DNA of 64,000 nucleotides from an uncultured Chloroflexia bacterium (GCA_963768655.1 CAVYIM010000006.1:160001-224000); one strand, 5' to 3'; positions 1 to 64,000 are shown, counted from the stretch's first letter. The notes: generated by a model not told the origin, from the sequence alone. Made by a program: numbers and translations.

Positions 1-2
1 GG

Positions 3-2306
<2,304 letters not shown>

Positions 2307-2737
2307 CCGCGTACGTCGCCGAAGAGAAGCCTCGGACGTCCAGCGGCGTCGATCGCTCGGGAGGGAGTGGCATGGTCCTTCGCCGCTGCAGCCCTGCTGG
2401 CTTCGGCCTGCCCGGCTCCACCGGGCCCGCGTCACCGGGGATGAGCAACGCCACCGCGGCAACGTCCATGCCGCAGCCGGCAAGCCGGCGGGCCTGAAAC
2501 CGCCAGATACGCCGGGTGGAAGTGCAAGACGCAGTTGGCGCGGTCATTCCACCTGGCTGCTCGTTCTGCGCGCTCGATCCACGCTCAGCGAGGCGGTCGA
2601 ACCGCGATTCCTGGCGAGGCCGGGCCCGAAACTGGCGTCCACTGCTCCTGGGACGCGTATTCGAAAGAGACCCGGCAGTCTCGGCCGCCCATGTTTGCGT
2701 GCCGGACCGAGCCGACCGCGTCACGCGCCCGTCGCGC

Positions 2738-3577
2738 TCAGCCCATGGCCGAGTTGATCTGGCCCCAGATCCAGGCGGGGCGCCACGGGACGTCAGGTCC
2801 CAGCAGCATCCGCGGCGCGACCCAGTGCGGGCGCCAACCACGCGCCTCCAGCTCGCGCCGCCCAGCGGCGTTCTCCTCGGGAATGCCGGCCCTGGCGTAG
2901 CCGTCGGGCGGCGCGAGGTGGCGGTGCAGCTCGAGCAGGTAAAGCCCGTCCTCGAGCCTGGGCGCGATGATTGCCGCGAAGGCGCGGTCAGACGGAAGCA
3001 GGAAACCGCGCATCCCCGGCACGTCATCGAGCACCCAGCCGCCCGCCTTCGAGAGCTCGGCCAGTACCGGGCGGCGGTCTTCGGCCGTGGCGAGCCTGTC
3101 GAGCTCGAAGACGCGGGGCAGATCGTCCGGCGTCATCGGCCGGAGGCGCGCACCAGCAGGCGGCTCGGGCTCGCGGCCCAGGTGGTCGCCGTCCATCTCG
3201 TGGTAGTGGGTCACCAGCCGAAAGCCCAGCCGCTCGTACAGCGGGCGGCCCGCCGCCGTGGCAACGAGCGAGAGGGTCGCGCAGCCGGCGTCCCGTAGCC
3301 TCCGGCACAGCTCCTCCGTCATCGCCCGTCCGTACCCGCGGCCTCGCACCGGCTCGTCAACGACCACGGCTCCGAGCCACCCGACGGTGCCACTCGCGGT
3401 CGCCAGGCCGGTCGCGACCACACGGCGGTCGATGGTGCCCACCAGCGGCTGGCATGAGGGCGTGCGCAGGACGATATGGTAGAAGTGACGCCGGTCCCGC
3501 CATCCCTGGGCGAGTGCCAGGGCCACGGCCGCGTCGATGTCGGCCTCGGTCATGGCCCGGATCTGGAAGCCGCTCAT
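2738..3577 (-). CDS. GNAT family N-acetyltransferase (two-domain, YitH-like)
   Basis: Acetyl-CoA motif VRGRGYGRAM and ATAAGRPLYERLGF; paralog of the next gene. Confidence 0.85.
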   Translation of the reverse strand: MSGFQIRAMTEADIDAAVALALAQGWRDRRHFYHIVLRTPSCQPLVGTIDRRVVATGLATASGTVGWLGAVVVDEPVRGRGYGRAMTEELCRRLRDAGCATLSLVATAAGRPLYERLGFRLVTHYHEMDGDHLGREPEPPAGARLRPMTPDDLPRVFELDRLATAEDRRPVLAELSKAGGWVLDDVPGMRGFLLPSDRAFAAIIAPRLEDGLYLLELHRHLAPPDGYARAGIPEENAAGRRELEARGWRPHWVAPRMLLGPDVPWRPAWIWGQINSAMG

Positions 3578-3592
3578 GGGCGCACGCCTCCC

Positions 3593-4438
3593 TCAGCCGA
3601 ACGCGAATCCGAGCAGGCTCCAGATGAGCGTCGGTCGCCAGGCAGGCGCCGGGCCGCGCAGCATCCGGGGCGTCTCGAAAGCGGGCGTCCATCCCCACTG
3701 TGCCAGCAGGCGGCGTCCTGCAGGATGCCCGCTCGCCGCAGCGGCCCGAACGACCTGCGTCCGCCCGTTCGCGAGGTAGCGGAGCAGGTCGAGCAGGCAG
3801 GCTGCGTCGGCGGGATCCGGGGCAACCAGGGCGGCCGACTCGGCCTGGATCGACACCAGGAATCCGAGCACCTCCGCGCCGGCCCCTGTTTCGAGGAGCC
3901 AGCCCCGATCTGCGAGAGCGCCCAGGAGCGCGCGGCGGTCCTCGCCGGTCGCTCGGAAGTCCAGCGCGCCGACCCGGTCGACGTCGGCCAGTCGCATGCG
4001 TCGCAGCACCGTGCCTGGGGGAGGCGTGGGCGCCGCGCCAAGTGGTGCCGCTTCGTGGATCTGATACATGGCGTCGATGCGGAAGCCCATCTTCTCGTAG
4101 ATCGGCCGGCCCAGGTCCGAGGCGATCAGCGCGAGGGTTCGGCACCCGGCCGATTCGAGGGCCCCGCACACGTGTTCGGTCATCGCGCGGCCCAGGCCCT
4201 GCCGCCGCAGGCGCGCGTCCACGAAGATGGACCCTACCCAGCCCACCGGCCCGTTCACCACGCCCTGGCCGGTGGCCACGACACTGCCGTCCATCGTCCC
4301 GACCAGCGGCTGGCAGTTTGGGGTGGCCAGCATGAGCTCGAGGAACGGGCGCCGATCGTCCCAGCCGCCGGAGTGCAGCAACTCCACTGCCGGGCCGATG
4401 TCGGCGGCGGTCATGTCGCGGATCTCGAAGGCGGTCAT
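3593..4438 (-). CDS. GNAT family N-acetyltransferase (two-domain, YitH-like)
   Basis: LRRQGLGRAM and ASDLGRPIYEKMGF motifs. Start MTAFEIRDM at 4438 aligns with the paralog start MSGFQIRAM. Confidence 0.85.
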   Translation of the reverse strand: MTAFEIRDMTAADIGPAVELLHSGGWDDRRPFLELMLATPNCQPLVGTMDGSVVATGQGVVNGPVGWVGSIFVDARLRRQGLGRAMTEHVCGALESAGCRTLALIASDLGRPIYEKMGFRIDAMYQIHEAAPLGAAPTPPPGTVLRRMRLADVDRVGALDFRATGEDRRALLGALADRGWLLETGAGAEVLGFLVSIQAESAALVAPDPADAACLLDLLRYLANGRTQVVRAAAASGHPAGRRLLAQWGWTPAFETPRMLRGPAPAWRPTLIWSLLGFAFG

Positions 4439-4564
4439 CGATCCCTCGGGTTCGTACTCGGGAGAGCACAACTGTACGATGGGCGAGCGATCCGTGACGC
4501 CCCGGCACAGACTCGCAAGCCGCTCCGGCCGGACCTCGGGTCGCTGAGGTGGTGTTCGGTCCGG

Positions 4565-4570
4565 TATCAT
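4565..4570 (+). promoter_or_regulatory. -10 element of probable leaderless gatC promoter
   Basis: TATCAT 7 nt before the ATG at 4578, with no Shine-Dalgarno sequence. Confidence 0.55.
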
Positions 4571-4577
4571 CCCCGCC

Positions 4578-4883
4578 ATGGCCACGCTGTCCCGTGCCGA
4601 CGTAGAGCACGTAGCCCACCTGGCGCGCCTCGGTCTGACCGAGGAGGAGTTGGCGCGCCTGGAAGGGCAGCTCAACCACATCCTCGACCAGTACGCCATC
4701 CTCACCACGCTCGACACGGAGCACATCCCGCCCACGGCCCAGACGATCGAGCTGGCGAACATCCTGCGCGAGGATGCCGTCGCCCCGTCGCTGACCGCGG
4801 ACGAGGCCCTGGCCAACGCCCCTGAGCGCAGCGGCGACCACTTCGTCGTGCCGGCGATCCTCGGCGGCGGAGGGGGCGCGTAG
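4578..4883 (+). CDS. gatC: Asp/Glu-tRNA amidotransferase subunit C
   Basis: VEHVAHLARLGL...LREDAV...LANAPE...FVVP; lies directly before gatA. Confidence 0.97.
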   Translation: MATLSRADVEHVAHLARLGLTEEELARLEGQLNHILDQYAILTTLDTEHIPPTAQTIELANILREDAVAPSLTADEALANAPERSGDHFVVPAILGGGGGA

Positions 4884-4886
4884 GCC

Positions 4887-6497
4887 ATGGCCGATCTCAC
4901 CCGCCTCCACGCCCATGAGATGGCGCGCCTGCTGCGTCGCGGCGAGGTCAGCTCGCGAGCGCTGACCGAAGCACACCTGGCGGCCGCCGAGCGGCAGAAT
5001 CATGCCCTCAACGCCTGGTTGGCGATCTACCGCGCCGACGCCCTTGCCGGGGCCGACGCCGCCGACCGGCGCCTGGCCGAGGCGCGCCGCGCCGGCCCCG
5101 CCGCTCTCGCCGCCCTGCATCCGCTTTGCGGCGTGCCGGTGGGACTCAAGGACCTCGTCTCGGTCAAGGGCGGCCAGGCCACGGCCGGCTCGAAGATCCT
5201 GGCTGGCTACATCGCCCCGTTCGACTCCACGGTCACCGCCCGCCTGCGCGAGGCCGGCGCGGTGATCCTGGGCAAGACCAACATGGACGAGTTCGCCATG
5301 GGCTCGTCCACGGAGCACTCCGCCTACGGTCCGGCGGCAAATCCCTGGGACCTGACGCGCGTCCCGGGCGGCAGCTCGGGTGGCTCGGCGGCGGTCGTCG
5401 CCGCGTACCACACGCCACTCGCCATCGGCACGGACACGGGCGGCAGCATCCGCCAGCCGGCGTCGTTGTGCGGCATCGTCGGGCTCAAGCCCACCTACGG
5501 CCGCGTCAGCCGCTTCGGCATCGTCGCCTACGCCAGCTCGCTCGACCAGATCGGGCCGCTCGCCCGCGATGCCCGCGACGCCGCCCTGCTGCTGCACGCC
5601 GTATCCGGCCGCGACGAGCGCGACGCCACGTCGGCGCCCGAGCCGGTGCCCCATGAGCTGCTGGCCCTTCCCGACGGCGACGACGAGGCGGCTGCCTACC
5701 TGCGCGGCCGCCGCATAGCCCTGCCCCGCGAATACTTCGTCGAGGGCGTGGAGCCCGGTGTCGCCGCCCGCGTTCGCGAGGCCGTGGCCGCCATGGAGCA
5801 GGCCGGCGCGAACGTCGAAGAGGTCTCGCTGCCTCACACGGACTACGGCCTGGCCGCGTACTACATCATCGCCCCGGCCGAGTGCAGCTCCAACCTGGCC
5901 CGCTTCGACGGCGTCAGGTACGGGCTCGCGGACCGGAGCTCGGGTGAGTTCATCGCCGATTACCTGCGTACGAGAGGCGCCGGTTTCGGGCCCGAGGTCA
6001 AGCGCCGCATCATGCTCGGCACCTATGCCCTTTCGGCCGGCTACTACGACGCGTACTACCTGAAGGCGCAGAAAGTGCGGACTCTCATCAAGGCGGACTT
6101 CGACGCGGTCTGGGCGGCCGGCTTCGACGCGATCTGCGCGCCGACGAGCCCCACCGTCGCCTTCCCGTTGGGCGCCAAGCTGGCGGATCCGGTGGCGATG
6201 TATCTCCTTGACGTCTGCACCCTTCCGATCAACATGGCCGGTCTGCCGGGAGTGTCGATCCCGGCCGGTCTCTCGGACGGTCTCCCGGTCGGCCTGCAGA
6301 TCGTCGGGGCGCCGTGGACCGAACTGCCGATGCTTCGTCTGGCCCGCGCGTACGAGGCGATCACGGCCAGAGCAACCTGGCGGGCCATCGAGCCCGCCGA
6401 GCTGCACCTGACCGACGATCCGACCACGCCCAGCCCGGTCGAGCGGATGCGGCGCAACGTAGACGCCACCGCCACGGGTTCGGGCGGCCAAGCCTGA
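4887..6497 (+). CDS. gatA: Asp/Glu-tRNA amidotransferase subunit A
   Basis: Amidase signature [33 protein letters not shown]; [22 protein letters not shown]. Confidence 0.98.
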
Positions 6498-6507
6498 GGA
6501 CGCACCG

Positions 6508-7770
6508 ATGACCACCCCGACCACCCGCTCCGACAACCGCCTGACCACCGACCCCTCGATCCTGAACTCGCAGGCCGAGCCCGAGCGCCCGCCGCTCTCG
6601 ACGCGCGTCTTGGCGCGCCGGGTCGACGAAGTTCCACGCTCCGGAATCCGGCGCTTCTTCGACATCCTGGCGACGATGACCGACGTCATCAGCCTGGGCG
6701 TGGGCGAGCCGGACTTCGACACGCCCCAGCAGGTGATCGAGGCCGGCCGGCACAGCCTGGCCTCGGGCAGGACTCACTACGCCAGCAACTACGGGACCAT
6801 CGAGCTGCGCCGCGCCCTGGCCCACCATCTCGAGCGCCTCTACGGCGTCCGCTACGACCCGACCGAAGAGATCCTGATCACCATCGGCGCGTCGGAGGCG
6901 CTGGACGTGGCCGTTCGGGCCACGATCGACCCGGGCGACGAGGTGATCCTCCATGAGCCGTCATACGTTTCGTATCGGCCGGCGGTGATATTTGCCGGGG
7001 GCGTACCCGTGGGCGTGCCCACCACTATCGAAGACGACTTCGCCCTCGATCCGGCCAGGGTGGAGGCGGCCATCACGCCGCGGACCAAGGCCATCCTGCT
7101 CAACTACCCGTCCAATCCGACCGGCGCCGTCCTGCCGCACGAGGTCCAGGACGAGATCGCCCGCATCGCCGTCCGCCATGACCTGCTCGTCTACAGCGAC
7201 GAAATCTACGACCGGCTCGTCTACGGCGGCTACCAGATGCGGACCATGGGCGCGCTGCCGGGCATGCGCCGTCGAACCGTTCTGATGGGCGGCTTCTCCA
7301 AGGCTTACGCCATGACCGGCTGGCGGATCGGCTACATCTGCGCGCCTTCGGAGATCCTGGAGGGGATCCTCAAGGTTCACCAGTACGTGATCATGTGCGC
7401 CCCCACGGTCGCCCAGGACGCGGCCCTCGAGGCCCTCAAGACCGGCGAGCCCGACATCCAGCGCATGGCGGCCGACTACGACCGGCGTCGACGGCTGATC
7501 GTCGACGGCTTCAACGCCATCGGCCTGCGCACCTTCGAGCCGCTCGGCGCCTTCTACGCCTTTCCCCAGATCACCTCGACCGGGCTCAGCAGCGATGCCT
7601 TTGCCGAGGCCCTCCTGCAAGAGGAGTCCGTCGCCGTGGTCCCCGGCACCGCCTTCGGCGAGGCTGGCGAGGGCCACGTCCGCTGCTGCTACGCCACCAG
7701 CGAGGCCGAGTTGCGCGAGGCGCTCGTCCGCATCGAGCGCTTCGTCAAACGTCGAAGAGGCGATGCGTGA
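6508..7770 (+). CDS. PLP-dependent aminotransferase class I/II
   Basis: SLGVGEPDF, NYPSNPTG, SDEIY, GFSKAYAMTGWRIGY (PLP lysine). Confidence 0.93.
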   Translation: MTTPTTRSDNRLTTDPSILNSQAEPERPPLSTRVLARRVDEVPRSGIRRFFDILATMTDVISLGVGEPDFDTPQQVIEAGRHSLASGRTHYASNYGTIELRRALAHHLERLYGVRYDPTEEILITIGASEALDVAVRATIDPGDEVILHEPSYVSYRPAVIFAGGVPVGVPTTIEDDFALDPARVEAAITPRTKAILLNYPSNPTGAVLPHEVQDEIARIAVRHDLLVYSDEIYDRLVYGGYQMRTMGALPGMRRRTVLMGGFSKAYAMTGWRIGYICAPSEILEGILKVHQYVIMCAPTVAQDAALEALKTGEPDIQRMAADYDRRRRLIVDGFNAIGLRTFEPLGAFYAFPQITSTGLSSDAFAEALLQEESVAVVPGTAFGEAGEGHVRCCYATSEAELREALVRIERFVKRRRGDA

Positions 7771-9266
7771 CGACTGCATCTGTGGCCGGCGGCAGGAGCC
7801 GGGCGCTGGAGCGCTACGAGGCCGTCATCGGCATCGAGATCCACTGCCAGCTGCGGACCGCCAGCAAGATGTTCTGCGGCTGCTCCACCGCGATCGATGG
7901 GGCAGTCCCGAACAGCCACTGCTGCCCGGTCTGTCTGGGCCTGCCGGGCGTGCTGCCGACGATCAACAAGACCGCTGTCGAATGGGTTCTGGCCACCGGC
8001 TTCGCGATCGAGGCCACCGTCGCGCCCACGACCCGCTGGGATCGCAAGAACTACTTCTATCCCGATCTGCCCAAGGGCTACCAGATAAGCCAGTACCAGT
8101 TGCCGCTGGCAGCCAACGGCCGGCTGGCATTCGATACGAGCGAAGGCCCGTTCACCGTTCGAGTGAGGCGCGCCCACCTCGAAGAGGACACCGGCCGGCT
8201 GATCCACGACGAGCTGGACGGCCGGCGGGTCAGCCTGATCGACTTCAACCGATCGGGCATGCCTCTGATGGAGATCGTGACCGAGCCCGACATCCGGACG
8301 GCCGAGCAGGCCCGCCGCTATGCCGAGGAGCTGCGGCTGCTGATGCGGACGATCGGCGCCTCGGACGCGGAGATGGAGAACGGCCAGATGCGGGTCGAGG
8401 CCAACGTCTCGATCCGGCCGCGCGGCCGGGAGGCGTTCGGGACGCGGGTCGAGGTCAAGAACATGAACTCGATGCGGGCCGTGGAGCGGGCGATCGCGTT
8501 CGAGATCGAGCGCCAGGCCGAGACTATCGATGCCGGTGGGACGATCCACATGGAGACACGCGGCTGGGACGAGGCGCGCCAGTCCACGTACCACATGCGG
8601 CCCAAGGAAGAGGAGAACGACTACCGGTACTTCCCCGAGCCCGACCTGCCGCCGCTGGTGACAACGCCCGAATGGCTGGCCGATATCAAGGCCCGGCTGC
8701 CGGAGCTGCCGTCGGCTCGGCGGGGGCGCTACCGCGAGGTCTTCGGTCTGTCCGCCTACGACGCGGATGTGCTGGTGAACGACGCGCCTGCCGCCGCCCT
8801 CTTCGAAGGTGCGCTGGCGGCCGATGCGTGTGTGCCGGCCAAGCTCCTCGCCAACTGGGTAACCGGCGAGTACCTGCGCCTGGCCAAGGGCGGGGAGGGG
8901 AGTGGCGGCGGAGCGGCAGGCCGCGTGGTGCCGGCCGAACTGGCCGCTCTGGTCAAGCTCGTCGCCGACGGCGCGATATCGGGGACCAACGCCAAGGAAG
9001 TCCTGGCCGAGCATTTCGCCTCGGGCGCCGGCGTGGCTTCGATCGTGGAGGCGCGCGGCTTCCGCCAGATCTCCGACGCCGGGGCCCTCGGCGCGGCAGT
9101 CGAGCAGGTGCTCGCCGCCAACCCGGCCGCCGTGGCGGACTATCGAGCCGGCAAGTCCGCGGCAGTCGGCTTCCTCGTCGGCCAGGTCATGAAGGCGACG
9201 CGCGGCCAGGCGAACGCGGGCATGGTGCAGACAGCGCTGCGCGAGCGGATGGACAGGCCCGAGTAG
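7767..9266 (+). CDS. gatB: Asp/Glu-tRNA amidotransferase subunit B
   Basis: VIGIEIHCQL, RKNYFYPDLPKGYQISQ, HLEED, DYRYFPEPDLPP, YqeY-like tail. GTG start overlaps the upstream stop (GTGA). Confidence 0.98.
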   Translation: MTTASVAGGRSRALERYEAVIGIEIHCQLRTASKMFCGCSTAIDGAVPNSHCCPVCLGLPGVLPTINKTAVEWVLATGFAIEATVAPTTRWDRKNYFYPDLPKGYQISQYQLPLAANGRLAFDTSEGPFTVRVRRAHLEEDTGRLIHDELDGRRVSLIDFNRSGMPLMEIVTEPDIRTAEQARRYAEELRLLMRTIGASDAEMENGQMRVEANVSIRPRGREAFGTRVEVKNMNSMRAVERAIAFEIERQAETIDAGGTIHMETRGWDEARQSTYHMRPKEEENDYRYFPEPDLPPLVTTPEWLADIKARLPELPSARRGRYREVFGLSAYDADVLVNDAPAAALFEGALAADACVPAKLLANWVTGEYLRLAKGGEGSGGGAAGRVVPAELAALVKLVADGAISGTNAKEVLAEHFASGAGVASIVEARGFRQISDAGALGAAVEQVLAANPAAVADYRAGKSAAVGFLVGQVMKATRGQANAGMVQTALRERMDRPE

Positions 9267-9284
9267 GGCGGGGAAGGAGAGCGT

Positions 9285-9560
9285 ATGGGCCCGGTCAACC
9301 TCATCTGCTGGGTCGTCGGAGTCCTGCTCATCATCGTCGGCTACACCCGCGCCCGCGGGCCGTGGAGCCGCTACCAGGCCCTCAAGGAGCAGGAGGCGAA
9401 CCTTGCCCGCTACGAGGGCTGGCGCGGCACGCGCCTCCGCGACGAGGGCCCCAGCGCGGCAACTCTGATGGCCCAGGAACTGCGCCGTCAGGCGCAGGTC
9501 GGCGCGATTGTAGCTGTAGCCGGCTTCGTGGTGGTGTTCGTGGGGTTCGCTGTTCGGTAA
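9285..9560 (+). CDS. small two-TM hypothetical membrane protein
   Basis: AAGGAG RBS, hydrophobic segments at both ends, host-like codon use. Confidence 0.75.
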   Translation: MGPVNLICWVVGVLLIIVGYTRARGPWSRYQALKEQEANLARYEGWRGTRLRDEGPSAATLMAQELRRQAQVGAIVAVAGFVVVFVGFAVR

Positions 9561-10008
9561 TCTCGGACCGGGCGGTGCTGCGGACGCGGACGTCGCCCGC
9601 GGCTCCGCTGCCTTCCCCGCTGAGGGCCGACGCGGCGCAGTCGCCGTCAAGGGCTGCTTCGCGAACGGCGGTTTGCCGGCGGGCGCGGCAGAGCGCACTC
9701 TACTTCCCGCGAACGCAAACAGTACGACTGCCCCGGCGTCGCGCGGCGTCCTAAGATGTCCGGAATCCGGCGGCACAGATGTGCAATGCTAAGCTCCACA
9801 TGGGGCCAGACGCCGTCTGGAGTTGGCGGCGCTGCGCCGGAGTGGTGGAGTCGTGGCGCGAGAGGCAATAGCTTGCGCGAAGCTCACCAGTGTCAACAGG
9901 GTGGATCGATGTGATGCTGTCGAGCGCGGCGGGGCGAACGGTCCCCGATAGCCGCGCAGGGGCGTGCGGCCGTGGAAGTCGCAGGCCGGCAACGGTGTGG
10001 GCGAAGCC

Positions 10009-11565
10009 ATGAGTGATCGATCGCCCGCCCTCGGCCTGGGCCACGATCGAAGGTTTGCCGTCTTCGCAGCCGCGTGCGCCGTCGCGACGCTCGGGATGTG
10101 TGGCGTCGATATCCTGGCGGCCCCGGCCGCGCGTCGTCCGGGGCAGGCCGTCGTCACCGCGCTGCTCGTGGCGACGGTCCTGGCGGGAGTCTGGTTCATC
10201 AAGCGCGGCTTCACTCCGCGCATTCTCATGTCGGCCGGGGCCACTTTGATGGTGCTCGGTGTCGCGGCGGGGATATGGCTGCCGGACAGCCTCGACGCCG
10301 CCCTGATCCTGCCGCTGGCCGGCGCGGTGCTGGCGTTGCCGGCGGTGCGCGGGCGACCGCTGCTGCTCCTGCTGGTCGTCGCGTTCGTCGCGACCATGGT
10401 CGGCGAGGTGGTGGGATCCGTCGGCCCGGGCACGGATGGATCGGAATCGCTGCTGTCGCTGCTCGAGTCGGGGGTCATGCTGGCCTTCACTTTCGGCTTG
10501 CTGTGGTGGGTCGGCGATCGCTGGTGGAGGGCGGACGAACAGGCTCGGGTCGCGCTGGCGAGCCAGCGCAGGCTGCTGGAGGTCAACGAGCGTCTCCTCT
10601 CGACGCTGGATCCTCAGGGCGTCTTCGAACTCATCGCCGACTCCCTCAAATCGGTGGTGGCCTATGACAACCTGACCATCTATCGCGTCGACAGATCGGC
10701 CGGCGTCCTGGTCCCTGTCCTGGCGCGGGACCGCTTTGCGAAGCTCATCATCGAGTCCACGTTTCCGATCGATCGCGGTCTCACGGGCTGGGTCGTAGCC
10801 CACGGCGCCGCGGAGTGCGTAAACGATGCCCTTCACGACCCGCGCGCCCACACCATTCCGGGCACACCGGCTGAGGAGGAATCGCTCATCGTGGTGCCGC
10901 TCCTGGTCGGCGGCGAGGTCGCGGGGACGCTGAACGTGGGCCGCATGGGTGAAGAGGAGGCCCATTTCAGCGACGGGGAGTTCGAACTTGCGCGCCTCTT
11001 CGCGGGTCAGGCGTCGATCGCCCTGCGGAATGCCGAGACGCTGCGCGCCGTCGCCACTCGGGCGGAGACAGATGCCCTGACGGGGCTCCGAAACCGTGGC
11101 GCCTTCGATGACCGGCTGGCGGCACTGATGGCCGACCCGAGCGTTCAGCCGCTCGTCCTCGTGATGCTCGACCTGGACGGGTTCCACGACTACAACAACG
11201 TGCATGGGCACCCGGCCGGGGACAGCCTGCTCCAGGCCGCCGCCGCGGCCATCACGGCATCCGTCCGCGAGGGCGACCTCTGCTTCCGCTACGGTGGCGA
11301 CGAGTTTGCGCTGCTGCTGCCTGGAACGGACGAGGAGAGCGCTACGCAGATCGCCGAGCGGGTGCGCCTAGCCATCGCCGCAGTGGACAGCAGCGGCACT
11401 CCAGGAGTCACTGCCAGCGTCGGTCTTGGGATAGCGCCCCGTGATGCTCAGGCAGCCGGAGCCCTGGTCGCTGCCACCAATTCCGCGCTATACCGCGCCA
11501 AGGGGTCGGGCGGCAACCGCGTCGAAACGTGGAGTCGCATCAGCACCGCCACGGGCGGTCGGTGA
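10009..11565 (+). CDS. membrane-bound GAF-domain diguanylate cyclase
   Basis: About six N-terminal TM helices, a GAF domain, DALTGLRNR, and RYGGDEF with an RxxD I-site (REGD). Confidence 0.9.
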   Translation: MSDRSPALGLGHDRRFAVFAAACAVATLGMCGVDILAAPAARRPGQAVVTALLVATVLAGVWFIKRGFTPRILMSAGATLMVLGVAAGIWLPDSLDAALILPLAGAVLALPAVRGRPLLLLLVVAFVATMVGEVVGSVGPGTDGSESLLSLLESGVMLAFTFGLLWWVGDRWWRADEQARVALASQRRLLEVNERLLSTLDPQGVFELIADSLKSVVAYDNLTIYRVDRSAGVLVPVLARDRFAKLIIESTFPIDRGLTGWVVAHGAAECVNDALHDPRAHTIPGTPAEEESLIVVPLLVGGEVAGTLNVGRMGEEEAHFSDGEFELARLFAGQASIALRNAETLRAVATRAETDALTGLRNRGAFDDRLAALMADPSVQPLVLVMLDLDGFHDYNNVHGHPAGDSLLQAAAAAITASVREGDLCFRYGGDEFALLLPGTDEESATQIAERVRLAIAAVDSSGTPGVTASVGLGIAPRDAQAAGALVAATNSALYRAKGSGGNRVETWSRISTATGGR

Positions 11566-11757
11566 AGTCGACTTCCACCAGAAGAAGCGCCAGGGCGGGG
11601 TGGGTACCGGGCGGACGTGGCCCGAAGAGGCCTCCTTCCAATAGATCGGCGGAGTGAGGTCCGGACCATCCGAGCGCGGGGAGAATACGGGTGTCCGCTT
11701 GCCGCGACGATTGGACCGCCGGCGGTCGACCGCGAAGAGACGAACACTCCAGGCAGC

Positions 11758-11823
11758 ACGTACGACGCCGTCCCCCCGGGACGGCGTCGTACGTCGTGTC
11801 GGCGGCGTCGTACGTCGTGTCGG
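11758..11823. repeat. 17-bp perfect hairpin overlapping a 21-bp tandem duplication, between convergent genes
   Basis: ACGTACGACGCCGTCCC-ccc-GGGACGGCGTCGTACGT (11758-11794); CGGCGTCGTACGTCGTGTCGG twice (11782-11802, 11803-11823). Confidence 0.85.
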
Positions 11824-11829
11824 AGTGGC

Positions 11830-12327
11830 TCAGCCGCGCGGCATCCGTCCTAGCTCGATGGCGGTGCAGCGGTCCATGACCACCGCCAGCCCGCCCGCGG
11901 CGGCGATGCGGGCACTCTCCCAGTTCACGATGTCGAGCTGGAGCCACAGCGCTCGAGCTCCGACCGCTACGGCGTCGCGGGCGATCTCTTCAGTCAACTC
12001 CGCCCGGCGGAAGACGTCGACGATGTCGATGGGACCGCCGCTGGCAGCCTCGGCCAGCGTGGCGACGGCCGGCACACCCTGGACGACGGTTTCGTTCGGG
12101 TTGACGGGCACGCACTCGTAGCCGGCGGCGAGCAGCGTGCGAAAGACCCCGAACGACGGCCGGGCCGGGTTCGATGAAGCGCCTACGACGGCGATGCGGC
12201 GGGCGGATCGGAGCAGTTCGAAGATGCCCCGATCATCCAGCAACGGCACGGTGCCAGGCTCAGGCCGGTGGCCCGCGGGCCGGCCTGCCACGAGTGCTTC
12301 GTCCGAACTCGACCGGTCGGTTGCCAT
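11830..12327 (-). CDS. CoA-binding protein (YccU-like)
   Basis: IAVVGASSNPARPS, VPVNP, IDIVDVFRR, LWLQL, VMDRC; AAGGAG RBS before the ATG at 12327. Confidence 0.9.
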   Translation of the reverse strand: MATDRSSSDEALVAGRPAGHRPEPGTVPLLDDRGIFELLRSARRIAVVGASSNPARPSFGVFRTLLAAGYECVPVNPNETVVQGVPAVATLAEAASGGPIDIVDVFRRAELTEEIARDAVAVGARALWLQLDIVNWESARIAAAGGLAVVMDRCTAIELGRMPRG

Positions 12328-12341
12328 GGGGCTCCTTTGTG

Positions 12342-13472
12342 TCAGGCCGTGGGCGACGGTTCGACCGTGGGCGACGGTTCGACCGTGGTGGACGGCGCCG
12401 GCGTCGGTCGCGGCGGACCGTTCTGCAGGGCCGCCATCACGCCGGCAAGCCGGCCGTCGAATCCGGACGGCATGGGCTTGCCAAAGTCGCTCAGCGTGAT
12501 CCCGCCGGCCGCTACGTCGAACATGATCGTTGCCGGCAGCGTGTCCCTGGCCGCGTAGCGCAGGACCGCCTGGCTCGCAGCCACGTCGTAGCGCTTGAGC
12601 ACGCTTACGACGAGGCACGGTTTGACGTCCGGCAGGACGAGGCTGGCGTCCGTGTCCAGCGCCACGACGCCGGCTTTCCTGGCACAGGCCTCGCGGATGA
12701 CGCCGGCTCCGGTGAGATCGGGCATGGCCAGGATCACATCGGCCTTGCCCTTGATGAGCCCGTCTGTCACGGCCCGACCCGTCGCCGGGTCGTTCGACCT
12801 GTTGGCGTACGCGACGGTCACCTGGACGTCCGGGTTTGCCTCTTCGGCGCCGTTCCGGAAGCCGTTGGCGTAGTTGGCCGTCCGCACGTCAGTCGCCGTG
12901 AAGCCGACCATGCCGATCGTGCCGGTGCTCGTGACCGAGCCGGCCACGAACCCCGCCAGGTATCCCGCCTCGGCCTCATCGAAGACCAGCCCGTGGACGT
13001 TGGACGGGGCGCCGTCCGGGATCGTCTGGTCCAGCTCGAAGAACTGAGTGGTCGTGTTGCCCGCGGCGGCGTCGAGCACCGCCTGGGCCGCCTCGGGACC
13101 GACGGTCACGACGACGGTCGACCCTTCATCGGAGGCCTTCTGCACCGCGGCCGTGAGGTCGGCCATCGAAGCGGGCGTGACGAGCGTCGGCGTGGCACCC
13201 AGCCGCCCGGCCGCATCCTGGATACCCTGCCAGGCGAGCTCGCTCGGCGTGCCGTCGCCGGACTCACCGATGGCCGAGATCAGGACGACCGACGCGACGG
13301 CGTTCGTCGGGGCTGGAGTTGGCGGGGCCGGCGTCGGCGTCGCGGTGGGACCGAGGGTGGGCGTGGTCGCCGGGCCGGTGGACGTCGGTGTCGGTGGCTT
13401 CGGTGGGTTGGAGAAGAAGCTGCAGCCCGAGACCAGGGCGGCGGCGGCCACGATGGCGCATGTAATTGCCAT
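12342..13472 (-). CDS. BMP family ABC-transporter substrate-binding lipoprotein
   Basis: Lipobox LVSGC, Pro/Thr linker, FDEAEAGYLAG, SVLKRYD. Confidence 0.85.
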   Translation of the reverse strand: MAITCAIVAAAALVSGCSFFSNPPKPPTPTSTGPATTPTLGPTATPTPAPPTPAPTNAVASVVLISAIGESGDGTPSELAWQGIQDAAGRLGATPTLVTPASMADLTAAVQKASDEGSTVVVTVGPEAAQAVLDAAAGNTTTQFFELDQTIPDGAPSNVHGLVFDEAEAGYLAGFVAGSVTSTGTIGMVGFTATDVRTANYANGFRNGAEEANPDVQVTVAYANRSNDPATGRAVTDGLIKGKADVILAMPDLTGAGVIREACARKAGVVALDTDASLVLPDVKPCLVVSVLKRYDVAASQAVLRYAARDTLPATIMFDVAAGGITLSDFGKPMPSGFDGRLAGVMAALQNGPPRPTPAPSTTVEPSPTVEPSPTA

Positions 13473-13695
13473 GGGGGACCCGGATCGGGACGTACGGCTC
13501 AGCGTGAGGCTCCTTAGGTGGATGCGTTGGCGCGATTGTACGTAGGCGAGGTCTTTCTGGGGCGGCGTGCGGCGTCTCACATGGCGGCGCCTGAGCCAGG
13601 CGGTTTCGCGGAGGGGATCGGCCGGTTGCCGGATGGGCGGCGCTCGCCGGGGCGGCTAGCATGGCGACATCGCGGGAGCAGTCGAGGAGAACGAC

Positions 13696-14640
13696 ATCGA
13701 ACCCAGGGACGAACGCATCGAAGTTGCCGGCCGCCTCAGCCTGCGGGTACTGCGCTGGGAGCCCGGGGCCGGCGCTGATCCGCCCGCCCGGCCCGCGGCC
13801 AGTGCCGGTGCTGGCCCGGAGCCTGCGGGGGATGGCGCGCCGTTCCTGCTCGTCCACGGTCTGGCCTCCAATGCCCGGCTCTGGGACGGAGTCGCTCCGC
13901 GGTTGGCCGCGGCCGGGCACCGCGTGGCCGCCGTCGACCTCCGCGGCCACGGCCGTTCCGACAAGCCGGACGGCGGCTACGACTTCGCCACGATCTCGGA
14001 GGACTTGCGGGCGCTCATTGCCGGACTCGGGTTCGAGCGGCCGGTCCTCGTCGGCCAGTCGTGGGGCGCCGGCGTCGCCCTCGATTTCGCCGTCCGGCAT
14101 CCAGGACTTACCCGCGGCATCGTCCTGGTGGACGGCGGATTGACGGACCTGCGCGACGCCTTCCCGACGTGGGAGATCTGCTGGGAGCGCCTGGCCCCGC
14201 CTCAGCTCGTGGGCCTGCCGCTGAGCGACGTGGAGGGCTACTTCCACCAGAACCACGCCGACTGGCCGGCCGAGGGGCTGGAGGGTTCGCTGGCCAACTT
14301 CGAGATCCGGCCGGACCTGACCATAGCCCCGTGGTTGACGCGCGAGCACCACAGGGCCATCCTCGAATCGATGTGGGGTCAGCGAACTGCCGATCTCTGG
14401 GCCGCGCTCCGAGTGCCGGCTCTGGTCGTTCCCGTGGACGGCGGCGAGGGCGACTGGACGAAGGCGAAGCGCGCCGGGGCGGACGCGGCCGAGGCGGCGA
14501 TGCGTTCCGCCGGCGTGCCGTGTCGGGTGCAGTGGTTCCGCGGCGATCACGACATCCATGCCCAGCACCCGGCTGAAGTGGCGGAGGGGCTGCTTGCGGC
14601 GGATCGTGACGGCCTCTTCTCCGGGGCCGTTCCGGCGTGA
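13696..14640 (+). CDS. alpha/beta hydrolase
   Basis: LLVHGLASN, VDLRGHGRSD, GQSWG nucleophile, GDHD. The frame is open back to a TAG at 13657-13659; the best start is an ATC at 13696 after GAGGAG (start uncertain). Confidence 0.85.
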   Translation: MEPRDERIEVAGRLSLRVLRWEPGAGADPPARPAASAGAGPEPAGDGAPFLLVHGLASNARLWDGVAPRLAAAGHRVAAVDLRGHGRSDKPDGGYDFATISEDLRALIAGLGFERPVLVGQSWGAGVALDFAVRHPGLTRGIVLVDGGLTDLRDAFPTWEICWERLAPPQLVGLPLSDVEGYFHQNHADWPAEGLEGSLANFEIRPDLTIAPWLTREHHRAILESMWGQRTADLWAALRVPALVVPVDGGEGDWTKAKRAGADAAEAAMRSAGVPCRVQWFRGDHDIHAQHPAEVAEGLLAADRDGLFSGAVPA

Positions 14641-15932
14641 GCTCCGCCGTCCTGCCGCGCATCCTCACGATCATGGGCTCGGGCGAGACGACGCCCACGA
14701 TGGCCCGCGCCCATCGCGCCGTCCTCGATCGGCTGGGGGAGCGGCCGGTGCCGGCGGTCTTGCTCGATACGCCGTACGGCTTCCAGGAGAACGCCGACGA
14801 CATATCCGATCGCGCTCTCGACTACTTCCGAGACAGCGTCGGGAATCCCTTCACCGTCGCCACGTTCCGTTCGGCCGACGTCGATGCGCTGGTCCGCGAG
14901 ACCGCCCAGGTTCGGATCCGTGAGGCGCGACTTGCGTTCGCGGGGCCCGGCAGCCCCACCTACGCGCTGAGGCAATGGGCCGGCACGGAGATACCGCGCC
15001 TGTTGGCCGCGAAGCTCGCGCCGGGCTCGCCTGGCGGCGCCGTGACCATGGCAAGCGCGGCGGCGCTCACCCTGGGCCGCTTCACCATCCCGGTCTACGA
15101 GGTATACAAGGTCGGCGAGGCGCCCCGGTGGCTTCCCGGGTTGGATCTGCTTACGCCTCTGGGCCTCTCTGTGGCGGTAGTCCCTCACTACGACAACGCC
15201 GAGGGCGGCAACCACGACACCCGCTTCTGCTACATGGGCGAACGGCGGCTGCGCGTCCTAGAGGCCGATCTTCCGGACGACGTCTTCATCCTGGGCGTTG
15301 ACGGGCACACGGCCCTGGTCATGGACCTGGACGCCGGATCGGCGTCGGTTCTGGGCCTGGGCACGGTCACCGTACGCAAGGACGGCCGGAGCACGGTCTT
15401 CTCGGCCGGGTCCGAGGTGGCGATCGCGGAGCTCGTCGAGGCTGCTTCCGCGGCCGACCGGGGCACCGTGGCAAGCCAGCCGCCGGCCGCCCCTTCGATC
15501 GGCGTTCTGGCCGAGGCTTCGTCCTCGCGTCCGCTTCGTGAGGAGGTGGCGAACCTCGAGCGCATCTTCCAGACCTCGCTCGACGAGTGCGACGCTCCGG
15601 CCGCCGTCCGGGCGATCCTCGCGCTGGAGGAGACGATCCAAGCCTGGTCGCGCGACACAGACCAGTCCGACGCGCTGGCCGGGGCCCGCTCGGCCCTGCG
15701 GGCTGCGATCGTCTGCCTGGGCGAGATGGCGGTGGCGGGCTCACGGGATCCGGCGGAGACGGTCGGCCCGTTCGTCGAAGCCCTGCTGGCCGAGCGCCTG
15801 CGCGCCCGTGAGGCCCGCGACTGGGCCGCCGCCGACGCCATCCGCGACCGGCTGCTGGCCGCGGGCGTCGAGCTCCACGACACGCCCGACGGCACCAGGT
15901 GGGAGTTGCGCCCGGCTGCGCCGGCGAGCTGA
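14637..15932 (+). CDS. peptidase S51/class I glutamine amidotransferase-like protein fused to a CysRS C-terminal-like domain
   Basis: IMGSGET, FAGPGSPTY, ASAAA, VPHYDN, LGVDGHTAL; tail RAREARDWAAADAIRDRLLAAGVELHDTPDGTRW. Confidence 0.75.
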   Translation: MSSAVLPRILTIMGSGETTPTMARAHRAVLDRLGERPVPAVLLDTPYGFQENADDISDRALDYFRDSVGNPFTVATFRSADVDALVRETAQVRIREARLAFAGPGSPTYALRQWAGTEIPRLLAAKLAPGSPGGAVTMASAAALTLGRFTIPVYEVYKVGEAPRWLPGLDLLTPLGLSVAVVPHYDNAEGGNHDTRFCYMGERRLRVLEADLPDDVFILGVDGHTALVMDLDAGSASVLGLGTVTVRKDGRSTVFSAGSEVAIAELVEAASAADRGTVASQPPAAPSIGVLAEASSSRPLREEVANLERIFQTSLDECDAPAAVRAILALEETIQAWSRDTDQSDALAGARSALRAAIVCLGEMAVAGSRDPAETVGPFVEALLAERLRAREARDWAAADAIRDRLLAAGVELHDTPDGTRWELRPAAPAS

Positions 15933-16035
15933 GAGCGCAGGCAGCGCCGCTCGCCCGACGCCGCGGCCGACATCGAGTCGCTCGCCGCCTGCCGACAGCT
16001 CGTGACTCCCCGCCGACGCGGTACCCTTACCTCCC

Positions 16036-19000
16036 GTGACAGTCGCGCCGAATGACTTCGTCCACTTGCACCTCCATTCCGAGTTCAGCCTGCTCGATGG
16101 GCTCGGGCGCATCAACGAGCTTGCCGACCAGGGATCGGCGCTCGGCTTCGACGCGATGGCGATCACCGACCACGGCGCCCTCTACGGAGCCGTGGCGTTC
16201 GTCCAGGCGACGACCGCGCGGGGCATCAAGCCGATCGTCGGGGTCGAGACCTACGTGGCCCGGCGAAGCATGCGCGACAAGGAGGGCAAGGCCGACAGCC
16301 AGCCCTTCCACCTCGTCCTGCTGGCCGAGAACTGGGAGGGCTACCAGAATCTCTGCCGTCTGATCACCGACGCCCATCTTGACGGTTACTACTACAGGCC
16401 GCGGATCGATCATGAACACCTGGCGAAGCATTCGAAGGGCCTGATCGGCCTGTCGGCCTGTCTCAGCGGCGAGGTGGCCAGGGCGCTCGAGGTCGACGAC
16501 TGGGACCTGGCCCGCAAGACCGCCGGCGACTACCGCGACATCTTCGGCCGGGACCGCTTCTTCCTCGAGTTGCAGGACCACGGCCTGCCCGACCAGCGGG
16601 TGCTCAATCCCAAGCTGCTCCGCCTCGCCCCCGAAGTCGGGCTCGACCTCGTCGTCACCAACGACCTGCACTACGTCCGCCGGGAGCAGCACGACGCCCA
16701 CGACGTGCTGCTGTGCGTGGGTACGGGCAGCAATCTGGACACGCCCGGGCGGATGCGGTTCGACTCGAACGAGTTCTACCTGAAGTCGGCGGCCGAGATG
16801 GCCGCGCTCTTCCCGGACAACCTCGACGCCATCCGTCGCACCCGTGCCATTGCCGAGATGGTCAGTTTGAAGCTGCCGTTCGGCCAGCTCCGGATTCCGT
16901 CATTCCCGGTCCCCGAGGGCGAGACCATCGAGAGCTGGCTGCGCAAGGAGTGCCAGGCCGGCCTGGCCCGCCGCTACGGCACCGTCACGCCCGAGCTCCA
17001 GGCCCGCCTCGACTACGAGCTCGATGTCATCTGCCGCATGGGCTACGCCGGCTACTTTCTGATCGTGGCCGACTTCACGAAGTTCGCCCGCGACCAGCAC
17101 ATCGCCATCACCGTCCGCGGCTCCGCGCCCGGGTCCATCGTGACCTACACCCTGGGCATCACGCCGGTCGACCCGATCCACTACCAGCTGCCGTTCGAGC
17201 GCTTCCTCAATCCCGACCGCGTGACGATGCCTGATATCGACGTCGACTTCGAGGACGGGCGGCGCGAGGAAGTCATCAACTACGTCAGCCGCAAGTACGG
17301 CGCCGATCACGTGGCCCAGATCATCACCTTCGGCACCATGCTCGCTCGGGCCGCCATTCGTGACGTGGCCCGGGTCGTCGGCATGAGCTACGGCGAGGGC
17401 GACCGCATTGCCAAGGCGGTCCCGAACCAGCTCGGAATCAGGCTGGACGAGGCGATCGAGATGAGCCCGGTGCTCAAGGAGATGTACCAGAGCGAGCCGC
17501 CGGTGCATCGCGTCATCGAATTCGCCAGGCAGCTGGAAGGCGTGGCCCGGAACGCCTCGACACACGCGGCCGGCGTCGTCATCAGCCGCGAGCCGCTGAC
17601 CGAGCTGATGCCTCTGCAGCGCGCGACCAACTCAGACGCGGTCATGACCCAGTACGAGATGCATGGCGTCGACGCGCTGGGCCTGCTCAAGTTCGACTTC
17701 CTGGGGCTCTCGAACCTGACCATCCTGCGCCAGGCGGTCGACCTGATTCGCGAACACCGCGGGCAGGAGATCGACCTCGAGAAGATCCCGCTCGACGACT
17801 CGAAGACCTTCGAGCTGCTGGCCTCGGGCGAGACGACCGGCGTGTTCCAGCTCGAGTCGGCGGGAATGCGGCGCTACATCCGTGAGCTCCGGCCGAGCAC
17901 TGTGTTCGACCTGGCGGCCATGGTCGCGCTCTACCGCCCCGGCCCGATGGACAACATCCCGGCCTACATCCGGCGCAAGCACGGCGAAGAGAAGGTTACC
18001 TACCTGCATCCGCTCCTCGAGCCATATCTCAATCGAACGTACGGCGTCTTCGTCTACCAGGAAGACATCATGTCCGCCTCGACCGCCCTGGCCGGCTTCA
18101 CCGGTCCCGAGGCCGACATGCTCGGCTACGCGATCCGCAAGAAGAAGGCCGCTCTCATGAACGAGATGCGCCACAAGTTCGTCACCCAGGCCGCCGAGCG
18201 GGGCGTCAAGCCGCAGGTGATCGACGCCGTCTTCGCCGCCTTCCAGCCCTTCGAGCGCTACGGCTTCAACAAGGCTCACGCCACCTGCTACGGGCTGATC
18301 GCTTACCAGACGGCGTACTTGAAGGCGAACTACACGGTCGAATACATGACCAGCGTCCTGACGGCTTTCCGAGACAACGAAGAGAAGGTCGCCGCCGCCG
18401 TCGCCGAATGCAGGCGCCTGGGCATCGAAGTCAGGCCGCCCGACGTCCACCGCTCGTTCGTCGAGTTCACGGTCGAAGACGACGCCATCCGGTTCGGCCT
18501 GCTGGCTGTCAAGAACGTCGGCGAGGGCGCGATCGAATCGATCATCGCGGCGCGTCAGGCCGATGGCGACTTCCGGTCGCTGGCCGACTTCTGCGCCCGG
18601 GTCGATCTCCGGCTGGTGAACCGGCGCGTCCTCGAGTCGCTGGTCAAGGTTGGCGCGATGAATCGGTTCGGGCATCCGGCCCAGCTGCTCGAGGCGCTCG
18701 ACGACGCGCTTGCCGCCGGCCAGGCCGCCCAGCGCGACCGGACCAGCGGCCAGACGGCGCTCTTCGACATGGGTTCGTCGCCGGAAGCCCTGGAGCGACC
18801 CCTGCCGGCGGTTCCCGAGGCGCTTTCTCGCGAACGGCTGCGCTGGGAGAAAGAGCTGCTCGGGCTGTACCTGTCGGAGCATCCGCTCGGCGCGCTGGCG
18901 GAGCAGATCGCCCAGTACGTGACCGCGTACTCCGGGGACCTCAAGGATGAGTCGCTCGATGGCCAGCGCGTCGTGATGGGCGGCATCGTCACCGGGCTGC

Positions 19001-20001
19001 GGACGGTGGTCACGCGGAGCAAGGAGACCATGGCCGTCGCCACGCTCGAAGACCTGCAGGGGACGCTCGAGGTGGTCGTCTTCCCGCGGATGTACGGAAC
19101 CTCCGGCGGCACGTTCGCGGAGGGCGCGATCCTGCTCGTGGCCGGCCGGGTCGACCATCGTGGCGAGGAGGCGTCGTTGCTCGCCGACGCGGTCTGGGTC
19201 TGGGAGGATGCCGCCGCCCGTGGCCCGGCGGCGATTGCCGGAGAAGTTGCCGCGGGGGATCGTGGGAGGGGCGGCAGCCGACGCTGGTCACCGGGGAGCG
19301 GCGCAGGGAGCGGCTCGGGGAGTGGCAACGGGAACGGTAACGGCGGCGGCAACGGGAACGGCTACGGCAACGTCCACCCGAAGCCCACCGCCGGCCCGGC
19401 TCCGGCCGCGCCGCCTCTGCCCATCACGCCGCCCGCGCCCGTCGCCCCCGTCGCGCCCATCGCCCCCGTCGCGCCCAGAGTTCGCGTCTCGCCGCTGCGG
19501 GGCGGTGGAGTGACCGTGCTCGATGCGCCGCCGTCACCCGCGCCGGGCTCCGCCGCGTCCCTGCCGCCCGCGCCGGGAGTGGCTGCGTCGCTGCCGGCGG
19601 AGCCCCTCTCGTCCGCGCCTGCCCCTAAAGACCTGGCTGCCCTGGCGCCCGACCGCGAGGAGCCGCCGCTGCCCGATGAGGCGCGAGACGTTGCGGCCCG
19701 TGCATCCGCGGCGCCCACGACCCCGCTCGAGGCTCCGGAAACGGGCGTCCTCCAGGTACGCTTCACCAGGGGCGCGGACACCGACCGCATCGTGTGGGCG
19801 ATGGAGGAGCTGCGGGCGATGCTCAAGGAACATCCCGGCTCGACACGCGTGGTCTTCCACATCCCGGGGCCCGGTGGAGCAACGCTGCCGCTCGAGATCC
19901 GCAGCGGCGTTGCCTACGACGCCGAGCTTCTCTCTGAGGCCCGTCGGCGCCTGGGGGAGGGTCTGGTCCGCCTCGAGCTCTCGGTCGGGGGCAGGGCGTG
20001 A
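16036..20001 (+). CDS. dnaE: DNA polymerase III alpha subunit
   Basis: PHP domain (HLHLHSEFSLLDG, AITDHG), MPDIDVDF, STHAAGVVI, GLLKFDFLGL, YGFNKAHA, OB fold; no intein seen. Confidence 0.98.
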   Translation: MTVAPNDFVHLHLHSEFSLLDGLGRINELADQGSALGFDAMAITDHGALYGAVAFVQATTARGIKPIVGVETYVARRSMRDKEGKADSQPFHLVLLAENWEGYQNLCRLITDAHLDGYYYRPRIDHEHLAKHSKGLIGLSACLSGEVARALEVDDWDLARKTAGDYRDIFGRDRFFLELQDHGLPDQRVLNPKLLRLAPEVGLDLVVTNDLHYVRREQHDAHDVLLCVGTGSNLDTPGRMRFDSNEFYLKSAAEMAALFPDNLDAIRRTRAIAEMVSLKLPFGQLRIPSFPVPEGETIESWLRKECQAGLARRYGTVTPELQARLDYELDVICRMGYAGYFLIVADFTKFARDQHIAITVRGSAPGSIVTYTLGITPVDPIHYQLPFERFLNPDRVTMPDIDVDFEDGRREEVINYVSRKYGADHVAQIITFGTMLARAAIRDVARVVGMSYGEGDRIAKAVPNQLGIRLDEAIEMSPVLKEMYQSEPPVHRVIEFARQLEGVARNASTHAAGVVISREPLTELMPLQRATNSDAVMTQYEMHGVDALGLLKFDFLGLSNLTILRQAVDLIREHRGQEIDLEKIPLDDSKTFELLASGETTGVFQLESAGMRRYIRELRPSTVFDLAAMVALYRPGPMDNIPAYIRRKHGEEKVTYLHPLLEPYLNRTYGVFVYQEDIMSASTALAGFTGPEADMLGYAIRKKKAALMNEMRHKFVTQAAERGVKPQVIDAVFAAFQPFERYGFNKAHATCYGLIAYQTAYLKANYTVEYMTSVLTAFRDNEEKVAAAVAECRRLGIEVRPPDVHRSFVEFTVEDDAIRFGLLAVKNVGEGAIESIIAARQADGDFRSLADFCARVDLRLVNRRVLESLVKVGAMNRFGHPAQLLEALDDALAAGQAAQRDRTSGQTALFDMGSSPEALERPLPAVPEALSRERLRWEKELLGLYLSEHPLGALAEQIAQYVTAYSGDLKDESLDGQRVVMGGIVTGLRTVVTRSKETMAVATLEDLQGTLEVVVFPRMYGTSGGTFAEGAILLVAGRVDHRGEEASLLADAVWVWEDAAARGPAAIAGEVAAGDRGRGGSRRWSPGSGAGSGSGSGNGNGNGGGNGNGYGNVHPKPTAGPAPAAPPLPITPPAPVAPVAPIAPVAPRVRVSPLRGGGVTVLDAPPSPAPGSAASLPPAPGVAASLPAEPLSSAPAPKDLAALAPDREEPPLPDEARDVAARASAAPTTPLEAPETGVLQVRFTRGADTDRIVWAMEELRAMLKEHPGSTRVVFHIPGPGGATLPLEIRSGVAYDAELLSEARRRLGEGLVRLELSVGGRA

Positions 20002-20162
20002 ACGCACCTCGGGGCGATCCCGATCTGCGGGCGGCCGGGCAGACCCACCGCCTGCTTTCGGGTCGCCGCCGCTACCTCGTCGGCGCCGCGGTCGTGGCTA
20101 TCTGGCTGCTCGTCGCCCTGGTGGTGGGACTGGCCACCGCGAGCGGCGTAGTCTGGTTCTGA
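19998..20162 (+). CDS. 54-aa single-TM protein translationally coupled to dnaE
   Basis: GTG overlaps the dnaE TGA; MNAPRGDPDLRAAGQTHRLLSGRRRYLVGAAVVAIWLLVALVVGLATASGVVWF. Below the ORF-track length cutoff. Confidence 0.55.
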   Translation: MNAPRGDPDLRAAGQTHRLLSGRRRYLVGAAVVAIWLLVALVVGLATASGVVWF

Positions 20163-20373
20163 GGGCGGCGCCGCGCCTGACACGGCTCCTGCGCAACCCT
20201 TCGGCTCGACTCCCGGCTACAATGCGCGCGGCTGCCCCTGCTTGCTCGGCCGTGGTCGACGGGGCAGAGGGGGCAACCGACCCGGCGGAGCCGTCGGGAA
20301 CTCGGGACGACGGCGCCCCCGGGGGCGTCTCAGCGGAAACGTCGCTACCAGCCGGGATCGGGGACGTTTGGCA

Positions 20374-22182
20374 ATGAATGGGCAACAACCATCGCCGGGC
20401 CGAAGGGCCCATCCGGGGGTAGGGGGGACGGCAGGGAAGCGCCAGCGGTCTGTTCCGCCCGCGGTCGCTGCATTCTTCTCGGCCCTGTTTCCCGGGGCCG
20501 GGCAGGCCGTGGCGGGCAGGCCGCGCCGAGGGGCGATCGTGGCCATGCCATTTCTCGTGGTGGTGGCCGCTCTCCTTGTGATCGCCATCGTCGATCGCCA
20601 GAGCGTGGAGAACGGTGCCTTCAACCAGCAGTGGTTGACCAACCTGTTGTTCGTCGACATCCTGGCGCTCATCTACCATCTCTGGGCCGTTTTCAATTCG
20701 TACGTGCTGGCAAGCCGGGGCCAGCCCCGGACGGACCGCAGGAAGACCACCGCCAGGAAGTGGGCGGCTACGTTCGGTGTTCTGGTGATCGTCTCGGGAA
20801 CGGTGGTGTTCCAGCACGCGGCTCTCGCCTCGGTGGACATGGGCTGGCAGCACGATCTTTCATGCTGGTCGGCCCTGACGCCATGCTTCGCCAGCAGCGA
20901 CACGCTCGCTCCGGGCCAGACGATCGCGATGGACTCGAACGATCCAGATGATCAGCAGCTGGCCACCGATACGCCAGACGACACGGGTCCTGTTCCCTCG
21001 AACAGCCCGTCCTTCGACTCCAACGCGACGTTCGACATAAGCGCCCTGCCGTCGATCGCGACAACGCCCGACTCGGTGAACTGGGCTGCGGACGGACAGC
21101 TGAACGTGTTGCTCGTCGGCGTGGACGCAGGGCTCGGGGGCGGGCGCAGCACGGGCCTGAGGCCGGACACCATGATCGTGCTCCACGTCGACATCGCATC
21201 CGGTCGAGCGGCCCTGATCGGCATCCCGCGGAACACGATGTGCGTCCCGCTACCGCAGCAGATCGCGGTGCACTACTCCAGCAGCGTCAACGGCTGCCCC
21301 GCGTATACGTGGCCCTACATGCTCAACTGGCTCGCCAACGACGCGGGATGGAACCACCCAAGCTATTACCCGTTCTTCCAGGGCAGCGGCCTCGAGTACA
21401 CCCGCGCCATGACCGCCACCCAGGAAGCCATCGGAACGCTGACGGGCCTGACGATCGATGGTTTCGTCGTCATCAACCTGATGGGCCTGGTCAATCTCAT
21501 CGACGATGTCGGCGGGATCAACATCACCGTTCCAACTACGGTGGCCGACTACCCCTGCGGTCCGAAAGGCACGTTCCAGTCGAAATGGCGGGTCTGCGAC
21601 CTCAACCCGGGTGCTCCGGCCGGAAGCTCCAGCAAGGTCCACTACGGGTACGAGGTTCCCGAGGACTCGCCTACGGTGATTGCCCACATGATCGCTGATG
21701 CCGCCCAGTCAGGCGGGAAGCAATCGATCTCGTGGAGCTCCGGGGCCGACATAGCCTTCACCATCAAAGCCGGCGCGCAGCATATGGATGGGGATTGGGC
21801 TCTCGCATACGCCCGAACTCGCATCTACTCCAGCGACTACGACCGGATGATGCGCCAGCAGCTGGTTCTCAAGTCCATGCGCAACACCCTCGACCCGTGC
21901 ACGCTGCTGCCACAGATACCCAGCCTCGTCAACAACCTCGGCACGGCGTTCTGGACAAACATGCCACTAGGCGATGCCTCTCAGTGGGCGGGCATGGCCA
22001 AGTACATCGTCGGCGCCAACGTCAAGAGCATCACCCTCGACCCCAAGACGTTGGGGACCAACACCACCTACATCAACGCGACGTCCTGGGCCACCATCAA
22101 GAACCTCGTGGCCCACAGCCTGGACAACGTTCCTCCCGTAAGCGCGAGCGGCGGTGGCGGCGGGAGCGGCTTCAGCTGCTGA
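20374..22182 (+). CDS. LCP (LytR-CpsA-Psr) family cell-wall glycopolymer transferase
   Basis: N-terminal TMs with PGAGQ motif, LNVLLVGVD, RPDTMIV, IGIPRN, ALAYARTR, DYDRMMRQQ. Confidence 0.92.
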   Translation: MNGQQPSPGRRAHPGVGGTAGKRQRSVPPAVAAFFSALFPGAGQAVAGRPRRGAIVAMPFLVVVAALLVIAIVDRQSVENGAFNQQWLTNLLFVDILALIYHLWAVFNSYVLASRGQPRTDRRKTTARKWAATFGVLVIVSGTVVFQHAALASVDMGWQHDLSCWSALTPCFASSDTLAPGQTIAMDSNDPDDQQLATDTPDDTGPVPSNSPSFDSNATFDISALPSIATTPDSVNWAADGQLNVLLVGVDAGLGGGRSTGLRPDTMIVLHVDIASGRAALIGIPRNTMCVPLPQQIAVHYSSSVNGCPAYTWPYMLNWLANDAGWNHPSYYPFFQGSGLEYTRAMTATQEAIGTLTGLTIDGFVVINLMGLVNLIDDVGGINITVPTTVADYPCGPKGTFQSKWRVCDLNPGAPAGSSSKVHYGYEVPEDSPTVIAHMIADAAQSGGKQSISWSSGADIAFTIKAGAQHMDGDWALAYARTRIYSSDYDRMMRQQLVLKSMRNTLDPCTLLPQIPSLVNNLGTAFWTNMPLGDASQWAGMAKYIVGANVKSITLDPKTLGTNTTYINATSWATIKNLVAHSLDNVPPVSASGGGGGSGFSC

Positions 22183-22242
22183 CCTGATCGGAGCCGGGCC
22201 GCGGTTTCCGAGTGCCGTCGATCGGCCGGGCGGATTGGAGTG

Positions 22243-22261
22243 TGGTGCCGACGGCGGGAGT
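22243..22261 (-). repeat. att site (duplicated 3' end of tRNA-Leu)
   Basis: Identical to 29653-29671, including the encoded CCA. Confidence 0.9.
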
Positions 22262-22312
22262 CGGCACGGATAGGGTCCGTTCGTGCTCAGGAGCACCCCG
22301 AAAAGGGCCAGT

Positions 22313-22335
22313 GTGTTCCCATGGGTGTTCCCATC
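22313..22335 (+). repeat. putative integrase arm-type site pair (left)
   Basis: GTGTTCCCATGGGTGTTCCCATC, identical to 29537-29559. Confidence 0.7.
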
Positions 22336-22361
22336 GCGTCCGGAAATGGCGCGCGGAGCCC

Positions 22362-23510
22362 CTACGACGTCCGTCTCAACGCACTGTCGACGCGGTCCGC
22401 CGCATCCCGCAGGCTCGCGTCCAGGACGCCGGTGTAGTGGTGTGTCATGGCCTCGGCGGCATGGCCCAGGGCCGCCATCGCTACGCGCTGGTGAACGCCC
22501 TGCGCCGCCAGGACGGTCGCGAACCCGTGCCGGAGATCGTGCAACCGGACATCGCCAATAGCTGCTGCCAGCATCGCGTCGCGGAAGTGGCGGTCGAGCG
22601 TGTTTGGATGCCAGGCGAAGAGTCGGCCGTCGATCGGTGCGGGCTGCGTTTCGCGCCAGGCGAGGTACTCGCGCACGGCCTCGACGGCGAGCGCCGGCAT
22701 AGCGACGGTTCGGACGCTGCTCGCGGTCTTCGTTTCCCGCAGCCGCGCACCCTGGCCTGGCACGCGGCCGTACTGGCCGTGCACCGTCAGGATCGCTGCC
22801 TCGAGATCGACGTCGCCGGCCCGAAGGCCGAGGATCTCCCCGCGGCGGAGGCCGCAGGCGCCCGCAAGCAAGACGATCGGGTAGAGCCTGGTCCGTGCGG
22901 TGGCGTCGAAGATCGCGCGGAGCTCGTCGGGCCCGATTGTCGGGACCTGCCGCTTCTCGGCCGCCGGAGGCGCGTCGACCAGGGCGGCGACGTTGCGCGC
23001 CACCAGACCCTGGGCCTGGGCATAGCGAAGGGCGGACGACAACCGAACCAACGTGTGAGCACCAGGGCCGCCCCAGGATCGGACAGCCGCACGGACGTCC
23101 TCGACCGTTAGTTCGTGCAGTCGGATCGCGCCGAGCGATGGGCGGATTCGTAGCTTCGCGTCCAACTCGTACGCCTCAAGCGTCAGTGGGCGGACGCGGT
23201 CCTTGCAGCCCTCAAGCCAGGAGTCGACAACCTCAGCTACGGTCGTATCGATCGAGCGCAACGAGACTCCCGACTCCTGCAGCTCGACGAGGTCGCGCAG
23301 AAGCTTCGTGCCGGCCCTTTCCGCCTCTCTCTTCGTCGGATACCCCGCCGTCCGGGGTCGTCGCCGCGTGCCGGTCTCGTCGACGTAGCTGCCCTGCCAG
23401 CGCCAGCGGCGCACACGGAACTTGTCCGTCGACTCCACGACGGAGCCCTGGCCGCGGTGGCGGGTTTGCTTGCCATGCTTGCCGTTTGGGTTCGGCATGT
23501 CTTCCATCAT
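22362..23510 (-). CDS. int: tyrosine recombinase/integrase
   Basis: GLRRGEI, KT, RLHDLRH, LGH and HYT catalytic residues; N-terminal RGQGS arm-binding region. Start is one of 23510/23507/23498, after GGAGG. Confidence 0.95.
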   Translation of the reverse strand: MMEDMPNPNGKHGKQTRHRGQGSVVESTDKFRVRRWRWQGSYVDETGTRRRPRTAGYPTKREAERAGTKLLRDLVELQESGVSLRSIDTTVAEVVDSWLEGCKDRVRPLTLEAYELDAKLRIRPSLGAIRLHELTVEDVRAAVRSWGGPGAHTLVRLSSALRYAQAQGLVARNVAALVDAPPAAEKRQVPTIGPDELRAIFDATARTRLYPIVLLAGACGLRRGEILGLRAGDVDLEAAILTVHGQYGRVPGQGARLRETKTASSVRTVAMPALAVEAVREYLAWRETQPAPIDGRLFAWHPNTLDRHFRDAMLAAAIGDVRLHDLRHGFATVLAAQGVHQRVAMAALGHAAEAMTHHYTGVLDASLRDAADRVDSALRRTS

Positions 23511-23673
23511 CCTCCAGTAGATTGGCGAGACGGTCGCGGCGCGCATACACGACGCGCTTGCTGATACGCGTGCAGGCTTCGGGGTGCCGACGCATCAGGA
23601 CGCGGACGTGGGCGGGCGGGATGCCGAGCTCGCCGGCGACCTGGGCGACCGAGAGCAACGGTTGATCGGTCAT
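23233..23673 (-). CDS. excisionase-like HTH protein
   Basis: LLSVAQVAGELGIP helix-turn-helix start; ATG overlaps the repSA stop (ATGA); lies between rep and int. The frame runs on into int. Confidence 0.65.
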   Translation of the reverse strand: MTDQPLLSVAQVAGELGIPPAHVRVLMRRHPEACTRISKRVVYARRDRLANLLEDDGRHAEPKRQAWQANPPPRPGLRRGVDGQVPCAPLALAGQLRRRDRHAATTPDGGVSDEERGGKGRHEASARPRRAAGVGSLVALDRYDRS

Positions 23674-25136
23674 GCAGAACTCGTGGACGGACCCGATGGC
23701 CCTGATCTTGCACTGAGCGTCACCTGCACCCGCAGGCGCCGTCGAGGATCCACCGACTTGATGACCGTACTGGACCTGGCACTGACTCTCAATGTCGGGC
23801 TCGCTCGAAAGCTCGCCGCCACCGCGCGCTCGGCCGGGCTCAAGCCCGATCCGGCGTAGTGGAAGCTCCGCCGGATGACGACCTGGTCGCCGACGGCCCG
23901 GGCACGGATCTGAGTGAGCCAGGGATCGGCCTGGGCTCGATACTGCGCCCGGACGGCTCGTAGCGCTCCGAACGTCACCGAGTAGCGTCGGGCCTTGGTC
24001 AGGAAATGACCACGAAAGCCCAGGCTGTGGGCCCAGCGGGGGCTGATCCGCCAGGCTGAGCGCATCAGGGCCCGAGCATGATCGGATAGGTCGGCTCGTT
24101 CGATCACTCCCTCAACCCGGATCCGTCGATCGAGACCACCACCGGCTTGGGCGTCCTTGGTGGCGTATTTCGCGAGGTAGCCCGCGACGCCGGCTCCCTG
24201 CCCGTCGCCGGCGCGCGGGCTACCGGTGTTCAGCGGTCTCGTGTCGATCTGGTCACCCCAGCGGATCATGACCTCTCGACCACCCGGTCCCGCCACCGTG
24301 ACCGCTACGCGCGCCGCGGTGCGGGCGACGGCTCCCGCTAAGCGCTCCGCCGTCGCTCCTCCCGTCGGCGCGGTGTCGGGACCGTCGGGGCCGTCGAGGC
24401 GGATGACCGCATGGAGGTGGACCGATCCACGAGCCTGGAACTCGGCGACCTTGGCATAGGCGACACGGACCCCGGTGCGCAGGGCCGCAACGCTAAGTCC
24501 GCACAACGCCGCGAGCTCGCGCGGCAGGTACGTGACCGTGCGCCGCCAGAGAGCTCCGAGATTCGCGTTCCACAAGGCCGCGGCCTCGTAGTCGTAGCAG
24601 TCCGGACAGAGGGCCTGGCCGATCCGTGGATCGTTATCGGCATGAGGCTCCATACAGCGGAGCGAGACGCCATGCTCGCAGGTAGCAAGACCACCGGGCT
24701 CGCAGGGCCGTTCGCCACCAGCGTCGACGACCCTGCGATGCACCGTGCCGAACGATGGTGCGGTCAACGTCGCGAAGACGAGCGGGTGCGAGGCAACCGA
24801 GGGCGAGACGCCTCGGGCCTCATCACCCGCCAATCCAGCCGCCACGAGGAAGTAGGCGTCGCGGCGATACCGCTCGGAGCAGGGGGGACATCGTGACTCG
24901 CGTCGATTGCCACAGGCAACCAGAACGAAGCCTGGAGCCTCCGCTCTGGTCGACCGCCGGGCAAGGACTGCGCCTGTCCTTGCCGAGACGGCGACCGCAT
25001 CGCCTTCGAGGCGGATCGGCGACGTGCACCCGCCGGTCCGCCGGATCAGCTCGACGACTGCAGGTGCCCCGGAGCCGTAGCGGCGTGAGAGGACGGCCAG
25101 GGGCTCGAGCGGGGATGGGGACGCAGACTCGACCAC
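23670..25136 (-). CDS. repSA: RepSA-type rolling-circle replication initiator (HUH)
   Basis: GCTSPIRL, CGNRRESRCPPCSERY, FATLTAPSFG, EFQARGSVHLHAVIRLDG (HUH), YLAKYATK, LGFRGHFLTKARRYSVTFG. Confidence 0.9.
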   Translation of the reverse strand: MVESASPSPLEPLAVLSRRYGSGAPAVVELIRRTGGCTSPIRLEGDAVAVSARTGAVLARRSTRAEAPGFVLVACGNRRESRCPPCSERYRRDAYFLVAAGLAGDEARGVSPSVASHPLVFATLTAPSFGTVHRRVVDAGGERPCEPGGLATCEHGVSLRCMEPHADNDPRIGQALCPDCYDYEAAALWNANLGALWRRTVTYLPRELAALCGLSVAALRTGVRVAYAKVAEFQARGSVHLHAVIRLDGPDGPDTAPTGGATAERLAGAVARTAARVAVTVAGPGGREVMIRWGDQIDTRPLNTGSPRAGDGQGAGVAGYLAKYATKDAQAGGGLDRRIRVEGVIERADLSDHARALMRSAWRISPRWAHSLGFRGHFLTKARRYSVTFGALRAVRAQYRAQADPWLTQIRARAVGDQVVIRRSFHYAGSGLSPAERAVAASFRASPTLRVSARSSTVIKSVDPRRRLRVQVTLSARSGPSGPSTSSA

Positions 25137-25145
25137 GGCCTACTC

Positions 25146-25571
25146 CTAGGCGGTCTGCTCGGGGCGACGGAGCTGCTGGGGGACCTGGTTCTTCGGGATG
25201 GCGGCGCGAACCGCCGTCGCCCGGAACGAATAGGCGAGCCTTGGCCGAGAGCCCGAGACGTCCACGTAGGCCGTCACGGTCAGCCCCTCGAACGCGACCG
25301 CCGGGAACGGCGAACCTGAAGGCGCCTGCGGCAGCACAGGCGGCGTCCGCGAAGCGATCTTGACCCGGACGACCTTGGTTCTCGCGTCGGGATCGGCGTC
25401 GAACACCGAGATCACCCATACAGGCAACCCCGAGTCGCGATCGTGGGCCTGGACCTTCTGCTCGCGCGTCGAGGCCTCGAAGTCGACGACCTGTTCGACG
25501 CCGCCAACGGCATATGCCCCGTGCGGAAATGCCTGGTCCATGCTGATGGGGATGTGTCTACCAAGCGCCAT
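25146..25571 (-). CDS. Pra-like plasmid replication, integration and excision activator
   Basis: FPHGAY...V.DFE...Q..D..SGLPVW...DADP...VKI....PPV...FEGLTVT.YV....RLAYSFRAT, as I recall for the AICE Pra-like family; AAGGAG RBS; directly upstream of repSA. Confidence 0.8.
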   Translation of the reverse strand: MALGRHIPISMDQAFPHGAYAVGGVEQVVDFEASTREQKVQAHDRDSGLPVWVISVFDADPDARTKVVRVKIASRTPPVLPQAPSGSPFPAVAFEGLTVTAYVDVSGSRPRLAYSFRATAVRAAIPKNQVPQQLRRPEQTA

Positions 25572-25587
25572 GTCTGTCTCTCCTTGT

Positions 25588-25612
25588 CTGATTTCGACCA
25601 CACCGAAATCAG
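25588..25612. promoter_or_regulatory. perfect inverted repeat upstream of the pra-like gene (operator candidate)
   Basis: CTGATTTCG-N7-CGAAATCAG abutting the RBS. Confidence 0.6.
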
Positions 25613-26009
25613 CCGACGCGTTGGGCACAGCTATCGCCGGAAGCCCGCGTCAAGCGGCTCGAAAAGTGGGGGCGACCCTCGGGTGTTTCCCGGATGCCTT
25701 ACCGGGACCTGGGCCGGTCGCCGAAGAGGACGCTAGGCCGACGGATCGGGAGCGTCAAGGGGTTCAGCGTACGATTCCACGTACCATTTGCGGCACACGG
25801 TGGCCGCGCTTGCCCCTGTCAGCGCACGAACGCCATTCCTGCTGTCGCCGGCAGCCGGCGGCCACGAACCTTGATCGCAGCGGACATGGGACCGCCCAAG
25901 GCGCAGCCGTCGGCCTACCCGAGGCCGCGAACCTCGAGGGTGATGACTCGGCAGATCGCTGCGACCGGCGAGTATGGCCCGGGACGAGGCCACCGGGCGA
26001 GTTCGCCTC

Positions 26010-26627
26010 TTATCGCCGCGATCCGCGGTTGGGAAGCACACGGAGGGGGCGGGGGCTTGTTACGAGTTTCTCTACTGCATCAAGGCTGTCCCGCTCCTTC
26101 GATCCTCGCCTTGGCGCAGTCGAACGACGGATTGGCACCCGAGGGCGTCCTTGTCCAGGCCGACTAGATAGGCGGGTTGCGGGGGTCTCGCACGTAGAAA
26201 GCAAGGCGCCGACTCGCTCGGGCCGGCCATCAACCGTCGCAGAGATGGTGTAGGCATCGAACTTCGGGAACTTGATCTGCGTCTCGAATGCGAGTGGTAG
26301 ACGCATCTTGGCGCCCTTTTCCAACGTCGGCGGTCGACCAGTCTTGAACGCCAACGAGAACGACGGTACAACGGCCGTTCCGTCCGTATCTTCGAAGGTG
26401 ACCTCAAGGGTGTGCTGGTCGTCGGTTTCCAGGTAAGGGATCAGTACCCCGCACGCAATGTGCAGCGGGATTGCCCCTTCAAGGCTAGTCGCGAAGATAT
26501 GGTCCCACGCCCCGCCCATGATGTAGAGCTTCCCGTTTAGGACCTCTGCGCGATCGGCCAGTATGAGAAACTCGACATCGGCGTGAGCCACCGGCAGCCC
26601 GGAAGCTCGGGACCGTGAAGTAGGCAT
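26010..26627 (-). CDS. DUF6941-like protein (3' end possibly frameshifted; alternative stop at 26164)
   Basis: VEFLILADRAEVLNGKLYIMGGAWD...FP..DAYTISATVDG. An alternative frame gives a more typical end, RRLAFYVRDPRNPPI*. Confidence 0.7.
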   Translation of the reverse strand: MPTSRSRASGLPVAHADVEFLILADRAEVLNGKLYIMGGAWDHIFATSLEGAIPLHIACGVLIPYLETDDQHTLEVTFEDTDGTAVVPSFSLAFKTGRPPTLEKGAKMRLPLAFETQIKFPKFDAYTISATVDGRPERVGALLSTCETPATRLSSRPGQGRPRVPIRRSTAPRRGSKERDSLDAVEKLVTSPRPLRVLPNRGSRR

Positions 26628-26649
26628 TCTAGGTACCTTCGTATCACTG

Positions 26650-26668
26650 GTGTAAACTTCGCTTACAC
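26650..26668. promoter_or_regulatory. palindromic operator in the divergent DUF6941/toxin promoter
   Basis: GTGTAA-N7-TTACAC in an AT-rich 74-bp spacer. Confidence 0.55.
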
Positions 26669-26701
26669 AGTATACAGCACGCTGAACACGGAGGCGGGGC
26701 C

Positions 26702-26980
26702 GTGGCAAGACCGTTCATCGATGAGTTGCGCTTGGCGGGCGCGGAGGATGAACTATCGCGGCACCAGGTGTCCGTCGACGAGGCGCTGGAGGTATCTTGG
26801 AATACTCCGCGGTTCTTCCGGGACAAGGTTCAGGGTCGGCAGCTAATGATCGGAAAGACGGACGGAGGAAGGTTGCTTACAGTCGTAGTTGAACCGACCG
26901 ATACACACGGGGCATGGGACGTCGTCACTGGCTGGGACTCAAGCCAGGGAGAAAGAACAGCATGGCAAAACGCAAAGTAG
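26702..26980 (+). CDS. BrnT-like (RelE-fold) toxin
   Basis: 92 aa; RHQVSVDEALEV, IGKTDGGRLLTVVV, VVTGWD...ER pattern; GGAGG RBS. Confidence 0.75.
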   Translation: MARPFIDELRLAGAEDELSRHQVSVDEALEVSWNTPRFFRDKVQGRQLMIGKTDGGRLLTVVVEPTDTHGAWDVVTGWDSSQGERTAWQNAK

Positions 26981-27438
26981 CGCCCTCCGGGGACCAGAAC
27001 GACATGGACCTAGAGCAAATCGACGTCGAACTCAGAAACCCGAGCGTGGTCTTGTCCGTCCGCCTCGACGGCGACACGGCCAAGGCGCTCCATCAGCTCG
27101 CTCGCAAGCGTGGCGAACGCGTATCAGAGGCACTTCGCGAGGCGGTCGTCGCCTGGGTCGCGTCGGCAGCCGCGGAAGCCGAACCCGTCTATCGGGCGAC
27201 CTACCTCAACAAGGTCGTGGCTGTCAGCAGCCACTCGGTCCGAAATCGAGGAACTTGGGCAACAGCAACGCCCGTTCGAGTCTGGCCTACCAGAGGAAAC
27301 CTGGCGGACCTCGTCGGCCGCCGCACAACCGCTCTTGCGAACCGCTTAGGCGCGACGGCCCCGGCGTGGCAGCCCAACGTCAACCCTGACCTCCAATTTG
27401 TGAGGACGGGCCGTTTCAGGCAGGACAAGAACGGCTAG
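26962..27438 (+). CDS. ribbon-helix-helix antitoxin with C-terminal extension
   Basis: VLSVRLDGDTAKALHQLARKRGERVSEALREAV (RHH); overlaps the toxin stop. Confidence 0.7.
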   Translation: MAKRKVAPSGDQNDMDLEQIDVELRNPSVVLSVRLDGDTAKALHQLARKRGERVSEALREAVVAWVASAAAEAEPVYRATYLNKVVAVSSHSVRNRGTWATATPVRVWPTRGNLADLVGRRTTALANRLGATAPAWQPNVNPDLQFVRTGRFRQDKNG

Positions 27439-27447
27439 CGGCGGCTC

Positions 27448-28050
27448 CTAGCCGACGAGCTCCGTGATGTCAGGGTCTGCCCAAAGACGATAGAGGCCAA
27501 CGGTGCGGCGAGCCGGGTGGGGCCACCAGGATCCCACCAGTACCGCGACGCTCACCTTCAGTGGCAGAGCGGCGTTCTTGGGCCAGTCGACCGCCCGAAC
27601 GGAAGCAGTCCGGTCGGCGAATTCAGCGACCTGCCTGCCCCGGTCGTCGAAAAGCCTGAGCCGGCGGGGACGCCCATGGCTTCGTTCAAGCGCCCACAAC
27701 GACCCTGCATCGGCCCGCATCAGCTCAACGGGGGGCACAGTGGGAAGATCCGAGCTGAGGCGAAGCCTGTCGGGCGCAAGGACGAGTTGGAGCAACTGTC
27801 TCGGTCCTCGATGCCGAAGCTGCCGAGCCGCCCATGCCGCCGAAGCGACCGCGAGTGCGAGCACCACAAGGTCGAGGAGGTTCGGGTGAGCGAGACCGGC
27901 CACTCCAGCGACCGCCAGGACTGCCGCAATGCCGACCGCCGAAGAGAAGTTGTACCAGCTGAGTCGCGGTGGCACCCAGGTGGCGGTAACGGTGGCAGTC
28001 CATGCGGGGCAGTCGTCCGGTACACCCTCCCAGCCCGCGTCCGAGAACAT
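27448..28050 (-). CDS. hypothetical two-TM membrane protein
   Basis: GAGGAA RBS before MFSDAG; two hydrophobic helices followed by a beta-rich soluble part. Confidence 0.55.
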   Translation of the reverse strand: MFSDAGWEGVPDDCPAWTATVTATWVPPRLSWYNFSSAVGIAAVLAVAGVAGLAHPNLLDLVVLALAVASAAWAARQLRHRGPRQLLQLVLAPDRLRLSSDLPTVPPVELMRADAGSLWALERSHGRPRRLRLFDDRGRQVAEFADRTASVRAVDWPKNAALPLKVSVAVLVGSWWPHPARRTVGLYRLWADPDITELVG

Positions 28051-28423
28051 GGGCACTTCCTCACCCAGGATGTTCTTGGTCATGAGCGTGTGGTGGAGGG
28101 ACCGCAGCCACGCCCTGATCCGGCCGGGCTCGTCCTGAAGCGTTGGTTTACTCATCGTGAACCTCGGCGTTCATGGATGCTGTCCATCAGGCTAGCGGGT
28201 GCACAAGTACTCCGTCGGCCTCGATCTGCTGATGCCCTCCCCGATCGAGTGATCGGAGAGAACCACGGACGAGAGCTAACGCGTCATGCGGAGCGCACCA
28301 AGCGCAGCGGTGGCCTGGCGCCGCCCATCGTCACCAGGACGCGGCCCGGTAGAGACGTGGGATCCAGATCCCCGACGAGCGGGTTAGCCTTGGAACCGAC
28401 TCCTCTCGCGCCCACCAATTCCC

Positions 28424-29374
28424 TCAAATCCCTCCACTCGCCGTAACGCCGGCGCGAAGCGTCGACCAGAGTGTTTGACATTCATTGGGATCGAGCCCAC
28501 TTGTCCAAATGTGGATGTGCTGGCGACCTCTTCCGGCGACACGCAGGACCGGTCCGCGCTTCGATTGCTCGGCGCTCGCAAAATAGGACCAGGGCAACCA
28601 CGAGTCTGGCAGGACCAAGTAGCCGGTCCTGTACACGGCCAGTTCGCGGCTCCGGTCCTGGCGCTCTCCGATCGTCGATAGCGCTGCCATTAGCCACGGA
28701 AACGCCAACAAGAAAGCCGCCACGACGAGACCATTGGGCGTCCAAAGTGGGTCTTGAAGAGCGAACGCGCAAAGGCCTATTGCGACGCCCGCGACCAACA
28801 CCTTCCACCCAAACTCACTCGCCCGGATCTGCACCAGCGTCCACGTTGACACTCGACCCATGCTGAACGTCAGGACCGGTTGGCCCGCGTCCAAGGGCAG
28901 AATCGGTTCCTGGGCTGGAAGAGGCTCACCGAGCAACCGCTCCAAGACCTCTCGCTGCCCGGCCCCAAGCACTCGCAGTGGGATAAGTAGCGGTGGGCAG
29001 CAATGCTGGGGGATCACAAGAAAGCCACCCTTGGCGAGCGGCCGGCCAAAGCGCGTCGCAGGGAAGCGGCGCGGCTGTGAGCCCTCCGACTGAACAGACA
29101 CGGCGCCAGGGCTCACGACAATTCTTGTCTCTGAACGCGTCCGCAACGCATTTCGGACGATCAGGATCAGCAGCGCGGCTACGTACAACATCCCCAGTCT
29201 CGCCGGCTCGGCCGGTGGCGTAAGGCATACTAGGATCAACGCGACGACCAGGACCATGAGGCGACGGTTTGTGCCGCCGAACCTCAGACTGGCTCGCAGG
29301 CGCTCCGCCATGTCGAGTCGATAGGCCAGTTCCACCCGGTCGCCTGCCTCGTTCGCCAAGTCGCCAGTCCCCAT
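28424..29374 (-). CDS. hypothetical membrane protein with a duplicated 2-TM + soluble (YcxB-like) unit
   Basis: Two pairs of TM helices, each followed by a short beta-rich domain; resemblance judged by eye. Confidence 0.55.
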   Translation of the reverse strand: MGTGDLANEAGDRVELAYRLDMAERLRASLRFGGTNRRLMVLVVALILVCLTPPAEPARLGMLYVAALLILIVRNALRTRSETRIVVSPGAVSVQSEGSQPRRFPATRFGRPLAKGGFLVIPQHCCPPLLIPLRVLGAGQREVLERLLGEPLPAQEPILPLDAGQPVLTFSMGRVSTWTLVQIRASEFGWKVLVAGVAIGLCAFALQDPLWTPNGLVVAAFLLAFPWLMAALSTIGERQDRSRELAVYRTGYLVLPDSWLPWSYFASAEQSKRGPVLRVAGRGRQHIHIWTSGLDPNECQTLWSTLRAGVTASGGI

Positions 29375-29536
29375 TCAGATGGGAGGAAAACCACGGGCCA
29401 CGATCATACAGACCGGCGGCCTGGCCGAATTGCCTCCTGGTCAAATCGGTTGCCCTGCGCGTGAAAGCCATCGACAAGGATGGACGTGGTTGCATTCGAC
29501 GGCAGTCCAGCGAGCATCCTGGCGTCCCCGCGCCGG

Positions 29537-29559
29537 GTGTTCCCATGGGTGTTCCCATC
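29537..29559 (+). repeat. putative integrase arm-type site pair (right)
   Basis: GTGTTCCCATGGGTGTTCCCATC, identical to 22313-22335. Confidence 0.7.
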
Positions 29560-29652
29560 TCCGCCGGATTACGGCAGGAACGGGTCAAATGGGACCGCTT
29601 CCAGGCCCGATTTGAGCACGAATCGGGCGTTATCGAGACAGGGGGAGGGGGT

Positions 29653-29739
29653 TGGTGCCGACGGCGGGAGTTGAACCCGCATGACCTCACGGCCACTCGA
29701 TTTTGAGTCGAGCGCGTATGCCAGTTCCGCCACGTCGGC
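29653..29739 (-). tRNA. tRNA-Leu (CAA)
   Basis: GCCGACG acceptor stem, CTCGA-CTCAAAA-TCGAG anticodon arm, long variable arm, GGTTCAACTCC T-arm, encoded CCA; 87 nt. Confidence 0.97.
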
Positions 29740-29889
29740 ACGGCCAGGCGGCATGGTACAGCCTGCGGGCGTCGGGTTGGCGCCGGCGCCGTCCGGCGGC
29801 CTGAGTCGAGCCCGCCAGATGCTAAGCTCCCAGCCAGACTCGAAGCATCGCGGCCCGGATCGGCGACCGCGTGGCGAGGCCGCACTGGA

Positions 29890-30528
29890 ATGGACATGGC
29901 TGACGGGCAAGTCTTGACAGACGAGGTGGAGGCGAACGCTGGCAGGGTCGAGGATCCCGGCCAGAAGATCGACATCGCCCTGGTCGGCCAGGCCGTCCGT
30001 GGCGAGCTGGCGGCCTTCAACCAGCTGGTCGTGCGCCACCAGGACCACCTGTTCGCGCTCGTGTACCGGCTGGTTCCGGATCGCGACCAGGCGGCCGATG
30101 CCGTCCAGGAGGCCTTCCTCAGCGCCTACCGCAACATCGGCTCTTTCCGTGGCGGGAGTGTCAAGAGCTGGCTCGGGCGGATCGCCGTCAACGCGGCGAT
30201 GGATCTCCAGCGAAACCGCCGTCGCCGGCCAGCCCAGCCCTACCCGGAGCTCGAAGACGAGAGCTGGCAGCCCGCGGCGGCGGAGGACGTCGAGCCCGAG
30301 CACAAGGCCATCGCCGCGGAGCGATCCCGCGTCCTGGCAGCGGCCCTGGCAGCGCTGCCCTTCGAGCAGCGCAACTGCATCGTGTTATACGACGTGGACG
30401 GCTACGACTACGGGGAGATCGCGCGGATCATGGGCGTCTCCGTCGGGACCGTGAAGTCGCGTATCCACAGGGGCCGCCTCGCGCTCCGCGCCGCCCTGGC
30501 GCCGGCAAGGGAACTGTTCCGTGGCTGA
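29890..30528 (+). CDS. ECF sigma-70 factor
   Basis: DAVQEAFLSAY, SWLGRIAVN, YGEIARIMGVSVGTVKSRIHRGR. Confidence 0.95.
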   Translation: MDMADGQVLTDEVEANAGRVEDPGQKIDIALVGQAVRGELAAFNQLVVRHQDHLFALVYRLVPDRDQAADAVQEAFLSAYRNIGSFRGGSVKSWLGRIAVNAAMDLQRNRRRRPAQPYPELEDESWQPAAAEDVEPEHKAIAAERSRVLAAALAALPFEQRNCIVLYDVDGYDYGEIARIMGVSVGTVKSRIHRGRLALRAALAPARELFRG

Positions 30529-30543
30529 GATCGTCAGGGAGAT

Positions 30544-31383
30544 GTGATGGACCGAACCGCCCCGACTCACGCAACCCACGACCAGCTGCTTCTGGCGCGC
30601 CTCTATGGCGGCGACGTCGACGAGCTGGAGCGGAGCCGGGCTCTCGATCAGATTGCGACGTGCCAGGACTGCGCGGACGTCTTCGCGGATCTGGGGTCTA
30701 TCGCCGCCGCCACCGCGGCTCTCCCGACTCCACCCCGACCGCGCGACTTCACTCTCACCGAGGCCGACGCGGCTCGTGTCGGCCGGCGTGGCACAGGCTG
30801 GGGGATCTTCGACTGGCTCGGTCGAACGAGGGCTCTGGGGGGCTCGATGGCGGCCGCCGGGCTGGCCGGCCTGGCGCTCGTGGGGGCCCTCTCGGTCTTC
30901 GGGCAGGGCGCCGGAAGTGCCGCCTTGACCGGACAATCGACTATCGCCGCACAGAACACTGGAGGCACACCGGGCGAGGCGGCGTACAATGCCGCTTCTT
31001 CGGTTCCGGATCAGAACGGCGGCACGACACTCGCGGGCCCGAGCTCGACTGGCATCCCGCAGATCGTCGCCGTCTCCCCAGTCGCACCGCCGGCCTCCGT
31101 CCCATCCGCGTCTGCGACCGGGAAGCTGCCGCCCTCCGACCAGCAGCAAGCCGGCTCCGGCAAATCTACGTCGGTGTCGTCCAACTCTCGACCGGCGAGC
31201 GTTCCTTCGGGATCCAAGAGCGAGCACTCCGGCGGCGGCTCCTCCGGCCCCGCCGGCTCGACAGGTTCGGGCGGCGGGCCAGACCCGAGGAGCCTCGCGC
31301 TCGTCGCCTTCGCCGGGCTGGCCATCCTCGGCGCATTGCTGCTGACCGTTCCTCGCTTCGCCGTCAGCCGGGCTCATCGCTAG
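30544..31383 (+). CDS. membrane anti-sigma factor (zinc-finger-like)
   Basis: Follows the ECF gene; HATH...CQDC, PRPRDFTL, TM helix, Ser/Pro-rich region, C-terminal TM. Confidence 0.75.
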   Translation: MMDRTAPTHATHDQLLLARLYGGDVDELERSRALDQIATCQDCADVFADLGSIAAATAALPTPPRPRDFTLTEADAARVGRRGTGWGIFDWLGRTRALGGSMAAAGLAGLALVGALSVFGQGAGSAALTGQSTIAAQNTGGTPGEAAYNAASSVPDQNGGTTLAGPSSTGIPQIVAVSPVAPPASVPSASATGKLPPSDQQQAGSGKSTSVSSNSRPASVPSGSKSEHSGGGSSGPAGSTGSGGGPDPRSLALVAFAGLAILGALLLTVPRFAVSRAHR

Positions 31384-31556
31384 AAGGCTTGCATCGCCCG
31401 CCCGGCTCCGCGCCTGGTGCGGGTTCGCCCGTCGCGCACCGCCTTCGGTCCATCTCGCGCCGCTCTCAGCTGTCCGTTCGAACCTCGATCGCGGCGTAAA
31501 CTTGGGCAGCCGTCGATCGTTGCGCCGGCCGCCGAACCGCTCAGCCGGAGGCCCAA

Positions 31557-34487
<2,931 letters not shown>

Positions 34488-34920
34488 ATCGGGGCGATTC
34501 GCGATCGGGGCGGCGGCGCGCAGCAGCCCCGACCCTGATCGGATCGGTTTGCATGCCCGGCAAGCCCGGCCCGCGGAGCATCGTCGAGCGCTTCGTGCTC
34601 AGCGGGTGAGCAAGTAGGACGCCGCATGTGGGGGAAGGTGTCGATGGACGTCGAAACCGCTCACGCTGTGGACAGATCGAGCGTACGGCACCTTCCAGGG
34701 GTCGAATGAAGACGGGTCGAGAGCGACTTGTGCGTCCGGCGAGCAGATTCGACCAAACTGGCGCGACCCAGCCCGCCCTGGTGCCACACATGCTCACTGA
34801 GTGAGCAGCGGTCGCCGGAATCGGGCCGCCCTGCGGGGTCTGTGTTCCAGGCTGGGCAGATTCGACGCCCGCTCGCGGCCGGCCAGGCGACCGCTCCGGC
34901 GCCGGCCGCCTCGGAGTTCG

Positions 34921-35277
34921 TCAGCCGTTGGCGAGGGCGACCTGCCAGTAGTCGTACTCGCCGCCGAGCGGCGCGACCGCGGCCTCGAACTCGGTCCGAA
35001 GCGCGGAGATTGCTTCGGGCGTGACCACGACCGACTGGATCACGGCCACCATCCAGTAGCCCTTGCGGGCCGACGTCTCGATCTCGATGCGTCGATCGGG
35101 CCGCTGAAGTGAGCGGGCGACCTGCTGCGCGGCCTTGACTCCGGGTATGTAGAGGAAGTGGCGAGTCTCGTGAGGCATGCTGGGATCGGCGCCGGCCTTG
35201 CGGAGCTCTTCGACGGCGAGCGCGTCGGGATCTATCGTTCCCGGCTTCTGACCCGCGTCTTTCTTGAGGAAGCTCAT
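34921..35277 (-). CDS. RraB-like (ribonuclease E inhibitor RraB/DUF695) protein
   Basis: L...GAD.S.PHETRHFLY...LGGEYDYW pattern. Confidence 0.7.
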   Translation of the reverse strand: MSFLKKDAGQKPGTIDPDALAVEELRKAGADPSMPHETRHFLYIPGVKAAQQVARSLQRPDRRIEIETSARKGYWMVAVIQSVVVTPEAISALRTEFEAAVAPLGGEYDYWQVALANG

Positions 35278-35447
35278 CGGTCGCTCCGAGATCGTGCTGC
35301 CGGTGCTCGGCCAGACAGATAGTAGCCGGACGGCGCCCCAGGCTGTCAGTAGTGGTATCGGCGACGGCGACCGGCGCAGGACGGCGAGCGAGCCGGCTGT
35401 TCCCATCGCCGCACGCGCGCCGGCGCCGGCCCCGCTATCTTCAACGC

Positions 35448-36563
35448 ATGCCCGAACTGCCGGAAGTCGAGACGATCGCCCGGGATCTGCGCGGCCTGGT
35501 GACGGGCGCGCGGATAGTGGGCGCGCGCTCGAACTGGCCGCCCACGCTGCGCAGCCACGACCCGGATGCCTTCGCGGCGGCGGTTTCGGGGCGGGACATC
35601 GAAGGCGTGGGCCGGCGGGGGAAGCAGCTCCTGGTCTGGCTCGGACCGGCGCCCGGCCCGGCAACCCCGGACCCAGTAGACCCGGACCCGGCGGTCCTCA
35701 CGATCCATCTCAAGATGACCGGCCAGCTGTTCGTCGTGGCGGCGAGCAGTCCCGACGATCGCCACGTCCACGTCGTCCTGGCGCTGGCCGACGGCCGCGA
35801 GCTGCGGTTTCGCGACATGCGCAAATTCGGGCGGATCGGCCTGTACCGTCGCGATCCCGCCACGGGCCTGCCGCTGCAGGGCGAGGCGGTCGGCGTCCTG
35901 GCTCTCGGCGCCGAACCACTCTCCGACGAGTTCACCGCGCGCCGGTTCGCGGAGCTGCTCGCGCAGCGTCGCGGCCGGCTCAAGACCCTGCTGATGAACC
36001 AGGACTTCCTGGCCGGCGTCGGGAACATCTACGCCGACGAATCTCTCTGGCGGGCGCGGCTCCACCCGCTCCGCGATGCGCACAGGCTCCGCCCCGACGA
36101 CGTCCGCCGTCTCCACAGGGCGTTGCGGGAGGTGCTGGCGGAGGCGGTCGAACGGCGGGGCAGCTCGATCGACGACTACACCGCGCCCGAGGGCGATGGC
36201 TCGATGCAGGAGCACCTGGCCGTATACCAGCGCGCCGGCCAGCCATGCGAGCGCTGCGGCCGGCCGATCCGGCGGATCGTGGTGGGCGGGCGGTCGACGC
36301 ACTTCTGCAGCTGGTGCCAGCGGCTGCCGGCGGATCAGCGCGAGGCGGCGGGCAAGCTCTTGCGGTCGGCGCACGACGGGGGCGAGGGCGGGCGCCCGGG
36401 TAGACGCGGCCCGCGTTGGACGGAGCTGTCGGGCCGGGGGGCGCTTGGTCGGACCATCGACGAAGAAGAGCGGGCGCGGCGCGGGGCGGCCACTCGAAAG
36501 GCGGCGTCCACGCGCCGCGCGGCGGCGAGACGAGCGGCGGCCCGTACGGGCGGGCCCGCCTGA
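35448..36563 (+). CDS. mutM: formamidopyrimidine-DNA glycosylase with basic C-terminal tail
   Basis: MPELPEVET, RRGK, HLKMTG, GVGNIYADE, CERC...CSWCQ zinc finger. Confidence 0.97.
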   Translation: MPELPEVETIARDLRGLVTGARIVGARSNWPPTLRSHDPDAFAAAVSGRDIEGVGRRGKQLLVWLGPAPGPATPDPVDPDPAVLTIHLKMTGQLFVVAASSPDDRHVHVVLALADGRELRFRDMRKFGRIGLYRRDPATGLPLQGEAVGVLALGAEPLSDEFTARRFAELLAQRRGRLKTLLMNQDFLAGVGNIYADESLWRARLHPLRDAHRLRPDDVRRLHRALREVLAEAVERRGSSIDDYTAPEGDGSMQEHLAVYQRAGQPCERCGRPIRRIVVGGRSTHFCSWCQRLPADQREAAGKLLRSAHDGGEGGRPGRRGPRWTELSGRGALGRTIDEEERARRGAATRKAASTRRAAARRAAARTGGPA

Positions 36564-38608
36564 TGTCGATCGTCCGGCTGGAGAGCGTCGTTCGCGAGGT
36601 CGGCGACTTCGTCATCCTCGATCACGTGGATGCGGCCGTCGCCGCGGGCGATCGAATTGGCCTCGTCGGCCCCAATGGCGCGGGGAAGACGACCCTGCTG
36701 CGGCTCGTCGCCGGGCTCGACGAGCCCGACGGGGGCGAGGTCCATCGGAAGCGTGGCCTGACTATCGCCATGCTGCCCCAGGAGGCCAACGTCGACTCGA
36801 CCTTCACAGAGGCGCCGAGCCTGAGGCAGGCCGTCCGGGCGGGCGCCGGGCGGTTGGAGGAGCTCGAGCGAATCCTTCGCCAGATGGAGGAATCCGGTCT
36901 CGTCACCGAGCCCGCGTACGAGCAGCTGCAGCACGAGTTCGACCATCGCGACGGGTACGGACTCGACCAGCGCGTGGAGGCCGCACTCTCGGGCCTCGGC
37001 TTCGATCGAGGGCAGTGGGATCGCCCGCCGACGAACCTGTCGGGCGGTGAGCAAACCCGCGCCGCACTGGCCCGGCTGCTGCTGGGCGACCCCGACCTGC
37101 TCCTTCTCGACGAGCCGACGAACCACCTCGATCTGGCCGCGCTGGAGTGGCTCGAGCTTCACCTGGGCCGCCGCCACGGCTCCTTGATCGTCGCCTCGCA
37201 CGACCGGGCCTTCCTGGACGCGACCGTCATGCGTGTCTGGGAGCTGCGCGATCGACGATTAGCGCCGTTCCGTGGCAGCTACTCGGCCTACGCCCGGCAG
37301 CGGGAGGAGCGCGACGTCCGGGCGGAGGAGGACGCCGAGGATCGGGCGGGGGCGATCGCCCGCGAGCGTGAACTGGTCCAGCTGTACCGGCATCAGCGCA
37401 AGTTCTCCAAGATGCACGAGCACGAAGCCCGCCTCGATGCGCTCGAGCCGCTGGAGAAACGGCGCTCGGAAGCGAAGCTCCGCCTGCCCACGGAGGCTCT
37501 CGCCGGCGGCGGCCCGGCTCGCTCCTACGAAACGGTGGTTCGGGCGGAGGGGCTCGTGGTCGGGTACGCGACACTCGGGGATGGCGAAGGCGCGGCCCGC
37601 AAAGAGACCCCCGTCGCCCGCGTTCCATGGCTCGAGCTGAGCCGCGGCCAGCGCGTCGGTATCGTCGGCCCGAACGGTGCCGGAAAGACGACGCTGCTGC
37701 GCACGATCGCCGGCGAGCTGGCGCCACTGGACGGCGCCCTGGACCTGGGCAAGAACGTCCAGCTGACGTACCTCGCCCAGCTCCGCGACGTGCCGATCCC
37801 CGGTGCGACGGTCCTCGACGCTGTCCTCGACGCGCTGCCGCTCAGCCAGGGTGCGGCGCGGGGCCACCTGGCGCGCTTCCTCTTCCGCGGCGACGACGTC
37901 TTCAAGGAAGTGGCCGCGCTGTCCGGCGGCGAGCGTTCCCGGCTCGAGCTGGCGCTGCTCTTCCTGCTGCCGGCGAACCTGCTGTTGCTCGACGAGCCCA
38001 CGAACCATCTCGACATTCCGGCGCGGGAGGCGCTCGAGTCGTTCATGGCGAGCACCGATGCCACTTTGCTCGTCGTCAGCCACGACCGGCGGCTGCTGGA
38101 GAAGGTCTGCGCCTCGCTGTGGGTCGTCGACGACGGTCTGGCCGTGCCGTTCGAGGGTGGCTACCGCGCCTGGCGGGCTGCGGTCGCCGACGGCTGGACG
38201 GTGAAGGCGGCGGCCGAAAGCGAGGCCCGGCGACTTCATGGCGGACGGCCCGCGCCCGACGGACGGAAGCCGGGGGTCGCGGTCGGGAACCAGGGTCGAA
38301 AGGCCGAAGCGCGATCGGGTGGGGGAGCGGCGCCTTCGGATCGTCCCGCGGCTGCGACCCGCGTCCCGGACCACTTACCCGTCGCGAAACTCTCCAAGGA
38401 CGCCTACCGTCGGCGCAAGATGCAGCTGGACGACGAGCTAACAAGTTTGACCGAGCGCAAACGCCGCCTGGAATCGGATCTCGCCGACCCGGGCGTCAAC
38501 GGCAACTTCCTCGAGCTCCGCCGCGTCAGCGGCGAGCTGGCGAGCGTCGATCAAGCCCTGGCCGAGGTAGAAGAGGCGTGGCTGGAGATGGAGGAATCGG
38601 CACCGTGA
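36563..38608 (+). CDS. ABC-F family ATP-binding protein
   Basis: Two GPNGAGKTT Walker A, LSGGE and LLLDEPTNHLD motifs; no TM; C-terminal coiled coil. Confidence 0.92.
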   Translation: MSIVRLESVVREVGDFVILDHVDAAVAAGDRIGLVGPNGAGKTTLLRLVAGLDEPDGGEVHRKRGLTIAMLPQEANVDSTFTEAPSLRQAVRAGAGRLEELERILRQMEESGLVTEPAYEQLQHEFDHRDGYGLDQRVEAALSGLGFDRGQWDRPPTNLSGGEQTRAALARLLLGDPDLLLLDEPTNHLDLAALEWLELHLGRRHGSLIVASHDRAFLDATVMRVWELRDRRLAPFRGSYSAYARQREERDVRAEEDAEDRAGAIARERELVQLYRHQRKFSKMHEHEARLDALEPLEKRRSEAKLRLPTEALAGGGPARSYETVVRAEGLVVGYATLGDGEGAARKETPVARVPWLELSRGQRVGIVGPNGAGKTTLLRTIAGELAPLDGALDLGKNVQLTYLAQLRDVPIPGATVLDAVLDALPLSQGAARGHLARFLFRGDDVFKEVAALSGGERSRLELALLFLLPANLLLLDEPTNHLDIPAREALESFMASTDATLLVVSHDRRLLEKVCASLWVVDDGLAVPFEGGYRAWRAAVADGWTVKAAAESEARRLHGGRPAPDGRKPGVAVGNQGRKAEARSGGGAAPSDRPAAATRVPDHLPVAKLSKDAYRRRKMQLDDELTSLTERKRRLESDLADPGVNGNFLELRRVSGELASVDQALAEVEEAWLEMEESAP

Positions 38609-39321
38609 CGCAACGCGAGCCGGCGGCTACGGTGAGCGCCCAGCGCCGAGGCGGAGCCGCTCCGCGCCGCGGCACACTCGGGACGCGGGCCCCGCTGATC
38701 GGCCTGATAGGCCCGATCGGCTGCGGCAAATCGACCGTGGCGGGGTGGCTGGCCGCGCGCGGCGCCGCCGTGGTCGATGCCGACGAGCTGACGCGCGAGG
38801 TGATGGCGCCGGGCACGCCTGTCACCGGCGCGATCGTCGCCCACTTCGGCGAAGAGTATCGCCGCGCCGATGGCTCGCTCGATCGGGCCGCCCTGGGCCG
38901 CCTCGTGTTCGCCGACCCGGCTCGCCTGGCAGAGCTGGAGTCGATCGTCCATCCCGCCGTCGCCGGTTTGCTCGAGGCTTCCATCCGGTCGGCCGATTCG
39001 AGCGGCCCCGCCGCTCCCGCCGCGATCGTGTTCGAGGCGATCAAGCTCGTCGAGGCGGGCCACGGCCCCTGGTGCGATGAGATCTGGCTGGTCATCTGCG
39101 ACGCGAAGGCTCAGCTCGCCCGCCTCACCGGCCGCGGCATGTCGGAGCCGGACGCCCGCCAGAGAGTGGCCGCCCAGGCCGCCTCACGGAAGCTCTGGCG
39201 CGCCGCCGCCACCCGCACGATCCGCACCGACAGCCCGCCCGACGCGGTTGAGCGTGCTGTGGGCGCCGCGCTGGAGGAGGCCCTGGCGGCGGCGTCGCTG
39301 AAGGCCGCGCGGCGGCGCTGA
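38605..39321 (+). CDS. coaE: dephospho-CoA kinase
   Basis: IGLIGPIGCGKSTV, VDAD, LDRAALGRLVF, LESIVHP; GTG overlaps the upstream stop. Confidence 0.93.
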   Translation: MTQREPAATVSAQRRGGAAPRRGTLGTRAPLIGLIGPIGCGKSTVAGWLAARGAAVVDADELTREVMAPGTPVTGAIVAHFGEEYRRADGSLDRAALGRLVFADPARLAELESIVHPAVAGLLEASIRSADSSGPAAPAAIVFEAIKLVEAGHGPWCDEIWLVICDAKAQLARLTGRGMSEPDARQRVAAQAASRKLWRAAATRTIRTDSPPDAVERAVGAALEEALAAASLKAARRR

Positions 39322-39476
39322 AGCCGTGTGGCGGCGTCGCGGGCCCCTCAGGGCAGCTTGCCGAGATCTCGGCCGCCCGGAGAGGGCGGCGCCCGCGACG
39401 CCGCGTCGGAAGCGCCATTCAATCGTGTAGCACCTGCCTTCAGGTTTGGATTCGCCGATGCGCCTACAATCGGTGG

Positions 39477-40844
39477 GTGATCGCGTCCCTTCCGTCGCGC
39501 CGCCGCGGTTTCCTGGGCGGCGTTGCGATCCTGGCAGCCGTCGCCATCGTCTCGGCGGCCGTTCTCGCCGGCTCGGGCGTCGGCGGGAGCGGAGCCGCCA
39601 GCTTTTCCGCATCCGCAAGCCCATTCGCGAGCGCGTCCGCAATCGCCGGGGGCACGTCGGTCGGAGGCGCCGATACGCCCGGGCAGGTGACGCCGGGATC
39701 CACGACGAGCCCTTCGCCCGGCTCCTCGTTCCAGCCGATCGACATGTTCGCGCCGGAGCCGACACCGACGCCCGCTCCTTCTCTGGCGCCCGGAACGACG
39801 AGCCGGCCGGTCAGGAGCGGCCCGCCCGCGATCCCCCTCGTGGACCCCGGCCGTGACATCCCCGACCAGTCCCTCGATTGGCTGACGCTGAAGGCCGCCG
39901 GTCGGTTCGTGCTCTCGAACGGGCAGATCGGCCTCCTCGACGCCTCCGCCGACCCGCTCGCCAACCCGGTAACCGGTCAGCCGTTGCCGGCCGCTCGACG
40001 CCTCGACGTGACCTGGACCCGCTGGATCGTGGAGCCTCCGGCGAGCGGGACGGACGCGAAGGGCAATACCTACCACGACCTCACGTACTGGAACATGTGC
40101 GGACCCGGAGCGACAACGGTTGCGCTCTACTACTGGCAGCAGCTGACCGGTCACCCGAACGTCACCGGCACTGCGGGCTATTTCCTCGACCCGTACGTGG
40201 CGGATGGGGTTGCGTGGCCCAGTAAAGGGCCCACGTTCACGGCGCCGAACGGGCAGGCGGAGCACCTGGGCACCTACTGGTCCGGCTCAGTCAAAGTAGG
40301 CGGCTTCACCGCCCACGGCCGAGGATTCATCATGTATGTGGGCATGGCCGTCCTGCCGGCCGGCTGGACGTCGCCCGGAATCGACGTCTTCGTCGGCGGC
40401 AACGGCAAGCCCCTCTATCCGACGCGCGGCTCGCCTCCGCCGGACATACAGGCGGCGCTGAATTGGGAGGCCTCCGGCCAGGCGACCAACTGGGCCGAGA
40501 CCTACTACGCGACCGTCCCGCGCTGGGATCCGACTCTCGCCCGAGACCTGACGGCGGCCGTGATGCTGGATGTGGGGCGAGACGGCGTTCCGGTCGTGGC
40601 CGCGGTCGACACCTACTACCTGCCCAACTGGCAGGCCGGATCCAGCACGCCGCACACTCGTCATGCCATCTCCATCGTCGGCTACGACAACGCGGCCAAC
40701 CCGCCCACGTTCACGTACCTGGACACCTGCGGCCGCTCGTGCAACAGCCGGGGCGGTAACCAGAACGGCCAGGTCCACGTGATCAGCCAGGCCCAGATGA
40801 CACTGGCCATGGCCGACGGCAACGGCATGGGCTTCATCTGGTAG
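39477..40844 (+). CDS. exported papain-fold (C39-like) cysteine peptidase homolog
   Basis: N-terminal signal/anchor, Ser/Pro/Thr linker, NMCGPGA (Cys), RHAISIVGYDN (His), YLDT (Asp). Confidence 0.7.
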   Translation: MIASLPSRRRGFLGGVAILAAVAIVSAAVLAGSGVGGSGAASFSASASPFASASAIAGGTSVGGADTPGQVTPGSTTSPSPGSSFQPIDMFAPEPTPTPAPSLAPGTTSRPVRSGPPAIPLVDPGRDIPDQSLDWLTLKAAGRFVLSNGQIGLLDASADPLANPVTGQPLPAARRLDVTWTRWIVEPPASGTDAKGNTYHDLTYWNMCGPGATTVALYYWQQLTGHPNVTGTAGYFLDPYVADGVAWPSKGPTFTAPNGQAEHLGTYWSGSVKVGGFTAHGRGFIMYVGMAVLPAGWTSPGIDVFVGGNGKPLYPTRGSPPPDIQAALNWEASGQATNWAETYYATVPRWDPTLARDLTAAVMLDVGRDGVPVVAAVDTYYLPNWQAGSSTPHTRHAISIVGYDNAANPPTFTYLDTCGRSCNSRGGNQNGQVHVISQAQMTLAMADGNGMGFIW

Positions 40845-40912
40845 ACGGGGGAGCTGCGGCCGGGGACGGGCCGCGCACCGGAGCCCTGGCGTTGGAACAT
40901 AGAATTCGACCG

Positions 40913-42247
40913 ATGAGGGTTAGCCGGCGCAGGTTCGCGCCGCTCGGAGCGGCGGCGTTGCTGATCGTGCTGGCGGCTGGCGCGCTTCTGGTCGGGTGGC
41001 GCGGCGGAGGTGAGACCGCCACGTCCTCGCCGAGCGGGGCGATCTCCGCCGGCTCGGGCACGGCCTCGATCGGAGCGGCAACGCCCTCGGTCTTGTTCTC
41101 GTCCGGCCCCGGCGCCACGGCCGCGATCACCGCGACGCCGGCGCTGACCCCGGCCGCCGCGACATTCCAACCCGTCGACGTCTTCGCCACTCCAACCGCG
41201 GCCCCGTCCGAAGGCGCGCTGCCCACCGACCAGGTTGACTCCCCGGCCCCGCGCCGGCCCGTGCCCGCCCAGGCGTCAGAGTGGCTGACGCTCAAGGCGG
41301 CAGGCCGGATCGCCCTCGTCGACGGCAAGGCCGTCGTCCTGGAGTCCGGCGCCGACCCGCTGCTGAACCCCGCCACGGGCGCTCCGGTCCCGGTCGCCCA
41401 CACGCTCGACACGAGCTACACCCGCTGGATCATCGAGCCGCTCGGCAACGGCCAGGACGAGAAGGGCAACAGCTACTCGGACCGAAACCTCTGGAACCTG
41501 TGCGAACCGGGCGCGACAACCGTCGCGCTCTACTACTGGCAGCAGCTGACCGGCCACCCGAACGTTACCGGCACCGCCGGGTACTTCCTCGATCCGTATG
41601 CGTCCGAAGGTGTCGCCTGGCCGTCGCCCGGCCCGGTGGTGGCTCGATCGAGCAGCGGCGCGCGCATCGGCACCTACTGGTCGGGCTCCGATCGACTCAA
41701 CGGCTACACGGCTCACGCCCGCGGCTACATCATGTACGTGGGAATGGCGGTAGCGCCGCCGGGGTGGCAGTCGAAGGGGATCGCGGTGTACGCGAACGCC
41801 AGCGGCCGGCCCCTGTATCCGACGATCGGCGCTCCGCGGACCAACATCCAGGTCGCCCTCAACTGGGAGGCCTCGGGGCATGAGCCGCAGGGCTGGGCTC
41901 AGTTCTGGTATGCCTCGGTCATGCGGTTCGATCCGACCGCCGCCCGCGACCTGCAGATGGCCGTCACGCTGGACGTGGGCCGCGACGGCGTGCCGGTCGT
42001 CGTGGAGCTGGACACCCACGAACTGCCGAACTGGCAGGCCGGCTCGAAGACGCCGCACATCCGCCACGCGGTCTCGATCGTCGGCTACGACAACGCGGCC
42101 AGCCCGCCGACCTATACCTACATCGACACCTGCGGCCGTTCGTGCAACAGCAGGGGCGGCAACCAGAACGGGGCGCTCCACGTCGTCAGCCAATCCCAGA
42201 TGGTCTCGGCGATGCAGGACACGGTCGGCTCGGGCTTCGTCTGGTAG
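40913..42247 (+). CDS. exported papain-fold (C39-like) cysteine peptidase homolog, paralog
   Basis: NLCEPGA, RHAVSIVGYDN, YIDT; colinear with the previous gene. Confidence 0.7.
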   Translation: MRVSRRRFAPLGAAALLIVLAAGALLVGWRGGGETATSSPSGAISAGSGTASIGAATPSVLFSSGPGATAAITATPALTPAAATFQPVDVFATPTAAPSEGALPTDQVDSPAPRRPVPAQASEWLTLKAAGRIALVDGKAVVLESGADPLLNPATGAPVPVAHTLDTSYTRWIIEPLGNGQDEKGNSYSDRNLWNLCEPGATTVALYYWQQLTGHPNVTGTAGYFLDPYASEGVAWPSPGPVVARSSSGARIGTYWSGSDRLNGYTAHARGYIMYVGMAVAPPGWQSKGIAVYANASGRPLYPTIGAPRTNIQVALNWEASGHEPQGWAQFWYASVMRFDPTAARDLQMAVTLDVGRDGVPVVVELDTHELPNWQAGSKTPHIRHAVSIVGYDNAASPPTYTYIDTCGRSCNSRGGNQNGALHVVSQSQMVSAMQDTVGSGFVW

Positions 42248-42490
42248 GGGCCGCACTCGATCGGGCGGCGCCGCCAGCGGGAGTGCGGGCTCAGCGCGGC
42301 GGCGGCCTTGGCGGCAGCCCGATCGCTTCGTCCGCCGCGACGAGGCGGGCGAGTGGGGCTACCGAGGCGTTCCTGACGCGAGTAGCATTGCCGCGCTTCT
42401 CAGGCGCGTCGCGGTCTGCAGTGCCGAGCGGCAGGGCCCAGTCGATTTGGAGTTGTCCCCGAACACTGCAGGGGGTCACCGATGGTCAGG

Positions 42491-45400
42491 ATGTCAGGGA
42501 TGATGCGGCGGATCGCAGCGACCGTCGTGATGGGCGCTCTGGCCGCTCCCTTCGCCGGGACGGCGCCCGCCGTTGCCAGTTCTGGTGGAACGCAGGCCGC
42601 CGACGTGGAGGCTGTCTGCCCCCGGCCGCTCCGGGTACCGCGGAGTGTCTCGCACTACGTCGCACGGACATCGCGGCCAGTCCCGCATCCGCCTTGCCCT
42701 CGGGGCCATCGGAGGGGTACGGCCCGGCCGATCTCCAGAGCGCCTACGCACTTCCGTCGGGAAGTGATCTCGGCGCCGGGTTGACCGTCGCCGTGGTGGA
42801 TGCGTACGACCTGCCGACCGCGGAGCACGATCTCGGAGTCTACCGGAGCTACTACGGCCTGGCGGCATGCACGACTGCCAACGGTTGCTTCCGCAAGGTC
42901 AACCAGAACGGTGGCACGAGCTCGTATCCGACCTACGACGCGCACTGGGGTCAGGAGATCGCTCTGGATCTCGACATGGTTTCCGCCATTTGTCCCAACT
43001 GCAAGATCCTGCTGGTCGAGGCCACGGACAACAACTACTCGAACCTGGGACCGGCGGTCGACACCGCCGTGTCTCTGGGCGCGGTCGCCGTCTCGAACAG
43101 CTATGGCGGTTCCGAGGGGAGCGGCGAGGGCGACCTAGACACGTACTACGACCACCCGGGAGTGGCGATCACTGTCTCCACCGGCGACTGCGGCTACAAC
43201 TGCTCGGCCGGTACGAGCGGCAACGCGAAGGGGGTCGAATACCCGGCGGCGTCACCGTATGTGATCGCCGTCGGCGGCACGACGCTGCTCCCCGCCGCCA
43301 ACGCCCGTGGCTGGACCAAATCGGCCTGGGGCAATTCCGACGGGGGCGCGGGCAGCGGCTGCTCCCAGTACGAGCCCAAGCCCTCCTGGCAGCACGACAC
43401 CGGGTGCGCGAACCGGACCGAGGCCGACGTCTCGGCCGTTGCCGATCCTGAGACCGGCGTGGCCAGCTTTGACAGCAGCTTCTCCAGCTCCTGGGCGGTC
43501 ATGGGCGGCACCAGTGCAGCCGCGCCGATCATCGCCGCCATCTATGGCCTGGTCGGTGGTCCGCCAGCCAGTGGCTACCCGGCCAGCTTCTTCTACGGAG
43601 ACACGGCCGACCTCAACGACGTGGTAGGTGGCAACAACGACGTCACCTGGGGCGACTGCACCGTTACGTACCTATGCAACGGTGTGGCCGGCTACGACGG
43701 GCCGACGGGGCTGGGCACACCGAATGGCGTGGGCGCTTTCGGGGTCGTGCACACCCTCTCCGTCTCCGGACTCCCGAGCCCAACCGTCGCCGGTGTCGCC
43801 CACACCCTCACGGTCACGGCCAAAGACGCCTACGGCAACACGGCCACCGGCTACACCGGCACCGTCCACTTCAGCAGTACCGATCCGGCTGCCACCCTGC
43901 CGGCGAATACGACCCTGACCAACGGCGTCGGCACCTTCAGCGTCACCCTCAAGACGGCCGGCACCAGGTCGGTGACCGCGACCGACACCGTCACGAGCTC
44001 GATCACGGGCTCCCAGAACGCCATCGTGGTCAACCCGGGATCTGCCGCTACCCTCTCCGTCTCCGGACTCCCGAGCCCAACCGTCGCCGGTGTCGCCCAC
44101 ACCCTCACGGTCACGGTCAAAGACGCCTACGGCAACACGGCCACCGGCTACACCGGCACCGTCCACTTCAGCAGTACCGATCCGGCTGCCACCCTGCCGG
44201 CGAATACGACCCTGACCAACGGCGTCGGCACCTTCAGCGTCACCCTCAAGACGGCCGGCACCAGGTCGGTGACCGCGACCGACACCGTCACGAGCTCGAT
44301 CACGGGCTCCCAGAACGCCATCGTGGTCAACCCGGGATCTGCCGCTACCCTCTCCGTCTCCGGACTCCCGAGCCCAACCGTCGCCGGTGTCGCCCACACC
44401 CTCACGGTCACGGCCAAAGACGCCTACGGCAACACGGCCACCGGCTACACCGGCACCGTCCACTTCAGCAGTACCGATCCGGCTGCCGTCCTGCCGGCGA
44501 ATGCGACCCTGACCAACGGCGTCGGCACCTTCAGCGTCACCCTCAAGACGGCCGGCACCAGGTCGGTGACCGCGACCGACACCGTCACGAGCTCGATCGC
44601 AGGGTCCCAGAACGCCATCGTGGTCAACCCCGGATCTGCCACGACTATCTCCGTGTCGGGCCTCGCCTCGCCGCGGTCACAGGGAGCCGTGGGCTCGGTC
44701 ACGCTGACCGCCCGCGACGCCTACGGCAACACCGACCCGACGTACCGCGGCACGGTGCACTTCACGAGCACGGATCCCAAGGCCGTCTTGCCGGGCGACT
44801 ACGCTTTCACCGCCGCCGACGCCGGGACTCACACCTTCCCCAACGGCGTCACGCTCAAGACCTACAGCAGCCAGACGGTCACGGCCACGGACAAAGTGAC
44901 CGCCTCGATCACGGGCTCGCTGACCGTCAGCGTCAACTACCCTGCCTCCACATACCATGCCGTGACGCCGGCTCGGGTCCTCGACACGCGCCCGACGGTG
45001 AAGAGCGGCAACCCGACGAACATCGGTCTGTCCGGCAAGTTCACCGCCGGCACTGTCCGCACCTTCGCGGTCGGCGGTGCTCGTTTCGTCGGTGGCGGCA
45101 GTGCTGTGGCCGTCCCATCCAACGCAGTGGCCGTGACGGGCAACCTCACCATCGTGAATGAGACGACGGCCGGCCTCGTCGCCCTGGGCCCGACCATGAC
45201 CCCGACGGGCGCCGTCACCACGATCAACTTCGCCAAGGGCGACATCCGGGCCAACAACGTGACCGTGGGCCTGGCTCCGAACGGCACCCTGCAGGCGGTC
45301 TTCCGGTCCTCGACCGCCGGCGCGACGACCGACCTCATCTTCGACGTGACCGGCTACTTCCTGGCCAACGCCGGTGGCGCCACGTACCACACGGTAGCCC

Positions 45401-46161
45401 CCGGTCGCGTCCTCGACACTCGTGCCACCGGCGGCGGGAACACCAACATCGGCCTGTCGGGCAAGTTCGCCAACCGCGTGGTCCGGACCTTCGCCGTGGC
45501 GGGCGTGATCGGCCTCGGCTGGGGGACCGCCCTGGTACCAGCCGGCGCTACCGCGGTCACTGGCAACCTGACCGTCACCAACGCCACGTCGGCCGGCTAT
45601 GTCTCCCTGGGTCCCACTATGACCTCGACGCCGAACACCTCGACGCTCAACGTGGCGGCGGGCAACAACCGTGCCAACGGCGTCACCGTGGCGCTTGCCT
45701 CGGGCAGGCTCCAGGCCGTGTGGGCCGGCACGACAGGCTCGAGCGCCGACGTGATCTTCGACGTCACGGGCTACTTCACATCGGATACGACCGGCCTGTC
45801 CTACCACGCCGTCGTGCCGGTCCGCATTCTCGACAGCTCGACCAACTTGGGTCTGTCGGGCGCCTTCGCCAACCGGACCCCAAGGACCTTCTCGGTCGGC
45901 GGCACCGGCCAGATCGCGGCCGGCGCGGCGGGCATCAGCGGCAACCTGACTCTCTTCAACCCTTCGAGCAACGGCTTCGCCTTCGTCAGCCCTGACCCTG
46001 TCGCCACGCCGACCTCCTCGACGGTCAACGCCTCGGCTTACCAGACCGTGGCCAACGGCTTCGACGTCGCTCTCGACGGGGGCAACCTGGCCCTCATCTG
46101 GGCCGGCGCGGCGGGCTCGACGGCCAACCTGCAACTCGATGTGACCGGCTACTGGAAGTAG
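42491..46161 (+). CDS. secreted S53 (sedolisin-like) peptidase with Ig-like repeats and triple-repeat C-terminal module; frameshift at 42619-42623
   Basis: Signal peptide MMRRIAATVVMGALAAPFA lies in a different frame from the body. EIALDLD, STGD, GGTSAAAP and GYDGPTGLGTP motifs are present. One extra C in the C5 run joins the frames (VEAVCPPAAPGTAEC). Confidence 0.85.
43753..44643 (+). repeat. three near-identical 297-bp intragenic tandem repeats (99-aa Ig-like domain)
   Basis: Unit starts ACCCTCTCCGTCTCCGGACTCCCGAGC at 43753, 44050 and 44347. Confidence 0.95.
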
Positions 46162-46243
46162 GAACGGGGGGTGCGCTCCTCGTCCGAGCGGACTGTTGGG
46201 GATAGGGGCGGGTATCTTGCTCGGCCGCCGCGCTGCCGGGCCG

Positions 46244-46993
46244 CTAGTTCACGGGGGACGTGGCCGCCGTCGGCTCCGCCGCCTGCAGGCGCGGCACGCG
46301 CAGGGCGGCCTCCCGGCGGCGGTGCTCCGTGAGGAGAATGAATCGGATGATTCGGTCCTGGTCGAGTGAAGTGATGCGCGTGAACTTGACCGCGACTTCG
46401 GTCTGACATGGCCCGCCGCTCGGGCCTGACGCGCCGCCGTTCGAGGCTCGGCCCAGTCGCTTCACGACGCCGTTCATCGAGACTCGTTCCACGCCGGCGA
46501 GGGGCAGGGTCAGATCCAGATCGTCACCGACGTTGATGGGCGCATCGCTCACGAACAGGAGGCCGCCCGGACTGAGGTTCCTGGTCACCGTGGTGGCGGC
46601 CTTACCGCGAGGCTCCCAGGTGGCCGGGTCGATGCGGCGAAAGCAAATCGGCAGGTCTATCGGGTAGCGGACGTAGCCGCGGCGTTGCGCCCGCTTGAGA
46701 GCGGCCGGAGGGAGGACCGCGAAGACGCGCGACCTGCTGCCGCCGAGCGGCCTCAGGAATGCCGACTGGCCAAGAAGGGCGGCGCCATCGCGGGCGACGG
46801 TGAGCCGGACCGTCTGGTCTGGTCGCAGCGCCTCCAGGCGCCGATCCGGCGACGCCAGACCGAGCCACAGTTCGGTCGGGCAGATCCGAACGATCACCGT
46901 CCGCAATGCCACCGGCCGGCCGTAGATCTCGGTTTCGACGAGCACACGATCCTGGATCGCAAGTTCGGGCTCGACGGTTTCTCTCTCGGTCAT
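46244..46993 (-). CDS. PilZ-domain c-di-GMP receptor (YcgR/flagellar-brake-like architecture)
   Basis: QRRGYVR (RxxxR) and NLSPGG motifs after an N-terminal beta domain. Confidence 0.85.
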   Translation of the reverse strand: MTERETVEPELAIQDRVLVETEIYGRPVALRTVIVRICPTELWLGLASPDRRLEALRPDQTVRLTVARDGAALLGQSAFLRPLGGSRSRVFAVLPPAALKRAQRRGYVRYPIDLPICFRRIDPATWEPRGKAATTVTRNLSPGGLLFVSDAPINVGDDLDLTLPLAGVERVSMNGVVKRLGRASNGGASGPSGGPCQTEVAVKFTRITSLDQDRIIRFILLTEHRRREAALRVPRLQAAEPTAATSPVN

Positions 46994-47240
46994 CGACGTC
47001 ACCAGGCCGGGTCGTTCGAGGCGTCGGGCCGGTGCCTGAGGCGAACCGGACCCGCGTAGTGGCGGCGACCCTGCCCTGTAGGAGTCGGCTCGGTGACGTC
47101 CAATTCGTAGTCTCGGCGGCTGCTATGGCGGTACGGGACGCCACGGCGCAGGGGATGTGGACCGCGGCGCACGTTCACGATCGGGATCAGGACACGCCCG
47201 CAGGCTCGGGTTTGGCGGATGGACTACAGTTGCCTCCGTC

Positions 47241-48287
47241 ATGAAACCACCAAGGCGGGGCGGCCGGCACGCCCGCCCCCACGGCGCTGCGGCTGCGGCG
47301 TGGGGCATGGCCGTCCTGCTGATCGTCGCCGGCTGCGCGCCGCTGGCGGGCGGCTCGCCAGCCAGACCGTCACCGTCGCCGGTCGTGTCGCCGTCCACGG
47401 TAGCGAGCGCGAGTCCGACCGTTGGTCCCACTCCGAGTCCCGATGTCACCGCTCCGCCCGCGACCGCTCCACCCACCGTCGCACCGCCCACGCCACCACC
47501 GCTGGCCGGCACTCTTCCCCTGGTGAACAGCTGCAACCCGACCTCGGTCCCGAGCGCCCTCCCGGTGACAGCGCCCGCTGACGGCAAGGCCAGCTCCTTC
47601 GCCCTGCACGTGCCGATACTCGAGTACCACCGGATCGTGCCCTTCGCGTACGCCGGCGACTCCAAGCCCGGCCTGGTCGTCCCACCCGCGACGTTCGCCG
47701 CTCAGCTCGAAGACTTCCGATCGGCAGGCTGGCACACCATCACGATGGCGACGCTCGCGAACGACCTGCTGGCGCACGTGCGGCCTCCGGCCAAGACGTT
47801 CGTCATCACCATCGACGACGGCTGGGACGATGGCTACATATACGCGCTGCCGATCCTCGAGCAGCTTGGTTTCGTGGCGACCTACTTCGTAATCGGCAGC
47901 CGGATCGACCGGCGGAACTTCCTGAGCTCCGCCGAGCTCCAGGCCCTGGTGGCCGCCGGTGACGAGATCGGCGATCACACGATGGACCATGTCGATCTCG
48001 ACCATCAGACGGCCGCGAAAATGACCTACGAGATCGATGCCGCCGCCGCCCGGATCGCCCAGGTCACCGGCCGCTGGCCCGAGTCTCTGGCCTATCCATA
48101 CGGGGGTGCGAACCAGCGGGCCGTCAACGGGGTCGCTGCATGCCAGGAGATGCGAATCGCGGTCATCGAGAAGACCGGCGGAAAGTCGGTCGTTCTGGAG
48201 ACGTGGTCCAATCGCTTCGCGGTCTCCCGCATCGAGATCAGCTCGTCCACCAGGATGGCGGATCTTGTGGCAGGGCTGGGAGCATAG
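47241..48287 (+). CDS. polysaccharide deacetylase (NodB/CE4) lipoprotein
   Basis: Lipobox IVAGC, VPILEYH, ITIDDG, DHTMDH, LAYPYG. Confidence 0.9.
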   Translation: MKPPRRGGRHARPHGAAAAAWGMAVLLIVAGCAPLAGGSPARPSPSPVVSPSTVASASPTVGPTPSPDVTAPPATAPPTVAPPTPPPLAGTLPLVNSCNPTSVPSALPVTAPADGKASSFALHVPILEYHRIVPFAYAGDSKPGLVVPPATFAAQLEDFRSAGWHTITMATLANDLLAHVRPPAKTFVITIDDGWDDGYIYALPILEQLGFVATYFVIGSRIDRRNFLSSAELQALVAAGDEIGDHTMDHVDLDHQTAAKMTYEIDAAAARIAQVTGRWPESLAYPYGGANQRAVNGVAACQEMRIAVIEKTGGKSVVLETWSNRFAVSRIEISSSTRMADLVAGLGA

Positions 48288-48643
48288 CGACAAGCAGCCC
48301 GGTCCCGCGCCTGTTTCGTCCCTCGTCGGGCGGAGCCCTAGACAGCCTGTTCCACATGTGAGCTGCAGCGGGGACCCGGCCTGTCCGCGCCGTCGATCAT
48401 GGTGGTGGCGACGGTAGGAGGCGATGATATTGCGCCGCCATTCGGACAGGCTTATCATGGGCCGCGACCGCCTCGGACGAACGGATGCGTCTCGTCAGCC
48501 CTGCCCGCGGCGGAGCGATGACCTCCGGCTGGGCGCCGGGGCGCTGGTGGGGCGCCCACGGGACTCAAGGGCGGCGTTGGTCCGGCCGGATCATGCGGTA
48601 AGCGGCTGTCGCCCGCTGCCCGACGGCCCGAGGAGAACGTGCC

Positions 48644-51542
48644 GTGCTCTCCACCAGGTTGCACAGGCCGGGCCGCCTGCCTCGCATCTTCGGTCTCGGT
48701 GCCGCGCTCGTGCTCGTGGGGTCCGCCCTCACGGTAGCTCCACCCCCGGCTCGCGCCGACGACTCGGATCACCTGCAAGCGTACGGGTTAGCTGACCAGG
48801 GACAGCCCACCGCCGGCGTCGCATATACGTTTGAGGTCAATGCCCTCACTCCCGACGGAAGCGGCGTGGACAGTTGCTTCGATGACACGGTTCACTTGTC
48901 CTATACCGACAGCAAGACCGCCATGCCCGCGGACTACGGGTACACCGCTGCTCTCCTCTACTTTTGGTGTGTTGGCGACGACGGTCAGCACGAGTTCACG
49001 ATCGTCCCGGTGGCGGCGGGCCAGCAGACCCTCACGGTGAGCGATCTTGACGACTCGAGCGTCAGCAACGCGGTGTTGACTTTCGACGTGGCTCCCGGAC
49101 CGGCCGCGAGCCTCGCGGTTTCGAGCCTGCCGGCGAGCATGACGCAGGGGGCCGAAGCGCCCATCCGGGTCACGCTCAGGGACGCATGGGGCAACGTCGC
49201 CACCAACTACACCGGCACGGTCCACTTCGCGTCGAGTGACGGGAGCGCGGCGCTGCCGGCGGATTATGCGTTCGGCGCCGGCGACGCCGGGACTCACTTG
49301 TTCGCAGTCAGTTTCGGATCGACCGGCAGCCAGTCAGTGACCGTCACGGACACCCTCGAGCCGAGCAGTCTCCATGCGTCCGCCAGCACGACCGTAGCGA
49401 CGGCGGATCATTTCTACGTCGAGGTCGGTGAGCAGGAGGCCGGCGTCTACACGAGTTGCAGCGTGACCGCCGAAAAGTCGACCGGAGCCACGGACACCGG
49501 ATACACCGGCACGGTCAAGTTCAGCAGTTCCGACACAAGCGCCACACTCCCATCGGACGCGAGCGACGTGGCCGGCCAGGTGACTTTCACTGGTCCATCC
49601 TGGTCGTGCGGTGGATTCGACCTGATGTTCTACAAGGCGGGCACTCAGACGCTCACCGCGACCGACGAGAGCAACTCAGACATCACCGGCACAGGTACGG
49701 TCACCGTGCTCGGTGGTGACACGGTCGGAGTCAAGATCGTCGGGCTTCCCTCCGCGACGGTTGTGGGCCCGGTTTCGATCACGGTCAAGGCCACGGACGC
49801 CTGGAACAACTGGGGCAGCGACGGGCCCTGCAGCTTCTCCAGCAGCGACCCGAAGGCCGTCCTGCCCGCAGACTTCGCGTTTCACACGTCGGACTACGGT
49901 ACGCGCCAGTTCACGGTCACGCTCGAAACGCCGGGAACCCAGACGCTGAAGGTGTCCTGCTCCGAAGACGCCAAGAACTTCTCGGCCACCGCCTCAACGA
50001 CGGTCGTGTACGGTACAGCCACGCATTTCGCGGTCTCCGGTCTCTCGTCGCCGCAGACCGCCGGCGTCGCCGGCACAATCACCGTCAAGGCCCTCGACGC
50101 ATACGGCAACACGGCCCCGACATACGACGGCACGGTCCACTTCACCAGCAGTGACTCCAAGGCAGTCCTGCCGGCGAACTACACCTTCAACTCGACAGAC
50201 AAGGGCGTCCACGCCAGCAGCGTGACTCTGAAGACCGCCGGCACCCAGTCGGTGACCGCGACCGACACGGTGACGGCCTCGATCAAGGGGTCGCAGACCG
50301 GCATCGTGGTGAGTACCACAGGCTCCGTCGCCTCCACGTACCACGCCACGAGCCCGGCCCGGGTTCTCGACTCCCGACCCACAGGCTCGGGTCACACCAA
50401 CATCGGACTCGCGGGTAAGTTCACCGCAGGCACGGTCCGGACCTTCGCCGTGGCCGGCGTCATCGGCGTAGGGGCCACCAGCGCGGCCGTACCGACCAAT
50501 GCCACCGCGGTCACGGGCAACCTCACCATCGTCAACGAGACCGCCGCCGGAGTAGTGGCTCTGGGACCGACCATGACCGCCAGCGGTGCCACTACCACGA
50601 TCAACTTCGTCAAGGGCGACATCCGGGCCAACAACGTGACTATGGGGCTAGGAGCCGGAGGCAAGCTCTCGGCGGTCTATCGCTCGGCTACAGCCGGAGC
50701 CACGATCGATCTCATCTTCGATGTCACAGGCTTCTTCACCCCCGATACGAGCGGTGCCACCTATCACGTCCTCGACCCCGGGCCGGATCCTCGATACCAG
50801 ACCGACCGGCTCGGGTCACACCAACATCGGGCTAGCGGGTAAGTTCGCCAACAAGAGTGTGCGGACCTTCACGATCGCAGGCGTCAAGGCCCTGGGCTGG
50901 ACGTCCGCTCTGGTACCGTCGGCTGCCACCGCTGTCACCGGCAACCTGACCGTGACCAACGCCACGAGCTCTGGCTTTGTCTCTCTCGGTCCGACCATGA
51001 CCAGCTCGCCTTCCACCTCGACCCTGAACATCAGCGCCGGTGCCACCGTCGCCAACGGTGTCACCGTGGCCCTAAAGAGCGGCAAGCTAGAGGCCGTCTG
51101 GTGCGGCACGGCGGGTTCGAGTGCCAATGTCATCTTCGATGTCACCGGCTACTTCACCGCAGGCTCGGGTGGTCTCCACTACTACGCGATCAGCCCCGCC
51201 CGCTATCTCGACTCCTCGACCAACAAGGGTCTCTCGGGTGTCTTCACCAGCGGCACGGCGCGGATCCTGACCATCGGTGGCGTCGGTGCCGTCCCAACTG
51301 GCGCTGCCGGTATCAGCGGCAACCTGACTCTGCTATCTCCCTCATCGGCGGGCTGGGCCCTGGTATCACCCGAGATCGTCGCCACGCCGACCACCTCTAC
51401 CCTCAACGTCGCCGCTGGACATTCCGAAGCCAACGGCTTCGATGTCGCTCTGGGAGCGTCGGGTCACGTCGCTCTCGAGTGGGCCGGCACCACCGGTTCC
51501 ACCGCCAACATCGCTCTCGATATCACCGGGTACTGGAAGTAG
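48644..51542 (+). CDS. secreted multi-Ig-repeat surface protein with triple-repeat C-terminal module; frameshift at ~50773
   Basis: Signal peptide ending ARA; DAWGN..YTGTVHF repeats. One extra base relative to the paralog (CTCGACCCC vs CTGACACC) splits ORFs 48644-50842 and 50721-51542. Confidence 0.8.
50059..51542 (+). repeat. ~1.48-kb near-identical duplication, copy A
   Basis: Colinear with 53138-54620; offset is 3079 before and 3078 after the 1-nt insertion. Confidence 0.92.
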
Positions 51543-51580
51543 CGTCCGGCTCCTCGCCTCTTTCGACCCTCGCAAACGCT

Positions 51581-51610
51581 CGGAGGCCCCGGCTCGCGCC
51601 GGGGCCTCCG
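51581..51610 (+). terminator. GC-rich hairpin, probable intrinsic terminator
   Basis: CGGAGGCCCCGGC-TCGC-GCCGGGGCCTCCG, 13-bp perfect stem after the stop; no U-tract. Confidence 0.6.
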
Positions 51611-51772
51611 GCTACGTGGCGGGCAGGCGCGGGGTGACTGGGCGGGTGTGCGGCCCTGCCGTTCGGCCGGAATGTTCGTGACGGAACTGTTTCGGCCGGT
51701 CACTCGGCTGTACGATAGTGGTGCCCCGGCAGGGCAGCAGGGAGTAGGCGTCCAACGGGGGAGGAGGTTGTC

Positions 51773-54620
51773 ATGAGGAGCGGGTTCTGGCGTTCAATCG
51801 GAGTCGTTGCGCTCGTCGCGGGGATGATGGGGCTGCCGATGGCGAATGCGGCCGCCGCGTCCCCGGTGTCCTCCACGTCCACGGTGTCTGTGCCATCCAG
51901 GCCGTCCGTGCCTGTTGGCGCCGGAGTATCAGCCTCCGCCGCAGCCGGCGTGAGCCCGGCGACCTCGGCCGGCTACAACTGGGTCGACGGCCTCATCAAC
52001 GAGAACGCGACCTTTCTGTACGGCGATCCTATCTCTGGCTACCTCGTCGGATACGACTCCGCCTACGTGGGGTACTACGCGTACACCGACGCGAGCGATA
52101 TTCCGACCGGCGACTCCCCCCAGGTCGGCGACGTCTACTACATGCACGTGGTCCTTGGCGTGATCGGGAATCCGGGGAGCGGCGGCGATATGCCCAACAT
52201 CCAGGTTCAGCTGCCGGACAACACCGCGCTCGCGATCAGCGCCTCCAATCCGACGTATTGCTACTTCATCAGCGATACCAACGTGGTCACGACGGTCACG
52301 TGCCCGACCCCTGGCACCGGAACGATCCTGCCGATCTGGCTCGGCACCGTGCCAATCGCGAGCTACTACATGTTCGAGGAGCAGTTTCCGGTCGTGACCA
52401 CCGCGCCGCTCGACGGCATCAGCAACCCGGCGAGCTACCTCGCGAATTACAACGACTGGGCGATAGGCGAGTTTGGCAGCGGGACCGATGAGTATGACTA
52501 CGAGCCTATCTGGGTCCCGCCGGTCGCCGTCAATACCACGATCACTGCCAAACCGGCCTCGAGCACGGCCTCGACCTCGGCCAGCTTCTCGTTCACCTCC
52601 AGCCTGGGCGGCTCGACTTTCGAGTGTCGCCTCGATTTCGGGCTCCTGGGCGGCCTGTGGCTCGCCAAAGAGCTACTCGGGCCTGACGTTCGGCTCGCAC
52701 ACTTTCCAGGTGGCCGCCATCGATTCATTCGGGCACGTCGATCCCACGCCGGCGAGCTACACCTGGACCATCACCGGCACCGCCGGCCCGGCGACACATC
52801 TGTCTGTCTCCGGCTTTCCGAGCCCAACCGTCGCGGGTGTCGCCCACAACGTGACGGTGAAGGCTTTAGACGCCCACGGCAACACGGCCACGAGCTATCG
52901 CGGCACGATCCACCTCACGAGCAGTGACACCAAGGCTGTCCTGCCCGCGAACTACACCTTCACGTCGGGCGACGCCGGCACCCACACCTTCAGCGTGACC
53001 CTCAAGACCGCCGCCACGCGGTCGTTGACGGCGACCGACACGGGGACCAGCACGATCACCGGCTCCCAGACGGGGATTGTGGTCAATCCTGCCGCGGCCA
53101 CGCACCTGTCGGTGTCCGGTTTCCCAAGCCCCGACGTCGCCGGCGTCGCCGGCACAATCACCGTCAAGGCCCTCGACGCATACGGCAACACGGCCCCGAC
53201 ATACGACGGCACGGTCCACTTCACCAGCAGTGACTCCAAGGCAGTCCTGCCGGCGAACTACACCTTCAACTCGACAGACAAGGGCGTCCACGCCAGCAGC
53301 GTGACTCTGAAGACCGCCGGCACCCAGTCGGTGACCGCGACCGACACGGTGACGGCCTCGATCAAGGGGTCGCAGACCGGCATCGTGGTGAGTACCACAG
53401 GCTCCGTCGCCTCCACGTACCACGCCACGAGCCCGGCCCGGGTTCTCGACTCCCGACCCACAGGCTCGGGTCACACCAACATCGGACTCGCGGGTAAGTT
53501 CACAGCAGGCACGGTCCGGACCTTCGCCGTGGCCGGCGTCATCGGCGTAGGGGCCACCAGCGCGGCCGTACCGACCAATGCCACCGCGGTCACGGGCAAC
53601 CTCACCATCGTCAACGAGACCGCCCCCGGAGTAGTGGCTCTGGGACCGACCATGACCGCCAGCGGTGCCACTACCACGATCAACTTCGTCAAGGGCGACA
53701 TTCGGGCCAACAACGTGACTCTCGCTCTTGGAGCCGGAGGCAAGCTCTCGGCGGTCTATCGCTCGGCTACAGCCGGAGCCACGATCGATCTCATCTTCGA
53801 TGTCACAGGCTTCTTCACCCCCGATACGAGCGGTGCCACCTATCACGTCCTGACACCGGGCCGGATCCTCGATACCAGACCGACCGGCTCGGGTCACACC
53901 AACATCGGGCTAGCGGGTAAGTTCGCCAACAAGAGTGTGCGGACCTTCGCGATCGCAGGCGTCAAGGCCCTGGGCTGGTCATCCGCCCTGGTACCGTCGG
54001 CCGCCACCGCGGTCACCGGCAACCTGACCGTGACCAACGCCACGAGCTCTGGCTTTGTCTCTCTCGGTCCGACCATGACCAGCTCGCCCTCCACCTCGAC
54101 CCTGAACATCAGCGCCGGTGCCACCGTCGCCAACGGCGTCACCGTGGCCCTAAAGAGCGGCAAGCTAGAGGCCGTCTGGTGCGGCACGGCGGGTTCGAGT
54201 GCCAATGTCATCTTCGATGTCACCGGCTACTTCACCGCAGGCTCGGGTGGTCTCCACTACTACGCGATCAGCCCCGCCCGCTATCTCGACTCCTCGACCA
54301 ACAAGGGTCTCTCGGGTGTCTTCACCAGCGGCACGGCGCGGATCCTGACCATCGGTGGCGTCGGTGCCGTCCCAACTGGCGCTGCCGGTATCAGCGGCAA
54401 CCTGACTCTGCTATCTCCCTCATCGGCGGGCTGGGCCCTGGTATCACCCGAGATCGTCGCCACGCCGACCACCTCTACCCTCAACGTCGCCGCTGGACAT
54501 TCCGAAGCCAACGGCTTCGATGTCGCTCTGGGAGCGTCGGGTCACGTCGCTCTCGAGTGGGCCGGCACCACCGGCTCCACCGCCAACATCGCTCTCGACG
54601 TCACCGGGTACTGGAAGTAG
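51773..54620 (+). CDS. secreted surface protein (unknown head, Ig-like repeats, triple-repeat C-terminal module); frameshift at 52636-52638
   Basis: GGAGGAGG RBS and signal peptide. Removing one T restores FECRLDSGSWAACGSPKSYSGL...HTFQV...DPTPASYTW. Confidence 0.8.
53138..54620 (+). repeat. ~1.48-kb near-identical duplication, copy B
   Basis: Colinear with 50059-51542. Confidence 0.92.
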
Positions 54621-54709
54621 GGCAGGGAGCGGGGGCGAACTCGCCGGCAACCAGGGAGATTCGGCCTGCCCGGTGAGGGTTGCAACTCGAGAGGAGTCGG
54701 CTGGTCGCG

Positions 54710-56384
54710 ATGGAGGTAGCGGGGGCGGACATAGTCGACTCCGATGCCGCCTCGTCTGTCCCAGACTCTGAGGCCTCCGTGAGAGTGCCCACGACATGGC
54801 AGATCAATTGGGCCGTGATCGGAACGGCCGCACTCCTTGGCGTCGTGGTGATCACGGCTCTGGCGTTGCGTGTTGTTGGCCTCGGGTGGGGTAAGCCGTT
54901 CGTCTACCATCCGGACGAATGGGTGGTCGCCAACCCAGCCATGGACATGATTTCGGACTGGATCATGGAATCCCCACTTGTTCTGGTACCCATCCGGGCT
55001 GATCTACGTCGAGACCTTCCTCGTGGCCGTCCTGCACCAGCTACACCCCTCGGTTTCGTTGGTGACTTCAGCTCCCCCGTCCTCCGAAGCTCTCCCCGAA
55101 CAGTTCATCTTCTTCTATGCAGGGAGAGCTTTCGTAGCGGTGATCGGCGCCGTGATGGTGATCCCGACCTATCTGGCGGCCCGTTCGGTCTCGAACGTCA
55201 TCGGTGGCATCACGGCGGCGGTCGCGATCGCCATAGCTCCTCTCGCCGTCACGAACTCGCACTACCTTACGACGGACGTTCCATCGGCTGCGTTGGCGGT
55301 CTTGACCCTGTGGCTGTCGCTCCGCGGTTTGGCGGGCAATAGGCGGTGGCTGGTCGCCGCCGGCTTCGCAGCTGGCCTTGCTGCGTCGACGAAGTACAAC
55401 GCCGGACTGGTCGTCATCGTCCCGCTGATCGTGCTGTTGACTTCGGGCCCGCCCCGACAATTGCTGCGAAGGCCCACAATTGCGACCGCTGGTCTGATCG
55501 TGCTCGCCGCCATGGCCGGGTTCGTCCTGCTCACCCCCGCCGTCCTTCTGGATGCGTCCGACGTCTGGACGGGCGGGATCCTCTATCAGCTCCAGGCCTA
55601 TTCTGGCGGGCACCTCGGAGCGGAGGGGTCGGACAACGCGGTCTACTTCCTTCGCGTCCTGTGGGGGGAAGATGGGCTCGGCCCCGGCCTGTTCGTCCTG
55701 GCAGGGCTGGGTCTGATCATCGCCGGCGTTCAGCATCGGCGAGCCGACGTTGCCGTGCTTTGCTTCGTCATTGCTTACTACGTGATGATCTCTCTGCCGC
55801 CTGTGCGTTTCGACCGGAACCTCCTCCCATTGCTGCCGTTCTTCGCGGTCCTCGCAGGCCGGACGATCGGCTGGTTTGTCGACTTGTTGACGTCCCATCT
55901 GCGACAGCTGACCGACTACCGGCGACGGATCCCCTCGCTGGCGGCGGGACTTGCCATAGTCGCGGTCGCGGCCACGCCGTCTTTCACCGCGGCCGTCGCG
56001 AGCGATCGGGAGTTCCGCACAACGGACACTCGCACGATCGCCCTGGACTGGATCGAGCGGAACATCCCGCGCGGGGCGACCATCGCCCGAGAGGAGTACA
56101 CGCCGCAGATCCCGGCCTCTGAGTACAAGGTCAGCTACGAGCAACCGCTGGCAAGGCAGCCTCTGGTCTGGTACCGATCCCGCTTCGACTATCTGGTGGC
56201 CAGCAGCCAGGCCTTCGACAGGTACTGGGGGCACTCGCCTGAGGATGCGTTCTACAGTTCGCTGCTGGCACTGCCCGCCGTCCTGGACCTGCGGCCGAAG
56301 GCGGGGCAGCAAGGCCCACGGGTGGTCATCGTCAGGCTCCGCGTCCCGGCGAGTGCTCGCCTCCTGGCGCCGGGGTCGGGGTAG
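54710..56384 (+). CDS. GT-C fold membrane glycosyltransferase (ArnT/PMT_2-like); frameshift at 54951-54953
   Basis: LRVVGLGWG...HPDE, SHYLTTD, GLAASTKYN, DTRTIALDWI; many TMs. Removing one T gives MIRTGSWNPHLFWYP. Confidence 0.85.
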
Positions 56385-56453
56385 GCTCCGGGCCGGTGAT
56401 CCGAAGTGAGGCTCGTTCTCTGGTGTCAGGGCCGGCCGCCCGTCGCAGCCGTT

Positions 56454-56490
56454 AGAACAGCCGTGCTAAACATGCCTCAGGCGGTATACT
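56454..56490 (+). promoter_or_regulatory. uvrB promoter: degenerate LexA box and -10
   Basis: AGAACAGCCGTGCT (one mismatch to GAAC-N4-GTTC) at 56454-56467; TATACT at 56485-56490. Confidence 0.45.
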
Positions 56491-56515
56491 CGGGGCCAAC
56501 GCCGACGAGGTTCTC

Positions 56516-58903
56516 GTGCCCGACTTTCGGCTCGTTGCCGACTTCAAGCCGACCGGCGACCAGCCTGCCGCCATCGAGCAGCTCAGCGAAGGCCTGGCCA
56601 GGGGCCTGCGCCATCAGACATTGCTGGGCGCGACCGGAACGGGCAAGACGTTTGCGATTGCCTCGGTCATAGAGCGGCACCAAAAGCCGACTCTGGTGCT
56701 GGCCCACAACAAGACACTGGCGGCCCAGCTGTACTCGGAATTCCGCGAATTCTTCCCGGACAACGCCGTCGAGTATTACGTCAGCTACTTCGACTACTAC
56801 CAGCCTGAGGCATATCTGCCACGCTCGGACACGTACATCGAAAAGGATTCCAGCCGCAACGACGAGATCGACAAATTGCGGCACGCGGCCACGAAGGCGC
56901 TGTTCGAACGCCGCGATGTGATCATCGTCGCCAGCGTCAGCTGCATCTATGGCCTCGGCGCCCCGGTCGACTACGGGGCGACGGTCCTGCGGCTGCGCGT
57001 CGGCGGGCAGTACCGGCGCGATGCCGTGCTGCGACACCTCGTCGACCTGCAATACCAGCGCAACGACGCCGCTCTGTCGCGGGCCCGTTTTCGCGTGCGC
57101 GGCGACACGCTGGAACTGATCCCTGCCGCGGAAGACCGCCTGGTCCGGGTCGAATTCTTCGGCGACGAGGTGGAGCGCATCACCGAACTCGATCCGCTGA
57201 CCGGTGAGCTGCTCGCCGAGCGCAAGGACGTGAACGTGTACCCGGCCAGCCACTTCGTGACGCCGGCCGACAAGCTCATGGCGGCCATCAAGTCGATCGG
57301 CGACGAGATGGAGATCCGAGTCGGCGAGCTGGAGGCACAGGGGCGCGAGCTCGAAGCGGCCAGGCTTCGGCAGCGTACGACCTTCGATCTCGAGATGATG
57401 CGCGAGCTCGGCTACTGCACCGGCATCGAGAACTACAGCCGCCACCTGTCGGGGCGAGAGGCCGGGTCTCGTCCGTGGACGCTCCTCGACTACTTCCCGC
57501 CCGACTGGCTGCTCGTCGTCGATGAGAGCCACATGTCCATCCAGCAGGTGGTCGGGATGTACAAGAACGACCGAACGCGCAAAGAGATTCTCGTCGACTT
57601 CGGCTTCCGGCTTCCTTCCGCGCTCGACAACCGTCCGCTCACGTTCGAAGAATTCGAAGCCAGCGTCAACCAGGCCGTCTACATGAGCGCGACGCCAGGT
57701 CCATATGAGCTGGAACGTAGCCAGCAGGTGGTCGAGCAGCTGATTCGTCCCACGGGCGTTGTCGATCCCCATATAGTCGTGAAGCCGACGGAAGGGCAGA
57801 TTGACGATCTTCTCGATCTGATCCGCAGTCGCGTTGAACGAAATGAACGTGCCCTCGTTACCACTCTGACGAAGAAGATGGCTGAAGATCTGGCTGACTA
57901 TCTCCATGAACTCGGCGTCAAGGTCCAATACCTCCACTCGGAAGTCGACACGCTGGAGAGAGTCCAGATCCTGCGGGACCTGCGATTGGGCGTGTATGAT
58001 GTCGTCGTCGGCATAAACCTGCTTCGCGAGGGAATTGACCTGCCCGAAGTTACCCTTGTGGCTATTCTCGACGCCGACAAGGAAGGGTTCCTGCGCAGCG
58101 CGTGGTCGCTGGTGCAGATGATCGGTCGCGCGGCGCGTAATATCGGCGGAGAGGTCGTGATGTACGCCGACCACATGACCGACTCGATGAAGGCCGCGAT
58201 CGATGAGACGAACAGGCGACGAGCGATACAGGAGCTCTACAACGGCGAGCACAACATCGAGCCCGTCACGATCGTAAAGGGGATCCGCGACATCAACGAT
58301 CGGCTGCGGGCGGTGGCGGAAGCCCACGGGACCTATGCGACGGCACCGGGACAGGAGCGTGCCTTCACGGCGCTGGCGAAAGAGCAGGTCGAGAAGCTGG
58401 TGGCGCAGATGGAGGCGGAGATGCGCCAGGCTGCCCGGGACCTGGAGTTCGAGCGTGCGGCGGCCCTGCGCGACGAGATCCAGGAGATCCGGCTGCGCGT
58501 GCTCGAGGAGGACAAGTCCGCGGCGGTAGCTCGCTCGGCGGAAAGGGCGGCCAGGGATCGGCCCGTGGCCGCTTCTGGCGATCGGTTGGCGCCGGCGCGA
58601 TCTGGTCGTACGATCAAGCCCGTTCGCCAGGCGGCACGACGCGGACGTGCCGGGGCGGACGGGGGCCAGTTGGACGCAGCGGCGCTCGACGTGACGGAGG
58701 TCCGGGTGATGGCGGCCGTGGAGCCGGACGAGTTCGTAACGGCGGCGACCGCGTCAGACTGGCTGCCGGGCATTCGAGATGAGCACGAAGACGACGGCTG
58801 GGCCGCCAAGTGGATCGAGCGGCCCACCTGGGATCACACCGTCACACCGAACGTGATCAAGCGCACCGGACAGCGACCGGCGCGCGGCCGGCGGGGCCGG
58901 TAG
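56516..58903 (+). CDS. uvrB: excinuclease ABC subunit B
   Basis: [54 protein letters not shown] domain. Confidence 0.98.
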
Positions 58904-58939
58904 CGCGGCGGACGCGCCGAGAACATCACAGGAGGATCA

Positions 58940-59434
58940 ATGGATCCGTTGAGTGAGGCCTTCCAGCACCACACCTGGGCCACCGAGGAGCTGATCAGGC
59001 ATCTTCGCAAGCTGCCCAAGGAGGCACTCAGAGCCAGCTCGCCAGGTGTGTACGGCGAAGTGCTGGCCACGCTTTCGCATCTTATCTCCGCTGATTCGCG
59101 CTACCTCCGCTACCTGGAAGGCACGCCGCCCCCGCCGAAGACCGGACCGGACATCGTGCGGACGCTCGACGAGCTGTCCGACCTGCTGCGCGACCAGGCG
59201 GTCCGCTGGCGCGTCGTCCTGGCACGCGCGGGCGAGCTCGACATCACGCTGCCGGCCCGCGGTGCGAGGCCGGTTCTGCCGCACGCCACGAACCTGCTCT
59301 TCGCGCAGGCGCTCCACCACGGCAACGACCACCGCACCCAGATCTGCACGATTCTGTCGTCGAACGGTTTCGAGAGCCCGGATCTGGACGTGTGGCGTTA
59401 CTGGATGGAGAGGCGCTTCGAGAAGCCGCGCTGA
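58940..59434 (+). CDS. DinB family protein
   Basis: HHTWAT, TLSHLI, QALHHGNDHRTQI, PDLDVW; AGGAGG RBS. Confidence 0.88.
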   Translation: MDPLSEAFQHHTWATEELIRHLRKLPKEALRASSPGVYGEVLATLSHLISADSRYLRYLEGTPPPPKTGPDIVRTLDELSDLLRDQAVRWRVVLARAGELDITLPARGARPVLPHATNLLFAQALHHGNDHRTQICTILSSNGFESPDLDVWRYWMERRFEKPR

Positions 59435-59452
59435 GGCGCGGGGCGGCGCCGC

Positions 59453-60610
59453 TCAGGACCGGCGCGTCAGGGCCCGCCGTCCCCCGAATACGAGGAGGGC
59501 GAGCATCACCAGGATCATCAGCAGCGACCCGCGCAGCGTAACCGCGCCGGCGACCGTGCCGATGACCGGCGGCCCGATCAGGCCGCCGGCGTAGCCCATC
59601 GTCGAGACCGCGGCAATCCCCACGGACGCCGGAATCCCCGGTTGCGACCCCGCCGCGCGGAAGAGCGTCGGTACCACTGCAGCCAGGCCCAGGCCCATCA
59701 GCCCGAACCCGACGATCGCCACGGCCGGGATCTGTACCGCCAGCGCGAGACCCAGCCCGAGCGCCGCGAGGGCCGCCCCGCCGCTCACGAGGCGCGCCGA
59801 GCCGAGAGCGACTGCGAGCCGGTCGCCGGCGAGTCGGGCGATTGCCATGCACCCGGTGAAGGTCGTTACCGCCAGGCCGGCAATGCCCTGGGAAGCATTC
59901 ATCGTGCTCTGGAGGTACACGGCGCTCCAGTCGGTGGCGGAACCTTCGGCCATGAGTCCGCAGATCGCCAGAGTGCCGAGCAGCACCAATGGACCGGTAG
60001 GCAGCTGGATCCGCCCGCCGCCCTCGACGTGTTTGTCGGGCAGCATCGTGAAACGCAGGATCACCCCGCCGATCGCGAAGCCGGCGGCCGCGACTGCGAA
60101 TTCGGGCAGGACCGGAATACCCATCGCTGCGACCTGCGTGCTCACCAGCGCGCCGAAGAAGGCGCCGATGCTCCAGGACGCGTGAAGCCGCGACATGATC
60201 GGGCCGGCGCCGGCATGCTCGACCGCGATGCCGTTGGCGTTCATCGAGACGTCCATAGTGCCCTGGAAGACGCCGAAGGCGAGCAGGCTGAGGGTGAGGC
60301 TGACGAAGTTGAACGACGCCCCGATGAAGACCGTCATCACCGCGCAGCCGACGGTGGTCAGCGGCGTCATCACGTGGGTCCCAAACTTGCTGCCGAGCCA
60401 GCCGCCCAGGGTCATCGTCAGGACGGCGCCGACCGAAGCTCCGAGCAGCGCGAACCCCAGACCGGCGGCGTCGAGGCCCGTCTGCTCCTTCACGGCCGGA
60501 ATGCGCGCGGCCCAGATCCCGAAGGACGCGCCGTTGAGCGTGAACGCGGCCGCGACCGCCGCGGCGTGCAGACGCAGCTTGGGCCGGGCGACCGGCGGCG
60601 CGAGCGTCAT
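59453..60610 (-). CDS. MFS transporter
   Basis: About 12 TMs; WAARIPAVK, DVSMNA, SRLHASWSIG, EGSATDWS, GPPVIG. Confidence 0.92.
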   Translation of the reverse strand: MTLAPPVARPKLRLHAAAVAAAFTLNGASFGIWAARIPAVKEQTGLDAAGLGFALLGASVGAVLTMTLGGWLGSKFGTHVMTPLTTVGCAVMTVFIGASFNFVSLTLSLLAFGVFQGTMDVSMNANGIAVEHAGAGPIMSRLHASWSIGAFFGALVSTQVAAMGIPVLPEFAVAAAGFAIGGVILRFTMLPDKHVEGGGRIQLPTGPLVLLGTLAICGLMAEGSATDWSAVYLQSTMNASQGIAGLAVTTFTGCMAIARLAGDRLAVALGSARLVSGGAALAALGLGLALAVQIPAVAIVGFGLMGLGLAAVVPTLFRAAGSQPGIPASVGIAAVSTMGYAGGLIGPPVIGTVAGAVTLRGSLLMILVMLALLVFGGRRALTRRS

Positions 60611-60936
60611 GCCGCCACTCCGAGTGCGCGGGTGACGGCCACCAGCACAACCGCGGCCGCGACTCCGGGGAGCAGGAGGCGAGTCCGGGCCACGACCAGG
60701 ACGCAAACGCCGACGGCGATCGGCTCGATGCCGATGAGGATGTGGGGCGGCTTGTCGGACGTGAGCAGGCAGTTGACTGCCGCGAGGGCCGCGAGCGCGG
60801 CCGGCCCGGCCAGCCGCAGATAGGAGACCGCCCACGACGGCAGCCGCTCGATCCCGGGCGCGAGCATGGGCAGGGCGCGAGAGGGATACGTAACCGCCCA
60901 CATCAGGAAAGCGAGGGGCACCAGGGCGACGCTCAC
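60607..60936 (-). CDS. AzlD-like branched-chain amino acid exporter small subunit
   Basis: VTYPSRALP...LPSWAVSYL...PAALAAL; coupled to the AzlC-like and MFS genes by 4-nt overlaps. Confidence 0.8.
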   Translation of the reverse strand: MSVALVPLAFLMWAVTYPSRALPMLAPGIERLPSWAVSYLRLAGPAALAALAAVNCLLTSDKPPHILIGIEPIAVGVCVLVVARTRLLLPGVAAAVVLVAVTRALGVAA

Positions 60937-61715
60937 GGCAGGCCCGCCTGAGCCGACGGCTCGGGTGTCTCCGGGGCGCTCGATTCTTCGTTGGCCGAGG
61001 GTGGCACGGTCAGGCCGAAGCAGGGCCCGATGAGTGCCCCGGCAACCAGCCCGAACGACGCCCCGAGAACCAGCCCGACCGGCACGGCAACGGCAACCGC
61101 GCCGAGGGCGGCCGCAACGTCGCGGCGTCCGGAAACCATCCCGAGCGACAGGCCGGCCATGGCGGCCGGGAAGGCGATGTCCAGGCCCAGCCGGTTCGTG
61201 TCGACGGCGCCGGCGACCACGTAGCCGAGGCAGGAGCCGACGGTCCACGGCACGAAGATGGCCATCGCCGCGATCCAATAGCCTCGCCGCTCGAACGAGC
61301 CGATGCGGCGGAAATGGGCCAACGCCAGGGCGAACGTCTCGTCGGTCAGGAAGTGGGCCAATACCGCCCGCTCGCGCCTGGACCGAGCACTCACGTAGGG
61401 CCCGACCGCCGCGGAATAGAGGAGGTGGCGCGCGTTGATCAGAGCCACGACGGTCGCGATGGCCAGCCACGACGCGCCATCCTTGACGAGGCCCGCGGCG
61501 GCGAACTGGGCTCCGCCGGCGAGGGCGATCGTGGAGTTGGCCAGCACGTCGAGAAACGAGTAATGGGCCTGGAGGGCGGTCAACCCGAAGACCAGTCCAA
61601 CCGGAAGGGCATAGGCGGCGATCGCCAGGCTGTCGCGCGTGAGCTGCCGGCGCGACTCGCGGATGGCGTCCGAGGTCCCGGTCGCGGCCATCGTTGTTGC
61701 GGAACCCCCGTTCAT
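60933..61715 (-). CDS. AzlC family permease
   Basis: AGGAQFAA, INARHLLYS, LTDETFA, LGLDIAFPA. Confidence 0.9.
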   Translation of the reverse strand: MNGGSATTMAATGTSDAIRESRRQLTRDSLAIAAYALPVGLVFGLTALQAHYSFLDVLANSTIALAGGAQFAAAGLVKDGASWLAIATVVALINARHLLYSAAVGPYVSARSRRERAVLAHFLTDETFALALAHFRRIGSFERRGYWIAAMAIFVPWTVGSCLGYVVAGAVDTNRLGLDIAFPAAMAGLSLGMVSGRRDVAAALGAVAVAVPVGLVLGASFGLVAGALIGPCFGLTVPPSANEESSAPETPEPSAQAGLP

Positions 61716-61908
61716 GCTTGCCTTCCTCGCCCCCCGTTCTCGCTGGCCCGGACGTCGGATGTTACCGGACGCCGCCCGGGAGCGCGGCGTGAGTCGGTGG
61801 AGCGCCGCCGTGCCAGGCCAGGACACGGTGGAGGAGCGCACGCACGGCCAGACTCGCAGGCAGGTTCGACAAGAGGTCGTCAGGCGCAATCGAGGCGGCA
61901 CGATGTCA

Positions 61909-61945
61909 CGAACGCCTGTTCTGTTTAGGCCGGTTGGCCTACAAT
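61909..61945 (+). promoter_or_regulatory. LexA (SOS) box and -10 element of the uvrA promoter
   Basis: CGAACGCCTGTTCT (GAAC-N4-GTTC) at 61909-61922; TACAAT at 61940-61945, 8 nt before the ATG. Confidence 0.75.
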
Positions 61946-61953
61946 GGCGGCCT

Positions 61954-64000
<2,047 letters not shown>

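Follow-up and report, generated by a model that had tools for sequence, protein, structure and literature searches.

The window analysed here, 64,000 nucleotides of an uncultured Chloroflexia bacterium (GCA_963768655.1, contig CAVYIM010000006.1), contains at positions 22243-29671 a group of genes resembling those of the actinomycete element pSAM2 and the related AICEs. The question is whether this is a working integrative replicon of a non-actinomycete, an element that depends on a helper, the remnant of a conjugative AICE, or an artefact of assembly. The initial annotation, made from the sequence of the window, had described an integrative module flanked by 19-bp att repeats and proposed either acquisition across phyla or a new family of small helper-dependent elements stabilised by a toxin-antitoxin pair.

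The only tRNA gene that ARAGORN identified in the window encodes tRNA-Leu(CAA) and occupies 29653-29739 of the minus strand; Rfam RF00005 matched the same gene with 58 bits. The final 19 nt of this host gene, the integration target, constitute the attL core (29653-29671) and recur as an exact direct repeat, TGGTGCCGACGGCGGGAGT, at the distal boundary (attR core, 22243-22261); no other copy was present in the 64-kb window. The att repeats at tRNA-Leu(CAA) were thereby borne out, and the segment 22243-29671 is a discrete 7.4-kb insertion at the 3' end of this tRNA gene with the 19-bp core on both sides. The same 19-mer formed the tRNA end in all 29 loci of the host genus that were examined. In 21 of these loci, tRNA-Leu was located directly beside the LCP gene as an empty site, with the tRNA 3' end at the place taken here by the attR core; five further loci had no LCP gene within 1.5 kb, one had a 1.1-kb gap, and two were too short to be judged. 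The boundaries of the element are confirmed by these empty-site relatives. The three closest relatives (DnaE identity of 95.2-97.4%) had empty sites, and hosts with DnaE identities of 88.8-93.8% carried int at 91.4-94.3% identity.

A feature overlooked in the initial annotation is a set of arm-type repeats, consisting of four copies of GTGTTCCCAT in tandem pairs, two inside each end of the element, with no others in the 64 kb in a 10-mer search. The int-proximal pair (22313-22344, starts at 22313 and 22325) is 51 nt from its core, and the tRNA-proximal pair (29537-29568, starts at 29537 and 29549) is 94 nt from its core; the distance from the end of int to the attR core is 100 nt. The position and spacing of the int-proximal pair were unchanged in L010/L122/L137, L011, L012, and at least ten metagenome loci with the same int, and the tRNA-proximal arrangement was likewise found in L010/L122/L137, L133, and L123.

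The flanking DnaE was 91.5-93.3% identical to, and syntenic with, that of MAGs titled (Ca.) Limnocylindrales, Chloroflexi, or Chloroflexia. The host DNA is a Chloroflexota chromosome, from soil or peat, and not one of Actinomycetota, in agreement with the earlier expectation of a non-actinomycete host. The genome is itself a MAG of nine contigs (88.6% complete); MAGs often lose plasmids. It has three RepSA copies, two of which (C3 and C9) are broken by frameshifts or stops. These split copies show that decay occurs, with assembly indels as an alternative explanation because the host ftsK is split too. Such signs of indel errors in a nine-contig MAG-like assembly, together with a GC content of 0.60-0.66 in the cargo half of the element, below that of the surroundings, could suggest that actinomycete DNA was joined chimerically to a Chloroflexota contig at the repeats. 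We regard this as extremely improbable. The GC content of the core module equals that of the host, the flanks are collinear with the empty sites of the 21 relatives, so that the att sites do not represent a chimeric join, and the same type of element, core, and arms was found between tRNA-Leu and LCP/DnaE in L010, L011, L012, L133, and approximately ten metagenome contigs. The artefact is contradicted by the presence of the same element at the same site in independent assemblies.

The int, xis-like, repSA, and pra-like ORFs are all on the minus strand and all open, as previously stated. The tyrosine integrase gene int (22362-23546, 394 aa) encodes arm-binding, SAM-like, and catalytic domains, with matches to PF00589 (1.7e-21), PF14659 (2.9e-9), PF14657 (8e-4), and phrog_1 integrase (1.5e-62), and the motifs LRRGE (233), HDLRH (336), LGH (360), and HHY (369) were found; relatives that are 91-94% identical occupy the same site. 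The RepSA rolling-circle replication initiator of the HUH class (23670-25136, minus strand, 488 aa) matched PF20199 at 1.9e-131 and 439.7 bits (cut-off of 34) and NCBIfam NF041486 at 395.9 bits, below the equivalog cut-off of 700, and it is therefore a member of the family and not an equivalog of pSAM2 RepSA. Its motif 1 is FATLTAPSFG (residues 121-130), and the HUH motif (H240-L-H242) and the catalytic-tyrosine motif (Y320-L-A-K323-Y324) were kept in 64-65 of 65 aligned RepSA proteins; the predicted protein has both the HUH motif and the catalytic tyrosines intact.

The remaining two core genes were less clear. The 146-aa xis-like ORF (23233-23673, minus strand) has the same orientation as repSA and int and lies between the two, and this position agrees with the label xis given to it previously, but its resemblance to excisionase HTH proteins was confined to the first ~69 residues (23467-23673), the remainder overlapping int in another frame. 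The only match was to phrog_66, 'excisionase and transcriptional regulator' (E of 0.0026, residues 1-69); no Pfam or NCBIfam model (HTH_17 / TIGR01764) matched at E≤0.01, including when the N-terminal 67 aa were searched alone, and hhalign against the HTH_17 excisionases of sister elements gave a probability of just 39%. Its own frame was also not the top-scoring frame across the whole ORF. The ORF may encode a small excisionase, as its place and this weak match suggest.

The Pra-like protein (25146-25571, minus strand) was taken as 141 aa from Met20 of a 160-aa ORF (25146-25628), as the start at M20 is conserved in the alignment. The label pra-like held as distant homology: hhalign against true SCO3933-family proteins gave a probability of 83.7% (E of 8e-6), and 29 of 30 language-model neighbours were named 'Plasmid replication, integration and excision activator'. 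The profile score against NF051478 (SCO3933_fam) was 19.1 bits (E of 0.0011) for a cut-off of 80 bits; this model weakly matched 17 of 19 Pra-like family members. The AF2 model (pLDDT of 84.7) predicts an OB-fold protein; its best Foldseek matches were SAG0934, a HelP homologue (E of 0.076, TM of 0.38-0.47), and SSBs, none at E≤0.001. By tblastn, the 160-aa Pra-like ORF accompanied RepSA in 30 of 34 Chloroflexota sister loci. A conserved non-coding leader upstream of pra (25572-25800, minus strand) contains GGTACG repeats and TTGACG-17 nt-TAGCGT and could be aligned in 12 of 16 sister elements. It matched no Rfam family, its RNA fold z-score was -0.66, and a consensus promoter scan found nothing; it is a candidate promoter, operator, or origin.

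The other half of the element, approximately 4 kb, is variable and represents cargo, made up in this copy of a DUF6941 gene, two genes for membrane proteins, and possibly a BrnT/RHH pair. The DUF6941 protein (26010-26708, minus strand, 232 aa; PF22091, 1.8e-14) was missing from all 34 related Chloroflexota loci. The BrnT-like putative toxin (26702-26980, plus strand, 92 aa) matched PF04365 with an E of 5.1e-4 and 20.7 bits, below the cut-off of 34.5, with no PADLOC, PHROG, or NCBIfam match and only spurious PDB matches. The start of the following ORF (26914-27438, plus strand) overlaps its end and encodes a ribbon-helix-helix (CopG) protein, a putative antitoxin or repressor (PF01402 RHH_1, 24.9 bits, above the cut-off of 20.5). 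A toxin-antitoxin pair is thus weakly suggested, as cargo particular to this copy. Such cargo was absent from each of the 34 related Chloroflexota loci used for comparison and so does not characterise the family, and the idea that the elements are stabilised by such a pair was not borne out. The 235-aa protein (27448-28155, minus strand; hydrophobic windows in residues 68-111) and the 316-aa membrane protein (28424-29374, minus strand; hydrophobic windows 32-78 and 187-236) had no match in Pfam, NCBIfam, PADLOC, or PHROGs. As a lead only, a language-model neighbour of the 316-aa protein has YcxB in 28% of its members.

Transfer genes were searched for in the element, its relatives, and the host genus. 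None of the nine larger ORFs between the repeats matched FtsK_SpoIIIE, GntR, or NUDIX, two further ORFs matched no family at all, and PF01580 was found in 0 of the 11 element ORFs. A regulator of the Kor type (GntR/XRE) was absent from the element ORFs, which include the RHH protein only, and XRE regulators were present in some sister elements. The earlier description of an int-xis-repSA-pra module of the pSAM2/AICE type that lacks TraB, Spd, and Kor is supported, and Pif is missing as well. The TraB cluster was present at 29 of the 47 loci from Actinomycetota and at none of the 35 from Chloroflexota, and a TraB HMM matched 25 of 35 and 0 of 23, respectively, the 23 being the testable Chloroflexota loci, for which 4 kb or more of upstream sequence was available. 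The best Chloroflexota match had an E of 0.089, compared with 3.5e-23 for the host FtsK. As 10 of 35 RepSA-Int loci of Actinomycetota were also TraB-less, tra loss is not peculiar to the Chloroflexota lineage. Because the family lacks recognisable transfer genes, including a TraB of the FtsK type, the element is best described as an AICE-related integrative plasmid or as IME-like, and not as conjugative.

A small element with Int and a rolling-circle initiator and no transfer genes might instead be a helper-dependent mobilisable element or satellite, which would excise and replicate by itself but rely for its transfer on a conjugative element or a phage located elsewhere, with RepSA also serving as relaxase. 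This has precedent in the streptococcal IMEs and the plasmids mobilised by ICEBs1, as described in PMC5704250, and the patchy distribution and module exchange of the family imply movement between cells. However, no candidate helper was found. The only PF01580 locus in the host genome was the chromosomal ftsK, and the genome had no match to AAA_10, T4SS-DNA_transf, or TraG-D_C. In the 51 genus genomes, no PF01580 match was located within 30 kb of any RepSA match, the extra FtsK-like matches were limited to a few genomes and never near RepSA, and AAA_10 was absent from all 51 (E≤1e-5), the search for VirB4-like ATPases covering AAA_10 and not the Gram-negative VirB4 family PF03135. IMG/VR contained no close relative, the three loci found being 42-45% identical. 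The need for a helper proposed earlier thus lacks a TraB, VirB4-like, or VirD4-like gene in the genome or any viral link found, and we consider helper dependence unlikely, while rating it above the other two alternatives.

Of 50 further species genomes from the host genus, 28 contained RepSA, often more than once. In a sample of the host family it occurred in 2 of 60 genomes, the sole one outside the genus scoring just 25.7 bits, and in the sampled Chloroflexota outside the family it occurred in 0 of 377. Among the 79 RepSA loci found, 32 belonged to Chloroflexota (48-87% identity) and 47 to Actinomycetota (37-48% identity). An unrooted tree of the best 80 of 104 pattern-found loci, minus 13 fragmentary rows, placed 22 Chloroflexota RepSA and the window copy on one side of a branch with an SH-aLRT of 99, consistent with one Chloroflexota clade in this unrooted tree. 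The recombinase that accompanies the pra-repSA pair was of one of three types, namely a tyrosine Int encoded on the same strand, a tyrosine Int in convergent orientation together with an HTH_17 Xis, or a large serine recombinase. Many tRNA genes serve as sites, the att repeats identified for tRNA-His, -Lys, -Ser, -Pro, -Thr, -Arg, and -Leu giving element sizes of 5.5-11.4 kb. Some sister elements carry Nudix, XRE/DUF5919, and HD genes that are common to Acidimicrobiia AICE loci; the Nudix gene was found in L025, L027, L031, and L035, and not in the window element. Most likely, pra-repSA entered the genus once from Actinomycetota and then diversified, swapping recombinase modules. A single clade, its 37-48% identity to the nearest Actinomycetota loci found, and its restriction to one genus in the phylum sample support the cross-phylum origin considered in the initial annotation, and the proposal of an undescribed element family, with members of 5.5-11.4 kb, is supported as well.

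This distribution also bears on whether the element is a defective remnant, that is, a deletion derivative of a TraB-bearing AICE that is inherited only vertically and is decaying. The TraB-less Actinomycetota loci (10 of 35) and the two interrupted RepSA copies among the three in this genome are in line with such an origin, but we judge it quite improbable. The four core frames are open with intact catalytic motifs; TraB was absent from all 23 testable Chloroflexota loci and from every RepSA-bearing genus genome; members of the family are inserted in seven or more different tRNA genes, flanked by precise att repeats; and the arm sites are conserved, an attP-type junction exists, and the nearest relatives have empty sites. 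The relatives are without TraB, and the element belongs to a family abundant in one Chloroflexota genus instead of being an isolated deletion derivative.

The attP-type junction was found on metagenome contig L135, of which positions 21-1962 align to the window from 24131 to 22243 and positions 1944-2037 align from 29671 to 29578. The two aligned pieces overlap in the core, so that the element ends are joined. This contig shows a relative with both ends joined through the core, although the junction could belong to a head-to-tail tandem instead of a circle. The gapped arm-core-arm pattern was found in 0 metagenome contigs, 0 of 18 whole-contig loci were circular, and none of the public sequencing runs contained this element (best share of words of 0.07). 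Overall, we assign a probability of roughly 70% to the reading that the segment 22243-29671 is a site-specific integrative replicon of the rolling-circle type, present in its integrated form and probably still functional, whose family is abundant in one Chloroflexota genus. In its proposed life cycle, Int, with the small HTH protein as Xis, would recombine the two cores to form a 7.41-kb circle with attP (arm-core-arm); RepSA would start rolling-circle replication by nicking an origin that is probably located within or close to the conserved pra leader; the Pra-like OB-fold protein would aid replication, or activate the operon like Pra of pSAM2; and Int would return the circle into tRNA-Leu.

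AICEs have been operationally defined by the joint presence of Int, Rep (RepSA, RepAM, or Prim-Pol type), and Tra (Ghinet et al. 2011). The element has the recombinase beside att and a RepSA-type Rep, and PF01580 Tra is absent. Other features listed for AICEs are integration at a tRNA 3' end, attP downstream of int, a GntR/XRE Kor, a Nudix Pif, which is present in most but not all AICEs, and an actinomycete host (te Poele et al. 2008); the element shares the tRNA and att arrangement and is without the Kor, the Pif, and the actinomycete host. It resembles pSAM2 in its integration at the tRNA 3' end via a short segment of identity, in the location of attP immediately downstream of int, in the pra ... 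repSA-xis-int order on one strand, and in a RepSA with HUH and Y-x-x-K-Y motifs accompanied by a Pra/SCO3933-family partner. It differs from pSAM2 in lacking TraSA/TraB, Spd, KorSA (GntR), and Pif (Nudix), in its Chloroflexota host, with no TraB found across the Chloroflexota lineage, and in its RepSA, which shares just 37-48% identity with the closest Actinomycetota loci found and scores below the NCBIfam equivalog cut-off. In Nonomuraea-type loci, a tra/spd block separates pra from repSA, whereas here pra is joined directly to repSA.

The NicK and HelP pair of ICEBs1 and the Orf20 and Orf22/23 of Tn916 likewise place a rolling-circle initiator beside a small OB-fold protein, which in the NicK and HelP module is needed for replication, and SAG0934, to which the Pra-like model had its top Foldseek match, is homologous to HelP and identical to Tn916 Orf22. 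However, HelP and the Pra-like protein have no sequence similarity, their structural match (E of 0.076, TM of 0.38-0.47) is not significant, and Pra of pSAM2 has been described as a transcriptional activator; a link between Pra and a helicase would be one of analogy. The element has its own integration and excision module and no mating-pore genes, as is characteristic of IMEs (sensu Guedon et al. 2017). According to PMC5704250, the relaxases of 118 of 144 streptococcal IMEs are related to rolling-circle initiators, 35 of these 118 IMEs lacking a coupling protein, and ICEBs1 mobilises Rep_1 plasmids. As described there, these IMEs are also small, with a tyrosine or serine recombinase, a rolling-circle initiator, no mating-pore genes, variable cargo, and sometimes a toxin-antitoxin pair. 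By the same account, they belong to another phylum, their initiators are Rep_trans/MobT, Rep_2, and PHA00330 instead of RepSA, and their helpers are known (ICEs with a TcpA coupling protein), in contrast to the window element, for which none was found.

Int and Rep without a tra gene are also the content of elements described by Ghinet et al. (2011) and of the TraB-less loci of Actinomycetota (10 of 35 in our sample); these are sporadic and were interpreted as leftovers. In the Chloroflexota, by contrast, tra genes are missing from the whole lineage, which is multi-copy, occurs in 28 of 50 genus species genomes, and has precise att sites and an attP-type junction. We regard the element as a variant form of AICE-related integrative element that represents a new lineage.

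The sole tRNA gene of the window, tRNA-Leu(CAA) (29653-29739, minus strand; Rfam tRNA, 58 bits), has its last 19 nt repeated exactly at 22243-22261 (repeat family D16), and the 19-mer occurs just twice in the 64 kb. The 19-bp repeats of the initial annotation were thus confirmed, and four copies of GTGTTCCCAT absent from its list were added. Inside either end of the element lies one tandem pair of these copies, all four in a single orientation, which is the layout of arm-type integrase sites flanking an attP core. Of the 50 other genomes of the host genus, 49 contained the tRNA-Leu(CAA)/sigma-factor locus. For 29 genus loci examined, the end of a convergent LCP gene and the 3' terminus of the tRNA were approximately 50-220 nt apart in 21, corresponding to an empty site; the gap was approximately 1.1 kb in one, the LCP gene was missing within 1.5 kb in five (two of which carried a RepSA element), and two loci were too short for judging occupancy. 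As the LCP stop in the window lies 61 nt from the distal 19-mer and relatives have empty sites, the 7.4 kb were inserted exactly between the repeats (22243-29671). The LCP (LytR-CpsA-Psr-like) gene beside attB (20242-22182, plus strand) was also found at six compared loci (L011, L133, and L141-L144). It is fast-evolving, with 33-65% identity between species whose DnaE proteins are approximately 90% identical, and several relatives carry two or three paralogues of it in tandem.

The first 1073 aa of the window DnaE were 91.5-93.3% identical to those of three loci (L010, L011, and L012), which are syntenic with the window and titled Candidatus Limnocylindrales bacterium, Chloroflexi bacterium, and uncultured Chloroflexia bacterium. 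The DnaE identity and synteny with Chloroflexota-titled loci bear out the proposed non-actinomycete host. A chimeric join at the att sites was excluded, as several assemblies made independently show an element of this type, with the same 19-bp core and arm repeats, flanked by the same genes. The DnaE homologue (16036-20001, plus strand) carries a low-complexity C-terminal extension of approximately 250 residues with a high Gly, Ala, and Pro content, in which identity falls (91-93% for the first 1073 aa versus 81-85% for the full length). Outside the window, the chromosomal ftsK of the host genome G000 (G000:C7:169445-171275) is split into two frames within the motor domain, and the same split recurs in G098 and G099, two further genus genomes made up of few contigs, which suggests assembly indel errors in all three. 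Frameshifts in the mobile-element genes of G000 are therefore no proof of pseudogenes without a read check.

The four core frames were all open and on the minus strand, as initially annotated. They encode a tyrosine integrase of 394 aa (PF00589, 1.7e-21, with SAM-like and arm-binding domains), an xis-like ORF of 146 aa, RepSA of 488 aa (PF20199, 1.9e-131; NF041486, 395.9 bits, below the equivalog cut-off of 700), and a Pra-like ORF of 160 aa. The other half of the element carries cargo, namely a DUF6941 protein, a BrnT-like ORF overlapping an RHH protein (24.9 bits, above the cut-off), and two proteins that have hydrophobic segments and match no family. Genes were called by a best-of-six-frames rule with the host codon model, since a stricter host-codon filter had rejected RepSA and the cargo; the annotated frame scored highest of the six for every gene except the xis-like ORF. 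The GC content of the core (0.67-0.69) equals that of the host, and that of the cargo half is 0.60-0.66. Profile searches gave no FtsK_SpoIIIE, GntR, or NUDIX match in any ORF of the element, in agreement with the earlier statement that it holds neither TraB nor a GntR Kor gene. No defence match was retrieved by PADLOC for seven element proteins. A PDB sequence search with RepSA, the Pra-like alignment, and the BrnT-like ORF gave no meaningful match, and the ubiquitin rows obtained for the BrnT-like ORF were rejected as repeat artefacts with no passing stretch. None of the five cargo proteins was found in the other 34 loci compared, and relatives at the same tRNA-Leu site carried different cargo (ECF sigma factors, an ABC transporter, or an XRE regulator with a pentapeptide-repeat protein). 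Stabilization by a toxin-antitoxin pair, as had been proposed, is therefore no family trait, with the BrnT-like ORF itself scoring 20.7 bits against a Pfam cut-off of 34.5.

The alignment of Pra-like proteins placed the conserved start at Met20, giving a protein of 141 aa. Its match to the SCO3933 family was weak (19 bits), as it was for 17 of 19 family members; SCO3933 is described as the Pra homologue in an AICE remnant of S. coelicolor (PMC8584621). When the Pra-like alignment was compared using hhalign with true SCO3933-family proteins of actinomycete loci, the probability was 83.7% (E = 8e-6), and 29 of 30 language-model neighbours were named 'Plasmid replication, integration and excision activator'. 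An AlphaFold2 model from a 29-sequence alignment was all-beta (pLDDT 84.7, pTM 0.77). Foldseek gave no PDB match at E<=0.001 for this model, and its list consisted almost wholly of OB-fold proteins, headed by SAG0934 (2k5d; E = 0.076, probability 0.90) and, from S. coelicolor, the small SSB (probability 0.92-0.97; TM on the target of 0.49-0.53). SAG0934 is described as a HelP homologue identical to Tn916 Orf22, and HelP as a helicase processivity factor that, together with the RCR relaxase, is needed for ICEBs1 replication (PMC3542172, PMC12614216). As a lead and not a finding, the predicted fold suggests that members of the Pra family may partner the initiator as OB-fold proteins. A literature search retrieved no relevant paper linking pSAM2 with an OB fold; one candidate, PMC11797042, concerns the plasmids pSAM270 and pSAM301 and was discarded as irrelevant.

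A non-coding leader of approximately 230 nt upstream of the pra-like gene (25572-25800, minus strand) was conserved in 12 of 16 aligned sister elements (alignment of regions from L010, L012-L022, L029, L036, and L038). It contains two GGTACG repeats approximately 12 nt apart and TTGACG-17 nt-TAGCGT, and it may be the site of a promoter, an operator, or an origin. There was no Rfam match and the fold z-score was -0.66, giving no indication of a structured RNA, and consensus scans yielded no promoter and four terminator-like sites (4.0 expected). An ORF family upstream of pra ('c5', 20 loci) was rejected as a gene, being the translated shadow of the conserved leader, and matched no protein family. 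In six-frame ORF lists, the leader mimics a conserved protein of the opposite strand, for example at 25694-26167 (plus strand).

A RepSA search of species-representative genomes gave 104 relatives, of which the best 80 were kept, corresponding to 79 loci. Among these, 32 loci were Chloroflexota-titled (RepSA identity 48-87%) and 47 belonged to Actinomycetota (37-48%). RepSA was present in 28 of the 50 other genus genomes, with up to seven matches per genome, and in two of 60 genomes of the family sample, one being of the same genus and the other a 25.7-bit fragment. In a phylum sample of 400 other genomes from 217 genera, none of the 377 genomes outside the host family had RepSA. Searching IMG/VR with RepSA alone gave no relative, and searching it with the RepSA alignment gave three loci at 42-45% identity, none from the Chloroflexota clade. 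A quick maximum-likelihood tree was built from 65 RepSA sequences after dropping 13 split or short rows; it is unrooted and biased in sampling to the query. In it, the 22 Chloroflexota sequences and that of the window lay on one side of a branch with an SH-aLRT of 99. The simplest reading of the tree would be that the RepSA module entered the genus or its ancestor once and then radiated. A second Chloroflexota subclade (loci L032 and L034 and genomes G076, G080, G088, and G089) is approximately 50% identical to the window RepSA and scores higher against the Pfam model (approximately 500 bits); neither L032 nor L034 has a detectable homologue of the Pra-like protein upstream. Short matches of 20-27 bits to positions 171-229 of the RepSA model recurred in G014:C45:3208-3330 and in similar ORFs of approximately 263-278 aa (G075, G079, G080, G092, and G102). 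These are not RepSA and may represent an unrelated protein with a shared small domain.

The pra-like gene accompanied RepSA in 30 of 34 Chloroflexota loci (tblastn); upstream sequence is lacking at two of the four loci without a match. Three kinds of recombinase were found in the family: a same-strand tyrosine integrase, a convergent tyrosine integrase with an HTH_17/TIGR01764 excisionase, and a large serine recombinase. The elements are 5.5-11.4 kb in size, as delimited by 17-54-bp att repeats at genes for tRNA-His, -Lys, -Ser, -Pro, -Thr, -Arg, and -Leu, and some of the serine type carry Nudix, XRE/DUF5919, and HD genes common to Acidimicrobiia AICE loci. The host genome itself has three RepSA loci, on contigs C6 (that of the window), C3, and C9, the latter two being further pra-repSA elements (G000:C3:510186-513955 and G000:C9:287272-294716). 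The C3 locus adjoins tRNA-Lys(UUU) and has a different tyrosine integrase (29% identical); the C9 locus adjoins tRNA-Arg(UCG), with 17-bp repeats 7.4 kb apart and a truncated serine recombinase. Both RepSA frames are broken by frameshifts or stops, for which assembly indels may be the cause, as the host ftsK is split as well.

RepSA of the element retains motif 1, the HUH histidines, and the Y-x-x-K-Y tyrosines, which are conserved in 64-65 of the 65 sequences, and the integrase retains its catalytic motifs. Elements with the same integrase in other species keep the sequence of the arm repeats and their distances to the core (51 and 93-94 nt). A metagenome contig of 4429 nt (L135) aligned to the window in two pieces, with 21-1962 matching 24131->22243 at 86% (the end of RepSA, xis, int, arms, and core) and 1944-2037 matching 29671->29578 at 90.5% (core and the inner side of the opposite end). 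The pieces overlap within the 19-bp core, which is the topology expected of attP, as in an excised circle or a head-to-tail tandem. A gapped arm-core-arm pattern search of metagenome contigs had no matches, L135 being missed because the exact arm 10-mers are absent on one side, and none of 18 whole-contig loci had terminal overlaps indicating a circular contig. Each of 20 public sequencing runs contained at most 0.07 of the sampled words of the element, and four runs (X1-X4) examined against the element yielded short, dispersed contigs from relatives, with no junction interpretable for this copy.

The tRNA-Leu site was empty in three genomes (G063, G076, and G093) with DnaE 97.4, 97.3, and 95.2% identical to that of the window, and it was occupied in nine other hosts with DnaE at 88.8-93.8%; presence at this site thus does not track host relatedness. 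In these nine, the integrase was 91.4-94.3% identical, being conserved as much as DnaE or more in all nine comparisons, whereas RepSA was just 80-84% identical. The nearest relatives of the window RepSA (87% identical) belong to elements that have different integrases and occupy other tRNA genes. The occupancy pattern and the diverging integrase and RepSA identities point to movement between species and module exchange.

The AICE loci of the Nonomuraea type, ordered GntR, SCO3933-family (Pra), FtsK-like TraB, membrane proteins, RepSA, and integrase, served as the positive control of the TraB search. Eleven such loci (L039-L047, L056, and L088) are textbook AICEs, with a weakly EccD-like membrane protein and a small ORF before RepSA. 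The TraB cluster was found in 29 of 47 Actinomycetota loci versus none of 35 Chloroflexota loci. Restricted to loci with at least 4 kb upstream, a TraB HMM match was obtained in 25 of 35 versus none of 23; the 10 Actinomycetota loci missing TraB count against uniqueness of the TraB-less state, and elements with Int and Rep but no tra gene were already reported by Ghinet et al. (2011). The best E-value of the TraB HMM across all Chloroflexota ORFs was 0.089, compared with 3.5e-23 for the host FtsK. Each of the 51 genus genomes had one strong FtsK match. None of them had a PF01580 match within 30 kb of RepSA (the nearest was 34 kb away and below the cut-off) or any AAA_10 match, and the host genome had no match to AAA_10, T4SS-DNA_transf, or TraG-D_C. 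The suggested dependence on a helper accordingly gained no support, as these searches found none. Extra FtsK-domain proteins were seen at G101:C4:10559-12124 (a 1477-aa ORF with two domains) and G062:C25:6654-7235 (a 670-aa ORF). They do not lie on RepSA contigs and are the sole conceivable translocase helpers seen in the genus.

The element is best filed with AICE-derived integrative rolling-circle replicons, as part of a putative new lineage restricted to one genus. The lineage is TraB-less throughout and modular in its recombinase, and it is probably still mobile. A joint reading, to which we give a tentative probability of about one in four, would be that a two-protein rolling-circle replicon, RepSA with an OB-fold Pra, crossed from Actinomycetota into this Chloroflexota genus. 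Pra would be a HelP/SSB-like accessory factor for helicase processivity or single-stranded DNA handling, and not, or not only, a transcription activator, so that the pair with any site-specific recombinase would make a self-sufficient integrative plasmid. Such plasmids would have radiated in a non-mycelial genus and would still move between species, with neither a conjugation gene of their own nor a detectable helper, by a route new for AICE-type elements (e.g., transformation, vesicles, or transduction).

AICEs and their RepSA/Pra module have been seen as an actinomycete speciality, linked to double-stranded DNA transfer by TraB in mycelia, and a literature search at the abstract level found no paper linking AICE, RepSA, or pSAM2 with Chloroflexota. 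As the same core is present in another phylum, in 28 of the 50 other genus genomes, often in several copies and with no TraB in any member examined, it appears viable as a stand-alone mobile element able to cross phylum boundaries. This raises the question of how integrative plasmids without transfer genes spread. The elements, 5.5-11.4 kb in size, have recombinases of three interchangeable types and defined attB sites in tRNA genes, and they offer a natural series for study. They could also seed genetic tools, such as integrating vectors and small replicons, for Limnocylindria, a group that is widespread in soil and freshwater and for the most part uncultured. That the Pra-like protein is predicted to have an OB fold gives a testable hint at the role of Pra in AICEs generally. 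Compared with known systems, the element works as the integration-replication half of a pSAM2-type AICE does but differs in having no Tra, Kor (GntR regulator), or Pif (Nudix protein), and since it has no Tra protein, it falls outside the operational definition of an AICE. In function it resembles those streptococcal IMEs that combine an integrase with an RCR initiator, although the searches above found no helper for it.
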